In this document: one piece after another, positions 1-64,000 of the stretch
Layout of the letters: the number at the start of each line of letters is the position of its first letter
Position numbering within the stretch: the stretch's first letter is position 1
Source: Eledone cirrhosa
Taxonomy: Eukaryota
Reading direction: 5' to 3'
DNA: 64,000 nucleotides
Assembly (NCBI GenBank): GCA_964016885.1
Contig: OZ024762.1
Coordinates: forward strand, 24,552,001 to 24,616,000
The notes under the pieces: generated by a model
What the model saw: the letters and a program-made list of their open reading frames with translations, nothing else
Databases searched by the model: none
Told to the model about the DNA's origin: nothing
Made by a program: the position numbers and the translations under genes

Positions 1-209
1 TTCTGGCCAGATTCAGCCAGTTTAAATGCTAAAGATGACAATGATGATACTCTGCTTCAGAACTGACATGGTCTCTGTAGACATGTCGAACCCATGCTAG
101 CAGGGAAAATCGACATTAAGCCATGATGATGATGATAATGATATATATCGACCATCTGCATTATGTAATTATTCGGATATCATTATTCTCATTATCATCT
201 AATGCCACA

Positions 210-640
210 AGGGTGGTGGATTGGCAGTATCGGTAGAGGGTCTGACTCCATGGGTGGGGGATTGGCAGTATCGGTAGAGGGTCTGACTTCATGAGTGGGG
301 GATTGGCAGTATCGGTAGAGGGTCTGACTCCATGGGTGGGGGATTGGCAGTATCGGTAGAGGGTCTGACACCATGGGTGGGGGATTGGCAGTATCGGTAG
401 AGGGTCTGACACCATGGGTGGGGGATTGGCAGTATCGGTAGAGGGTCTGACACCATGGGTGGGGGATTGGCAGTATCGGTAGAGGGTCTGACACCAGGCT
501 TTGCAAGCAAAGAGTTACAGTCCTTTATGATCTGAGTTCAAATCCCCTCGAGGTTCACTTTCATCCTTATGGGGTCGATAAAATAAAGTACCGGTAATAC
601 ACTGGGATAATTTCTGGCCTTGTGCCAAAAGTTAAAATAA
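210..640 (+). mobile_element. tRNA-derived SINE (family A) with 7 tandem 41-bp copies of its head
   Basis: Unit catgggtgggggattggcagtatcggtagagggtctgacac (210-496), then B-box gagttcaaatcc and body catccttatggggtcgataaaataaagtacc. Confidence 0.85.
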
Positions 641-1584
641 TTATCATCTTATGCCACATTTTAAAGTTAAACATATTAGAATATATAAAAAAAAACATAA
701 TGAGCCAGTTTGGGAATTTCCCCATGGGGAGAGGGGCAGGGTCACTCTTATTATTTTAGATGTTTCTTTGTTTTTATCTGCTCTCTCCCCTGATTTAAGC
801 CCCTCCCCTCTGTCCCAAGCCCCTCTGCCTCAAGCCCCTCCACTCATCTTAGAGCTCTCTTCTCCCTGCCGCATTATGTATTTGTGGTGGTGGTGGTGGT
901 GGTGCTTGTGGTAGTATTGGTGGTGGTGGTGGTGTTGGTGATGTTGGTGGTGCTGAAGTGTATGTAGTCTTATCAAAGTTTACAAACACACCTCCTCCTC
1001 TACCTACTTCTCTTAAATTTGTTTTTGTTGTTGTTGCTGTTACCCCACCCCCCTCCCCATGGATTCGTCTGTCTGTCTGTTTGTCTGTTTATCTGGAAGG
1101 TTTTTTTTATTTTTTTTTATTTTTTTTTTACTCTTTACCCCAACTTTGTAATATTCCCTATTTCTGAGTTGTCAACTGTGTTTATGTGTGTGTATGTACA
1201 TGTGTATGCACATATATATATATGTGTCATACTTGCACACATGGCTAAATATGTTCGTCTGTAACTAGATAGGTGTGTGTGTGTGTGTGTGTATATATAC
1301 ATATATATGATATATATGATATATATATATTATATTATATATATATATATTTTGCTGGCTCGTGTTGCTTGCATCTAGAAACTACACATTGACCACTTTA
1401 TTTGTTAACCTTTCCTTCTTACTTGTGGCTTTTTATTCCAGTAACTCTCTCCCACTGCTACTTTCTCTCTTACTCTTACTCTCCACAACACTACAACTTT
1501 ACACACTGCCCGCCCACCCATCCCTTGCAGTCACATACATGCACATACTTCACTGACCTACAAACACTCCATGCATTCACATAG

Positions 1585-1930
1585 TAAAAACCCCTTCGGT
1601 CTCGAATGACCATGGAGATTTGCACTGAGAAAGTTCCCTGCCGAGGCACAAGTCCTGGCAAGGTGCAAGGTTGTTTGCGGAAGACTAGCTTCGCCTAGTC
1701 ATACCAGTCTCCCCTCTCCACACCACTGCTGTTGTCCAAGGGAAAGCAATGGTTGATACAGCTTGGCACCAGTGACATCACAACTCATTTCTACAGCTGA
1801 GTAAAGTGTGGAGCAACATCGAATAAAGTGTCTTGCTCAAGAACACAACGCAAAGCTTGGTCCGAGAATAGAACTCACAACCTCAGGATTTTAAGCCCGA
1901 TTCTCTAACCATTAAGCCACGTGCCTTCAC
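1585..1930 (-). mobile_element. SINE family B-related element with a different tail
   Basis: gtgtcttgctcaagaacac...gaactcacaacc...ctaaccattaagccacgtgcct. A second fragment lies at 2025-2142. Confidence 0.75.
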
Positions 1931-2367
1931 ATACACATAGATACATCAATACACACATACACAGACATACACATAATTACACATAAACACACACATAGAT
2001 TGCTCTGATTTCACCCATCTTGTAGGCCTGGAGCAATATGAAATGAAGTGTCTTGCTCAAAGTCATAACATCCTGCTAAAAATCAAAATCACGACCAAAC
2101 AATTTTGAGACCAGCACCCTAACCACTAGAATGCAGGCCTTCACACATAAACACCCAGTCACACACCCACACAGAGAGACAACCCCACATATAAACACAC
2201 ATACATATACACACACTCACACCCAGTGCTGGATTTAGGACAAATGAGGCCCTGTGCTAGTTAAGTTTTGGTGCCCCTTACTTGGGCCCTGGAAGAGGTA
2301 AAACATTCTTTTGGCTGGCTGATGAGGCCCCTTCCTGGCCAACTGGTACCTGTGCTGAAGCACTTAG

Positions 2368-2564
2368 CTCTTTAGCATTTACATTACTCTATATATACTA
2401 TTATATTTTCATGGTAAACATTATCTCACATAATATTGAATCTATGAGATTTTGATATTATTTATTTTGAGAACAATACCTTAACATCAGTATGAGTGGC
2501 CAGTTACGACATGATTGAACAGGAATTCTGGCCAGATACGGCCCCTTTAAATGCTAAAGTGTTA
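2368..2564 (+). mobile_element. piggyBac-type MITE copy nested in an older hAT-like MITE (2224-2590)
   Basis: tttagcatttacattactctat...tttaaatgctaaagtgttaa, with the same internal sequence as 56600. Confidence 0.75.
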
Positions 2565-3115
2565 AGCACAACGACAAATCTGGTACTACTGACACCACAG
2601 GCACCTATAACTGCTGAAGGCCCTGATATAAATGGAAACTAAGTTATTCCAAACCAACCCTATCAATGAAACCAATCAAATATCCTCTCCTGATACCAAT
2701 AGTCTGCCTGACTTAGGAAATAAGACCACACCAGACATAAATTGTAACTAATTACAGCATTCAGAACTCTCATATATACACATATATACACCAGGTCCAA
2801 ACACAAAGGAGCCAAACTCCCACTGTCACTGCCTCTGTCTCTCCTGCTCTCCACATCTCTCACTATTGTGAGCAAATGTGGGCCCATGTGCTGGCCACCC
2901 CATAGCCACGGTGGACAGAATAGAGAAGGCGTTTCCACGGAGGATGATGAGGAAGATGCACTGGAAGAGCCATTCCAACTCTCGGGTCTCACACCTGCAG
3001 GTAGCCAACTCTGTGCCGATGGTGGAGAGTAGCGAGGTGGCACTGTATTTAGAACTAGTCCCCCAAAACAAATCCCAGCATAACAAAAGCCAAACCTCTG
3101 CTAATTACTGGTATG

Positions 3116-3161
<46 letters not shown>

Positions 3162-3309
3162 ATATGTGGCTGATGGCTGAGAGAAAGAAGTACTCAATAC
3201 GTTAGTAGAGTATAGGCATATTTGTTTTATTATAGAAATGACTTCTACAGGACTAGAACTATTTAATTTGTGAGAAATCATCAAAAAAATACTATATATA
3301 TATATACAC

Positions 3310-3342
<33 letters not shown>

Positions 3343-3633
3343 TATATATATATATATATATGTGTATATATATAAGGCAGTAAATTGGTAGTCGCTAAGA
3401 CATTGGATAGAATGTTTATAGTATTCGGCCCACCTCATTGTGCGCTCTGAGTTCAAACCCCCGCCGTGGGCAACCTTGCCTTGCATTCTTTTGAAGTTGA
3501 TAAAAAAGTACCAGTCCAGTACTGGGGTCAATTCTTCCTCTATAGAAAAAAATCAGCTGTGTTCAGACTTGGGTAGGGTCGTGCTCTGCCAGGTTTAAGA
3601 TACCCCAGACGTGCTGTTTGACAGTGCCTCTAC

Positions 3634-3792
3634 CAGGGCCGTCTTAACAGCATTATAGGGCCCCGGGCAAAGCAGAGCACTGGGGCCCCTACCTACACAA
3701 CCACTCACAGGAATAAAAATACAAATGGGCCTCCCATCCTCGTGGGGCCCCCGGGCAACTGCCCAGCGTGCCCATGCGTTAAGACGGCTCTG
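3634..3792. mobile_element. hAT-type MITE
   Basis: TIRs cagggccgtcttaac / gttaagacggctctg. 8-bp TSD gcctctac at 3626-33 and 3793-3800. Confidence 0.85.
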
Positions 3793-4043
3793 GCCTCTAC
3801 GACTCCAGGAGTTATTGGATCTTTATCCTTTTTTATATATATATATACAATATATAAATAAATGGAAACTATATTTATAAAACCATATTTATTTTATTAT
3901 ATATATTTCAAGGGCAACCAAGGCAAATTATGGTGCGCTTTCATCAGATAAAATACAGATTGGTTTTATAAATAAATATTGACATTCCCGGAAAAGACAA
4001 AATGTTTAAGCTTGTTGAATCCCAACAAATTAAATATAACCTC

Positions 4044-4078
<35 letters not shown>

Positions 4079-4839
4079 TAAAAATTGTCTATAGAATCAC
4101 CAGATAAAATATATACCGTTTCCTCTCCCAATTAGCATAATTAACCATATAAAAAATTGATTAGACCAAGCTGTAAGAATAAAGGCTTCTATGGGCCATA
4201 AAGTGACCCGTTGCAAAACACACACATATATATATATATATATATATGTAAACCTTTATATATATATATATACGTAGAATATGGTGGCTGTGTAGTTGCC
4301 AGTTAAGTTAGGCTTAACAATGGAATGAGAATAAGAAGAAAGCAAGAAGGGGGAAGTTTTCCTTGTCAGTTATATATATATATATCATTTGTTTTTGAAT
4401 TTGTTTTGCAAGATTTCTAATCTGAAAACCTGTGTTGAACAGATATTGGTATACTTTGGGAGGGTCATGTTGCCATTAAAAACACACTCACCTGTTGGTT
4501 TTCACTTCAATTTATTATATATTTATATATATGTGTGTTTTTTTATTATCAGGAAAGTAACTTCCTTATGATTTTTTTGTGATTTCTGAAGACTGAAACA
4601 GTTGTTGTCCTGTAGAAGCCATTTCTATTATAAAATAAATAAACATACATACATATGAAAACACAAAACTGACACAAAACCAAATGCATTTTGTACATAC
4701 CAGTGTGGTATTCCTGCCCAAAAGAAATTACTATTTTCATATTTATGAATTAAACATTTTTTTTTACCTTTTTTTGAGTGCATAATTGCATGTGTTCGTA
4801 AAAATTCACACTGCAATTAAATTGATTCTTGTTTTACAA

Positions 4840-5187
4840 CATATATATATATGTATATGTATATGTATATATGTGTATGTATACACATATACATATGTGT
4901 GCACATATATGCGTGTATATATATGTATATATGTATATGTGTATATATATGTGTGTGTATATATATATGTTTATGTGTATATATATATGTGTGTGTGTAT
5001 GTGTATATATATATGTATATGTGTATATATATGTATATGTGTATATATATATATGTATATGTATATGTGTATATATGTACATGTATATGCGTATATATAT
5101 ATATATATGTATATGTGTATATATATATATATATATGTGTATATATATATATGTATGTATATATATATGTGTATATATATATATGTA

Positions 5188-5240
<53 letters not shown>

Positions 5241-5243
5241 ATG

Positions 5244-5274
<31 letters not shown>

Positions 5275-5348
5275 GTATATATGCATACATATATATATAT
5301 GCATATGCATATATATCTATATATATGTGTGTGTGTGTGTGCATATGC

Positions 5349-5383
<35 letters not shown>

Positions 5384-5417
5384 CATATACATATACATAT
5401 ATGTATATGTATGCATA
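4840..5417. repeat. Compound (TA)/(TG) microsatellite
   Basis: Direct inspection. Confidence 0.95.
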
Positions 5418-5684
5418 TTTTTTTCTACTATTTTGTCTTTTTTCTTTTAATTTTAATTTGAGAAATTTTCTTTATTTAATTTAATATTTCTATAAAAACT
5501 GAAAAGCTTACATTTCTTTATTTAAAAACATATTTCTATTTTAATTTGCATCAATGCTAGGTTTCAGTTTTATCTGTGTATTTATATATATATTTATTTA
5601 TTTACATTTTTTATATATAATTGTCTTTCTTTTATTTGAATGAATATGTAGTCAATGTTTTAGTAGTGTTACCAATTATATTAC

Positions 5685-5739
<55 letters not shown>

Positions 5740-5935
5740 ATTTGTCTCTACTTATGGCACAATGCCAGCAATTACCCCAGTGCATTAAGGCAAAGTCCTG
5801 CCGAGGTTAACTTTGCCTTTCATCCTTTCGGGATCTATAAAATAAAGTACCAGTAATGCACTGAGGTAATTGCTGGCCTTGTACCAAAAGTAGAAACAGT
5901 TATTATCATTATTATTACTATTATTATCATTATTA

Positions 5936-5990
<55 letters not shown>

Positions 5991-7263
5991 TACTACTATT
6001 ATGACTTACTATTAGCAGTAGTAGTAGTAGTAGTAGTAGTAGTATATTTACTTCATATTCATCTACTCTAATTATATAATTATTGTTTTAATAACTATCC
6101 TAAGTTATATTATTAAAAATATAGTGCGTAGTCAGGAGTTTTACTGCTGTTAATTATTATTCTTCTCATCCATATTGTTACGATGATGATATGCTTGTCC
6201 TAGATTCATTGGTGTTAAACTACTGAATGTATTACAAGTCTCCTCCACTGGATAGAATGCTAGTCCATCACAGGGTTAACTCCCAGCTGCTGCCAGTATC
6301 GGTTTTCAGCTGAGTTCACTAATTAATCAACTTCCCTCAAAACTGTTATAGTCTCTTACCATGGGTTTCAATTCTTTGTCATGCCCATACTATCGGAGCT
6401 GTGGTCACTCAATTCTGAGAAGTAGTGGCTCTACCTGGAGCAACTCTCTGATCTCAGAGCTACAAATCTGTCCAGTGATTCTTCCTTGAGACATTCTAAC
6501 CACATGCCCATAGTATTGGAACTGTCATCTCTCAATTCGGAGAAGTAGTGGCTCTTTCTAGAGTGACTCTCTGATCTCTGTGTTACACACTTTATCGAAT
6601 AACATTAGTCCAAAGAATCTTCAAAGGAATCCCATTTCGGCCTGCAAATTAATGAATTAAGAAAGATAACCAACCTGGACAAAATTATCTTTCGGTCTTC
6701 TGAAAGAAAAGCCATCCATTTTGGAATCCTATTTGAATTAAAATCTTCCAACGTAATTTTAAAGAACCATCTTAGGTAACAAACTAATTAATAATTTTAG
6801 TAAATCCCTCAAAATTCTTCATTAACCTCTTCAGTGTCATAGACGAGATAATTTGTTCTAACATATTTGAACTCTTTTCCAACAGTTCATAACTTCAAAG
6901 CTAGATATGTATTGTTAATAAATATTTCTTTAAAAATATAGTCATTTTACAGGGGAGGAAAAAAAAACCCCCACCACAGCAACTGTAGCTGTGTAAAATA
7001 TATGCAGCAGTAAGCAGGTTAATTAATTGAAATAAATTATTTCAGTAGATATATAGTCATGAAATGGCAAAATAGAACCAGGTATATGAAAAAATATATT
7101 TTCACAACTACACTCAGTTTTATTGAGTGTTATGGTTCGTGATTCCAGGCATAACTTTATGTATTGAAATTAGTTCTTTTCACTTACATACACTTAAATG
7201 GCAGTATTATTTAATATTAATAACTGATATTGTGCATAGCATATACAAAATTCATTATTATTA

Positions 7264-7298
<35 letters not shown>

Positions 7299-7567
7299 TA
7301 TCATTACTGCTACTACTCCTACTACTTCTACTACTATAACTACTACTACTGTTTATATATATATTTTATATATATATGTATATATATATATACATATACA
7401 ATATATATATATATATATTTTATATGTATATAAGTATGTATACATATATGTATATATATATATATACATATTTATATATATATATTAGATAAAAAAAAGC
7501 AATTTTTTTTCCTACTTCTGGTGGCTATAGCTAAACATTGTGGCTAATGATCTCTTGTTCGAGGTTG

Positions 7568-7742
7568 TGCATGGGTTACAATATTTTTGCTGCTCTGCCT
7601 GCATGTAGTGGGTTTGTTTGGTTACCCATCAGTTGCATGTCTTACAGGTATGGCAGGGAGTATGCGGCAGACCCCTATTTGGGACACAGTATTGGACCAG
7701 TCACCGGATATGGGGTAGGTCTTCCGTTTCAATCCCAGCATG
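7568..7742 (+). promoter_or_regulatory. Cluster of RBFOX-binding (U)GCAUG elements around the 67-nt exon
   Basis: TGCATG at 7568, 7600 and 7634 (the last ends 6 nt before the acceptor AG), and GCATG at 7738 downstream of the donor. Confidence 0.7.
7648..7714 (+). CDS. RBFOX: RBFOX (Fox-1/A2BP1) family RNA-binding protein, penultimate coding exon (67 nt, phase 2 to phase 0)
   Basis: cttacAG|G TAT GGC AGG GAG TAT GCG GCA GAC CCC TAT TTG GGA CAC AGT ATT GGA CCA GTC ACC GGA TAT GGG|GTaggt = YGREYAADPYLGHSIGPVTGYG. Matches the recalled Fox-1 C-terminal motif (YGRxYAADPY...YG), has canonical splice sites and joins 22941 in frame. Confidence 0.92.
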
Positions 7743-8111
7743 CTTGTGTGTGCCTTGTCTCTTTATCACTATTACTTTTTTGTATGTATATATGTATGTA
7801 TATGTATATATATATATATATATATGTATATATTGGATGTTTTGTCTACATATATATATAATATATAAATATATATATATATAATTTATATATATAAATA
7901 TATATATATATAATTTATATATATAAATATATATATATATAATTTATATATATAAATATATATTTATATAATTTATATATATATAATTTATATATTCATA
8001 TATATCTATCAATATATTTATATATATAATATATATATATACATACATATATATACATATGTCTACATATACATATGTATATACATACATATATATATAC
8101 ACATACATATA

Positions 8112-8172
<61 letters not shown>

Positions 8173-8362
8173 TATTTTCTGCTAGATTTAAAATATTGTA
8201 GATGTTGTGTTTTAAAGTTTGCTTGCTGCCAGCCCATAGCCTAAAAGATTTTACACATATTTTGGGTGCTTTTTTCGGAAAGGCATTTAACGTTTTTTTT
8301 AACAAAAAAAGCAAAATAAAAGGAAAAAAGAAAAAGGAGAAAAATGGCAAAATGGCCTAAAA

Positions 8363-8413
<51 letters not shown>

Positions 8414-9412
8414 GTAATGTTTAATTTTTTTTCTTTTCACATTATTGTTGCAATGAATGACCTGATTATTTTCTTATTTGTTTATCACCACTATCATCAT
8501 CATCATCATCATCATCAACATCATTATCAACATCATCATCATTGCCAACTTCAACTTTATCATAAACAAATTACTTTCCAAATTTATCCTGAGAACATTG
8601 TTTTTTTTTGTTTTTTTTCTGTGTGTCACTGTCACTCTCTCCCTCCCTTTCTCCCCACTTTCTCCTTTTATTCACTCTCTCTCTCTCTCAGATCCTTATT
8701 TTTCTCTCTCTCATATTTCTGGCACGTTTGTTTAAATGTTCAAATATTAAACTAAAACATATATATCTTACAAAATAAATATGAATTATAATTTTCCTTT
8801 TTTTCAAATTTATTTTGTTTGTTAATTAAATTACATTAACAGTGAATTATGTTAAAATTATTTTTTTTCCCTTCAAAATTTCCATAATTAAAATTAAACT
8901 TAATCATTCACTTACAATAGTATAGGCACAAGGCCTGCAATTTAAGGAGAGGGGAATGTCCATTCTATTGACCTTAGTATTTGACATGTAGAGGCAAGTG
9001 ATCTAGTGTTAAGGGTGTTGGAATTATGACCGTAATGTCGTGGGTTCGATCCATTGAGATTTAGAGACAGTGGCTTCTGATTAGACCCTTCAAGAGGGTC
9101 ATATCAAAAGGAATATATGTATGTATATCTGTATATATATATATATATATATAAATCAAAATATAGAAATTATTGTGAGCAAGAAGCCAACAGTATTTCA
9201 TAATATATAAGTGACTATATATATATTTGGTCACCGATCTGTCCAGTTCATTTGTCTACCAGCATATCAGGAAAAAATTATATATTTTCTATATATTTTG
9301 TCTGAAGAGGACATGTTTTGCTTTATGTTATACATAAAACTTTACATCTTCGAAATATATATGTTGAAATAAATAGAGATGATATAAAGTATATATCTTC
9401 CGTTTATTATTG

Positions 9413-9475
<63 letters not shown>

Positions 9476-9730
9476 TGAAGAAAAGACAGAGTAGAGAAAT
9501 AATTATGATATAATATATTAGATGCCTACAGCTGAAGTGATGTGTGCTCAATGCTTAATGATGCAATGTTAAATATTATAGAAAGGTTAATATTTAATGA
9601 GAGTTAAGTACAGAAGGTAAACAGAACAGATATAAGCAAAATAAATGGAGGAGAAGGCAATACATTTAAAAACGAAATTTACTCCTTACAGTGTTTCATC
9701 TATGGCATAATATTATACTTTAGATGAAAC

Positions 9731-9775
<45 letters not shown>

Positions 9776-9781
9776 CGTTAG

Positions 9782-10168
9782 GTAATTCCAAAGAAAAAGC
9801 AAAGGAAAAAAGAGTGCTCTATGTATAGAACAGAGCTATTTAATTAGAAAGTGAACAGATTTTAAATCTCATTTCATATTTTCTATTCATAACATCTCTG
9901 TCTGATGAATGATCCAGGCATATATTATTATTGTCTGGGATCCAGAAACCTTTGGTAATGGAGTAGTTATATTTTGTGTTGTTCACTTTCTAACTAAATA
10001 TATATATATGTATTACCGTCGGAAAGGTACAGGAAAAAAGAGTGCTCTATGTAGGCTACAGAGCTTATTAGTTATGTAATAAACAACATAAGATAATTAT
10101 TTCATTCACCAGTGGTTTCTTGAAGGCAGATGTTATGTCTGTCTTCAGTTGTCAGAATGAATAAATAA
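9782..10168. mobile_element. Two decayed copies of the same HHR-bearing family
   Basis: ggaaaaaagagtgctctatgta occurs twice. + strand: CTGATGA(9902)...GAAA(9945)CCTTTGGTA. - strand: catt CTGACAA...GAAA CCACTGG TG aatg (10100-10160, mutated core). Confidence 0.6.
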
Positions 10169-11648
10169 CCGCCCATGTTTTTCGTGGTCTACCTCTACCA
10201 CGTCTTCCTTCAACTGGCATTTCCTGGCACTTCTTCACCCATCTGTAATCCTCCATGTGCATCACATGTCCATATCACCTCAGTCTCCTCTCCCGTACAC
10301 TATCCCTCTCAGACACAGTTTCTCTCTCAATACATTTATGCTGGGTCGTTCACGCACATTTACACTGCACATCCAATGGAGCATGCTTGCCTCATTTCTC
10401 TCCAGTCGTCGCATATCCTCTGCAGTTGCTGCCCATGTCTCACTACCATGCAGCATCGCGCTCCTCACACAGGCATCATACAACCGGCCTTTCGTACGCA
10501 GGGAGAAACCCTTCTTCGTCAGCAGAGGAAGCAGCTCCCTAAACTTCTTCCAACCCGTCCTTATTCTAGATACTATGGCCTTGGAACACCCTCCTCCCAT
10601 GCTAATCTGATCTCCTAGGTACCGGAAGCTATCCACCACTTCTATAGCGCCCTCCTGTTTGAAAAATGTGTCTATCAATGCGACTTCTACTGTCTAATTT
10701 CCCTGTATATCTACTGCATACATATTTCTCCCTACCTGTTAGTTTGCCTGCTATCCCGCTACATCTCTTGTGTACCCAGGATCTGCATTGTGTGTATTTT
10801 ATAGAATTTATGCCAGTTCCTTTTCTGCATATCGAACATGGCCATTTCCCTGACGGAATCAGGGTTTTGTCCTCTTTTCTACTCATCAACACTTTTGTCT
10901 TAGCTAGGTTCACTCTCAGTCCTCTTACTTCCAACTGCTGTTTTCCATAGCCAGAATTTATTCTCTAGCTCCTCTACTTATTCTGCTATAAGAACCAGAT
11001 CGTCAGCATAGAGAAGTTCCCATGGACAGCCAGTCTTAAACTCCTCTGTTATGGCTTGGAGGACTATAATGAACAAGAGCGGGCTGAGGACCGAACCTTG
11101 ATGTACTCCTACTTCTGTCCTCACAAGCCATTCCTCAACACCTAGCTTCCTTAGGGACCACCAAATGACAGATCAGGCTACCCTATCACAGGCCTTCTCT
11201 AGGTCAACAAAGTCTAAGTATAGTGGCTTATTTTTTTCTAAGAACCTCTCTTGCAATTGTCTCACCAAGAAGAGGGCATCTGTTGTACTCTTCCCAGCCA
11301 CAAAACCAAACTGCATCTCATCTAGTTTGACCCTTTCTCTAATTAGTTGTGCTAATATCCTTTCTGCCACTTTCATAACTTGATCCATCAGTTTTATACC
11401 CCTATAATTGCTCCTCTCCAGAGCATCCCCTTTACCTTTGTAGCAATTTATGAGAATACTGCTGCACCAATCTTTGGGTATGACACCACCATATATAGCC
11501 TGATTGATGATGCGTGCAACCAGTTTAGTGCCTACGTCCCCTGATGCCTTCAGCATCTCAGCAACTATTCTCGATGGTCCAGCAGCCTTACAATTTTTCA
11601 TTTCCTTAATCGCCTCTTGGACCCTATATTCGTCAATCTCAATAGCTG
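10168..11648 (-). pseudogene. 5'-truncated, frameshifted RTE-clade LINE (reverse transcriptase fragment)
   Basis: ORF pieces KAAGPSRIVAEML, NYRGIKL, QFGFVAGKSTTDALF, FVDLEKACDRV, ELLYADDL (YADD 10999-11010), GLRVNLAKTKV, FRYLGD, MLHGSETW. Contains stops, frameshifts and an internal deletion. Confidence 0.92.
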
Positions 11649-12001
11649 TATACATATGTATACTTATTCAAAACTCAGAAATATTTATATATATATATAT
11701 ATATGTGTATGTATATAAATATTTATATATATATATGTGTGTGTGTGTGTGTATATATATGAGGGTGAGTCGATGTAGGCTTATTAAATGTTTAGTTTAT
11801 GCTTTATTTGTAGTCATAAATTTTAAAATATATATTCTACTAGGGAATTATAATTTTTTCTTCATTATTCATATTTATATACACGATACTCAATTTAAAA
11901 TATATACGTTACATTTTACTATTAAAACTTTCTTCTGACATATATTATTTTTTTTTTATCTATATATGTATGCAGGTATATATATATATATATATATATA
12001 C

Positions 12002-12057
<56 letters not shown>

Positions 12058-13917
12058 GTAAAAGGTAAACAGAAATAACAACACAATCTGTACAGTATAT
12101 GGCAGGAAGATATATGTATATATAATATGTGTATATAATCCTCTCCCTCCCACATATATTTAATGAGATGAGTTTTATTGTATATATGTATGCAGATATA
12201 TATATATATACATATGTATGTATAATGTGTATATAGTATTCGATGATGAAGTCCCCTCCCTCTGACATATATTTAATGAGATGAGTTTTTATCTATATAT
12301 GTATGCAGATGTGTGTGTGTGTATATATATATATATATACGTACATTTGTATGTATAATATGTGTGTATATAGTATATTTAATGAGATCAGTTTTTAATA
12401 TGAAATGCATTTCCAAAACTGAATGAAACAGTTATAATAACAGATAATAGTGTATAAAAAATATTATATTAATTATTTTTTTACCTTCAAACATTGACTA
12501 AAATATGACTAAAATTGCTGAGAACATAATGTGTGTGTATATATAAATATTTATATTTATATATATGTGTGTGTATGAGTGTCTGTGTATGTATATATAT
12601 ATATATTTATATATACATATATGTATAGGGATATATGTATATGTGTGTATATATATATGTTTATATACATATGTATATGAGTGTATATAAACATAAACAC
12701 ACAACATAAATACACACATATATATACATATATATGTATGTGTATGTGTGTGTGTATTAAAAAACACACATATATGCATATATATATATATATATATGTG
12801 TGTGTGTATATAGATTTATGTGTGTTTATATATATATATACACACACACACCCATGTATGTATAAAAATATTTGTATGTTTATGTGTGCTTATGTATATG
12901 TGTGTTTATACATATACATTTATGATACTCGTTCATACACAAAAGAAGGGAAAAATTAATATGCCTGCAACATCCTACCCAAAAATCCTAAAAATATAAC
13001 ACCTAACAATAACTTTAAAAATTTAAAAAGCTTCATACGCTGCGAAACTAGGGTATTTTTAATACTTTCTACCAATATATGCACATTGCTCTATCTACTT
13101 ATAAAATAACATTTAGAAAAAACAAAATATGAATTTGCTCTCATATTAAACATAAAAGTCTTGTATATTTTAGGCTCTGTAAAAGCAAAAAAAGGTAAAT
13201 ATATAAATTTAAGAAAAAAAAAAGATTTCAATGAAAATACTAAAACGTCAGACAAAATGTTTGAATATAGGTGGCACTGGGTGGGAAGGTGGTTTCTTTT
13301 ATGCTATAGATGTTGCATGAATTTTGAAATTCTTGCACAAACTACGTAAGCAAAGCTGATTCATTCAAATGCCTTTGGCAATAAAATTCTTCTCTCTTTC
13401 TTCCTAGCTGTTTCTCTCTCTCTCTATCTCCCTCTATCTCTTTCTCTTTCATGCTGTTTTTCTCTCAGCCTTTCTCTCTCTCATTCTGACAACCTTTTTC
13501 TTTCTATTCCATGTGTGTGTATATATAGAGATATATGTACATATATAGAGATATATGTACATAAATACGGATATATGTACATAAATACGGATATATGTAC
13601 ATATATATGGATATATATACATATATATGGATATATATATATATAAACTATTATTCCTATCTATTTTCTTAGCCTACATAACCTTTGCCATCATCACCAC
13701 CATCCTTCTCCTCCATCGTATATTTTATATATTTCATGTATGGCTTCATATATTCCCCCTCAGTTTTTCCATAAGCATTCACGTTTCCAAGTGATTTGGG
13801 TTGAATTTAGAACATGGCGGAACAACAGAGCTTAACTGAGCCTATGCCGGAACATCGATAAATTTGTTTGCCCTGTGAAACATAACAACCAAATCTCCTT
13901 CAGTCTTTTTTTTCTCA

Positions 13918-14337
13918 TCCTTTAGCATTTACATTACTCTATAAAAACTATGGTGACATGGATTGGCAGTATCGGTAGAGAGTCGGACGCCATGCTTTCC
14001 AGCATAGTTACGTCCCTTTATGATTTGAGTTCAAATCCCGCCGAGGTTGACTTTGCCTTTCATCCTTACGGGGTCGATAAAATAAAGTACCAGTAATGCA
14101 CTGGGTAATTGCTGGCCTTGTGCCTAAAGTAGAAACAATTACTCTATAAAAACTATTGTATTTTTGTGGTAAAGGCTTTACCTTACATAATTATCTCACA
14201 GAATATTGAAACTATAAGATTTTGATGTTATTTATTTCGAGAACAATACCTTAACATCAGTATGAGTGGCTGGTTTAAACAGAAAGAGATGAGAGAATTC
14301 TGGACGGATACGGCCGGGTTAAATGCCAAAGGATTAA
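13918..14337 (+). mobile_element. piggyBac-type MITE interrupted by a SINE
   Basis: MITE 5' end at 13918 and remainder at 14157-14337. SINE 13952-14137 is flanked by a 19-bp TSD. Confidence 0.8.
13952..14137 (+). mobile_element. SINE family A, full length, young
   Basis: A-box tggcagtatcgg, B-box gagttcaaatcc, TSD attactctataaaaactat at 13933-51 and 14138-56. Confidence 0.9.
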
Positions 14338-14532
14338 AAAGCATAGTTGTTTCTATTTTATTCTTTTACTGTTGTCAGTTCTTAGACTGTGATCATGGTG
14401 AGGTATTACTTTTCAGAGATTTAGACTATTATATCCAACCCTGGTACTTATTTATTTAGTTATTTCAAGTTTGGTACTTATTTTATCAATCTCTCTTTGT
14501 TGACCTACTAAGTTAGATGATGTAATCAAACA

Positions 14533-14872
14533 TCATCATTCATCATCATTTCATTTTACGTCCGCTTTTTCCCTGCTTGCAAGGGTGGGATGGGAACTGA
14601 TGCTGGCTTGATTTCTACAGCTGGATGCCCTTCCTAACACCAACCTCATTTACAGTGAGTGCTGGGTGCTTTTTCGCCGTGGCACCTCCACGACCACTTT
14701 GCAGTGGTATGATAGGAACCCCAGTCCCTATCACCTCATTTCTACAGCTGAGTAAACTGGAGCAATGTGAAATAAAGTGTCTTGCTCAAGGAAACAACAC
14801 ATCACCCGGTCTGAGAATTGAACTCACAACCTTTCGATTGCAAGGCCAATGCTCTAACCACTAAGCCATGTG
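14533..14872 (-). mobile_element. tRNA-derived SINE family B (CORE-like body, RTE-type tail ending in (ATG)n)
   Basis: Reverse strand: catggcttagtggttagagc...gagttcaattc...ccttgagcaagacacttt...ggaagggcatccagctgtag...atgatg. Near-identical to 60765 and 61834. Confidence 0.85.
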
Positions 14873-15237
14873 AATGTAAAATAAACAGGGATGAACTCAT
14901 GAATGCATACACACCCTCACGATCACAAGCATATGCACATATGATAGGCTTTTGCAGAGTTTCTGTCTACCAAATTTTACTCTAGTTCCACACTGTAAAC
15001 GTGGTTGGTTTTAGGAAGGGCATCCAGCTGTATAATACCCAGCCAAATTTACAGTCTTCATTGGAGCAAAGTGCAACACATGGCCAACCCTGGTCAGATT
15101 TGCCTCCCGCTGTGGACGACCCATCTAAGCCATGCAAGCATGGAAAAATGGACGTCAAACAATGAGGATGATGATGAAGACATTGACTAAATTAAGGTTA
15201 ATAAACAACTAAATATTTTATGTTATTATTTCACCAG

Positions 15238-15422
15238 GGGCAGTGGATTGTCAGTATCGGTAGAGGGTCGGACACCATGCTTTCCAGCATAGTTACGTCC
15301 CTTTGCGGTCTGAGTTCAAATCCCGCCGAGGTTAACTTTACCTTTCATCCTTACGGGGTCGATAAAATAAAGTACCAGTAATGTACTGGGTAATTGATGG
15401 CCTTGTGCCAAAAGTAGAAACA
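15238..15422 (+). mobile_element. SINE family A, full length
   Basis: A and B boxes. 13-bp TSD attatttcaccag at 15225-37 and 15423-35. Confidence 0.9.
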
Positions 15423-15726
15423 ATTATTTCACCAGTCAAAGTTATCAGATCTCGAATAAGCTTCATGGAAAAACCCTTCAACTTTGTCAAAGATATAACA
15501 ACCTCCCTAGTGTTGGTCGTCTACACAATAAATGCACCCAGTAGACTCTGTAAAGTGGTTGGAGATAGGAAGAGCATCCAGCTGTGGAAAACCTGCTAAA
15601 CAAAGGATTGGGAAGACTTTCAGTTGTGTCAAAGATATGACAACTTTCCTGGTACTGGTGCCACGATAAAATATACTTGGTGGAGAGCAGGATTTTAATT
15701 TAACTCCCTTTCATTCCAAGATCAGA

Positions 15727-15941
15727 TTAACCTTTAGCATTGACATTACTCTATCTTTACTATTATATTTTCACAGTAAAGTCTTTATCTCACATAATAT
15801 CGAATCTATGATATTTTGATATTATTTATTTTAAGAACAATACTTTAACATCAGTATGAGTGGCCAGTTATGACCAGTTTGAACAGAAAGAGGTGAGAGA
15901 ATTCTGACTGGATTTGGCCGATTTAAATACTAAAGTGTTAA
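15727..15941 (+). mobile_element. piggyBac-type MITE copy
   Basis: ttaacctttagcattgac...tttaaatactaaagtgttaa. Confidence 0.78.
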
Positions 15942-16269
15942 TAACGAGAAAAGTTAGTTATATTGGTAAGCCCCTCCAAATTCTTGATTATTTAAACATC
16001 CTAGGCAATGTCTTTCATTTAAAACATAGTAACAAATTGATTAAAGAGAGATTTGGCTACTGTTTCTAGCAAACTATCCAACTGCACAGAAGCTCCCTTG
16101 CTGGTTTGTTGCTTGCACATGTTTAATTACTAACACAGTGTGTTTAAAGGTAAAGCAAATATATTGACTGGCTTGTAACCATAGCTCTGTAGATATATAT
16201 CAAGTATATATTTGTCTTTTAAACACAATATTGACCCAGTCTAAGAATGAAAGTAAAACATTATTATTA

Positions 16270-16885
16270 GGGTGGTGGATTGGCAGTATTGGTAGAGGGT
16301 CGGACGCCATGCTTTCCAGCATAGTTATGTCCCTTTACGATCTGAGTTCAAATCCTGCCGAGGTTGACTTTGCCTTTCATCCTTACGGGGTCGATAAAAT
16401 AAAGTACCAGTAATGCACTGGGTAATTGCTGGCCTTGTGCCTAAAGTAGAAACAATTATTATTATTGTGGTAGGGTAGGTGTTGGCAACTTTGGTAGAGC
16501 ATCGAGCTACATGCTTTGTGGCATATAGTTTCAACTCTTTATATTCTGAGTTCAAATTTTGCTGATGTTAGCTTTGCCTCCCATCCTTAGTACAGTGTTG
16601 ATAAAATAAAGTACCAGTAATGCACTAGGGTCGATTTAATCGATTTTCCTCACCCCTTGTGCCTAAACCAGAAACCATTATTGTAATGAAAGGTAATGGA
16701 ACCTTGGACATAATAGTTTGCAGCATTTAGTTACAGCTTTTTAAGTTCTGAGTTCAAATCCTGGCAATGTCATCTTTGACTTTATAATTTCCTGAGTCAA
16801 TAAAATACAGTACCAGTAATGCTCTGGGGTTGATATAGTTTTCTCCTTCTCTCCATATTGCTGGCCTTGAGCAGAAATTAGAAAC
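16270..16885 (+). mobile_element. Three head-to-tail SINE family A copies
   Basis: Three gagttcaaat B-boxes, each followed by ataaaat..agtaccagtaatgc. Confidence 0.85.
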
Positions 16886-17399
16886 CTTTTAAAGAAGCAT
16901 TTTTTGTAAATTTAGCATTTTATTTTAGAGTTTGGTTTGTTAGTAGTTTTTTTTTGTTAATTTTATTTTTTGTTATTTTTATTTTTTGTTATTTTTATTT
17001 TTTTGTTTTCCTTTTTCTTTTTGCACTTTTTTTTGTTTTTCATTGTTTCACTGGCTTTATATAAACTAAACAACCAAAATATGTTGGCTGCATAGTGTAT
17101 ATATATGTGTGTGGTGTGTATATATAAATACATATATCTATATCCATATATATATATATATAAATAGAAAAAATGAAACAAAATTTCATTTCCCACTCTT
17201 AGTATGGCTGTTACTTAAATATAAGTATGTACGTGTACATACATATATGTATACAGACGTACAGTAGTATGTATATATATATACGTACATGCACATATGG
17301 ATTCACCGAACATTTATTATAATGCTCGGTGTGTTTGTAAACAAACATCCCGTATTAAGCCGTAGTGTCCAGCAACCATCGTTGCTCGTTTGTTCAACA

Positions 17400-17468
17400 C
17401 TGACAAAGGAACGCTGTACTAGTTTCAAGCTTATTAGCTATCATCAGCAATGTATACCTTCCTGCCAG
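17400..17468 (-). ncRNA. Type I hammerhead ribozyme (inverted partner copy)
   Basis: Reverse complement reads attg CTGATGA tagctaataagctt GAAA CTAG TA cagc. TCATCAG is at 17441-17447. Confidence 0.72.
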
Positions 17469-17708
17469 ATTGTTGAACGTCTGAAAGTATGTACTTTCCT
17501 TATGCATATTAACGGCTGAGCAGCCTAATTTGCATATCCAGTGAGTTAATCGGACGGGCTCACCGAAAACGATAAACGGAAAAAAATGAAACAAAATTTT
17601 GTTTCATTTTTATCGTTTTCGGTGCACCCGGCCGATTAACCCACTCGATATGCAAATTGGGCTACTCAGCCGTTAATATGCATAAGATAAGTATATACGT
17701 TCAACAAT

Positions 17709-17777
17709 CTGGCAGGAAGGTATACGTTGCTGACGATAGCTAATAAGCTTGAAACTAGTACAGCCTTCCTTTGTCAG
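17709..17777 (+). ncRNA. Type I hammerhead ribozyme, minimal, with palindromic stem III
   Basis: ctggcaggaagg-tatac-gttg CTGACGA(17730-36) t-agct-aata-agct-t GAAA(17751-54) CTAG TA| cagccttcc-tt-tgtcag. Predicted cleavage after GUA at 17760. Confidence 0.75.
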
Positions 17778-18068
17778 TGTTGAACAAATGAGCAACGATG
17801 GTTGCTAAACACTATGGCTTAATACGGGATATTTGTTTACAAACACACCGAGCATTACAATAAATGTTCGGTGAATCCATACGTACATATATATATGTGT
17901 GCATGTATATATATATATACATACTACTGTACGTCTGTATGCATATATGTATGTACGCGTACATACTTATATATATATATATTGTTTCTTTTTATTTAAA
18001 AATGAATTATTAATTACTTTATATGTATGAATATATATATATATATGTGTGTATGTATATATATATAT

Positions 18069-18099
<31 letters not shown>

Positions 18100-18318
18100 A
18101 TATATATATATATATAATATATGGGAAATGAAATTTTGTTTCATTTTTTCCGTATATATATTATATATATATTATATATTATATATATATTATATATTAT
18201 ATATATATATATATATTATATATTATATATATATATATTATATATTATATATATATATATATAATATATGGGAAATGAAATTTTGTTTCATTTTTTCCGT
18301 ATATATATATTATATATA

Positions 18319-18354
<36 letters not shown>

Positions 18355-18654
18355 AAAAGGTAAACAGAAATAATAACAATCGGTACACACATAAATAATA
18401 TAACACTTTGGCAAGCAAGCAAAGCAAATGCTACAAGATATAATTATTATGTTTATATTTTGTTTTACTGCACCAAAAACATAATTATTCAGATTTTTCA
18501 TTTGTCATCTTAATTTATATTTTAATATAGGCTTTTCATTCATTTAATCATCCATTCGTTAACAAAGCATAAATATTGTGTGAATATCAGTCCTTTGGTT
18601 TTTGCTAGGCAGCACCATGATTTATTATTGTTGTTGTTTTTATTATTATTGTTA

Positions 18655-19260
18655 TTAATTGGCAGTGTTGGTAGAGTGTCGGACACCATGCTTTGCAGCA
18701 TAGAGTTACGGTCCTTTACGATCTGAGTTCAAATCCCGCCGAACTTAACTTTGCCTTTCATCTTTGTGGGTTCGATAAAATAAAGTACCAGTAACATACT
18801 CGGGTCGATTTAATCGACTTTCCCCTCCCTCCAAATTACTTGCCTTGTGTCTATACTAGAAATCATTATCATTATTTTTAGTATTATCATTATTATTATT
18901 ATTATTATTAATTGGCAGTATTGGTAGGGCATCGAACGCCATGCTTTGAAGTATTTAGTTATGTCCCTTTACCTTTTGAGTTCAAATCCCTCCGAGGTTA
19001 ACTTTGCCTTTCATCCTCTCGGAGTCAATAAAATAAAGTACCAATAATTGTCTCTACTTTAGGCACAAGGCCAGCAATTACCCAGTGCATTACTGGTACT
19101 TTATTTTATCGACCCCCGTAAGGATGAAAGGCAAGTACCAATAATGCACTGGGGTATTGTGCCCATTGTGCCAAAAGTAGAAACAATTACCATTATTTAA
19201 ATAGATATAGATGGTTTGGGATTGGCAGAATCGGTAGAGCGTTGCACAGGATGCTTGTCC
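18655..19260 (+). mobile_element. SINE family A cluster, including an inverted truncated copy (19049-19132)
   Basis: Two full copies plus a head fragment. The inverted insert is flanked by the duplication aagtaccaataat. Confidence 0.82.
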
Positions 19261-19398
19261 ATCACAGTATTAACCCTTTAGTATTTACATTACTCTATAT
19301 ATGTTATATTTTCACAGTAAAGGCTTTACCTCACATAATTATCACATAATATCGAATCTACAAGATTTTGATATTATTTAGTTTGAGAACCATACCAT

Positions 19399-19925
19399 AA
19401 CCTACATAGGTGTGAGCTATAACAGCAACAATAGTCCTGGGACTCCTGTGATTAAAACACCTGTAAAACCTATGAGATGCTACCTCATAGGTGGACAGCT
19501 AAACCTACATAGGTGTGAGCTATAACAACAACAATAGTCCTGGGACCCCTGTGATTAAAACACCTGTAAAACCTATGAGATGCTACCTCATAGGTGGACA
19601 GTTAAACTTACATAGGTGTGAGCTATAACAACAACTAGTCCTGGGACCCCTGTGATTAAAACACCTGTAAAACCTATGAGATGCTACCTCATAGGTGGAC
19701 AGCTAAACCTACATAGGTGTGAGCTATAACAACAACAATAGTCCTGGGACCCCTGTGATTAAAACACCTGTAAAAGCTATGAGATGCTACCTCATAGGTG
19801 GACAGTTAAACTTACATAGGTGTGAGCTATAACAACAATAGTCCTGGGACCCCTGTGATTAAAACACCTGTAAAAGCTATGAGATGCTACCTCATAGGTG
19901 GACAGCTAAACTTACATAGGTGTGC
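19399..19925. repeat. Tandem repeat, ~102-bp unit x5+
   Basis: Unit aacctacataggtgtgagctataacaacaacaatagtcctgggacccctgtgattaaaacacctgtaaaacctatgagatgctacctcataggtggacagct. Starts inside a truncated piggyBac MITE (19270-19398). Confidence 0.9.
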
Positions 19926-20302
19926 AATGTAACACCAATAATATATTGCCAGTGCTCCAGCATGGCAGCTACCAATGACTGAAACCAATAAATAAATTAT
20001 AATTGAAACTATTTACTAACACTAAAGACCAGGTGTTAATTTATCTCAACTAATTATTTTCATTACAATCACCTTTGCTGCCATTTCTCACTTCACCAAT
20101 TTCTCACTAACGATTAATGTAATATTTAATCTCTGTCTGTCTGTCTCAATTTTTTTTTGTGTGTTTGTGTGTGTGTCTGTTTTTAATTAATTATTTTATT
20201 TTTGTTTTTATTTTTATTTTTGTTTGCTTGTCAATTTCCTATTCATATTTCTTTTCTGTATATGGCGGTGAGATTGCAAAACATTCATAGAATAGCTACA
20301 CC

Positions 20303-20336
<34 letters not shown>

Positions 20337-21435
20337 ATATCATCATTTTACGTCCGGTTTTTTTTTTTTTTTTTTTTTTTTTCCATGCTTGCATGGGCTG
20401 GATGTGTCAGCAACATTATCCAAAATTAGACAGTATTTGTCAGTAACCCCCATCTCGCTTATCTGTTCCACCATATTTGATTTGGTTCCTTCCTAATGCT
20501 GGATGCCCTTGAGAATGCTAACCACTTCACCGGTGTGCATTTGTTTCAGTTTCTTCGTGGTTTCTGTTTTCTTGTTTTCAACTTTTAAATCTAATCACAG
20601 CCAAGGCAGTCAAATGTTGCCTTTTGCCCCTGCCTAAGGGAATTGGTAAAATATAGCACCAGTCTATACACCAGGTATTAGGGTCTGTATGTGAGCCAAT
20701 AACTATATTAGCTATTGATAATAAACCCCTGAAATGTGCTGTGGTTACCTGACTTCAATGCATATGTATATTATAAAGAAAATCTTTTTCAAGGAAGTTA
20801 TCAGATTTTTTCAAATTTAAAGGTTTTTTTAGGGACTTTCATTGTTTTTATACGTTTTGCTGTCTGAAGAGCTCTGGCTATCATAACTGATAGTCCTCAG
20901 TGGATTATGTATAACAGAGTTTTATATAAACCTGAATCAACTGAATTTGGGTTCCGATCTTTTAATGATATATATATATAATACTCTTTACAATTAAGTA
21001 AGAAAAATGAAAGAAAAAAGATAGAGAGAGAGAAAGAAAACAGAGATAAAAATAAGAAAAAAATGATGAGAAACAAGGACAGTTATAAAGCAGCTAAAAG
21101 TTTTTTTTGTTCAATCTTTTCATAGCCTCCATTTACTGAAAGATCTTGTTTCTGGTTGGTAGATCTTAGTTTATGGTTGCACCTGCAATCTTGGTCATAT
21201 TTTAAAGACCAGTTTCTAGTTTAAAGACCTCCCAGCTAGTTTTTTAACAATGGAACAAATAATGATGTATTATATATTGCAATGGAAAGATCTAATTTTC
21301 CTTGCTTCGATTTAATGCGTTCCATTCCACTTGGTGAGCGAATGAGGTCAGGGATTTTGTTAATCGGTTCCCCTATATATATATATAGTAAGCATTAATT
21401 TTAGCATTCTTTATTTCATGGAATGGCTAAGTCTA

Positions 21436-21628
21436 CCTATGAAAATTTCATAGGCTGACCAAGATACTCTCATGGAATGACTAAATGCGGGTTATTTTTC
21501 AACATAGTCCTTGGAAAGAAACAATGCTGTTATTAATAAGAAGTGTTGCAATTAATGCATGCAAGATTTCACAACTGTAGCATCACTCTTTCGTAGTCAG
21601 CCTATGAACATTTTAGCTTACTCTCGTA
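21436..21628. mobile_element. Decayed Tc1/mariner-type MITE
   Basis: Inverted ends ttcataggctgac / gtcagcctatgaa. Confidence 0.5.
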
Positions 21629-22011
21629 TGTTAGAATTCAATATTTCAGTGGTTGCCATTTTGAGGATTTAACAGCTCCTGTACTTGTATCATAAGGCAA
21701 ATAGAGTATTTTAGACTGTCCTATAGAAGGTTTCACAGTATTTGATTTTGCTTTCTGTGCTCTGGATTCAAATGATGCCAGGGTAAAGTTTGCAGGTCAT
21801 TAATTAAAGTACCTGTCTAGTACTGGTGTTGATTCCCTCCCCCACTTCCTCTATATCCAGTTCTCACTTCCTCTCTAACACTCTATTCTTTTTTTGGAAG
21901 CTGTGTTCAGAACTGAAAAGGGAAGGGCATCATTAGGTTTTAAAATGCCCAAGAAATGCTGTTGTATGTCATTACTGTGTTCCTTCCTAAGACTCCTTCA
22001 GGAGTTATCAT

Positions 22012-22782
22012 CCTTCTATGATCAGTTACCTCTGTCAGTCATTGCACTGTGGTCATATGTAGGTCTGGTGGAAGCATCTTTAAGATATACATCAAGGTCA
22101 TTTTTTTTTTTTTGTCAACCCTTATGCTTAGGAGTTCTGGGCCTCCTATGATAAAGTTACCACTAACAGTCATTGCACTGTGATCATATGTAGGTCTGGT
22201 GGCTCCACCTTCAAGATATTTCATCAAGGTCATTTTTTTTTTGTCAACCCTTATGCTTAGGAGTTCTGGGCCTCCTATGATAAAGTTACCACTAACAGTC
22301 ATTGCACTGTGATCATATGTAGGTCTGGTGGCTCCACCTTCAAGATATTTCATCAAGGTCATTTTTTTTTTTAACCCTTATGCTTAGGAGTTCTGGGCCT
22401 CCTATGATAAAGTTACCACTAACAGTTATTGCACTGTGATCATATGTAGGTCTGGTGGCTCCACCTTCAAGATATTTCATCAAGGTCATTTTTTTTTTGT
22501 CAACCCTTATGCTTAGGAGTTCTGGGCCTCCTATGATAAAGTTACCACTAACAGTTATTGCACTGTGATCATATGTAGGTCTGGTGGCTCCACCTTCAAG
22601 ATATTTCATCAAGGTCATTTTTTTTTTGTCAACCCTTATGCTTAGGAGTTCTGGGCCTCCTATGATAAAGTTACCACTAACAGTTATTGCACTGTGGTCA
22701 CATTTAGGTTTGGTGGCTCCAGGCTCTATCTTCAAAGTATTTCATCAAGGTCATTTTTTTTTTTTTTTATCAACCCTTATGC
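22012..22782. repeat. Tandem repeat, ~129-bp unit x6
   Basis: cctcctatgataaagttacc at 22142, 22271, 22398, 22527 and 22656, plus a diverged copy at 22012. Confidence 0.92.
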
Positions 22783-22940
22783 TTTCTTTATCTGGTAATT
22801 ATTTTATCATTTAAAAAAAAATATATATTTTGTGTGTTTGTCTTAGAAGTCAATATTTCAGTTGTTGACATCTTTTTTTTTTCCAGATCTTATCATGTCT
22901 GTATTTTGTAATGTTTTTATTTTTCTCCGCACTGTTACAG

Positions 22941-22985
22941 GCTACTGTTTACCGAGGTGGGTACCAGCGGTTTGCACCCTACTGA
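22941..22985 (+). CDS. RBFOX: RBFOX terminal coding exon ATVYRGGYQRFAPY* (PY-type NLS)
   Basis: Pyrimidine tract then ttacAG|GCT ACT GTT TAC CGA GGT GGG TAC CAG CGG TTT GCA CCC TAC TGA. YRGGYxRFAPY is the hallmark RBFOX C-terminus. Confidence 0.95.
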   Translation, partial: ATVYRGGYQRFAPY

Positions 22986-23126
22986 GATCACGTGAGTACT
23001 TAACTACAGAGTCCATGGCAAGAAACTCTTTTATCCCTGAATCTGACAGCTAAAGAGGTTGTCTGATTTTTTTTTATACAAAAAACAAACAAGTTTATAT
23101 AATATATATATATATATACATACATA

Positions 23127-23193
<67 letters not shown>

Positions 23194-24291
23194 ACATATA
23201 TAGCATATACACATACAGACTATGTATATATATATATGTATATATATGTATGTATATATACACGAAGCAAAATACCACCCTGAGAATTTTTAAATGTGGC
23301 TACTAAATGCCCCACTCCCCCAATCAGAGTGGTGTTGTCGAATATTAATATCGGAACGATATTGATTTTGGAACAATAATAATAATGATGATAACAATAA
23401 CAATAACAACAATGACAATTTAAAAAAAAAAATCATGCATATTAAGAATATATATACGAAGAAATTTTTTTTTTTTTTTCGAGCAGCAAAGAATCATGGG
23501 AAAAAAAAATGAGGTAAATTTAGAAAAAAAACAAAAAAAAAATTAAAATAAAATATTTGGAAAAATGTAAACCCTTTCCCCGGAAAATACCAGATATCGG
23601 AATGATAACGACTATATATGCTAATGACATTTCTGTTTTTGCGGCATTTAACCGAAGACAAATAAGAAATAGAACTGAAATGAAACAGAGAGAGAGAAAG
23701 AAGGAAAGAAAAAAAAAAGAAAGAAAGAAAAAGAGAAAATTGGAAAGGTAATAAATATTTAAAGAATTTAAAAGAGAGGAATTTTGAAATTTGCAAAAAA
23801 AAAAAAAAATAATAATAATTTTAAAATGACAACAAAAATGTACAAAACTAAGCAAAAAAAACAACAAAACAAAACAAATATCAACTCGTTTTAAAGAATG
23901 AAACACATACACATTTACACTTACAAACACACACATGGATATATATATGTATGTATGTATGTATGTATATGTATATATATGCAAATGAATATGTATATAT
24001 ATGCAAATGAATATGTATATATATATGCATATGTATATAAGTAAACACACTAACACAAACCCCACAAGCAAGTTCAAAATGGTACAGAGGAGGAATTTAA
24101 AAGATGAAGAAGACAAAGACGAAGAAGAAGAAGAAATATCCTCTACCAACTTAAATTTAGGGGAGAGGTAAATACATTCACCCTTCCCTATAAAAGCATA
24201 TAAGTAAAAAAAAAGAGACACATACACTCACGCACATATATGCATACAGACAGGCAGTATATGTATATACATATATATGTAAGTTTTTGTT

Positions 24292-24325
<34 letters not shown>

Positions 24326-24768
24326 ATAATATAAATATATATATGTATATATATACCTGCCACTATGATAATGAAATGGTTTAAAAGAGAATGGAGATAA
24401 AGCAATTTTTTTTTTATATCTTTTGGACTAAAGTGGAATTTTTTTTTGTTTGTATATGATATTTTTCATTCTATGTTTTATTTCAATTTCAATTTTTAAT
24501 TGTTATTCTTTTCAGCTTTTAAAAACAATCTTAACACACACATATATATATATATATATATATGAATGTGTTTGTTTGTGTGTGTATCCATATATATATA
24601 TAGTTCAGATCTGGCTGTTGAAACGAGCTCAGCTCTCGAGGTCCCGAATTGTTCATATATATATACATAAATACACACACACACATATATACACATGTAT
24701 ATATATATATATATATATACACATATGTATATATATATACATAAATACACACACATGCATATATACAC

Positions 24769-24807
<39 letters not shown>

Positions 24808-24851
24808 TATATATATATATATATAAATACACACATGCATATATACACATG

Positions 24852-24937
<86 letters not shown>

Positions 24938-24966
24938 AATACACACGCATATATACACATGTATAT

Positions 24967-25001
<35 letters not shown>

Positions 25002-25094
25002 CATACATACATACATACATACATACACATGCAATATACATTTTTCACCTGCATTGAATGGTTAGTTCTCACTACATGATACATTGGCAAGATC

Positions 25095-25125
<31 letters not shown>

Positions 25126-25255
25126 TAAGCATCAGTACCAACATTATCAACAACAATCACGACAACATCAACGGCAACAATTGTCACCACTACTACCACC
25201 AATACCACCACTACTACCACTACTTCCACAACCATGTATTATTATAGATCAAAAG

Positions 25256-25820
25256 GGCGGTGGATTGGCAGTATCAGTAGAGGGTCGGACGCCATGCTTT
25301 CCAGCATAGTTACGTCCCTTTACGATCTGAGTTCAAATCCCGCTGAGGTTGACTTTGCCTTTCATCCTTATGGGGTCGATAAAATAAAGTACCAGTAATG
25401 CACTGGGTAATTGCTGGCCTTGTGCCTAAAGTAGAAACAATTATTATAGATCAAAAGCGGTGGAATGGCAGTAGAGTCGGTAGATCGCCGGACAACATGC
25501 TTTGTGGTATATAGTTATGATCCTTTACGTTCTCAGTTCAAATCCCGCCAGTTCATCCTTACAGAGTCAATGAAACAAAGTACCAGTAATGCACTGGGGC
25601 CAATTTAATCAACTTTCCTTTTGCCAAAAATTGCTGGCCTTGTGCCTAAATCAGAAACGATTATCATCATTAAATGATAATGAGGTGGCGGAGTGAGGTG
25701 GTTTAGCAGCATACATAAAGCGTTGAACAAAATGGCTTGTGGTATTCACTTGTATCTTTCTATGTTCCGAGTTCAAATCACACCGAGGTCAACTTTGCTC
25801 TACATTCTTTCTAGAATGAT
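25256..25820 (+). mobile_element. SINE family A cluster (young copy inserted at the head of an older one)
   Basis: 18-bp TSD attattatagatcaaaag at 25238-55 and 25440-57. Two older copies follow. Confidence 0.87.
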
Positions 25821-26047
25821 AAAATGAAGAGCTGGTTAATTTCTAGGGCAGTTAATTAGATTGGATCTCATTAATATATGATATGTTAAAACTAGGTGGG
25901 CGAGAAAGAGGTAGGGATTAATATCTCATATTAAAATATGTCGGATGGGTCATGGATGTTATAGTAATAATAATAATATTAAGAAAATTAGAAAGATTAA
26001 TAATAATGATAATAATGATTTCATTTATTGGCCACAAGGGCCGATAT

Positions 26048-26432
26048 GATGATAAGCTCAATAAATATAAAGATCTGTTAATTGAAATTGAAGAAAATGC
26101 GGCATCTTAAAGCCTGTACAATACTTATGGTAGTCAATGCACTTGGAATGATAAAAAAGGTAACTGAAAAATATTTGCATCAGATACCTGGAAAGCCATC
26201 TCTGCAAGAGATACAGAAAATAGTGCTGACTGGCCCTGTCCATGTCTTGAGAAGGACAGCATTATTAATTTCAAAACCTTGCAAAAACATTTACTGATGT
26301 TTGCATCCCGGTGGTGTCATTTGTATAACAATTGATTGTACCAAATTTTACCTCAGGTCTCAGGTTGACACTTGGGAAGATATGGGAAAGAAGCAGAATT
26401 CAAAGGAAGTTTCAAATAATAATAATAATAAT
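26048..26432 (+). pseudogene. 3' fragment of an R4/Dong-like restriction-endonuclease non-LTR retrotransposon
   Basis: Frameshifted translation KYKDLLIEIE..HLKA...VVNALGMIKK..EKYLHQIPGKPSLQEIQKIVLTG..HVLRR, then a short UTR and (TAA)n tail, within TAA repeats. Confidence 0.7.
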
Positions 26433-26808
26433 AGTAAAATAAGTTGGAATAATAGTAATCATAATATCAGAAACAGGTAATTAATAACTATTCCAGTGGG
26501 GGTTTATCTATCATATTTTGTGGTGGATGGGATGGGATCGAGAAGAGAATGCTCAAAATTGTATCACACATTCATAGATACACAGAAATATAGATAGACA
26601 GATTAATGGCTGGAGTTATTTAGAGTAACTGCAACTCGAGTAGAAAGATTGAAGCTTAAAGATTAACGAGATTAAAGTCAAATGAATATTCATGAGATTA
26701 ATGGTTGTTGGTGAAATAGAAAACTACACAATAAAACATAACAAAAATACTACACATACCTTCAAACAATATATGCTGTTGCTGTACAATATAGATATAT
26801 ATATACAT

Positions 26809-26877
<69 letters not shown>

Positions 26878-27434
26878 TGTATATATATGTATGTATACAC
26901 ATATATACATACATACATACATATACATATACAAACACACACATATATTCACACTAATTAGATGGTTAATCTATATACACACGTTTTTATATGATGATAT
27001 AAAATTTTCAGATTCTTCAGATTGAGTGAATGTTAGTCAGCCAGAGGGCGTTAATAATAATAATAGTAATAATAATAATAATAATAATACTAATAGTTAT
27101 TATTATTAGCGCTATTTTTTATATGGGGTTGGGTTTTTAAGTGTGTCTGGTTATTTAATGGAACATTATTTTAATTTTTTCATATTAATTTTTTAAATAT
27201 TTTTTCTGGAAAGTTTGTAAGTGTCTTAGCATTTAGAGGAAGAGAGAGAGTGTGAGAGAGAATTTCTATTTATTAATTTTTCCTGGTGTATTCAGCTTTA
27301 CCAATTCTTATCTAGTCAAAGACCTGCACACATGATACAATACAATGCATATAAATATAAACATGTGTTATACATATATATATACACATATAAATAGACA
27401 CACACACATACATGTTTATATATATATACATATA

Positions 27435-27466
<32 letters not shown>

Positions 27467-27935
27467 GTGTGTGTGTGTGTCTGCATATATACATAATACA
27501 CGCATAAACATTTTTCTTTTCTAAATATTTTGTTTATTTAAATCTGTTTTTTTTTTTTGTATTTTTTTTTGCAGCACTTATAAAATCTCCATAACACCCC
27601 GCCCCTCTCTCCTCTGCGTCTCTGTCTTTATAAGGCCCACAACAATGAGCCACACTAACAACAACATTAAACATTATCATCGTTATCATCGATATCATCA
27701 TCATCATCATCATCATCAATTTTAACACCCCCCCACTCTCGCCTAGCTCAACAAACATTGGATTTTCATCTCTGATTCTGCTATGTTTACACTCACCAAA
27801 TCACTACATGTACCCACACACATACATACATATATATACTCGCTTATAAACATACATACATGCAATATCATACATGCATATACACATATAAGGTGCTATT
27901 GTAGTCTAAATTTTTAGTGTAAGGTTTTGTATTCT

Positions 27936-27993
<58 letters not shown>

Positions 27994-28275
27994 TAGAGTA
28001 ATTAGGCAAAATATAAAATTTAATTGAACAAAGGGTATTATTGAAAGAAGAATCATGCATGTGTATTTGTGTGTATATATATATAATATATATATATATA
28101 CATAAAGACACACAGAAGCGAGAGAAAAACCCCGATGAAGAATGTACACAGTATTACAATGAGAATCTAGTCAATAAAGTTTCATATGTGATCATGGTTC
28201 ATCATAATCTATCTGTACACATATGGATGTGTGTATATATATATATACACACACATGCACACACACATATATATG

Positions 28276-28327
<52 letters not shown>

Positions 28328-28422
28328 CACATGAGGGTCTAATGAAGCTTAGCAAAATACATGACTTGCTGGCATATCAGGTCCATGCTCAAATAATATA
28401 TATATGTGTGTGTATATATGTG

Positions 28423-28457
<35 letters not shown>

Positions 28458-28458
28458 A

Positions 28459-28493
<35 letters not shown>

Positions 28494-28844
28494 CACATAT
28501 ATACACACACATATATACAGAGGTAAAGAGATGGAGGGGATGTATGGTAAAGATTGTATATGGAATTATTTCGGGCTGCTATTAGCCTTTCATTTATATT
28601 TATGTATTTGTGGGCCAGACACTTTCAGAAAATCTTCCGTATTATGATTCAGTTCACGTGGTTAGTGTTCTCCATCTTAGTCAAAGAACTGCTACCATGT
28701 GTTTGCTATGGGAAAATCTTAGGCATTTGTGTTTCTATTTGTCTCTTTCTATATGTAATGTAATTTGATATTGTACAATCAACAGCTAGGGTAAAAAATG
28801 GCTACAAATTGATTCGTTGAATTATGTTATAGTTACATAACAGT

Positions 28845-29130
28845 GGAGGCATGTGACCTAGTGGTAAGGGTGTTGGACTTACGGTCATAATGTTGTGGGT
28901 TCAATTCCTGGACTGGGTTGTATGTTGTATTCTTGAGCAAAACACTTCATTTCACATTGCTCCAGTATATTCAGCTGAAAATGTGTACCAGCTGTAGCTG
29001 GGGGTTTAACCCTGTGATGGACTAGTGTCCTCTCCAGTGTGGAATCTTGTACTCTCAGTTGCTTAAAGCCACAGAAAATGGAATAAGAACCACCCTGATG
29101 AGCCTCTGGTCTTGAAACAGGCTTTACACT
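28845..29130 (+). mobile_element. SINE family B-related element
   Basis: ggaggcatgtgacctagtggtaagggtg...ggttcaattcc...ttgagcaaaacacttc. Relatives at 37140-37420 (+), 49360-49640 (+), 6190-6315 (-) and 56890-57050 (-). Confidence 0.75.
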
Positions 29131-29599
29131 TTCTTTTACATAATACACTCCTCTATTCACCTGCCCAGTGTAGAATATCCTTGACCAAAGAACATTTTTT
29201 AAGGATGATAGGCTGAGCTGGGATGTGTTAGGGTTGTGTACTGGAAGTCAAATTTAGGTGTAATTCATTTATGTGTGAATACGTGTGTGTGTGAAAAGGT
29301 GGTGGTGGGGGATTATGGGATTTAAGTCAGTATTATTTAAATTCTACTAATTAGTCCCTTCGTTAACCAATAATGTTTGGTTGGCTCCTCCTTTCTCTTC
29401 TCTTTTTTGTTCTGTCTCTCACTTACACACACACACACATGCAATAAACATCATATATAGAACAGGGGAATAAGTGGGAATGACTAAATTGGAAATATGC
29501 CCAGTGTTCAGTTTTTGTTTCATCTTCCATTTCACTCGTCTATCTCCCTCTTGTTTGTAAAGACACATTATTTACATATATAATACATGTAAATAATAA

Positions 29600-29820
29600 A
29601 ATGGTAGATTGGCAGTAGAATCCGTAGAGCATCGGACAACATGGTTTGCGGCATATGGACTTATGTCTCTTTACGTTCTGTGTTCAAATCCTGCCGAGGT
29701 TTGCTTTGCCATTCATCCTTGCAAGATTGATAAAATAAAGTACCAGTAATCCACTGGGGTCAATTTAATCGACTTTCCCCTCTCTCTGAATTGTTGGCCT
29801 TGTGTCTAAATTGGAAACCA
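29600..29820 (+). mobile_element. SINE family A
   Basis: gattggcagtagaatccgtagagc...gttcaaatcc...gataaaataaagtaccagtaat. Confidence 0.8.
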
Positions 29821-30040
29821 CTAGTGAATATTTCAATCACCACAGCTGCACACCACGCCCTCCATCTTAGGAGTGCCACAATAAAATATTGCTGATGTAT
29901 CTTTGTACACATCCAATAGTCAGACATAGACTGTTCTTTACCACTGAATAAAACTATAGATTTTAGCCAACACTATACTATGCAGTGCTGAGTACCCCTT
30001 TAATGGAGTACTATTAGCATGCAATAAATTTACATTTATG

Positions 30041-30072
<32 letters not shown>

Positions 30073-30234
30073 AGTCAACAGGTTAAAATTCACTATGTTT
30101 ATTCATAGTCGCTGTTATATATATTTTGGTGATAACCATTATGCAACAGCTATATGGCGTGCATCTTTTTATGAGCATATATATATGTGTATCTGTCTAT
30201 CTCTCTCTCTCTCTATATATATATGCATATACAT

Positions 30235-30275
<41 letters not shown>

Positions 30276-30738
30276 TGTGTAAAATATGTGTGAGCATGTG
30301 TGTAATTTTTTTTTTCTAATTTAATAAAGCCACCAACATTTATCAAACATGCATCTTAGATAATGTGCTTTCTTGCCAAAATTACTAAACATTAATTACA
30401 ATCACTATTATTATTATTATTATTATTATTACTCATTATTTTTTTGTCTATTTGGATAGTTAATTAACACAAAATAATATCAAAATATTAAGCAAGCAAA
30501 AACAAGCATTTTATATATGTACATACATGTTAGTTCTGCAACAGTTAGCAAACTACCTTTGAAGATATGTTTCACCTTTTGGATTTTTGTGTCCAGGAAG
30601 ATAGTTTACTAAGTGTTGTGGCACTAACTTTATACCCAACTTGTCCTATGGACTGAGTGCTTTACATACTACAGATATAATCTTCCAGTGTTCTACCAAT
30701 ATATATGTATATACCTACATATATATATATATATATAT

Positions 30739-30990
30739 ATATTTATTAAAATAACAGATTAAAGTTTATGCAAAGAATCGCTGCTTTCACCCTTAACGGG
30801 ATCTTCTGACACTAACAAAGTCAATCTGTAAACGCAGAAGTATCGTCTTCCTGTCTTCCTCCGGTTGCAACGTTTTTTGAAATATTCACTTCTGTGTTTA
30901 CAGATTGATTTTGTTAGTTTCAGAAGATCCCGTTAAGGGTGAAAGCAGCGATTCTTTGCTTAAACTTTAATCTGTTATTTTAATAAATAT
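30739..30990. mobile_element. Foldback element (~103-bp arms, 46-nt spacer) with HHR-like variant core
   Basis: Arms 30739-30841 and 30888-30990. Right arm reads agttt CAGAAGA t-ccc-gttaa-ggg-t GAAA gcag-cgattct-ttgc TT aaact. Confidence 0.55.
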
Positions 30991-31072
30991 TTGCTCTACG
31001 GTTCTTATATATTTGATATATATTTATCCTTATCGAGCCCTCTTTGGATTTTAGTCTTCAAATTTATTATTA

Positions 31073-31136
<64 letters not shown>

Positions 31137-31798
31137 CAGAAATTACACACACACATTTACACATAAGCAAACACATACATCCAAAATCATTCTAGCAGTA
31201 ATGTTAATATACAGAAACAAATGCTTACCAAAATCCGGGATCTGATTTATAAAAGACAGTAAACAAAGAATTTTGAAATACTCAGATATTATATTTAAAA
31301 GATAATATTCCATTAACATAATTTTTATCCTTATTATTTGTCATTTAAAATGCTGTTTTCATCCTTTTCAATTTATTTATAATTTTCCCCTTTGGAATTT
31401 CACTTTTTTTTTTCTTCTTCTAAACTAAATTTTGCTCTGAGGACCTCGACCTCCCCAACTTTCTCTGTGTGAATGTGTATATGTGTATATATGCAATTGT
31501 TATTAGTAATATTATCAGAGCAGTGGATTGGCAAACTGGTTAGGGTTTTGGATGAAATGCCTTACAGTGTTCAAATACAGCCCTAAATCTTCTGAGTTCA
31601 AATCCCACAGATATCAACTATGCCTTTCATCTTTCTGGGGATTGGGGGAAAGGGATTGACTAAATAAAGTACCAGTTATATACTACGGTCGATTTTATCT
31701 GACTAACATCTTCCCCCAAGTTCATAATAGTGGATAGAAAACTAAAGATATGAACATGTAAAATTGTATATATATATATACATATATATATACATACA

Positions 31799-31857
<59 letters not shown>

Positions 31858-32504
31858 ACATATGTATATATGACTGAGAGGAGTGTATGTTTGGGGTGAT
31901 CCTATTCTATGCGAAGCTAATCTATATACATTGTGTTTTTTTGGTTTTTTTGGCTTCCTAGATGTTGCTCTTTATTCCTTTTGCTGTTTGTCAAGACATT
32001 CACATATCTACATACATACATATATACATATATATATATATACATTCATATATATATGTGTATATATAAATATATATATATATATACATATATATACATT
32101 CATATATATATGTGTATATATAAATATATATATATATACATATATATACATTCATATATATATGTATATATACATATATATATGAATGTATGTAGATATA
32201 TATATATATGTATATACACACATACATACACATATGCAGATGCACAAACGCTTTCATATATGCACTTGCACAACAAATGATAGACCAACCATCTCAGTTT
32301 ATTTCAGAACAAATGGCATGGCAACGTATTTAGTATGTCAACTATTTGATAAATATTTCTTCCTTTTAATTCAGAGTCAAATCTTCCATTGAATATATGT
32401 TTTCATGTGTATATATTGCTGTATATATATTCTACACATTGCTTATATGGTTGGAGGAGCATATATATGTGTTTGTTGTGTTTTGTGCATATGTGTGAAT
32501 TTGT

Positions 32505-32743
32505 GTGTGTGTATATATATATATGTGTGTGTGTGTGTATTTATGTATGTATGTGTATAAATATATATATATATATATATATGTATGTATATATGTATGT
32601 ATATATGTATGTATATATATATATGTATATATATGTATATATATGTATATATATATGTATATATGTGTATATATATGTATATATATATATGTATATATAT
32701 ATGTATATATGTGTATATATATGTATATATATATATGTATATA

Positions 32744-32784
<41 letters not shown>

Positions 32785-32839
32785 ATATATATATGTGTAT
32801 ATATATATGTATATATATATATATGTGTATATGTATATA

Positions 32840-32878
<39 letters not shown>

Positions 32879-32943
32879 ATATATATATGTGTATATATAT
32901 ATGTATATATATATATATGTGTATATATATATGTATATATATA

Positions 32944-32994
<51 letters not shown>

Positions 32995-33025
32995 AAACAC
33001 ACATATTTATATATATATATGTGTG
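32505..33025. repeat. Compound (TA)/(TG) microsatellite
   Basis: Direct inspection. Confidence 0.95.
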
Positions 33026-33034
33026 AATGAAGTA

Positions 33035-33342
33035 TTTCCATCGGAAAGGTACAGGAAAAAAGAGTGCTCTATGTAGGCTATATATATATACATTTATTTA
33101 TATATGTATATATATATATATACACATATATTTATATATGTGTGTGTATGTATATATATTTAGATATATATTTCTATATGTGTATATATACAATGATTGG
33201 AATAGCCCATGGTCATGAAAGGAACCAATGTTAAGGAAAACAGAATTTCCTGTATAAGTAGATTTATTTATATTCCTGCAACATGGCCATAATGTTTCTG
33301 TAAAGCCTGTATTTGCTAAGTAAGCTTCATCAGACAACTAGT
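33035..33342 (-). mobile_element. Decayed HHR-family element fragments
   Basis: ggaaaggtacaggaaaaaagagtgctctatgtaggcta at 33043. Reverse strand reads CTGATGA agctt...GAAA cattatg at ~33285-33333. Confidence 0.45.
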
Positions 33343-34159
33343 TTATGATCTTGTTTATTGATTACAGTACACACCTTAACAGAAACATCATAGCCATGTT
33401 ATAAGAATTTGAATATCATATATATGAGTGTGATTGTGTTTATATGTTCTTTCTTGTATACACACACATAAGGTAACTATGCATATTTATATGAAAATAC
33501 CATGTTAAGTTATATCTAAATATATATTTACTGACTTTAATTTTTTGTTTATATAAATGCTATCTCCTTTCTTCGTTTTTTTTTCCCCCTCTAAAAAAAT
33601 CTTTTTTTTTCTGCCGATTCTTGTTTTTCAGCGCAAAATCATGTGTATTATCATTTTCGTTTTTTTTTTTGTTTTTTTTTTTTCTTTTTCTTTTGAAATT
33701 TATTTTCCTGAAATGTTATCAAATGAAATTCCTCTTCTGCCTTGTTTTTTGCTCATCATTTAAGCTCAGTCCAAAAAAAAGAAAAAAAAATTTTTTTTTT
33801 TAAAGTATGAATATATATATAAATAAAAAAAAAATTAATACAAACAAAAGACAAAAACAAAACAAAACATATACAATTATATATATATACAAAAAAATAT
33901 ATTCAGAAAAACTGAAAATTTTGTTTTTCTTAAAATAATTTTTTTAAAAGTTTTTTTATTATTTTTTTTTTTTCATTTATTAAAATTTCAACAAAAAAAA
34001 ATTCCTCTTTTGAATTGTCCTTCATTTTTTTTTTCCTAATTGAAATTATTCTTTGCGTGTAACTTATATATATATATATATATGTATATATATGTATATA
34101 TATTAATCTTCGTTTAATATTTTAAAATGGATATGTTTATCATTATTATTTTTGTCATA

Positions 34160-36310
34160 AGGGCGGTGGATTTGCAGTAATCGGTAGAGCGTCAAACAAC
34201 ATGCTATGCAGCGTAGAGTTACGGCCCTTTACGTTCTGAGTTCAAGTCCTGCCAAGGTGTAGCTTTGCCTTTCATCCTTACGGGGTCGATAAAATAAAGT
34301 ACCAGTAATACACTGGTGTCGATTTAATCGACTTTCCCCCCTTTCCTTCAAAAAATTGCTGGCCTTGTGCCTATATAAGAAACCATTATTATTATCATAA
34401 TTTATCATTACTACATAGAATTATGGAGACCCCCCTTGGAGACCCCCCCCTGCTCCTCAACCTCCTTTCTTTCAACTTATTCATTTGAGGTTAACTTTGC
34501 CTTTCTTCCTTACGGGGTTTGATAAAATAAAGGACCAGTAATACACTGGGGTAATTGCTGGCCTTGTGCCAAAAGTAGAACCAATTATTAATACCGAGGT
34601 TAACTTTGCCTTTCATCCTTACAGGGTTGATACAATAAAGTACCAGTAATACACTGGGGTAATTGCTGGCCTTGTGCCAAAAGTAGAACCAATTATTATG
34701 ACAGAATAGTGAGGCTAGCAGACGAAATTCTTTGCAATATTTCTTCCTGCTCTTAAAAGTCCTGAGTTCAGATCCCACTGAGGGAGGTCAAATTTGCCTT
34801 TCATCCTTACAGATGTCGATAAAATAATATACCAGCTATTTACTGGGTCGATATAACCAACTTCGCTTTCCCCCTTTAGAAAAAAAAAAAAATCCCCTTC
34901 AACAAACAAACATTATTGGCCCTTGTGGCCCAAGTTAAAAACCATATTTACACTAGATTTGTGAAGCCATTTGTGCTACAGTTTCTTCTGTTCCCGGTTT
35001 GTACATCATTATTGTGGATCTTGCTGATACATCTTACTGCTGTAGACATATGCTCTGTGCCCCCATGCCCTCCCCCAGAAAGAAATCTAAGCCCTGCCCC
35101 ACCCACCCCTCTTTTATTTCTGTAAGAATTTCCCTTCCCTCCCTTATTATATTTTGGGGAATTATGGATTGTCAGAATAGTTTGAGCATCAGACAGATAC
35201 CTAGTGGTATTAGTTCCAGCTCTTTTATTTTCTGATTTCAAATCCCGCCAAGAGCAACTTTGCTTTTCAACTTTCCAAATTCAATAAAATAAAGTACCAG
35301 TTATGTACTGGGCTCAACATAGTTGATTTTCTTTCCCCTTTCATCCTTATGGGGTTGATAAAATAAAGCACCAGTAATACACTGGGGTTAATTCAATCGA
35401 CTTTCCCTCCTTTCCCCAAATTGCTGCCCTTATGCCTCAATCAGAAATCATATTAGGGGAAAAGAGAGTTGGAAATTAGCTGAAGCGGTAGAGCAACAAA
35501 CGAAAATGTCTTGTGCTACTTTTTTATTACTCCTCACAGTCTGAATGTCCCCATTCTCCCTGACACAAATAAATAAAATAAATCTATTAGGGGTCGATAT
35601 AATTTACTATGTTAGCACTTACCCACCCACCTTATCCATTCTCTTTAACATACAAAATTTGGGGCATTGTACCTATATTAGAAGTTAAGGGCGGTGGATT
35701 GGCAGTATTGGGAGAGGGTCGGACGCCATGCTTTGACGTATAGAGTTACGGCCCTTGCCATTCTGAGTTCAAATCCCGCCGAGGTTAACTTTGCCTTTCA
35801 TCCTTACGAGGTCGATAAAATAAAGTACCAGTAATGCACTGGGTAATTGCTGGCCTTGTGCCTAACGTAGAAACAATTATTATTATTATTATTATTCTTG
35901 GAGTCCCGTCATTGATGTTATTTAACTGGAAAGTTTGTTCAAATGAACATCAAGCCACTACCTGCAGCCTCAGATATTCAGGACGCATCGGAGGGTTCTT
36001 GCTGTTCCCAGCAAAGCATGCCTTTTGAAGTGTTCCCCAAAAAAAGAGGGGGGGGGGGCTGGACTAATGTTCTTTAACCATCCTTGAAAACTCTTCGAGA
36101 TAGTACCCATTATTATTATTATTGTTTTTCTTCTTATTATCATTATTATTCAGGGTGGTAACTGGCAGAATCAATAGAGTGTCGGACAAAATAATTAATT
36201 GCCTTGTGGTATTTAAGTTACGTCCGTTTATGTTCTCAGTTTGAAATCCAGCCGAGCTGGACTGTGGTCAATTAAATTGACCGTTCTCTCTTCCAAATAT
36301 TTTGTGGCCT
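34160..36310 (+). mobile_element. Dense cluster of ~8 SINE family A copies and fragments
   Basis: Repeated heads, B-boxes and bodies at ~34160, 34486, 34590, 34700, 35160, 35335, 35688 and 36155. Confidence 0.8.
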
Positions 36311-37570
36311 TTCTGGCCAATGTTGAAAAAACAAAAAGTTAAAAAAAAAAATAATAATTTCATCACTATCATCATCATAATTATCATCATTATTATTATT
36401 ATCATCATATTAATAAAGAAATCTTTATTATTAATATTACTATTATTATTATTATTATTATTATTACTACTATTCATATTAATATCATCATTATCATTAT
36501 TGTACCGTAACATAACCATATGCAGGTGAAACTCCTGAAATGTGCAATATTCTCATTCGTTTTCATTACTCACATCCCAAATACTCCTGGCCTGCTCTTT
36601 CACACAAACTCACACACACACACACAGACAAATGCAGATATCCACACAAACCCACACTTATTTTTTTTTTTCTTCCTTGACTCACTCATGACTGTATTTT
36701 TAATGAATAACACTTTATTTTAATTAATTAATGAAGAATTTCAAGGGATTTACTAAAATTATTAATTATTTCATTACTAAGACAGTAATTTAATATAAGG
36801 TTGTTATATATAAAATTATGTTGGAAGATTTTAATTTGAATTGGAAACTGTTAAAACGGAGGTTTTATTACATAGAACGAGAGCCAGTTTTGACTAAAGG
36901 GTTAAGCTGTAAAAAAAATAGCAAAAATCAGGAAATACAAATTGAAATTTAAAATATAAACTATGATGCAGCTTGGCAAAATTATTATGGTGTTGGACTA
37001 AAATACCCCTGAAGGATTTAGTTATGGCTTTCTGGGATTTGAGTTCAATTCCTGCCAAAGTCAAATTTTCTCTGTCTTTTTTGTTTTTATTGTTCCAAGT
37101 GGAGAATTGATAAAATAAAATGGCAATAAATTTATTTTGTGGAGGCACGTGGCTAAGTGGTAAGGGTGTTGGACTTACAATCATAATGTGGTGGGTTTGA
37201 TTCCTGGGTTGCGTGTTGTGTTCTTGAGCAAAACACTTCATTTCACGTTGCTCCAGTATACTCAGCTGAAAATGAGTACCAGCAATAGCTGGGGTTTAAA
37301 TCTGTGATAGACTGGCATCCTGTCCAGGGGAGAGTCTTGTACTCTCAGTCGTTTCACGCCATGAAACCAGGATAAGCATCAGCCTTATGTCCTTTAAATG
37401 ACTTAAGATAGACTTTAGACTTTAGAACTAAGTTATACTAGCATGTCAGTTGACTTTAATATTAGAATGGCATTCTACATATGAATGAAATTATAATAGA
37501 TCTTCAACAATTATGTAAAAAATCCCTGCAATGACCATAGTTTCTAAACTTGGTTTTATGTTATATGAAG

Positions 37571-37796
37571 TTAACCTTTTAGCAAATACAATACTTTACT
37601 ATTGTATTTTCGCGGTAAAGGCTTTATCTTACATAATTATCTAACATAATATCGAATCTATGTGATTTTGATGATGTTATTGTTTTTTGAGAACCATACC
37701 TCAACATCAGTATGAGTTGCCGGTTAGAGCCAGTTTAAACAGAAAAGAGTGAGAGAATTCTGGCCGGATATGGCCGATTTAAATGCTAAAGGGTTA
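37571..37796 (+). mobile_element. piggyBac-type MITE copy
   Basis: ttaaccttttagc...tttaaatgctaaagggttaa. Confidence 0.78.
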
Positions 37797-38376
37797 AAAA
37801 AAAATAAAAGAAATTTTTTCATTCATTTTTTAAAAGAATTAATATGCAAAAACATAAATTAAGAAGTACACAAATCAAATATTTAAACCAAATAATCAAT
37901 AAAATCAAACGAACCCCCACCCCTAAAATAATTAACAATAAAAAAACAAAAACAAAACAAATTTTTACCCATTCTGAAGACTTTTTTTCTTTCCTTCTAT
38001 CTATAAAGGTCGCTGATTTTCTTTTAAACTGTTTTAAAATATTCGAAAATTAAAAAAAAAAAAAACAATTTTTTTTTCTCTCTTGTTCTTCCAGCAGACA
38101 AAAAAAAAAGAAAAAAATGTATGGTTAGTTGGTGGGCTGTTAAATAGCTAACTGACTCATATAATAACCTATATATATAGTTTGTACATAAGTTTGTCTA
38201 CAGTGACATATGCATTTATATATATATATATATCATGTGCATATTTATGTGTATGTAATATGTATATATAAACATGATTATGGAAAAATAATACGAAAAA
38301 AATCAGTTTCATAAAATGCCTCTTTGCTTCCCCCTTCCTCATTCCCTAGGCTTCAATGAACACACAAAAACCCACA

Positions 38377-38404
<28 letters not shown>

Positions 38405-38408
<4 letters not shown>

Positions 38409-38552
38409 ACAAATTTAATATAGAAATGGGTTTTACAGGTCTAGAACTGTTTCCTTTGAAGAAAATCAGTTCTAGTCCTGTAGAAGCCATTTCTATATTA
38501 AATTTGTTGTATACATTCTACTAATGTATTGAGTACCTTACTTACTGTGGTT
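38405..38552. mobile_element. Short foldback of the ctacaggactagaac / gtattgagtac repeat family
   Basis: Arms 38405-38449 and 38467-38513. Relatives at 3190-3290, 4580-4632, 46118-46290 and 61660-61793. Confidence 0.55.
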
Positions 38553-38603
38553 ACCCCTGATTGAACCTGAGGATCACTCGCTCACACACACACACACACA
38601 CAC

Positions 38604-38678
<75 letters not shown>

Positions 38679-40053
38679 TATATATATATAAAGGTGTGTG
38701 TTAAAAAATAGCAAAATATGAACAAGTGATTACCACACACCTACAAACCAAATCAAATTATGGTGAGGTATGTTCTATTGCTTATTATGAAATAGCTTTC
38801 TTATCAAACTGCTCATAGTAATTTTGTGTAGAATTATTATTATTATTATGATTATTATTATGATTATTATTATTATTTTCTCCTCACTCCACATAAAAAA
38901 TATTTACTTACTGCTTGCCTGATTTCGTAACTATGATTATATAATTATTATTATTATTATTAGGGCGGTGGTTTGACTGTATTGGTAGAGCTTTGCAGGA
39001 TAATGTTACAGCCCTTTACATTCTGCGTTGAAATCCCGCCAATGTTAGCTTTGACTTTCTTTCTTATGTGGGTAGATAAAATAAAGTACTAGTAATGCAC
39101 TGGGGTCAATTTAATCGACTTTATCCTCTCCTTCAAATTATTTTTGTTATTATTAGTTGAGGCATGTGACATTGAAGCTTCCTCTCCACCTGACCACCTC
39201 ATGGGCTGACTTTGTTACCTGGGGTGTATGGGATAGGGGTGTTATTTAAATCTGCATACTAGGTTCGAGTTACTTCCACACCACACCACACCACACCACT
39301 CTATGCCACTTTCACTTATATCGCTGAATAATGCTCTTGTGAAAATCATGGCCACTACTGAATCTCATTCACAATCACTATATGCCCCCCACACACACAC
39401 CTATAAATTTCTGCTGTTCTTGGGTCTGATTTTAAAAAAAAACAACAACAACCTTGTTTTTGTATTTTTTATTCATATGTAGAGGTTGAATTATTATTTC
39501 AAATTTTATTTTAATTTTTAAAACTTTGAAAATCTATCAAACCCTCACATCTAACCCATGTCTCCCTGCCCTGACTCTATCTTGACTTATATTATAACAA
39601 AAAGAACTGTTTCTTGATTTGTAAAATAGTAAATAATATAAAACCCTTTTCAGGGATTACCAGATGAGTCAATACAAGAAAAGACCCCACCCACCTTATC
39701 ATTCTCATCCTTATTTAGTAAAGAGTAAAAATCCCTCACTCTCGCTCAACAAAAATGAAAAAACAAAATTAATAATCCTTCACTGTCATGTATTCTTGCT
39801 TATATTTATTATTATTTTTATTTGATTTGAAGAATTTGTAGGGCTTGACTGCTGTCTATTTAAGTCCCTTTTAAATTCTGATTTCAATTCCCGCCGAGAT
39901 TGAATTTGCTTTTCATCCCTCTTGATCAGAAGAGGGCTGTACAGGGAGGGAGGATTTGTCAATAACTCAAAAGTACCAGTTATATACTAAAGTAGCTTTA
40001 ATCAACAGTTAAATCCACACAACATTATATTTAGGTCATGGCCTATAATATAT

Positions 40054-40250
40054 TTAACCCTTAGTATTTACATACTCTATATAATATACTATTGTATTTT
40101 CATGGTAAATACTTTATCTCACATAATTTTGAATCTATGAGATTTTGGTGTTATTTAACATCAATTGAGCGGCCAGTTACAGCCGGTTTTAACAGAGAGA
40201 GGTTAGGAAATTCTGGTCGGATATGGCCGGTTTAAAAGCTAAAGGGTTAA
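40054..40250 (+). mobile_element. piggyBac-type MITE copy
   Basis: ttaacccttagtatttac...tttaaaagctaaagggttaa. Confidence 0.78.
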
Positions 40251-40869
40251 GTTACAGATATATGTTGTCTTTTTTTTTTGCTTTTTTTGTTTGAAATTCT
40301 ATAATTTTCTCAGATGCATGCTCTCTCTCTCACACACACATACATACACAGACACACATTCACACACATACACAGAGAGACACACATTCACACATACACC
40401 CACAGATATATATAAGTACACTACACATTCACTGCACATCATACACCATACGTTGCAATCAAAAGCAAAGACGGGAACCAAAACTGACCCTCTCCCTCCA
40501 AAAAAATAAATAAAATAAAATCATAAAGTAAAACATAAAAATTGTAAAAAAAAAAAAAAATCTATTTCTAGTCAATCAAGATATTTACTTTACTTTTTCT
40601 TTTACTTTTTTCTTCAACATTTATTTTATATTCCATTTTTGTTCTTTTTTTGTTTTTTTGTGGCTTTTTTCCTTCATTTCATTTCATATATTAATTCCTC
40701 CAAAATTCTTCGAATAATAGAAAACAAGACATAACCTTCTCCCTCTATCCTCTCCCTCTATCCTCTCCCTCTATCTTCTCCCAGAAGAAAATAAAATGAA
40801 GCATAAACAAAACAAAACAAGATATAAAAGTTTCATCTATATTATAGAACATGCAATTCCTCAGTCCAT

Positions 40870-40905
<36 letters not shown>

Positions 40906-41664
40906 GTAGTAGTGAAGAGTAGTAGTAGTACTACTACTACTATTCTTAACACTACTACTACTACTATTGTTAACACTGCTACTACTACTAGTGCTACTAC
41001 TCTTCACACTACTCCTATTATTACTACTACTATTACTACTACAGCTACAACAGTTAGAAGGGTCGAGGTAACTACAGGGGCTGATAATGTAGGACCTATA
41101 ATATATTTCAATTCATTTGTAAAAGGCTCTTGTCCCCATATATGGGTAGGCTATGGTAGGGTCCAGAGGTTTGGTGTCAAATATGGAGTAACATGGAGGA
41201 AAGTGAGTTTATAATACTCTGGGATAGATGCAATCAACTTGATAACTCTCATCTTCCACTCCAAAAACTGTTCCAACCATGGATGTGCAATATCGGCAGA
41301 GCGTCGTACAACATGCTTTGTGACATATAGTTACGACCCTTTATATGTATTCTGAGTTCAGATACTGCCTAGGTCAATGAAGGAGTCAATGTAATAAAGT
41401 ACCGCTGATGTAGAATCGCTGGCCTTGTGCCTAGATCAGAAAAACCTTATTATAAAGAAAGAGATGGTGGATTGGCAGAATCAGTGGAGCAACTGATGAA
41501 ATGCGCTGCCATAACCTAATTGACATTAATCTCTGAGTTCAATTCCTACAGAGTTTGAATTTACTTTTCATCTTGGCAATTGAAGTTTTCTAGTGCATTG
41601 TATGGTTTTCAAAATTATTTAAATTTGTGTTTCTTATTCAACAATGCTTCAAGCAAACTACAAC

Positions 41665-41726
<62 letters not shown>

Positions 41727-42793
41727 ATACATTTAAAAAATGTGCTTCCATAAATGATGGATATAGGAACTCCCTGTCAGAATGTCTTTCCTATATGTTT
41801 GTTAAATTTAGGAAGATGGTATGCTCTTATCTATATCCTCTGAGATTAGTTATTAGAGTTGTATCATCATCATCTCCATCATTATTATTTTTTTTTTAAA
41901 TATGGCAGTGGAATGGCGGAGTCATTAAAACAGTGGACAAATGTTTTGAAGTATTTGTTCCACCCATCTCTTTAGGTCCTAAGATCAAATCTTGCCAAGA
42001 CAAGGTCAGTTTTATTATATGGACCCTTCTAGGTTCCATGTAAGATAAACAACAGTTAAGTACTGCAGTCAATATTATTGGGGTGCTCCTTTGCTTGAAT
42101 TACAGACCTTGTGGTGTTAACGATAGAATAATTATCGGATAAATATGTTTTATTAATGAAAATCAAAAACATCGTTAACAAATCTACTTCAAAAAACAAC
42201 AACACCACAGGTGGCATTTAAAATGGGAATGCTTTTGCCACACCACCACACCCTTGGCCTAGAGTCCATTAACCTCCCTCCTCCCCCTCCCAGTCTTATG
42301 TGACCCTAGAGCTCTCGCCTTTGCCCTCATTTTGCGTTTTTGGATAATTATTATTCCTAACATAGTAGTAGAAATAGTTACAGAATTAGAAATAATAATA
42401 CTAATACTAATAATAACGATTATTATTATTATTATTATTATTATTATCATCATCATCATCATCATCAACTATTTGTTAGCTACATCATTTATCTGCTGTT
42501 AGTATTATTATTTATATTTAAGTTTGATATGTGTAAAGTTGGTATGAGTAGAAATATTTCTTCCATGCATACAAACACACACACACACACATACATACAT
42601 ATACACCATATACACACATAAATATATATATATATGTACATACATGTCCAGTCATAATTCATACTTGGTAACTGTGAAGAACTCAATAAGGTGGTTAAAG
42701 TGTAAAACTAAAGAAAACAAGAAAAAGATATAAAATTATATATTCTCCCCCCTAACATACCATACCATCTAGGCATGAAAAGCATAAGCAAAC

Positions 42794-43500
<707 letters not shown>

Positions 43501-43565
43501 AAAGATGTTGCAGTACCATGAATATGAGAAGCACTTCGTGGTAATGTGATATCATGATGCTCTTA

Positions 43566-43596
<31 letters not shown>

Positions 43597-44769
43597 CACA
43601 CACACACACACACACATGTAGATACACACACATGTAGACACACACATATATATAGTGATTGATCTTTGGTTTGATTTTCACTGATAGGGATATGGGAAGG
43701 AGGGTATATATATACACACACACATGCTATTATATGCATTCACAGACATATATAGAATAGAAACTTCTTCAGACATACAAATGTTCTTTTTTTTTTTTCT
43801 TTTTTTTTCTCACATTCTTCATCTTATTTGAATGTTTTTGTTTGTGTTTTGTAATTTTCTGATTTTCAAGTTAGAAAAAAAAAACATTTTGTAGTCCCTC
43901 CCCAACACCACCTCTTTTGCTCTCTAATGTCTTTTTTTTTTTTTTTCCTCATCGTTGTCTTTGAATGTGTATGAGAAAGTCTTGTGGATGCAGACAGCTT
44001 GTTTCTTTAAATCATCAGTATTTTCTTGGAATGGGCTTTTTGGGAATGTAATATATATATATATATTTATATATATAATGTATGTTTTTATATATATATA
44101 ATGTATGTTTATATATATATATATGTATATGTTTTTTTCTAGTTGTGTAGTTTGTTTTAGCCATACACAGCTGACATCATGCTGGAGCACCTGTATAAAT
44201 ATGTATGTGTATGTTATATAAGTATATGTCTATAATATGCATTTTTGATATATATATATATCTGCAGATATATATATCTGCATTGTGCATGACCTTTTTT
44301 GTTTTTTTTTTGTTTTTTTCGGAGTTGGAAAACAAATGAAAAAAAATAAAACGAATGGATTTTAAAAAAATAAACAATAAAAAATACATAACATAAATAA
44401 ACATAACAAAAAAAAAAAACAAGTGTTTCATGCATGGTTTACTATTCTTAGACTTGTATGTATATATCTAGGGGGTCAAACAATAAGATGAAAAACCCCC
44501 AAAAAATCTGATTTAAAAAAATGTATTGTATTATGACCCCCTCTGTGCAATTTGCATGTGTATGTGCTAAAATTGTAATTTTTTGCTGGTCTAATGGTAT
44601 GAAAAAAACAAAAACCACCAACACAAACTCCCCTAAAAGAAAAAAAATATTACATTCGACTATTAGATTTCTTTTATGTCTTTCTATTAAAATCTTGAAT
44701 GAAAAGCATGTTCTTTTTTTAATGAATGATTTAAATGTTTTATTGTTCTCGGTTTGAAATCTTTTTTTG

Positions 44770-44781
44770 TTATATATATCA

Positions 44782-44841
<60 letters not shown>

Positions 44842-44848
44842 TATATAT

Positions 44849-44885
<37 letters not shown>

Positions 44886-44936
44886 ATATATATATATCAT
44901 ATATATTATATATATATATATATATATCATATATAT

Positions 44937-44972
<36 letters not shown>

Positions 44973-45301
44973 ATATATATTATATATATATATTATATAT
45001 ATATATATTATATATATATATATCATATATATTATATATATCATATATATTATATATATATATTATATATATATATCATATATATTATATATATTATATA
45101 TATATATATTATATATATATATATCATATATATTATATATATATATATTATATATATATATATCATATATATTATATATATATATATCATATATATTATA
45201 TATATATATCATATATATTATATATATCTATATCATATCTTATATATATATTTATTAAAATATATATATAGTATATATATATTTATTAAAATATATATAT
45301 A

Positions 45302-45350
<49 letters not shown>
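44770..45350. repeat. Long interrupted (TA)n microsatellite
   Basis: Direct inspection. Confidence 0.95.
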
Positions 45351-46544
45351 ATATGTATATAACAAGCTGCCTGTGGATAGTGGGGCTCACTTGTCTTGTT
45401 ATGATGTTATGAATATCATAATTTATTTATTTTAAATTTTTGTTTCTCAATTCGAATCTCATTTTTTCAGTTTAATATATATGCCATATTTTTTTTATTT
45501 ATATATTTTTAATTTTTTCTTTTGCAATTTAAAAGGAAAAAAAAGGGAAAAGTAAAAAAAAAATATACACAAAATACAACACTAAGATTATTAGTGATTG
45601 CACACACATACATACATACACACACATATATACATACACACACAGACACTGACACTGACTGGTTTTGCTACCTTTGTAAATTGTTGGTTTGAGCAAAAAT
45701 ACAACAAAAAAAAAAAACTGCAACTGTTGCTTGAATTGAACTTGTATATAATTATGTGTAAAACTTAAGAAGGAGGTTGTTTATTGGCAGCAGATTTAAC
45801 TAATTAGTAAGTTTATTAATTAGATAATTAATACAAAACATTTCTATATTTATTATTGTTATGCTTTTAATTATGAATAATTGGAAATATTGAAATATTT
45901 ACTAGAAATTATTTAATTACATAGAATTGATTAATTACTAAAATGTTTAAATAATAATTTTTATTATAATTAGTAATTTAAAAAAAAAATTAAATCTTAG
46001 TAAATAGAAAAAAAAATACAATGGAAGTTGTGAAAAAATGTCATTTGTCACAGCTTTCTGTTTCACCATTCTTTAAAAAAAAATTATTCTACTTTCACCC
46101 CATATATATATATATATGTAATTTAGAGGTGACTTCTACAAGGTTAGCACTGTTTCATTTGGTAATGAAATCTTTTAATGCCAAACGAAACTCCTAGACT
46201 TTTAGTAGTCGCAACTAATTAAAATATAATTTAGAAATTTTAGTACCTGTCTACTAGATGTATTGAGTACACCTGGCTTCAATTGTGGTTCGCTTCCATT
46301 CTTTAACAGAACACAATTCTATTATATTATTATTATTATTATATGGGGACAGGGGGTTAGTAGAGCATCAGACAACATCGTTTGTAGCATGAAGTAACAT
46401 CCCTTTATATTCTGATTTCAAATTCTGTCGAAGTTAGTTTTACCTTTCATGCTTACAGGGTTGATAAAATAAAATACCAGTCATGCACTGGGGTCGACTT
46501 AATTGACTTTCCTCTTCCCCTGGCTTTGTGCCAAATGTAGAAAC

Positions 46545-46584
<40 letters not shown>

Positions 46585-46715
46585 TGCTCTGACATTTTTT
46601 TTTTCTGAAAATCTTCCAATCTTCGAGAGCAAAAAAAAAAAAAATTCTAATATAATTTAGCTTTCATCTTTTTTTTATGTGGGTTTCTATGAACAGCCTC
46701 CTTCTCAATAGAATG

Positions 46716-46750
<35 letters not shown>

Positions 46751-48315
46751 ATGTAACTTGTGCTGTGGAAATGTGGAGCATGCTATCTCTTGAGAGAAAA
46801 AAAAAACTTAAACAAAAAGAACAAAAGAAATGAATTGCATTTTTCTTGATTGTATTTTGTATTTCTGGTTTCTTGAGCATTGCCTCCTGTTTTTATTTTT
46901 TATTTGTTTACCTAGTAATTCATTACATTTATTATTATTATTATTATTGTTATTATTTTTGGCCTGTTTGTAGTTTGTCGGAATGTATGTAAATGGAATG
47001 AACAGCTAATGTGTCCTGTCTGTCTTGAAGGAAATAATGGACTGAAAAAAAACAACGCATGCATGCATCCATCTATACATATATCCATCAATCTATCTAT
47101 CTATTTATCTATCTATTTATCTATAATGTAGCTATATAAGCATTGGTCTCACATTTGGTATTTCTTTAAATGCTAAGATTATGCACACTAACTGCATGCA
47201 GCCACACTCTTTATGCTGCATGTGTCTATATGTATGTATGTATGTGTGTGTGTGTGTGCGTGTATATATTGGTCATATACATATAGGTCATATAATATAT
47301 ACATATATATATAATATTATATATTTATATATATATATATACAATATTATATATATATATATATATAATATTATATACAATTATATATATATATATATAT
47401 ATATAATATTATATACAATATTATATATTTATATATATATAATATATATTTATATATATATATATATAATATTATATACAATATTATATACAATATTATA
47501 TATATATATATATATAATATTATATAAAATATTATATATTTATATATATATATATATATATAATATTATATACAATATTATATATATATATATATATATT
47601 ATATATATTATATAGGTCAAATTATATATGTACATGTATTCACATTTGATTTTCAACTGTTTTGTTGCTCTGAATTTCTTTTCTTCCCTCATTTTTTATT
47701 ACTATTTTTACTATATTTGTGTGTTTGGTTTTCTGCCATTCTTCAAGGCAATAACATTTTGAACACAGAAAAGTAAAGTCTTCAGAATACACACTTTTGA
47801 TGTAGTCCTGATGATTAGAGATATTTCAAGCAGTCTGCTGGCCCATTGTTGCAATGTTTACACTCTCACCTTTCTTTAGTAACTTGTCATCATAAGCAAT
47901 TGGTTATTAACTAGTGCTCCTACTGTTGCTCACAGCAATATCATCAACAAAGAAGCTTTACCTACATCTGTCACTTTCTCTAATCCTGTAGAGGGTGGTG
48001 GGTTTTAATGCAATATGAGCAAGCTGTCCCCTTCTATGTATCCTTAACACCCTTATTCTGCAGAGAGATCCTCTGTATCACAAGCTCCCATTACCGCCAG
48101 TATTCATTTTCTCTGGTATGTTCCTCTTCTTCTTGTCTTTAGCTTCCATTCTTTTTACTTCAGTTTTTTCAAAAACTGTATCGGATGGAAATTTTTGCTG
48201 GAAAAGTTACTCAATTTTTTGTTTGGTATTATTTGTTATTTTTTGTATGTAAAAATCTTTAAGGTTTTGTTTATTTATGAAAGGGTAGTTGACTATCAGA
48301 ATCATTAGTATAGAA

Positions 48316-48550
48316 CAGTCATGGGCAACCTGCAGCCCGCAAAGCTTTTTTTTCAGTCGTAATTTATCTTTCTATCATTTTTACGATCGAGGAAAACAAT
48401 GTGTACGAATTCTGAAGAAACAAATCAAAACAACCTGAGTTACCGCCCCTTTTTTAATGTGGGTATGAATGTAAATTAGTGCTTGCGGCCTGCCTGATGA
48501 TGAGCCATATCTCTTACGGCCCACTTCTCGAAAAAGGTTGCCCATACCTG
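48316..48550. mobile_element. hAT (Charlie-like) MITE
   Basis: TIRs cagtcatgggcaacct / aggttgcccatacctg. 8-bp TSD gtatagaa at 48308-15 and 48551-58. Confidence 0.85.
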
Positions 48551-49277
48551 GTATAGAATAATTAGTCAAATAGAGTAATGAACGATGTTTGTTTTGGCTT
48601 TCTGCATTTTGTACTCAAATCCTGCTGAATTCAAATTTGTCTTTCATCCTTTAGAGTACAGGAGTTGATTCATCTTTAGTTCTCCTTCTCATTTGCTCTT
48701 TATTACTCTCTTTCCTTCTCTGGATGAAACCAATTCCAGGTTTAAAATGCCCCTAAAACATGACATATATCACTACGGTTCCTCTATGAATCCAACAGGA
48801 GTTTTCAGTCCCATACATACATTATTTATAATAGAATGAAAGATTAGCTAAGTCATTAGTATGTCATATAGAAAGATTTGATCCAGCTTTCTGCAGTCTG
48901 TGCTCAAATTCTGCTGAATTTAACTTTGCCTTTCATCCTTTTGAGTACTGATATCAATTCATCTTTTGTGTCTTTTTTTCCCCATTTCCTCTCTATCACT
49001 CTCTTTCCTTCACTGGAAGAAATTGTGTTCATATTTGGAGAAGGGGTGGATGGGCTTTTCCAGATTTAAAATACCCCCAAAACATGCTATAAATTACTAT
49101 GGTGTCCCTATGATTCTAATTGGAGTTACAGGTCCATACATACATATATTATTTGCCATAAAATATGGAGTTTATTCTCCCTCAGCAAACTACTGTTAAC
49201 ATTTTGGTCTCAAATGTTTCAACTTCTAAGGAAACTTTGTTAATCTTCTGTTCAAATTAGCTATAAATGACCACTCA

Positions 49278-49321
<44 letters not shown>

Positions 49322-49654
49322 AAATGCTAAAGGATTTTTTAATGTTCAACATAGAAGGAAGGTACTTAGCCTTGTGGTTAGAGCTTTTGGCTCATGATTG
49401 TCAAGCTGATGGTTTGATCTCTGGGATGGGCAGTGAGTTATGTTCTTAAGCGAGGTGCATTTCCTGTTGCTCCAGTCATCTCAGCTCAAAACAAATAAGG
49501 ATCAGTACCAGGGCAGCTCAACCTTGCAATGAACTGGCATCCCATCTAGGGGTGAGGGTTGTAATCTCAGTCATTTAACACTTCTTGATACCAGGATAGT
49601 CTGTGACCTGATGAGCTGCTAGTTTTGAAACTAGCAGCTCACTTAAATAGAATG

Positions 49655-49905
49655 ATACTCATAGCTCATATACATATAGAAGAGAACAGTGGCTCATTAA
49701 CATAGAATTGAACTAATGGATAATTTAAATAGAGCAATACTCATAGCTCATTTACATATAGAGCGATACTCATAGCTCATTTACATATAGTGGAACAGTG
49801 GCTCATTTACATAATATTGAACCAGTGGCTCATTTACATATAGAGTGGAACAGTGGCTCATTTACATAAAGAGTAAAAATGGTGGCTTATTTAAATAGAG
49901 TGGGT
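49655..49905. repeat. Minisatellite, ~26-30-bp unit
   Basis: Repeated gtggctcatttacatatagag. Confidence 0.7.
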
Positions 49906-50419
49906 TATTAAATTTTTATTCAGCAAGCGCGGTTTAAAACCTGGTACCCTAAAATTTCAAATCCCCCCTTCCATCATATCATCATCTCTAAATTTGTATT
50001 TGGGAAGAACATGAACATCACACAATCTCATTTCTGGTGTCTAAAAAAACTTGAGGCCTTTTGTGGCTTTGTAAGAAACCAATCTACTGCTGATGTGTCT
50101 TGGTTGTATATAAGCGGGGCTTCCAATTTTATCATTTTTATTGTTGTTTAGTTCCTGGTCAAATCATTCTTATACCTTTTTCCCCATGCTTGCATAGATT
50201 GTGTGTGTATATATCTACATAGATTGTGTGTGTATATATCTACATATAGGAAAAGAGTCAGGACCCCGACGGCTGAGCTCCGGCCATTTCGACAGCTAGA
50301 TCTGAACTATCTATATATCTATCTATCTATCTATCTATATATGTGTGTGGCTGCTTTACAAAATATTTAGTAGGTACAATCGATTCAGTTTAAATCAAAC
50401 TTTATAAATAATTTATAGT

Positions 50420-50945
50420 TTTCAAATCTATTGAGATTCTAGTCACCAAATTCACATATAATATACTCACAGTATTCTACACATCACCTCTACCAAAAGG
50501 TATAATCTACAATTAGAATTTTCTCATATATTATTGGGTGTATAAAACCTTAGGTTTCAAATCTATTGAGATTCTAGTCACCAAATTCACATATAATATA
50601 TACACAGTATTCTACACACCTCAACTACCGACAGTATAATCTACAATTAGGGTTTTGTCTTACAGTATATGAGATTCTAGTCACCAAATTCTCATATAAT
50701 ATATACACAGTATTCTACACACCTCAAATACCAACAGTATAATCTACAATTAAGGAATTCTAATATATAAATGGGTGTATAAAACGTTAAGTTTCAAATC
50801 TATTGATATTCTAGTCTCTATATATACATACAATGTATGTATACATTCTATATACCTCTACTACAAGCACGTAATCAAACATATTTAAGATTTTCTTGAA
50901 TTTACTGCCCGTAAAAATACACTAAAGTTCTAGTCATCAGATTCA
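50420..50945. repeat. Degenerate tandem repeat (~100-135-bp unit, 4-5 copies)
   Basis: Recurrent gagattctagtcaccaaattc and cacagtattctacaca. Confidence 0.8.
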
Positions 50946-51021
50946 CACACAATAAATACATTGGAAACAACTTATTGTGATCACTTGGCTGATAACAATA
51001 TCCACGTTTATTATACACATT

Positions 51022-51121
<100 letters not shown>

Positions 51122-51230
51122 TTATTATGTGAGTAACTTGTGGTTACCAGAAACGACGGTGGTTGATGCACTCAACACTGTTATGGGGCCTATTCCTTGT
51201 TCCAGGTTTAAGGCGGCTGTAGTTTGCAGA

Positions 51231-51266
<36 letters not shown>

Positions 51267-51433
51267 GGATTGAGAGGAACAATGCTGCGTGGTTGATGAG
51301 AACAAGTGTTAGAAAGATAAGAGGACACAAACAAGATATAGACATTTTCCCCTCATCAGTTGTCTATTACGAGTCACGGATGTTTCAGCGTATTATAGAC
51401 AATACATCTATCCATAGCGCACCCATAACTTAT

Positions 51434-51477
<44 letters not shown>

Positions 51478-51726
51478 TTCTATTACAAACATGTGTATGT
51501 CATATCTTTAGTTGAATTTAATTATAATTGTTTATTTTTAATTTTTTAAAAAATTCATTTACCTCCGGTACATGCGTGCATGCATGTGTGTGCATAATCT
51601 GCAATTTACATATATGTGTATACATATATACACTTGCACTCTCTCACACACACTCAAACAAACGGTGGTCCATTATTTCCTTATCTCGCATGACTTAGCT
51701 GTGTGTCTCCTTTATTATTATCATTG

Positions 51727-51920
51727 AGGACGGTGGATTGGCAGAATCGGTAGAGCTTTGGACATTGTGCTTCGCGGCATAAGGTTACAGCCCTTTATGT
51801 TCTGAGTTCAAATCCTGCCGAGGTTAGCTTTGCCTTTCATCCTTACGGGGTCGATAAAATAAAGTTTTCCCCTCCCCCCTCCCCCCAAATTGCTGGCCTT
51901 GTACCTGTATGAGACACCAT
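51727..51920 (+). mobile_element. SINE family A
   Basis: ggtggattggcagaatcggtagagc...gagttcaaatcc...ggggtcgataaaataaag. Further + copies at ~3375, 31520, 36970, 38962, 39830, 41280, 41465, 41905, 46345, 48590, 48840 and 57925. Confidence 0.8.
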
Positions 51921-53835
51921 TATTATTTGGAATATGGTGTTTATTTATATTTTTTTTAATATATTTCTTCTCTGTAGTATGTTTGACTGATTTTGATTTT
52001 TTTTTATTGTGTTTTTATTTTCAATAATTTTATTTATTTAAATTTTTTTTTTTTTTTTTAAATTTCATTTATTGATTTCTGTTGAACAATGACGATGTGA
52101 AACGAAAAAAAGAAAAATAATAATAATGGAAACTCAATCAAAATTAAACGAGCGAAAAATTAAATTAAATTAACTCTTTACAGTAATAATATAAATAATA
52201 ATTATTAATTTCAAATAAACGAGCAAAGAAATTCTTGCATAAAAAGTTATATTAATATTATTAATATTCCCATTTACTGCATACTTCCAATCATAAAAAA
52301 AAAAATTTAAATGTATATATACACTGTGTGTGTTTGTGCATGTCTATAAACATGCATATATGTGTGTGCATATATATATATATATGCATATGTATGTATA
52401 TATATATATATGTGTATATATATATATCCAATCCAGGGCCTTCTCTCTCATGATGGGGCAGCCCCTCCCTTGTTGACCTCCTCCATGCTTGGGCAATTCT
52501 GGGTTGGTCAGGCTATTTAAGCCAGAGTTGGGCTATATATATATATATATATACATACATACACTTTTATATATATATATATGTGTACATATATATATGT
52601 ATATGTACATATATATATATGTATATATATATAAATATGTATATGTACAAATATATATATGTGTATATATATATATATATATGTGTATATATATATATGT
52701 ATATGTACATATATATATGTATATATGTATATATATATACGCACAGGCACACACACACATACTTGTCCTCCAGCTAATTATCCTGGGGGGTGGGGGAAAA
52801 CAACAACACAAACAATAAAAAAAATGTATAAATACCAACACAAAACCAAAATTAAGACAAAAATAAAATTATTAACTAATATATAACGATTTATGATTAA
52901 TTCCAATTTATTATTGAAGGCAATAAAAGTTGTTTACAGTCCCTCGTCCTCTCTCTCTCTCTCTCTCTCCCCCTCCCTCTCTGTTATACATACATAATCT
53001 TTATACATACATATATACACTTACTCACATGAAGTCACATGCATATATAAATATATATATTTTCTGTGCATGTCTATACGCTATTCTGCCTAGTGTACAT
53101 ATATATATATACACTCACACACTCACATGCATATATAAATATATATATATACACTCACACACTCATATGAAGTCACATGCATATATAAATATATATATTA
53201 TATGTGCCTGTATATAGTTTGTCTGCCTTGAGTAAAAAAAAAAAGAAAAGTGAAAATTGCTTACTGATTAACTGAAGCATGCGATTCACATTTTGTTTAT
53301 CTTTTAATATATATTTTTTTGTTTTTTTTTCTTGCTTTTGCACTTGTGTGTGTGTGTTTTTCGTAACAGCATTTTGTTATCCCATCATTGGTGTTAATTG
53401 GTATTACAATTATTATTATTACTACTACTACTCATACAACTGCTACTACTACTATTACTACTATATATATATCTACCTACCACTATAATTATGCGACTAA
53501 AAAAAAATGGAAAAAATATTTGTTGTCATGCTTTTTAAAAATTTAATTATGAATTAATTTTTTTTTTTATTATAATTTGCACTCAATCTTTCTTGCATGT
53601 GTATATATAACTATATATATATATAACATTATGTATATATATAATGGGAAAAAAAGCAAAACAAAAGAAAATTCTATTTGCATGTCTTTGATTCGTCTTT
53701 ATTAACCATTCATTGAATTGTCAAATTTCTTCCTAATTTTTACCATTTTTTTAAATTCCGGCTCTTGTCTGTGCCTGACAATGTTTTCTATTAATGTAGT
53801 AGCTATATATGCATATATATATATATTTATATGTG

Positions 53836-53866
<31 letters not shown>

Positions 53867-54279
53867 ATATACATATATATGTGTATATGTATACATATAT
53901 ATGTGTATATGTATGCATATATGTATATATTTTGTTTGCGTGTTTGTATTTGCATATTGGTCTCAATTTATCTGTAGTTTAGTGAAGTATCTTTCACACA
54001 CTTTCATTACTTACCCAATAATTAATTATTAATTAATAATAATAGTAATAAAAATGTTTTTGTTTTTTTTTTTGTTTGTATTGTCCAAATTTGGATTCAC
54101 AAGCTGTTGCATGCTGTTTGTCCTTTTAATTAATCTCTATGGTTGCTATGCACAAAGCATCTTAGTTTTTGAATTCTCTTTCTGCCCTACTCCTCTCTCA
54201 CAGACACAGACGCACATACAGAATTGCCGTATATACTCGAATATAAGCTAAGGAAAATGTTACCAAAAATTTGATGTTT

Positions 54280-56110
54280 TAAAGGGGGTTGGTTCATATA
54301 TTTGGTGTGAATATTTTAATAATTTTCGCCAACTTAAAATTCAGTGTGAATAGGTTTGAATTTGTGCCCATTTCTGAGACATAAAATAATGCGCTAGCTT
54401 TGGCTTGTATTCAAGATCAATATTTTAATGATTTTCTTCAACTTGAAATTCTTTGTAAATAAGGTTTGAATTTTTGCCCATTTCCCAAACATATATAGAT
54501 TCATATTCAGGGTCAAAACTTAAATGATTTTCACTAACCTCAAATTCTATGTAAAAAAGATTTTAATTTGTGTCCTAAGATTTGAACTTTTGCCAACTTC
54601 TCAGACATAAAATAGTGGGCCTGCTTATATTTGGAGTCAATATTTTGATGATTTTTAATAACGTCAAATTCTATGTAAATGAAATTTGAATTTTAGCCCA
54701 TTTCTCAGACATAAAACAGTGAGGTTGGTTTATATTCAGGGTCAAAACTTAAATGATTTTCACCAATTTCAAATTCAACATAAACAAAGTTTGGATTTAT
54801 TTTTGTCTATTTCTTAGACATAAAACAGTGGGGTAATCTTATATTCAAGGTCAATATTTTAACGATTTTCTCCAACTTAAAATTCTATGTAAATAAGGTT
54901 TGATTTTTGCCCATTTCTCTGATATTACATAGTGGGGTCAGCTTGTATTCAAGGCCAATATTTTAACGATTTTCTCCAACTTCAATTTTAACATAAATAA
55001 AATTTTAATTTGTGCCTTTCTCAGACATTGAACAGTGGGATCGGCTTATATTTTGACGATTTTCATTGACTCAAATTCTACATAAATAAGGTTTTTAATT
55101 TGTGCCCTAAGGTTTAAACTTTGCCCATTTCTTAGACATAAAATAGTGGGGTCAACTTATATTTGAGGTCAAAACTTTGATGATTTTAATCTACTCAAAC
55201 TCTACATAAATAAGGTTTTTAATTTGTGCCCTAAGGTTTGAACTTTTGCCCATTTCTTAGAAATAAAACAGTGGGATTGATTTATATTCAAGGTCAATAT
55301 TTTGATGATTTTTCTCCAACTTAAAATTCTATGTAAATGAGGTTTCAATTTTTGCCCATTTCTCTGATATAACATAAAATAGTGGGGTCAACTTATATTC
55401 AAGGTCAAAACTGAAATGATTTTCAAGGTCAATATTTTAACGATTTTCTCCAACTTAAAATTATATGTAAATAAGGTTTGGGGTCACCTTATATTCAAGG
55501 TGAATATTTTGACAATTTTCATTGACTTCAAACCCTACATAAATAAAGTTTGGACTTTTTGACCATTTCTTAGACATTAAACAGTGGGATCAGCTTATAT
55601 TTGGAGTCAATATTTTGATGATTTTTAATAACCTCAAATTCTATGTAAATGAAATTTGAATTTTAGCCCATTTCTCAAACATAAAACAGTGAGGTTGGTT
55701 TATATTCAGGGTCAAAACTTAAATGATTTTCACCAACTTCAAATTCTGCATTAATAAGTTTTGGATTTATTTTTGCCCATTTCTTAGACATAAAACATTG
55801 GGGTCATCTTATATTTGATGATTTTCACCAACTTAAAATTCTATGTAAATAAGGGGTTTAATTTGTGCCCTAAGGTTTGAAATTTTGCCCATTTTTTAGA
55901 CATATTCAAGGTCAATATTTTAACAATTTTCTCTAAATTAAAATTCTATGTAAATAAGGTTTGAATTTTTGCCCATTTCTGAGACATAAAACAGTGGGGT
56001 CATTCAAGGTAAATTTTTTTAACGATTTTCCCCAACTTCAATTTGAACGTAAATAAGGTTGTAATTTGTGTCCCTTTCTTAGACATATAACAGTGGGGTC
56101 AGCTTATATT
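54280..56110. repeat. Degenerate satellite, ~100-125-bp unit
   Basis: Recurrent ttctatgtaaataaggtttgaatttttgcccatttct.agacataaaacagtggggtca.cttatattcaaggtcaatattt. Confidence 0.88.
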
Positions 56111-56599
56111 TGCATCTGCTTATATTCAACTATATACGGTATGTGTTTGTGTGTATACGAATGTCTCAACATTGGCAATGTTTCAAAATGTCTCACATAT
56201 ATTATTATTACTATTTGCATGTGATATACTACCAAGCAAGCTTGCATTACATTTACACCTACCTGCAAAGACAAGTAAACTCACATGTGGTCACTCAGTT
56301 TGCTAGAAACAACAGACAAATATTGCTCAAATCTCACCTGACTCTCCAAAGGAAAACAAACAAAAACAAAACCAAACAAGAAGGACACGTTGAATAATAT
56401 GAGGGGGCGGGTGAAACTATTTTTAGAATGAAAATAAAATAAGAATAGGGGTCATGAGCATGACGAGAATGCTTTTGTTTCAATGTGTGCATGTGGTCGG
56501 CTCAAACTGGTTTGATCTTGGGTTAAACAATAATAATAATAACACATATTGCATGTGATTGCTATATATGCTTAAAATGACAAAAAAACATTGCTTTAA

Positions 56600-56820
56600 C
56601 CCTTTAGCATTTACATTACTCTATATATACTATTATATTTTCATGGTAAAGGCTTTATCTCACATAACTATATCACATAATATCGAATCTATGAGATTTT
56701 GGTATTATTTATTTTGAAAACAATACCGTAACATCAGTATGAGCAGCCAGTTACAGACGGCTTGAACAGAAAGAGGTGAGAGAATTCTGGCTGGATACGG
56801 CCGGTTTAAATGCTAAAGGG
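56600..56820 (+). mobile_element. piggyBac-type MITE (221 bp), best copy
   Basis: TTAA|CCCTTTAGCATTTA ... TAAATGCTAAAGGG|TTAA: TIRs plus TTAA target-site duplication (TSD). Confidence 0.88.
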
Positions 56821-57599
56821 TTAAATATTACCCCTCCATCTGAAATTAGACGATGACATCTGAGAATTCCTTCTCAAACTTGGAAGATCATAAGACGGGT
56901 GTTTATCCCAGTTTGCTTTGTGTTAAGCAACTGAGAGTGTAAGATTGCCTTCCCCACTAGACAGGATGTCAGTCCATCACAGGGTTAAACCTGAATATAC
57001 TCGAGCAATGTTAAATGAAGTGTTCTGATTAAACCTCTCGGCCACACATCTTTACAGAATTTATTGGATAACATTTTAACCTGTTGATTGCCACGTATAT
57101 TTTACACACCTACAGTTGCTGTACCAGTTTTTTTTTCCAGTAAAATTACTATTTTGATTGACAAACATCAATAAACTAGAAGCCCCATCTAGCTTTGAAG
57201 TTATGAACTGTTGGAAAGGAGTTCAAACATGTTAGGATAAGTTATCTCATCCTAGGCACTGGAATTCATACATGTTAGGATGAGTTATCTCGTCTTCAAC
57301 GCTGAAGAGGTTAAACATCTAAGCCACATGTCTTCACAGAATTCATTGAATAACATTATAAATACACGATCCCTAAAAGAAGAAGAGTAAACATTTTTAA
57401 ATGGGATTCTCATGACTGAAACCCTTACACACATAAACCATTTTAATTGGGGTTGACTTGAGAGCTAGACAACTAGAAGAGAACCGAAACATACAAACAC
57501 AAAAATATAATTTGAAGAGTTTAAACAGTGATGTAATGTTAAAAACCTTTTTATTGTAAATTGTAAATAATTGTCTCAGAACCTTCCATCATAATTTTA

Positions 57600-57915
57600 T
57601 GTAGGAACCTTTAAGTTATGTTCCAAACACCAACACAATATATTTATATACGTATAAATTGTGGGTGAAAAAACAAAGTAATGAAAGTAAGAGAAAGGAT
57701 AGGAACCTTTGTTAAGTTATGTTCGAAAGACTAACACAATGTTGTGGTTGAAAAGACAAAATAACGAAAGCAAGAGAAAGGGTAGGAACACCTTGTTAAG
57801 TTACGTTCCAAACACTAAATTGATATAATTATATATGTAGATATTGTAGGTGAAGAGACAGAAAACAATGAAAACAAGAGAAAGTATAGGGACCTTTGTT
57901 AAGTTATGTTCCAAA
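57600..57915. repeat. Degenerate ~100-bp tandem repeat x4
   Basis: ggaacctttgttaagttatgttcc recurs four times. Confidence 0.65.
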
Positions 57916-58961
57916 ACCAACAGACACGGGAACTAGCAGAGTCGTTAGAACATCAGAAAGAATGCTTTGTGGTTTTGTTCCTTTGTGTTCAAAACCCACT
58001 GAGGTCAGCATCGCCTTTCATCCATTCGAGGTTGATAAATAAAGTACCAGTCAAGTACTGGGGTCAATTCTTCCTCTATATCTCTTTCTCACTTCCTCTC
58101 TCTCATTCTCTTTATACTTCTCTAGAGAAAATCTGCTGTACTGAGACCTGGAGAGTGGATGGTCTACACCAGGTTTTAAAATGCCCTAAGAAATGCCATT
58201 TGTCAATGTGGCACCTCTATAACTCCCTTGGGAGTTAGAGGTCCATACGATATGTATATATGGATGTATCATCATCACTATTTAGCGTCAATTTTTCCAT
58301 ACTTGCATGGGTTAGACGGGTCACCCATGCTCAGAGACAAGTCTAGCCAGAATTAGATAAGCCGTACCTTGCTCCGACAAGGACAGTAAATTTTGCAGGG
58401 GATTTTACAGTTGGATGCTCTTCCTAACACCAACCACATTTACAGTGTGGGACTATATATTCATATAAACCACATCTAATGCAATAGATAACAAGGATAA
58501 ATGCAGTTATGAATCAGAATCCGGGTCGTCTTCAATTCAAAAGCCAGAGTGACATTTTGGTATTTACAGATCAGCAAAAACAGCAACATCTCATTATTTG
58601 CACAGCTTTGGTGCCAGTGATTACACAAACGGATCTTTCATGTATATGTTAATAAAAATTCCAAGAGAATCATCAAAGATTTCAGCAATAATATAAATGT
58701 CATCATTAATTTAATGAAACTCAACGTCCTGTTAATTACCCAGGCACAAGAGACAGGTAAATGATAAAGGTATGGTATAAATATTTAATAAAGAGATACA
58801 TAATTAATAAAAAAAAAAAAAAAAAAAAAATTGAATAAAAAAAAAAGAATGAATTAAGAAAAGAACTGAAAAAAAATGCATATACATATATGTATATATA
58901 TATATATGCATATATATATGTATGTATATATATGCATATATATATGTATGTATATATATGC

Positions 58962-58999
<38 letters not shown>

Positions 59000-59001
59000 G
59001 C

Positions 59002-59040
<39 letters not shown>

Positions 59041-59161
59041 TATGCATATGTATATGTATATATATATATATATATATGCGTATACATATGTATATATATA
59101 TACATATATGTATATATATATGCATATATATATGTATATACATATATATATCTATACATAT

Positions 59162-60074
59162 ACAGGGTACGGACAATATTTGTTCGCAAGATTACTGTCC
59201 AGGAAAAGATAACACAGTAGTTTTATTTTTTAAGATATATTTATCAAACTTGGGTCAGTTTGTCTTCATGACTTGTTCTTTCGATCTCACTTGATAAACC
59301 CGCCATTGGCTTTGATGGCAGCCTCGGACTGTCCCCCGACTTAAACCCCTAAAGGCACTTGTGATCCTGGTCTTCAGATTGTCTTTCGTATTGCAGCTAG
59401 ATCTGTTGGTGTCTCGTTCCATTGCGCCCCACACAAAGAAGTCGAGGGGTTGCAGTCAGGCGAGCTGGGAGGCCAGATGTCTGAGAAAAACCACAGCATG
59501 TCTGGCTCCAGTGGGTGTTTCAACTTGTTGATCAGCTTCTTTGCGTGCTTCAGTCGCTTTTCTTGCATCGCTTTTGACAGAAATTGTCCTTTCCTCATCT
59601 TGTATGAAACGTAGCGAATATCTTCATGTACCACCAGCCTAATGAACTTGTCATCCACGCCTTTCTCCCTTGCAATGGCACGCATCGACTTGTTAGGTTC
59701 ATTGTTGATGATATCCTGAACTTCAGCGACAAACTTGGGCGTTCTGAAGGCGTCAGATCGTCGATCATGTGTTTTCCTCTCTGATATTGCTTCGAATCCT
59801 GAATCTTCCAATTCCTTTCTGACCTTTTCCACCATTTTCCTGCTGATGCTGAGAAAGTGTGAAATTTCCTTATTTGTTCTCCCGGCACGGATTCCAAGAA
59901 GAACTCTGTCTCTTCCACAAATTTGAAAGTTCAAAATTATTCATAATCAATTATTCTGAAAATAAATAATGGAAATATAGTCAGTTTTTATGAAGACAAG
60001 AGTGACAACGGAAGTAAATAAAATTTGCATAAAATTAGCAGTTGAAAATTATGAACAAAAATCGTCCAGACACT

Positions 60075-60075
<1 letters not shown>
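59162..60075 (-). mobile_element. Tc1/mariner (maT/DD37D-like) transposon, internally deleted
   Basis: ORF 59374-59934 has an HTH-type N-terminus (SMRAIARE), then WFFSD fused directly to IWPPSSPDCNP. Degenerate TIRs cagggtacggacaatatttgttc / gaacaaaaatcgtccagacactat sit in TA context. Confidence 0.85.
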
Positions 60076-60106
<31 letters not shown>

Positions 60107-60121
60107 GTGTGTATACATATA

Positions 60122-60166
<45 letters not shown>

Positions 60167-60309
60167 GTGTGTGTGTATATATATATATATGTGTGTGTGT
60201 ATATATATATATATGTGTGTGTGTATATATATATATATGTGTGTGTGTATATGGGTATATATGTGTGTGTATATATATATATATGTGTGTGTATATATAT
60301 ATATATATA

Positions 60310-60745
60310 CACCCTGTCCCACCCCATCCACACCGCCTCCTTTAATGCAAAGTTATGTTGGTGCCACAACATCCAGGCCGAAACACGAGATCGTGTAGGT
60401 GTCACGACAAAAAAAACACAGTCCACGCTGTAACGTGACCGTGTAGGCAACACGGTAAAAACCTCCCACTGTAAATGTGGTTGGTGTTAGGAAGGGCATC
60501 CAGCTGTAGAAAACACGCCAGACAGTCCACGCTGTAATGTGGCCTTGTAGGCAACACGGTAAAAACCTCCCAGCCCCACACTGTAAATGTGGTTTGTGTT
60601 AGGAAGGGCATCCAGCCATAGAAAACCCGCCAGACAGTCCTATGCGAGCAAGACAACCACTCTTGCCTCAAGTGGGAAAACCCCCGTCCAAACCCATGCA
60701 AGCGTGGAACAGGGATGTTAAACGATGATGATGATGATGATGATA
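60310..60745 (+). mobile_element. RTE-tail-bearing repeat with internal duplication
   Basis: cactgtaaatgtggtt.gtgttaggaagggcatccagc twice, ending in (GAT)n. Relatives at 14880-15180, 20330-20530 and 58265-58450. Confidence 0.6.
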
Positions 60746-60764
60746 CACACACACATGTGTATAA

Positions 60765-61106
60765 TCATCATTTGATCATTTCATTTTACGTCCACTTTTC
60801 CCTGCTTGCAAGGGTGGGACAGGAACTGATTCTGGCTTAATTTCTACAGCTGGATGCCCTTCCTAACACCAACCTCATTTACAGTGAGTGCTGGGTGCTT
60901 TTTTCCCGTGGCACCTCCACGACCACTTTGCAGTGGAATGATAGGGACCCCAGTCCCTATCATCTCATTTCTACAGCTGAGTAAACTGGAGCAATGTGAA
61001 ATAAAGTGTCTTGCTCAAGGAAACAACACATCACCCGGTCCGAGAATTGAACTCACAACCTTTCGATTGCAAGGCCAATGCTCTAACCACTAAGCCATGT
61101 GCCTCC
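60765..61106 (-). mobile_element. SINE family B, full length
   Basis: Same sequence as 14533-14872. Confidence 0.87.
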
Positions 61107-61415
61107 ATATATATAAATATATATGTATGTGTGTATGTATCTATATGTATATATATATATATGTATGTATATATATATATATATATGTATCTTTGTATAT
61201 ATATATATGTATGTGTATATATATATATATACGTATATATATATATATGTATATATATATATACGTATATATATATATGTATATATATATATACGTATAT
61301 ATATATATGTATATATATATATACGTATATATATATATATATATATATATACATACATATATATATATATACATATATATATTAATGTCACCTAGACATG
61401 ACATATTGTTCAAAC

Positions 61416-61455
<40 letters not shown>

Positions 61456-61460
61456 GTAAA

Positions 61461-61495
<35 letters not shown>

Positions 61496-61833
61496 CTACA
61501 TGCCCATATATGGACTGTATACTGTGGTTATTTCCGCTAGATTTTTGCCGTTCCAATACTGGTGGCTTAGTTCGGATCTAGCTGGCGAAACGGCTGGAGC
61601 TCAGATGTTGGGGTCCTGAATCTTGCCTGCTCATATATGTGAGTGCCGCATTCAATCATGGATAACCACAGTACGTGAAGTACTCAATATGTTAGTAGAG
61701 TGTATACAAAATTTAATAAAGAAATGGCTGCTACAGGACTAGAACGGATGATTTCTTACTAATGAAATGGTTCTAGTCCTGTAGATGCCATTTATATATG
61801 TTTATATTTATATATAACTATATATAAATAGTT

Positions 61834-62166
61834 GGCACATGGCTTAGTGGTTAGAGCATTGGCCTTACAATCGAAAGGTTGTGAGTTCAATTCTCAGACC
61901 GGGTGATGTGTTGTTTCCTTGAGCAAGACACTTTATTTCATATTGCTCCAGTTTACTCAGCTGTAGAAATGAGGTGATAGGGACTGGGGTCCCTATCATT
62001 CCACTGCAAAGTGGTCGTGGAGGTGCCACAGCAAAAAAGCACCCAGCACTCACTGTAAATGAGGTTGGTGTTAGGAAGGGCATCCAGCTGTAGAAATCAA
62101 GCCAGCATCAGTTCCCGTCCCACCCTTGCAAGCAGGGAAAAAGCGGACGTAAAATGAAATGATGAT
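61834..62166 (+). mobile_element. SINE family B, full length (inverted relative to 60765)
   Basis: ggcacatggcttagtggttagagc...ggacgtaaaatgaaatgatgat. Confidence 0.87.
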
Positions 62167-62457
62167 ATATGTATGTTTATATTTATATAAATATATATAT
62201 TATAATAGAATATAAAAGAAAAATCAACATAGATATATAGATATATGTGTTCAAATCGTAAGGGACCGGATTCTCTAAGGGGAAAAGAATACTAACTATA
62301 GACAATTGGGTTCACTTGTCTCAATTTAAGAAAATAAATACAAACCGGAATTGGGGTACCTACCAATCACCCAGACAACTTGTTGTAGAGGTAATGGATA
62401 TACATACACACACATATATATATTTATAGTTATGTAATAAACAACATAAGGCAATTA

Positions 62458-62514
62458 TTCCATTTACCAGTGGTTTCTTAAAAGCAAAAAATTTTGCTTT
62501 CAATCCTCAGAATG
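62458..62514 (-). ncRNA. Type I hammerhead ribozyme (identical inverted copy)
   Basis: Core lies in the left arm of a perfect 89-bp inverted repeat. Stem I is only 4 bp on this strand. Confidence 0.7.
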
Positions 62515-62531
62515 TAAACAGACCAGGATTT

Positions 62532-62591
62532 TTTCATTCTGAGGATTGAAAGCAAAATTTTTTGCTTTTAAGAAACCACTGGTAAATGGAA
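62532..62591 (+). ncRNA. Type I hammerhead ribozyme, canonical core
   Basis: tttcatt CTGAGGA(62539-45) ttgaaagcaaaa-tt-ttttgcttttaa GAAA(62572-75) CCACTGG TA| aatggaa. Stem I 7 bp, stem II ~10-12 bp, short stem III, GUA cleavage after 62584. Confidence 0.8.
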
Positions 62592-62683
62592 TAATTGCCT
62601 TATGTTGTTTATTACATAACTATTAAGCTCTGTTACCTACATAGAGCACTCTTTTTTCCTGGACTTTTCCGACGGAATTACTT

Positions 62684-62718
<35 letters not shown>

Positions 62719-63617
62719 CGATATACATATATATATGTATATAATTATAGATACATTTTGAGTTCCTAACTGTATACCTTTGATATAAATATATATATGA
62801 TTGTATGTATAGTATATTTGGTAATATACCTTATGTTTGATTAAAAACATTTAGAAGACCATTCGCTATCAGATTTAAAGTAGTGACTATGTCACTTACT
62901 TATTTTCGGCAAAGGTGGGGGGAGAGGCTGACAGTTTGTTTCTCGCTGTTTGGCATTTATCAAAACTGCACACTCCCCTACTTTTACCAACAATTATAGA
63001 AGCTGGATTCTTATAGAATTACAGTAATAATGAGGAGCTGATTACACATCGATTGCTGGTCCAATATATATATATATATATTAGAGAGTGACAATAGGAA
63101 TTGCAGGTTTTTGTGGAACTTTATTTCATATTATAATAGCTTCTATATCAATAAGCTTGGGTTGGATCATAAATATATGCAGACATATATTTATATTTAT
63201 ATGTAGTTAGTAATATATATAATTATATATTGAGCTATACATATAGAAGAGAGGTAATGGATATACACACTAATATATATATAGAACGATATACATATAT
63301 ATATGTATATAATTATAGATACATTTACAAATATATAGATAGATAAATATATATAGATACATAGAGAAATATATATATATATTTATTTATTATACATATA
63401 TATACACATATAAATATATATTAATATGGACAGATTTATATATAGATATCCATATATATATATATACACATATGTAGATGAATGTATATATATATATATA
63501 TGTCTTTATAGAACTATATACACATATATATAATTATACATAGATAGATATATTTATATAGATACATAGAGAAATATATATATTCAGTTATATAGATATA
63601 TATTTATACATTAAGTA

Positions 63618-63836
63618 TTTCTGTAGAAAAGAAGAGTGCTCAATGTATAGTACAGAGCTATTTCATTAGATAATAAACAATGCAATATAATTATTCCATT
63701 ACCATCTGGTGAAATAGTTATCTAACTATTTCATCTGATGAATAGAGCAGACAAATCTGTAAGGATTGTCTAGTTTTTTTGAAACCACTGGTATGGTAAT
63801 GGAATAATTATATTGTGTGGTTTATTATGTAATTAA
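63618..63836 (+). mobile_element. Decayed HHR-family foldback element
   Basis: gaaaagaagagtgctcaatgta end. taattattccattacca pairs with tggtaatggaataatta. Core CTGATGA(63735)...GAAA(63781)CCACTGGTA. Confidence 0.6.
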
Positions 63837-63850
63837 ATGTGTAGATAGGA

Positions 63851-64000
63851 ATCATCATCATCATCATCATCATCATTTTAAGTCTGCCTTTTCCCTGCTT
63901 GCAAGGGTGGGACGGGAACTGATTCTGGCTTGATTTATACAGTTGGATGCCCTTTCTAACACCAACCTCATTTACAGTGAGTGCTGGGTGTTTTTTTGCC
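63851..64000 (-). mobile_element. SINE family B 3' part (runs off the window)
   Basis: (CAT)n then ttccctgcttgcaagggtggg...ggatgccctttctaacaccaacc. Confidence 0.8.

Follow-up and report, generated by a model that had tools for sequence, protein, structure and literature searches.

Does RBFOX decide, by splicing its own pre-mRNA, which C-terminal end its protein will carry? The question is raised by an octopus locus in which a 67-nt exon is preceded by three copies of TGCATG, the RBFOX element. A first-pass annotation of the window (the whole stretch of 64,000 nt that was analysed) had read this arrangement as autoregulation, with nuclear RBFOX repressing an exon that is needed for its own nuclear localization signal (NLS). 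Nuclear RBFOX is a splicing factor, whereas the cytoplasmic protein acts on the stability and translation of mRNAs. We analyzed the exon, its flanking introns and its homologues in other lineages.

The 67-nt exon (positions 7648 to 7714, plus strand) is the penultimate coding exon of its gene and comprises one nucleotide plus 22 codons, YGREYAADPYLGHSIGPVTGYG. It is preceded by a CAG acceptor and followed by the donor GTAGGT (7715 to 7720, plus strand). All 22 residues of its product were identical to the Argonauta RBFOX protein P0002, and so were all 14 C-terminal residues from the last coding exon (22941 to 22985, plus strand), which in the inclusion frame reads ATVYRGGYQRFAPY up to the stop and ends in RFAPY, an R-X2-PY end. 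As judged from protein homology, the 67-nt exon is part of an RBFOX gene, of which the RRM and the other upstream exons are located outside the window; the identity with the Argonauta protein points to an octopod source. In the octopus homologue P0085, the RRM matched human RBFOX1 structures with an E-value of 2e-45, and a hand count on the alignment gave differences at 9 of 82 positions, so that the same RNA specificity would be expected.

Sequencing runs of related organisms were aligned to positions 7500 to 7785, an alignment able to show inclusion only. It yielded 16 RNA reads (4 from organism G and 12 from organism E), all of which were confined to the 67-nt exon within this interval; none of the 16 contained intronic sequence around it. 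At the 7647/7648 boundary, nine reads continued into sequence of an upstream exon; at the donor, eight reads from organism E passed into the last exon at position 22941. Both ends of the exon and its join to the last exon are real and spliced as predicted. The 67-nt exon differed between the window and organism E at 1 of 67 nt and the last exon at 4 of 30 (p 0.03, on small numbers); the lower divergence of the former is what would be expected of a regulated exon.

The intron before the last exon displayed some further features. Located 54 nt 5' of the last exon is another acceptor, preceded by a long U tract, which would add 18 residues in frame (22887 to 22940); it was used by none of the eight junction reads from organism E. 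The mollusc RBFOX proteins P0001, P0019 and P0021 carry an insert of 17–20 residues at the junction of the homologue of the 67-nt exon and the last exon, and the 17-residue insert of P0001 had no match anywhere in the window. Tandem arrays with units of about 120 nt were found in the same intron at 19500–19920 and 22040–22740. In the window at large, broken open reading frames on the minus strand resemble a LINE reverse transcriptase (10280–11667) and a mariner-type transposase (59374–59940), as judged by eye from their translations.

The exon has a length of 3n+1, and skipping it shifts the last exon to the +1 frame (22942 to 22995, plus strand). This frame reads LLFTEVGTSGLHPTEIT up to a shifted stop at 22993–22995, 7 nt past the normal one. 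Because of the 3n+1 length, skipping would swap RFAPY, a PY-type signal, and its stop for a 17-residue tail ending in TEIT and a stop. Altogether, 36 residues including 7 tyrosines are exchanged for 17 residues including none. Since the shifted stop is located in the last coding exon, decay of the skip mRNA would not be expected. The R-X2-PY end is present in P0002 and absent in the skip protein P0085, which has no R/H/K-X2-5-PY at any position. The claim that the exon is needed for the NLS stands as far as the reading frame is concerned, RFAPY being read only when the exon is included. When the hPY-NLS pattern of PMC3126832 was applied strictly, its hydrophobic motif 11–13 residues before PY was unmatched in P0002, as also in P0187, and matched in P0249.

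The shifted tail matches the end of three RefSeq models from Octopus bimaculoides (P0084-P0086), in which the upstream exon is followed directly by the +1 frame of the last exon. Skipping is known here from these three predicted models, all from one species. A homologue search with the inclusion-form query, which favours PY ends, found 443 proteins; among the 120 listed, 115 were PY-ended, 2 had other ends and 3 were of the skip form. No inclusion model named for O. bimaculoides was present among these 120 matches, and the skip models could therefore result from a gap in the assembly. A search with the skip tail returned the three octopus models only from 44 candidates, a weak result since the shifted tails of other species differ in sequence. 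Translated by hand in the +1 frame, the last-exon letters of organism E gave the same ten residues as the O. bimaculoides models, and inclusion and skip forms are therefore on record for one last-exon sequence. In the shifted tail, the window and the O. bimaculoides models disagree at 5 of 17 residues, and the four last-exon differences of organism E change no residue in the RFAPY frame. This suggests that the shifted tail matters through what it lacks.

A short word after the normal stop (22986–22995, ATCACGTGA) resembles GTCATGTGA, found after the stop in four bivalve-like loci (L003, L006, L023 and L028) and supplying the +1-frame stop in three of them. This post-stop word may mark where the shifted frame ends in a conserved manner, or may belong to the 3'UTR as an element.

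The motifs described by the first-pass annotation were all recovered, on the plus strand and with the three upstream copies within 80 nt of the exon. TGCATG occurs at 7568–7573 (site 1, at -80), at 7600–7605 (site 2, at -48 and directly 5' of a branch-point-like word) and at 7634–7639 (site 3, at -14). Site 3 occupies the pyrimidine-tract position, as had been claimed, and is flanked by the branch-point-like GTTAC (7621–7625, with its A at -24, predicted by pattern match alone) and the acceptor AG at 7646–7647. It also lies between this AG and an upstream AG (7631–7632), which would extend the exon by 15 nt in frame and was used by none of the nine acceptor-crossing RNA reads. Downstream, GCATG is found at 7738–7742 (+24), with 23 nt between the motif and the end of the exon; from its position, it predicts an effect opposite to repression. 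The sites are located in unique sequence between the two TRF arrays found (7252–7485 and 7783–8175), and blastn found no further copies of the stretch within the window apart from two chance matches of 16–18 nt, consistent with the earlier description of the sequence as non-repetitive. Tandem duplication was rejected as the origin of the three sites, no TRF array spanning them.

TGCATG was found 58 times in the window on both strands (27 plus, 31 minus), as compared to a shuffle mean of 47; with 8 of 100 shuffles reaching 58, there is no clear excess across the window. The cluster is the sole place in the window, on either strand, with three copies within 80 nt. At least three copies in the 100 nt upstream of the exon were obtained in 8 of 20,000 dinucleotide shuffles of that segment, and 2 of 1,418 YAG-ending windows of 100 nt held three sites, the one triple of the window being this cluster. 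Any hexamer occurring three times was seen in 257 of 5,000 shuffles of the upstream segment, so that the triple draws its weight from the word being the RBFOX element and the gene being RBFOX. RNA structure across the sites was unremarkable (z -0.82). A cluster of MBNL YGCY words at the exon was rejected as a candidate, as these were not enriched (1,610 of 5,000 shuffles). A DNA contig from organism H (depth 3.8) spans 7503–7763 with five substitutions and one 2-nt deletion, and leaves sites 1, 2 and 3 and the downstream GCATG unaltered; with an intron divergence of only about 2%, all four motifs would be spared by chance with a probability of 0.53.

We conclude from the sequence that feedback of RBFOX on its own C-terminus is probable. 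In its specific form, to which we give about even chances, RBFOX represses its own 67-nt exon via the three sites, yielding a shorter, likely cytoplasmic isoform when nuclear RBFOX is high. Nuclear RBFOX would bind the three TGCATG sites on its own pre-mRNA, and binding to sites 2 and 3 would block the pyrimidine tract together with the branch-point-like GTTAC at -24. Such a block would favour skipping of the exon. The resulting mRNA would escape decay, and its product would keep the RRM, lose the R-X2-PY end and be more cytoplasmic than the inclusion form. In the available part of PMC11874969, RBFOX binding upstream of an exon is associated with repression, with exceptions; the first-pass statement that upstream binding represses thus holds as an association and is not fully consistent as a rule. 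The location of mouse Rbfox1 and Rbfox3 is determined by the PY end at their C-terminus (PMC3126832).

A degenerate scan of metagenome contigs for the homologous exon returned 32 loci, of which 9 transcript-like loci were excluded and 23 genomic loci kept, representing 12 lineages with mutually unalignable upstream introns. All 23 genomic loci had a homologous exon of length 3n+1 with its GT donor at the corresponding position; the lengths were picked among 3n+1 candidates, and the count therefore means that such an acceptor exists in each locus. TGCATG was present within 110 nt upstream in 4 of the 12 lineages (shuffle mean 0.61; reached in 3 of 2,000 shuffles), GCATG in 5 (6 of 2,000 shuffles; positions -51 to -100) and the antisense CATGCA in 1. 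Other windows of the same loci contained TGCATG in 7 of 107 cases (Fisher p 0.014 against 4/12). The 110-nt width was selected after the positions were known, and at a width of 200 nt the signal was weaker (24 of 2,000 shuffles); with a motif-less locus representing one lineage, the count was 3 of 12 (32 of 2,000 shuffles). Among 929 hexamers upstream of the homologous exon, TGCATG ranked eighth, not first. (T)GCATG was absent from the 110 nt upstream in 7 of the 12 lineages, and none of the 12 had the triple. Motif conservation had been proposed earlier as a check on autoregulation; what the distant lineages display is a single upstream TGCATG in 4 of 12 and a cluster of three in none.

In one lineage with alignable introns, TGCATG was lost in L019, L025 and L027 and kept in L007, L010, L011, L015 and L022. 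In-frame acceptors were also observed 15–33 nt before the homologous exon in six loci (L001, L017, L020, L029, L030 and L031), and an extension from an upstream acceptor is present in transcripts and proteins of other lineages. A much broader scenario would be an old protostome circuit in which RBFOX sets its own nuclear-to-cytoplasmic ratio via a 3n+1 exon, strengthened to three sites in octopods, with octopus RBFOX and rat RBFOX2 having both kept the TE(V/I)T end from a frame switch that the bilaterian ancestor already had; we regard this scenario as unlikely. Conservation of the TE(V/I)T tail across invertebrates was rejected, the tail being found in none of 20 last exons of metagenome invertebrate loci and in none of 146 new representative proteins.

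The even chances given to a localization switch leave room for other readings of the same sites. RBFOX may repress the exon while the skip product stays largely nuclear, in which case the loop would cut splicing activity by removing the tyrosine-rich tail, all seven tyrosines being lost on skipping. According to the available part of PMC5577181, RBFOX2 in rat brain is mainly nuclear even though many cloned isoforms are without the C-terminal NLS, so that feedback could act on activity instead of localization, and the frame-shifted rat -12-40 isoform had no activity. However, P0085 is without any PY motif of the R/H/K-X2-5 type, and in mouse, isoforms of Rbfox1 and Rbfox3 that lack the PY end are located mostly in the cytoplasm (PMC3126832). 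We consider this reading improbable, with clearly lower chances than a switch in localization.

Somewhat lower still is the probability we assign to either of two accounts in which the three sites do not repress the exon. Bound RBFOX could select one of the two in-frame acceptors that lie 15 nt apart, slow down splicing of the upstream intron or, together with the site at +24, favour inclusion. The placement of site 3 between the two AGs, the in-frame upstream acceptors and extensions in other lineages and the GCATG downstream of the exon agree with these options; yet all nine acceptor-crossing reads used the downstream AG, none of the 16 reads was intronic, and three upstream UGCAUG would outweigh a single downstream GCAUG. 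The exon could also be effectively constitutive or under other factors, the triple being a functionless word that arose by chance or by local duplication. The 115 of 120 listed mollusc-like proteins that have the PY end and the exon fit a constitutive exon, with the inclusion-form query biasing this count, and three sites were seen in no other lineage. The word TTACA, two bases past both site 1 and site 3, is a hint of an old duplication, whereas TRF found no repeat across the sites. Chance is further opposed by the rarity of the triple in local shuffles, by the recurrence of TGCATG enrichment in lineages whose upstream introns cannot be aligned and, as regards other factors, by the lack of enrichment of MBNL YGCY words.

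Repression of the 67-nt exon by RBFOX would have its closest parallel in MBNL1/2 exon 5 (54 nt), where MBNL binds the upstream intron and skipping removes a nuclear signal, giving a cytoplasmic protein (PMC5786016, available part). MBNL exon 5 preserves the frame and codes for one half of the NLS, whereas the octopus exon is 3n+1 and sets the frame of the last exon; likewise, binding was demonstrated for MBNL and is predicted for octopus RBFOX.

The autoregulation described for mammalian RBFOX involves a 93-nt exon of the RRM and a cryptic exon that leads to NMD of Rbfox2 (PMC3126832, available part). These loops share an RBFOX motif, an RBFOX exon and negative feedback with the one proposed here. 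They cut the RRM or trigger decay, whereas the octopus exon is C-terminal, leaves the RRM whole and moves the stop within the last coding exon. Identity with the known RRM-exon and NMD autoregulation was rejected, given the C-terminal position and a shifted stop only 7 nt past the normal one.

Frame switches at the C-terminus are known from mammals, with FAPY or TALVP depending on Rbfox1 exon 19, an alternative end in Rbfox3, and FAPY or TEVT in Rbfox2 (PMC3126832, PMC5478600 and PMC5577181, in the parts available). As with skipping of the octopus exon, alternative splicing shifts the frame of the end and the PY signal is lost. Rat Rbfox2 has two stops 7 bp apart and the shifted end TEVT, and the octopus models likewise end in TEIT; a 40-nt exon of rat Rbfox2 is reported as an RBFOX target (both from the available part of PMC5577181). 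In mammals an extra exon is included, or the 40-nt exon further upstream (after VYQD) is skipped, whereas in octopus the YGRE..GYG exon itself is skipped. Among invertebrates, the Drosophila Rbfox1 gene has cytoplasmic isoforms that act on (U)GCAUG in 3'UTRs (PMC8595405, available part). The available parts of PMC5778076, PMC8742874, PMC5478600, PMC6884704, 10.1101/2024.12.02.626327 and 10.1101/2024.12.02.626316 report no splicing feedback at this exon, and in a literature search mostly outside subscription journals, neither the exon nor RBFOX splicing in cephalopods was found to be described. By analogy, the proposed loop would be of a known kind, splicing-factor autoregulation with the logic of MBNL1 exon 5, and new in using an exon other than those of the RBFOX loops already known.

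Since MBNL already removes its own nuclear signal, the gain would be a new case and its age rather than a new principle. The specific exon and its three sites are named, and the proposal is testable with one minigene. A switch set by RBFOX itself, if true, would couple what is spliced in the nucleus to control in the cytoplasm, and would do so in a nervous system with an evolution separate from that of vertebrates.

Follow-up and report, generated by a model that had tools for sequence, protein, structure and literature searches.

Hammerhead ribozymes (HHRs) of the amniote HH9/HH10 type are intronic, conserved and single-copy, and Luense et al. 2017 reportedly described hammerheads of Penelope-like elements (PLEs) that cleave as dimers. 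The closest systems to the locus analysed here are the metazoan non-LTR retrozymes, especially HHR_Amex2/Rtz_353 of the axolotl and the repeats of 350-390 bp found in mussels (PMC7229834). In the work in which retrozymes were defined, an axolotl HHR with a U-U at the base of helix II showed 22% cleavage per hour as a monomer, and more as a dimer (PMC7229834). Retrozymes and the pseudo-LTRs (pLTRs) of PLEs are related sequences (Li et al. 2026, bioRxiv 10.64898/2026.07.22.740005); in Xenopus, 42-44% of the retrozyme copies lie in introns and one of nine dimers cleaved (bioRxiv 10.64898/2026.07.22.740005). According to Craig et al. 2021 (PMC8557442), PLE insertions target (TA)n, have a tail of 30-40 bp and bear an inverted 5'-truncated copy at their 5' end, and their head-to-head inverted repeats with junction palindromes have been read as self-priming (Arkhipova et al. 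2013, PMC3846280). The tail has been tied to two reverse-transcription start sites in a study in which AT-rich DNA was cut and the HHR cut only with the protein present (Frangieh et al. 2024, PMC11167929). HHR pairs on opposite strands, 100-700 bp apart, are also known, single minimal HHR motifs giving no cleavage in vitro (Cervera and de la Pena 2014, PMC4209133). Among cephalopods, 31 Penelope-like families have been active recently in Octopus vulgaris (PMC13282606), the Craig supplement (PMC8557442) contains Naiad and Hydra PLEs of octopus that prefer (TA)n, and 235 Rfam hammerhead hits were counted, without description, in the giant squid paper (PMC6962438).

Here, an inverted repeat carrying two HHR motifs was analysed in a 64-kb window (the whole stretch of Eledone cirrhosa DNA under study, to which all positions refer). 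The locus consists of two head-to-head copies of a ~413-bp repeat with an HHR motif, probably a non-autonomous retrozyme put into (TA)n by PLE enzymes and predicted to be inert in RBFOX pre-mRNA. It fits the PLE insertion and retrozyme picture in each testable feature, except for having no ORF and only one full unit; it is likely a decayed insertion, one of a very large number.

Geometry of the inverted repeat and its hammerhead motifs

The inverted repeat is near-spacerless, its arm 17219-17593 matching the arm 17594-17972 in 336 of 357 aligned columns of a global alignment; the arms differ by 21 substitutions and by indels of 2, 16, 8, 8 and 6 nt. The original prediction of a ~750-nt spacerless inverted repeat with one HHR core per arm is confirmed. 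Beyond the limits proposed at the time, 17219-17972, the element reaches 17167 and likely 18152/18299 (Table 1). The true symmetry centre lies at 17596/17597, and a 6-bp palindrome, AAATTT (17594-17599), is the overlap between the left and right copies. The right copy ends within the microsatellite-like part, before the last ~24 nt of the unit, and on the left side mapped-read depth is unbroken from 17159 into the arm. The tail motif (29-31 bp) has no copies within the 64-kb window beyond the three listed, the third of which is likely a local tandem duplication inside the AT tract. The target-site duplication is unreadable because the insertion sits in a microsatellite. The longest stop-to-stop frames over the element reach 83 aa, plus a microsatellite frame of 119 aa and, judged by frame lengths, no ORF with reverse transcriptase (RT) and GIY-YIG adjoins the element at the locus. 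ARAGORN returned no tRNA genes on 17100-18350, a result from which decayed tRNA-like SINE heads would escape.

Table 1. Features of the locus and detected exons of its host gene (positions in the window).
Feature	Position	Strand	Remarks
Left copy	17187-17599	-	one complete repeat unit, motif to motif; 413 nt, 37% GC
Right copy	17594-17975	+	5'-truncated; 8 nt missing near start
Junction palindrome	17582-17611	both	head-to-head junction; perfect, 30 bp
Tail motif	17167-17195	-	29 nt; repeats the unit's first bases at the left copy's 3' end and runs into (TA)n
Tail motif, second copy	18122-18152	+	inverted relative to 17167-17195; within (TA)n
Tail motif, third copy	18269-18299	+	147 bp past the second
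11-bp hairpin with overlapping AATAAA	17846-17873	+	near the unit's 3' end; from sequence
Mirror of the AATAAA hairpin (11 bp)	~17304-17331	-	hairpin predicted in the left-copy fold
Microsatellite-like part of the unit, degenerate (TA)/(CA)	17876-17975	+	family reads cover the region
Microsatellite-like part, other arm	17216-17295	-	
Type I HHR, left copy	17410-17453	-	core CUGAUGA at 17447; predicted cleavage 17417/17416
Type I HHR, right copy	17724-17767	+	core CUGACGA at 17730; predicted cleavage 17760/17761; sense in RBFOX pre-mRNA
RBFOX penultimate coding exon	7649-7714	+	identical (100%) to Argonauta hians RBFOX residues 256-277
RBFOX last coding exon	22941-22985	+	100% identity to residues 278-291; ends RFAPY and stop

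Both HHRs read outward from the centre of the repeat, with 283 bp between their cores. In each arm the CUGANGA core, GAAA and NUH stand in type I order; after the core come a U, helix II (4 bp, capped by a loop of 4 nt), a second U, GAAA, the CUAG palindrome and the GUA site. Our own type I HHR descriptor was scanned over the 64-kb window and over 300 first-order Markov random windows; in the window its matches were confined to the two HHRs, and the 300 random 64-kb windows gave a single match. The parts predicted for each arm, i.e., core, 4-bp stem II with a U-U mismatch, GAAA, palindromic stem III and GUA, are confirmed by sequence and descriptor. Ten of the 12 CUGANGA...GAAA strings in the window were rejected, failing the helix descriptor. 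A CUGAUGA...GAAA string at 49608-49645, which also fails it, lies in a strong 13-bp hairpin (z -4.7) and ends in the CUAG also seen in the two HHRs. Rfam Hammerhead_HH9 aligned over its full length at 17712-17778, but weakly, with 16.7 bits (E 0.047) against a gathering score of 52. Hammerhead was absent from an Rfam scan of 2.2 kb, which returned only sub-threshold miRNA hairpins; these miRNA matches were rejected, all of them being below the gathering score and reflecting hairpins and microsatellites.

As in the minimal HHRs of PLEs, the CUAG palindrome (positions 15.2-16.2) and an extra base, U, after A9 are both present. Other features of those motifs are absent: helix II has 4 bp instead of 7-8 and is closed by U-U then A-U, and there is no G10.1-C11.1. 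Of the PLE-type "minimal" HHR with palindromic stem III that had been announced, the palindrome stands, and the HHR is closer to the canonical retrozyme/metazoan type than to the minimal PLE type. In the isolated ribozyme, the predicted pair probability of helix II is 0.89-0.99 and that of helix I is near 0, and helix III as a monomer has 1-2 bp. The ribozyme region of the plus strand folds better than all of 200 shuffles (z -4.4); a minus-strand 96-mer, cut inside its own stem, has no fold advantage over shuffles (z -0.6).

The repeat family in sequencing runs

Four sequencing runs were mapped on 16900-18000 at 85% likeness: the contigs of X1, X4 and X6 and the RAD-seq reads of X21. X1 and X21 are from one organism, and X4 and X6 from two others; X1, possibly the source sample, does not count as independent of the window. 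Of the 23 runs listed, 20 (16 studies, no RNA run among them) contain all or some of the stretch; the mapped runs are three of these 20 and one chosen by species label, and no evidence is drawn from the small shares of the remaining 17. On the 1.1-kb stretch, 13,849 of 17,142,217 X1 contigs and 77,333 of 12,467,656 X21 reads were mapped, together with 198 of 6,943,267 X4 contigs and 26 of 23,643,904 X6 contigs; summed contig depth is not equated with copy number, and the proportion of reads in RAD-seq data is skewed by the positions of restriction sites. The family is a very high-copy ~413-bp repeat, present in at least three organisms and not specific to this locus. The unit shows the traits of non-LTR retrozymes, with a length within 150-450 bp, a GC content below 50% and one type I HHR per unit. 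An exact-pattern search of metagenome, viral and genome contig sets gave no matches, as expected for an animal repeat.

The arrangement of units was read from loose ends and joints, opposite-strand joints, attributed to the palindrome in the reference, being disregarded. Among the loose ends listed (24 of 757), 57 X1 contigs and one X4 contig break off before 17609, and three X4 contigs behind 17585/17586; all continue into the 17168-17200 sequence. Among the joints listed (15 of 85), 17585 is joined to 17206 (back 380), tail to head, by one X1 contig (57 letters on the short side) and nine X21 reads. Head-to-tail junctions exist in the family DNA, seen in contigs or reads from two organisms. 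Against a family that is mainly tandem, the 2,026 X21 loose ends before 17609 show poor agreement (0.66) in the letters upstream of AAATTT; many copies may thus start at AAATTT in unrelated flank, not in tandem. The locus itself comprises one unit and 29 nt on the minus strand and one truncated unit on the plus strand; because only one unit is full, the "two consecutive units" on one strand by which Li 2026 recognise active retrozymes are not found there. Among the loose ends listed, 10,592 X21 reads diverge before 17389, just 3' of the outer stem of the ribozyme, with an agreement of 0.94; this divergence points to a second large subfamily with a common HHR region.

The family reads also bear on helix I, for which four pairs are possible on the plus strand, three on the minus strand and six with the family-majority bases, helix I then being followed by a UAU internal loop that is aligned to the HH9 bulge. 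At the locus, pair 5 is broken (C-C) at 17765 in the right-copy HHR and pair 4 (A-C) at 17451 in the left-copy HHR. The pairing base at 17765 is carried by 487/508 and 4,373/4,759 X21 reads and by 61% of the X1 depth; that at 17451 by 5,642/6,120 and 5,907/6,099 X21 reads and by 95% of the X1 depth. At pair 3, many family reads have G-U where the locus has U-G (17450, 17414), a two-sided change taken from an unphased table. No variant rows fall in 17415-17449 (core, helices II and III) among the 40 of 100 listed, and no weight is placed on this.

Alleles that are minor in the family but common to both arms were found at 17471 (~1-7% of depth) and 17593 (11-28%), the latter allele being present in all five motif copies. 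Therefore, both arms point to one source copy. Transitions make up 16 of the 21 arm substitutions, five of them at CpG as read from their contexts, and at several of the differing sites one arm carries the family allele. Seven of the transitions give G-U on the plus strand and nine on the minus strand (p 0.80); this split gives no indication that the sense hairpin is under selection, at the low power of 16 sites.

The RBFOX intron and the predicted behaviour of its RNA

The element lies inside a 15-kb intron between the last two detected coding exons of RBFOX, 9.5 kb past one and 5 kb before the other. The 100% protein matches of these exons (Table 1) confirm, for the detected exons, the placement in the last RBFOX coding intron, and the RFAPY C-terminus is conserved in Fox-1 proteins (PMC2777236). 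A Pfam search of two 22-aa exon translations returned no family. In two mollusc-like RBFOX proteins (P0002, P0006), a further 17-19 residues separate the parts encoded by the last two exons; these were sought in this intron and not found (best ungapped scores 19 and 15), so that "last coding intron" is limited to the detected exons. The extra residues suggest a cassette exon or an alternative splice site. Three TGCATG (RBFOX-binding) motifs stand at 7568-7639, at most 89 nt upstream of the penultimate exon, the whole window containing 26 (clustering post hoc P ~8e-6). The penultimate exon is therefore likely regulated, and the cluster likely reflects autoregulation by analogy with Fox-2, for which autoregulation is known (PMC2777236).

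Other repeats in the window form inverted structures as well. At 30739-30990, a spacerless head-to-head palindrome (84%) has AATAAA near the outer end of each arm; its arms hold a hammerhead-core-like string with A replacing U4 and a 3-bp helix II closed by U-U, and a stable HHR fold is not predicted there. It is likely another PLE-type end. Further spacerless palindromes stand at 62423-62626 (94%) and 38400-38516 (86%), the former resembling ~10065-10150, the end of a LINE remnant. This broken remnant, presumably RTE-like (10050-11667 on the minus strand, RVT_1 match E 1.2e-6), lies antisense within the RBFOX intron. A Tc1/mariner-like transposase remnant was found at 59374-59940 on the minus strand (HTH_Tnp_Tc3_2, E 1e-4). 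An inverted SINE-like pair, 60775-61124 / 61810-62163 (354 nt, 94.6% identical, 686 nt apart), likely gives dsRNA if transcribed.

In the RBFOX transcript, the whole hairpin has a predicted folding energy of -563 kcal/mol on the plus strand, and the pair probabilities of HHR helices I and II are predicted to be 0 in its ensemble. Enforcing the HHR helices within 17380-17800 is predicted to cost ~60 kcal/mol. In folds of successive prefixes, the inter-arm helix becomes the minimum-energy fold, with 21 pairs, once 27 nt of the second arm are made, i.e., it is predicted more than 100 nt ahead of the synthesis of the HHR core. The folding model may underestimate HHR folds generally, as its probability for helix I stays close to 0 when the ribozyme is folded alone; the modelled trapping of the sense HHR in the hairpin would nevertheless be robust to this, given the ~60 kcal/mol gap. 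The idea that the antisense arm is made first and traps the sense ribozyme thus holds as a prediction, illustrated by the null pair probabilities and the ~60 kcal/mol.

As the two HHRs are on opposite strands, neither transcript contains a cis dimer. The proposed competition between hairpin, editing and self-cleavage is not supported, in view of the early helix, the lack of a cis dimer, the C-C mismatch and the abundance of a repeat lying far from exons, and a cleavage/editing switch at RBFOX is unlikely. In squid, ubiquitous edit sites outside coding sequence fall mainly on repeats within introns and 3' UTRs (PMC9068888); editing typically acts on inverted repeats that lie close together (PMC9989829). 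By analogy, ADAR editing of the hairpin is plausible and would be passive on present evidence. Three further spacerless palindromes and the inverted SINE-like pair offer similar duplexes in the window.

Origin of the locus and comparison with known systems

The inverted 5'-truncated head-to-head copy, the junction palindrome, the 29-31 nt tail motifs and the (TA)n surroundings are features as in PLE insertions, and support the Penelope-like origin, with inverted type I HHRs, that was first proposed. In the preferred scheme, tandem arrays would be transcribed, cut by dimeric HHRs, for which the CUAG palindrome would give a 6-bp intermolecular helix III, and circularised. A PLE reverse transcriptase/endonuclease would then have nicked (TA)n and made a copy a little longer than one unit (413 nt and the 29-nt tail), and fold-back or template switching at AAATTT in the unit head would have led to the inverted 5'-truncated second copy. 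Both arms would come from this one source and would have drifted neutrally since then. During RBFOX transcription, the antisense arm, made first, is predicted to zip up the emerging sense arm so that the ribozyme never folds, and the ~350-bp duplex would serve ADAR as a passive substrate until discarded with the intron.

A reading close to this scheme sees the arms not as units of a tandem retrozyme but as 3' pseudo-LTRs, each 5'-truncated ahead of the ORF, that stem from an autonomous PLE of Neptune, Poseidon or Hydra type; the insertion chemistry would be the same and the family label would differ. PLEs are known for the head-to-head arrangement, the palindrome at the junction, a tail like that of 29-31 bp here, the AATAAA and the (TA)n target; retrozymes are related to pLTRs (bioRxiv 10.64898/2026.07.22.740005), and many reads begin near one point in mixed flank. 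However, reads run from the unit head into the unit's own tail and not into an ORF, the HHR is without the 7-8 bp helix II and G10.1-C11.1 of PLE minimal HHRs, and the HHR given for Hydra-1_Obim differs. No match to an octopus Naiad or Hydra consensus was found either, six short exact strings (five from the element) being unmatched in the supplement with Naiad_Obim, Naiad_Ovul and Hydra-1_Obim, a weak test in which line breaks and cut runs hide matches. This reading is considered unlikely. A single retrozyme insertion made palindromic later by DNA repair, through fold-back priming or fork template switching at AAATTT, would accommodate the shared minor alleles as well, and other repeat types in the window form spacerless palindromes, one matching the LINE-remnant end. 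It is very unlikely, in that the duplicated part stops inside the unit, without unique flank, and the tail copies face outward on both sides, as in described PLE insertions. Finally, PLE inverted structures are known to trouble assemblies (PMC8557442), and no mapped read or contig of the four runs spans the whole locus, so that the junction rests on the assembly sequence. That assembly produced the palindrome, by way of fold-back reads or the collapse of repeat copies, is nonetheless exceedingly improbable: the arms differ by 21 substitutions (16 transitions, five at CpG) and 8-16 nt indels, and one arm carries the family allele at several differing sites, which argues against fold-back of a single molecule. 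The earlier argument from the arm mismatches is thereby upheld.

As for function, the locus might have been co-opted as a switch, with competition among duplex, ADAR editing and self-cleavage deciding the RBFOX 3'-end output. The very stable duplex predicted (-563 kcal/mol), the intact catalytic core letters of both arms, the three TGCATG near a likely regulated upstream exon and the squid non-coding editing that falls largely on intron and 3' UTR repeats (PMC9068888) speak for it. Against these stand the lack of a same-strand dimer partner, the helix I mismatch of the sense HHR, the predicted ~60 kcal/mol opposing the active fold, the absence of a G-U bias towards the sense hairpin and the distances of 9.5 and 5 kb to known exons. 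Editing able to open the duplex would also be expected to strike core adenosines; single minimal HHRs did not cleave in vitro (PMC4209133), and only one of nine Xenopus retrozyme dimers did (bioRxiv 10.64898/2026.07.22.740005). Such a switch is scarcely credible. We give little more credence to a speculative variant in which the inverted arm acts as a built-in antisense lock letting the sense ribozyme persist, the RBFOX duplex having been co-opted so that ADAR editing tunes last-intron processing of this master neural splicing factor in octopods. If the antisense lock were true, sense intronic HHR copies would survive genome-wide mainly behind a preceding inverted copy, and the large family size would ease a test of this on any octopod assembly.

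Regarding novelty, the head-to-head arrangement and the HHR type are already known, whereas for the likely octopod retrozyme family itself our search of openly available papers and some of their supplements brought up no report; Repbase/Dfam, other supplements or subscription journals may contain it. No cephalopod family appears in the text consulted of PMC7229834, and no cephalopod is named in the two files searched of the supplement to the 2014 study (PMC4209133). Through this family, the range of retrozyme circular RNAs would come to include the animals in which A-to-I editing is heaviest.

Compared with amniote HH9/HH10 (Rfam RF02275), the locus has the same type I topology and intronic position and a full-length but weak HH9 alignment; unlike these motifs with their stable helix III, it is a decayed copy of an abundant repeat, buried in a hairpin. 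Like the dual minimal HHRs of Schistosoma mansoni (PMC4209133), it has two HHRs on opposite strands, 283 bp apart here and 100-700 bp there, but its helix II has 4 bp instead of 7-8, G10.1-C11.1 is absent, and the helix I of the family has 6 bp and an internal loop. The short junction overlap, the ~30-bp tail and the AT-rich/(TA)n target are in line with PLE insertions with an inverted 5' pLTR (PMC3846280, PMC8557442, PMC11167929), which differ in that no RT or GIY-YIG ORF is found at this locus. The likeness to non-LTR retrozymes extends to the 413-bp, 37% GC unit without notable ORF, the single type I HHR per unit, the very high copy number and the head-to-tail junctions of the family, the U-U mismatch at the base of helix II being as in axolotl Amex2 and the weak palindromic helix III as in Amex1. 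In contrast to tandem retrozymes, the locus is head-to-head with only one full unit, and the unit contains a microsatellite-like stretch. A retrozyme-type unit with the full insertion signature of PLEs supports the idea that PLE enzymes move retrozymes.

Follow-up and report, generated by a model that had tools for sequence, protein, structure and literature searches.

A hammerhead-bearing palindrome in the genome of Eledone cirrhosa read as a truncated insertion of a Hydra-type Penelope-like element

A short palindrome carrying a hammerhead motif on each strand lies near the right end of a 64,000-nucleotide stretch of the Eledone cirrhosa genome (assembly GCA_964016885.1, contig OZ024762.1, positions 24,552,001 to 24,616,000; this whole stretch is the window, and positions refer to it unless a locus is named). 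We read it, with a probability of roughly 0.9, as a recent, doubly 5′-truncated insertion of the pLTR of a Hydra-type Penelope-like element (PLE), the twin hammerheads being a by-product of the mode of insertion and not a device. An inverted 5′-truncated copy, a tail at one end only, a (TA)n target and a hammerhead in the pLTR are all described for PLEs, the first two as standard anatomy (PMC8557442; PMC3846280).

The left arm (62426-62514, minus strand) and the right arm (62535-62623, plus strand) are reverse complements with 89/89 identity, 20 nt apart, as a sequence-only reading of this DNA had reported. The right arm is the sense pLTR up to its proximal end, and is followed by a one-sided tail of about 62-63 nt (62624-62686, plus strand) that in full-length copies runs on into the 5′ UTR and then the ORF. 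The left arm is an inverted, 5′-truncated pLTR copy without a tail, and its outer end is the fixed proximal end of the family. The 20 nt at the centre (62515-62534, plus strand) had been taken for a spacer; the length holds, and the sequence proves to belong to the element itself, to the part that precedes the right-arm hammerhead, with an exact copy in 16 of 30 family loci, including the one in the window. The true inversion junction of this copy is 62514/62515, asymmetric by 20 nt, and no identical match to it was found among the best 40 of 414 candidates scored. The right edge of the element, previously set at 62681, is corrected to 62685/62686, contigs leaving the element after 62685, and 188 raw reads (run X9) exit at the right-arm end into (TA)n. 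There is no ORF within the copy. The left flank (62387-62425), which is the target, terminates in a (CA)n/(TA)n run and matches an empty paralogous site at 63250-63282, and the right flank (62687-62758) is (TA)n followed by sequence common to that site. The empty site as a whole (63250-63326, plus strand), about 0.6 kb from the palindrome, has a short (TA)n run joining both flanks, with the element absent.

The right-arm motif (62532-62591, plus strand) has the core CUGAGGA at 62539, GAAA, stem III as ACCA-C-UGGU, and GUA; stem I has 7 bp, of which one is G-U, folding gives stem II 11 bp, and cleavage is predicted after 62584, so that the core, stem I and stem III are all as first described. 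In the left-arm motif (62458-62514, minus strand) the intact core is identical, at 62510, and stem I, cut short by the inversion point, is down to 4 contiguous pairs; the predicted cut is after 62465. The proposal of an intact hammerhead on both strands is therefore upheld for the cores, both motifs of the palindrome being found by a strict type I descriptor that finds none in 100 block-wise shuffles, but not for the minus-strand stem I, nor by Rfam, in which 62515-62625 matched no hammerhead family at E values up to 10. For the whole window there was likewise no hammerhead among the 150 of 353 Rfam matches listed, these being only microsatellite- or hairpin-driven miRNA matches below gathering scores. 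With a conserved core, a NUH triplet and three helices, we regard the window motif as a putative type I hammerhead, judging from the motif and from comparison by eye with a paper's supplement. Folded freely, the plus-strand motif does not form stem III, as expected of a helix with only 3 bp in the monomer; in a modelled dimer its palindromic pairing extends over 8 bp. Such stem III-paired dimers are the arrangement described for metazoan PLE hammerheads, with low activity in vitro (PMC4209133). In full-length elements the hammerhead probably cuts tandem transcripts, via a stem III dimer or with protein help, and in the stub at the window locus it is likely a passenger.

Variation among copies was scored in 101 arms. 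The core is kept in 91 of these, and only N7, loop II with its closing pair, and the 3′ flank have variants above 10%; high-share differences in reads agree with the common variants in sparing the core. That the common variants avoid the core fits selection for a presumed ribozyme in active master copies. Per-base departure is 7/606 in the 5′ core and 28/2014 in the 3′ flank, no lower in the core, and at the level of copies selection on the core is therefore without support, the inserted copies appearing to decay neutrally.

The family is large and young. The right arm and tail give 1406 candidate matches in the 3.0-Gb genome, with all of the best 40 scored (40/40) at 99-100% identity, which bears out the suggestion of a young retroelement with a Penelope-like, pLTR-type hammerhead; a 26-mer of the family has 3960 exact matches (control 0). 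The sequence-only reading had gone on to propose a non-autonomous family, and here it is not supported, since the sequence belongs to the pLTR of an element that codes for a protein and has intact frames. At ORF-bearing loci the pLTR and tail lead through a short 5′ UTR to an ATG in 7 of 30 cases, about 220 nt after the predicted hammerhead cut, and these seven separate loci argue against a chimeric link between pLTR and ORF. One locus (L074) is 100% identical to window positions 62583-62685 and encodes a 711-aa frame, and 22 of 64 scored protein matches cover residues 1-711 with no stops. The order of the full unit is pLTR, tail, UTR, ORF, inner decayed hammerhead, microsatellite-rich stretch and terminal pLTR; in L082 the period from pLTR to pLTR is 4261 bp. 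The pLTR-ORF-pLTR arrangement is seen in L082-L085 and L087, and also as a tandem with tail sequence at both pLTRs in L089, a locus of the contig-1 sample outside the 70 regions classified below.

The inner decayed hammerhead lies about 1.1-1.4 kb upstream of the terminal pLTR in L081 (4481-4585) and other full-length copies, and aligned inner copies have G at the cleavage position in 14/14; the element may have grown through retention of an old pLTR. A spacer of 0.9-1.5 kb ahead of the terminal pLTR is described for Pen1_Av of Adineta vaga (PMC3846280). We also note that in L081 (1723-1825, the same copy as L074) an intact ORF is preceded by a 5′ end no more than 2 nt from the predicted hammerhead cut; this is a single case, and no enrichment of 5′ ends at the predicted cut was found among 11 ORF-start contexts (1/11, L074/L081).

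The protein has RT motifs DIVDFYP and YRDD and a C-terminal VVY..YVG nuclease region that reads as GIY-YIG, in L074 and in other copies. A single ORF with RT and GIY-YIG is the organisation of EN+ Penelope-like elements, and partial-tandem pLTRs, inverted 5′-truncated copies and a tail at one end, all traits of that group, are found as well. Within it, the Hydra clade is defined by RWK, DKT, CxCX5C and CxxC/CxH beside conserved E and N, with no CCHH (PMC8557442). The protein has RMRWK, SDKTK (DKG changed to DKT), the CxCX5C linker as CSCRKPDEC, CxxC as CSLC and CxH as CPH, and it lacks CCHH, there being zero cysteines between VVY and YVG; the canonical hammerhead and (TA)n insertion of the clade are both present. 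By these motifs, and by eye against a published supplement, the parent is probably a Hydra-type PLE. The clade length of <3 kb, a tendency and not a rule (PMC8557442), does not extend to the 4.26-kb unit described here, in which the ORF itself is normal in length and the surplus is non-coding sequence on the 3′ side, because the microsatellite-rich 3′ region holds the second, decayed hammerhead.

Neither Pfam nor a PDB sequence search gave a match for the 711-aa protein, and a large protein search gave 1292 homologues, the best of the 120 listed being 57% identical and none of the 120 informatively named. The nearest named family of the Hydra clade is Hydra-1_Obim from Octopus bimaculoides, as given in PMC8557442. 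It resembles the present family in having one ORF, with RT and then a C-terminal GIY-YIG and with the RWK, DKT, CxCX5C, CxxC and CxH motifs of the clade, and in its (TA)n target and its type I hammerhead with an ACCA-N-UGGU stem III. It differs in its stems I and II, and in protein sequence (by eye, about 57% identity in the first 42 residues and 69% in a 45-residue part of the RT core); it is listed there without a pLTR, whereas tandem and inverted pLTRs occur here, and the published PLE tail is 30-40 nt compared to about 62 nt here (PMC8557442). No name for the family was found in the literature searched; Dfam, Repbase and the O. vulgaris repeat library (PMC13282606) lay outside that scope, and the family may be catalogued already. 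Recently active Penelope families have been reported for O. vulgaris (PMC13282606).

Several patterns emerge from the anatomy of the copies. First, there are two fixed 3′ ends among the insertions, separated by about 62 nt, and many copies consist of one arm only. Secondly, in the best-matching 30 loci the inverted arm stops at one common base in 20 (window included) and carries a tail in 0/30, with centres that vary in length and sequence. Thirdly, the centres vary continuously, up to several kb; widely spaced matches are underlain by kilobase palindromes that hold pieces of the ORF, with outer ends identical to those of the short palindromes. A near-perfect palindrome of about 5 kb in L031 (396-5458) is centred within the ORF at 2962 and has a tail on the left arm only.

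The pairing of arms was examined in 70 regions of the contig-1 sample, drawn from the first 100 exact matches. Head-to-head pairs of terminal arms are present in 35 of the 70, with exactly one tail in 35/35 (20 left, 15 right), an outcome expected about 3 times in 10^11 if each end were chosen freely at even odds. Two regions labelled by the script as head-to-head with no tail (L042 and L138) were set aside, as their minus-strand match resembles the inner decayed hammerhead copy by coordinates and identity; the inner-copy filter is leaky, and the 'tandem n/n' and 'T/n' classes are mostly a terminal arm together with an inner decayed copy. The only convergent case in the 70 is L045 (436-869), in which a simple repeat separates two arms that point towards each other; both are tailed, and both have a small fold-back. 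Partnered arms also resemble one another more than chance pairing allows, agreeing at 124 of 140 diagnostic sites in the 28 of 35 pairs that were usable, against a random-pairing mean of 76.4 (maximum 102 in 10,000). They disagree at 16/140, with 5-7 differences in 79 bases in several of the pairs. Short pairs number 22 of the 35, and in 10 of these 22 both arms break at the same position within 1 nt. Of the 70 regions, 14 are labelled as lone arms ending at the proximal site, the fetched region containing no second arm; as such arms are common, the proximal site seems able to start copying alone.

The one-tail rule and the shared variants suggest that both arms are copied from one RNA, likely in a single event, although the shared variants could also reflect conversion between the arms after insertion. 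We lean, by a little, towards two primers on one RNA as the source of the inversion. The PLE endonuclease would nick both strands of a TA-rich target, and each nick would prime reverse transcription on the same uncut RNA; one primer would start at the distal site, with the tail included, and the other at the proximal site, without it, and both cDNAs would stop early and have their ends joined head to head. Whether the one-tail rule, the matched variants and the often symmetric centres record a coupled reaction, with one PLE protein complex priming from each target strand at a different site on the same RNA molecule, we put at even odds.

Two published systems bear on this. In vitro, the PLE protein of Poseidon PAc (Anolis carolinensis) is described as cutting and extending both strands of an AT-rich target from two RT start sites that flank the tail, with a hammerhead upstream of the start sites and with uncut RNA as the main template (PMC11167929). 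It belongs to another clade, and its ORF starts inside the hammerhead where the ATG here is about 220 nt past the predicted cut; in that account no strand is tied to a start site, whereas the genomic pairs here always have one of each. The Penelope insertions described in Adineta vaga have head-to-head inverted pLTRs, one of them tailed, and junction palindromes, but at low copy number (PMC3846280), compared to the present family, whose arms number in the thousands, lie in (TA)n and show no readable target duplication.

A single cDNA folding back on itself fits almost as well as the two-primer scheme, and we hold this route to be possible, with a chance of around one in three. A cDNA begun at the distal site would stop, fold at a short self-complementary stretch, copy itself and resolve at the proximal site, which accounts for identical arms, a single tail and symmetric centres; self-priming has been proposed for such junctions (PMC3846280), and several centres (L092, L093, L097) coincide with an 8-bp palindrome that lies 43 nt upstream of the core. 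Partnerless arms ending at the proximal site are common, however, copying in vitro takes place on both strands and from both start sites (PMC11167929), and the junction is asymmetric in 12 of the 22 short pairs, as it is in the window copy.

We think it improbable that the short palindrome is a non-autonomous element in its own right, transcribed and mobilised whole, whose twin ribozymes are a design that was selected. Short palindromes are frequent, at 22 of 35 head-to-head pairs, one centre is common to three sampled loci, and tail-primed copying of a palindromic master would also yield one tail and a fixed far end. Against this, the window junction has no identical match among the candidates compared above, and centres form a continuous range up to several kb. 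A transcript across the element is predicted to fold into a hairpin of -153.3 kcal/mol compared to -81.7 with the hammerhead enforced, a gap of about 72 kcal/mol. Each RNA strand holds only one sense hammerhead, and the hairpin would bury it; with cores on opposite strands there is no same-strand dimer of the kind described for PLE hammerheads (PMC4209133). Because its junction is unique in that comparison and its sequence comes from the pLTR of an element with intact protein-coding frames, the window copy looks like a one-off truncated insertion.

Other palindromes in the window had been grouped with this one as unrelated families converging on an inverted twin-ribozyme design. The element at 63.6 kb (63660-63838) is an older pLTR relative with the same stem III and post-cut sequence, in which 5 nt are duplicated at the cut site; identity to its own best relatives is 80-86%, and Hydra-like ORF pieces lie nearby in 2 of 20 loci. 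At 30.7 kb (30739-31075) there is an inverted pLTR pair with one tail, from a young second Hydra-like family that has the core CAGAAGA (U4A) in 20/20 loci, a stem III of 5 bp, and another Hydra-like ORF (35-47% identity) in 7/20 loci. The palindromes at 38.4 and 61.7 kb (38403-38513 and 61722-61793) are older and seemingly of one family; no intact motif was found in the window scan or in 20/20 related loci, the core being missing because these palindromes fold back inside the hammerhead, and four arms of other loci have it intact. At 17.2 kb (17289-17888) a nested palindrome of about 600 bp, from a young family, has a minimal type I hammerhead on both arms; this minimal hammerhead, with a 6-nt palindromic stem III, is present in 15/15 loci, and a parent ORF was not found in the loci examined. 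The grouping is not supported, in view of the relatedness at 63.6 kb, the ORF-bearing family at 30.7 kb, and the lack of a hammerhead in the window scan at 38.4 and 61.7 kb. An inverted truncated copy is a documented PLE insertion product (PMC8557442; PMC3846280), and a common insertion mechanism explains the resemblance of the window elements better than convergence does.

Further features are recorded here. On the minus strand, 3898-3955 holds another type I hammerhead-like motif with a stem I of 8 bp and an AT-only stem III. Segments at 61830-62150, 14616-15032 and 60467-60886 contain what we take to be a tRNA-like SINE and a repeat that often accompanies it, in several orientations. In L046 (6-2253 and 2263-3474), decayed LTR-retrotransposon-like pol sequence adjoins a PLE fragment of another lineage.

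The palindrome is very improbably an assembly artefact made from fold-back reads. The arms are perfectly identical, and among contigs and raw reads of the same species none spans the whole palindrome at the window locus; an artefact would mirror the tail and the flank, however, and neither is mirrored, while the flanks match the empty site 0.6 kb away. Both classes of 3′ end are present in the contigs and raw reads, and one palindromic centre of the family occurs in short-read contigs (run X1), although the contig runs may derive from the assembled sample itself.

A non-LTR retrozyme was also considered. The animal examples described (bioRxiv 10.64898/2026.07.22.740005) are short and non-coding, with a pLTR-related type I hammerhead, but are head-to-tail tandem repeats with a hammerhead in each unit; the window copy is head-to-head, has no fixed monomer, and derives from an ORF-linked parent. 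The inverted arms and TA flanks would suit a DNA transposon of the MITE or fold-back type, bounded by terminal inverted repeats and a TA target duplication. That reading is refuted by the link of the arm to a frame encoding RT and GIY-YIG, and is also contradicted by ends made asymmetric by the 62-63 nt tail and by the many one-armed copies; of all the explanations we give it the least credence.

The window locus is thus ordinary retrotransposon debris. The family has a modest value, as a Hydra-type PLE that has been active recently, has arms by the thousand as well as intact frames, and was overlooked here by Pfam and Rfam. Where palindromes bearing hammerheads are met in such genomes, PLE ends should be considered before a new ribozyme design is invoked. 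The formation of tandem and inverted repeats and of tails by PLEs is described as an open question in the field (PMC8557442), and the insertion statistics of this family bear on it. If the coupled reaction on one RNA is true, a family with 22 intact frames would be a ready in vitro system for the formation of inverted repeats and tails.
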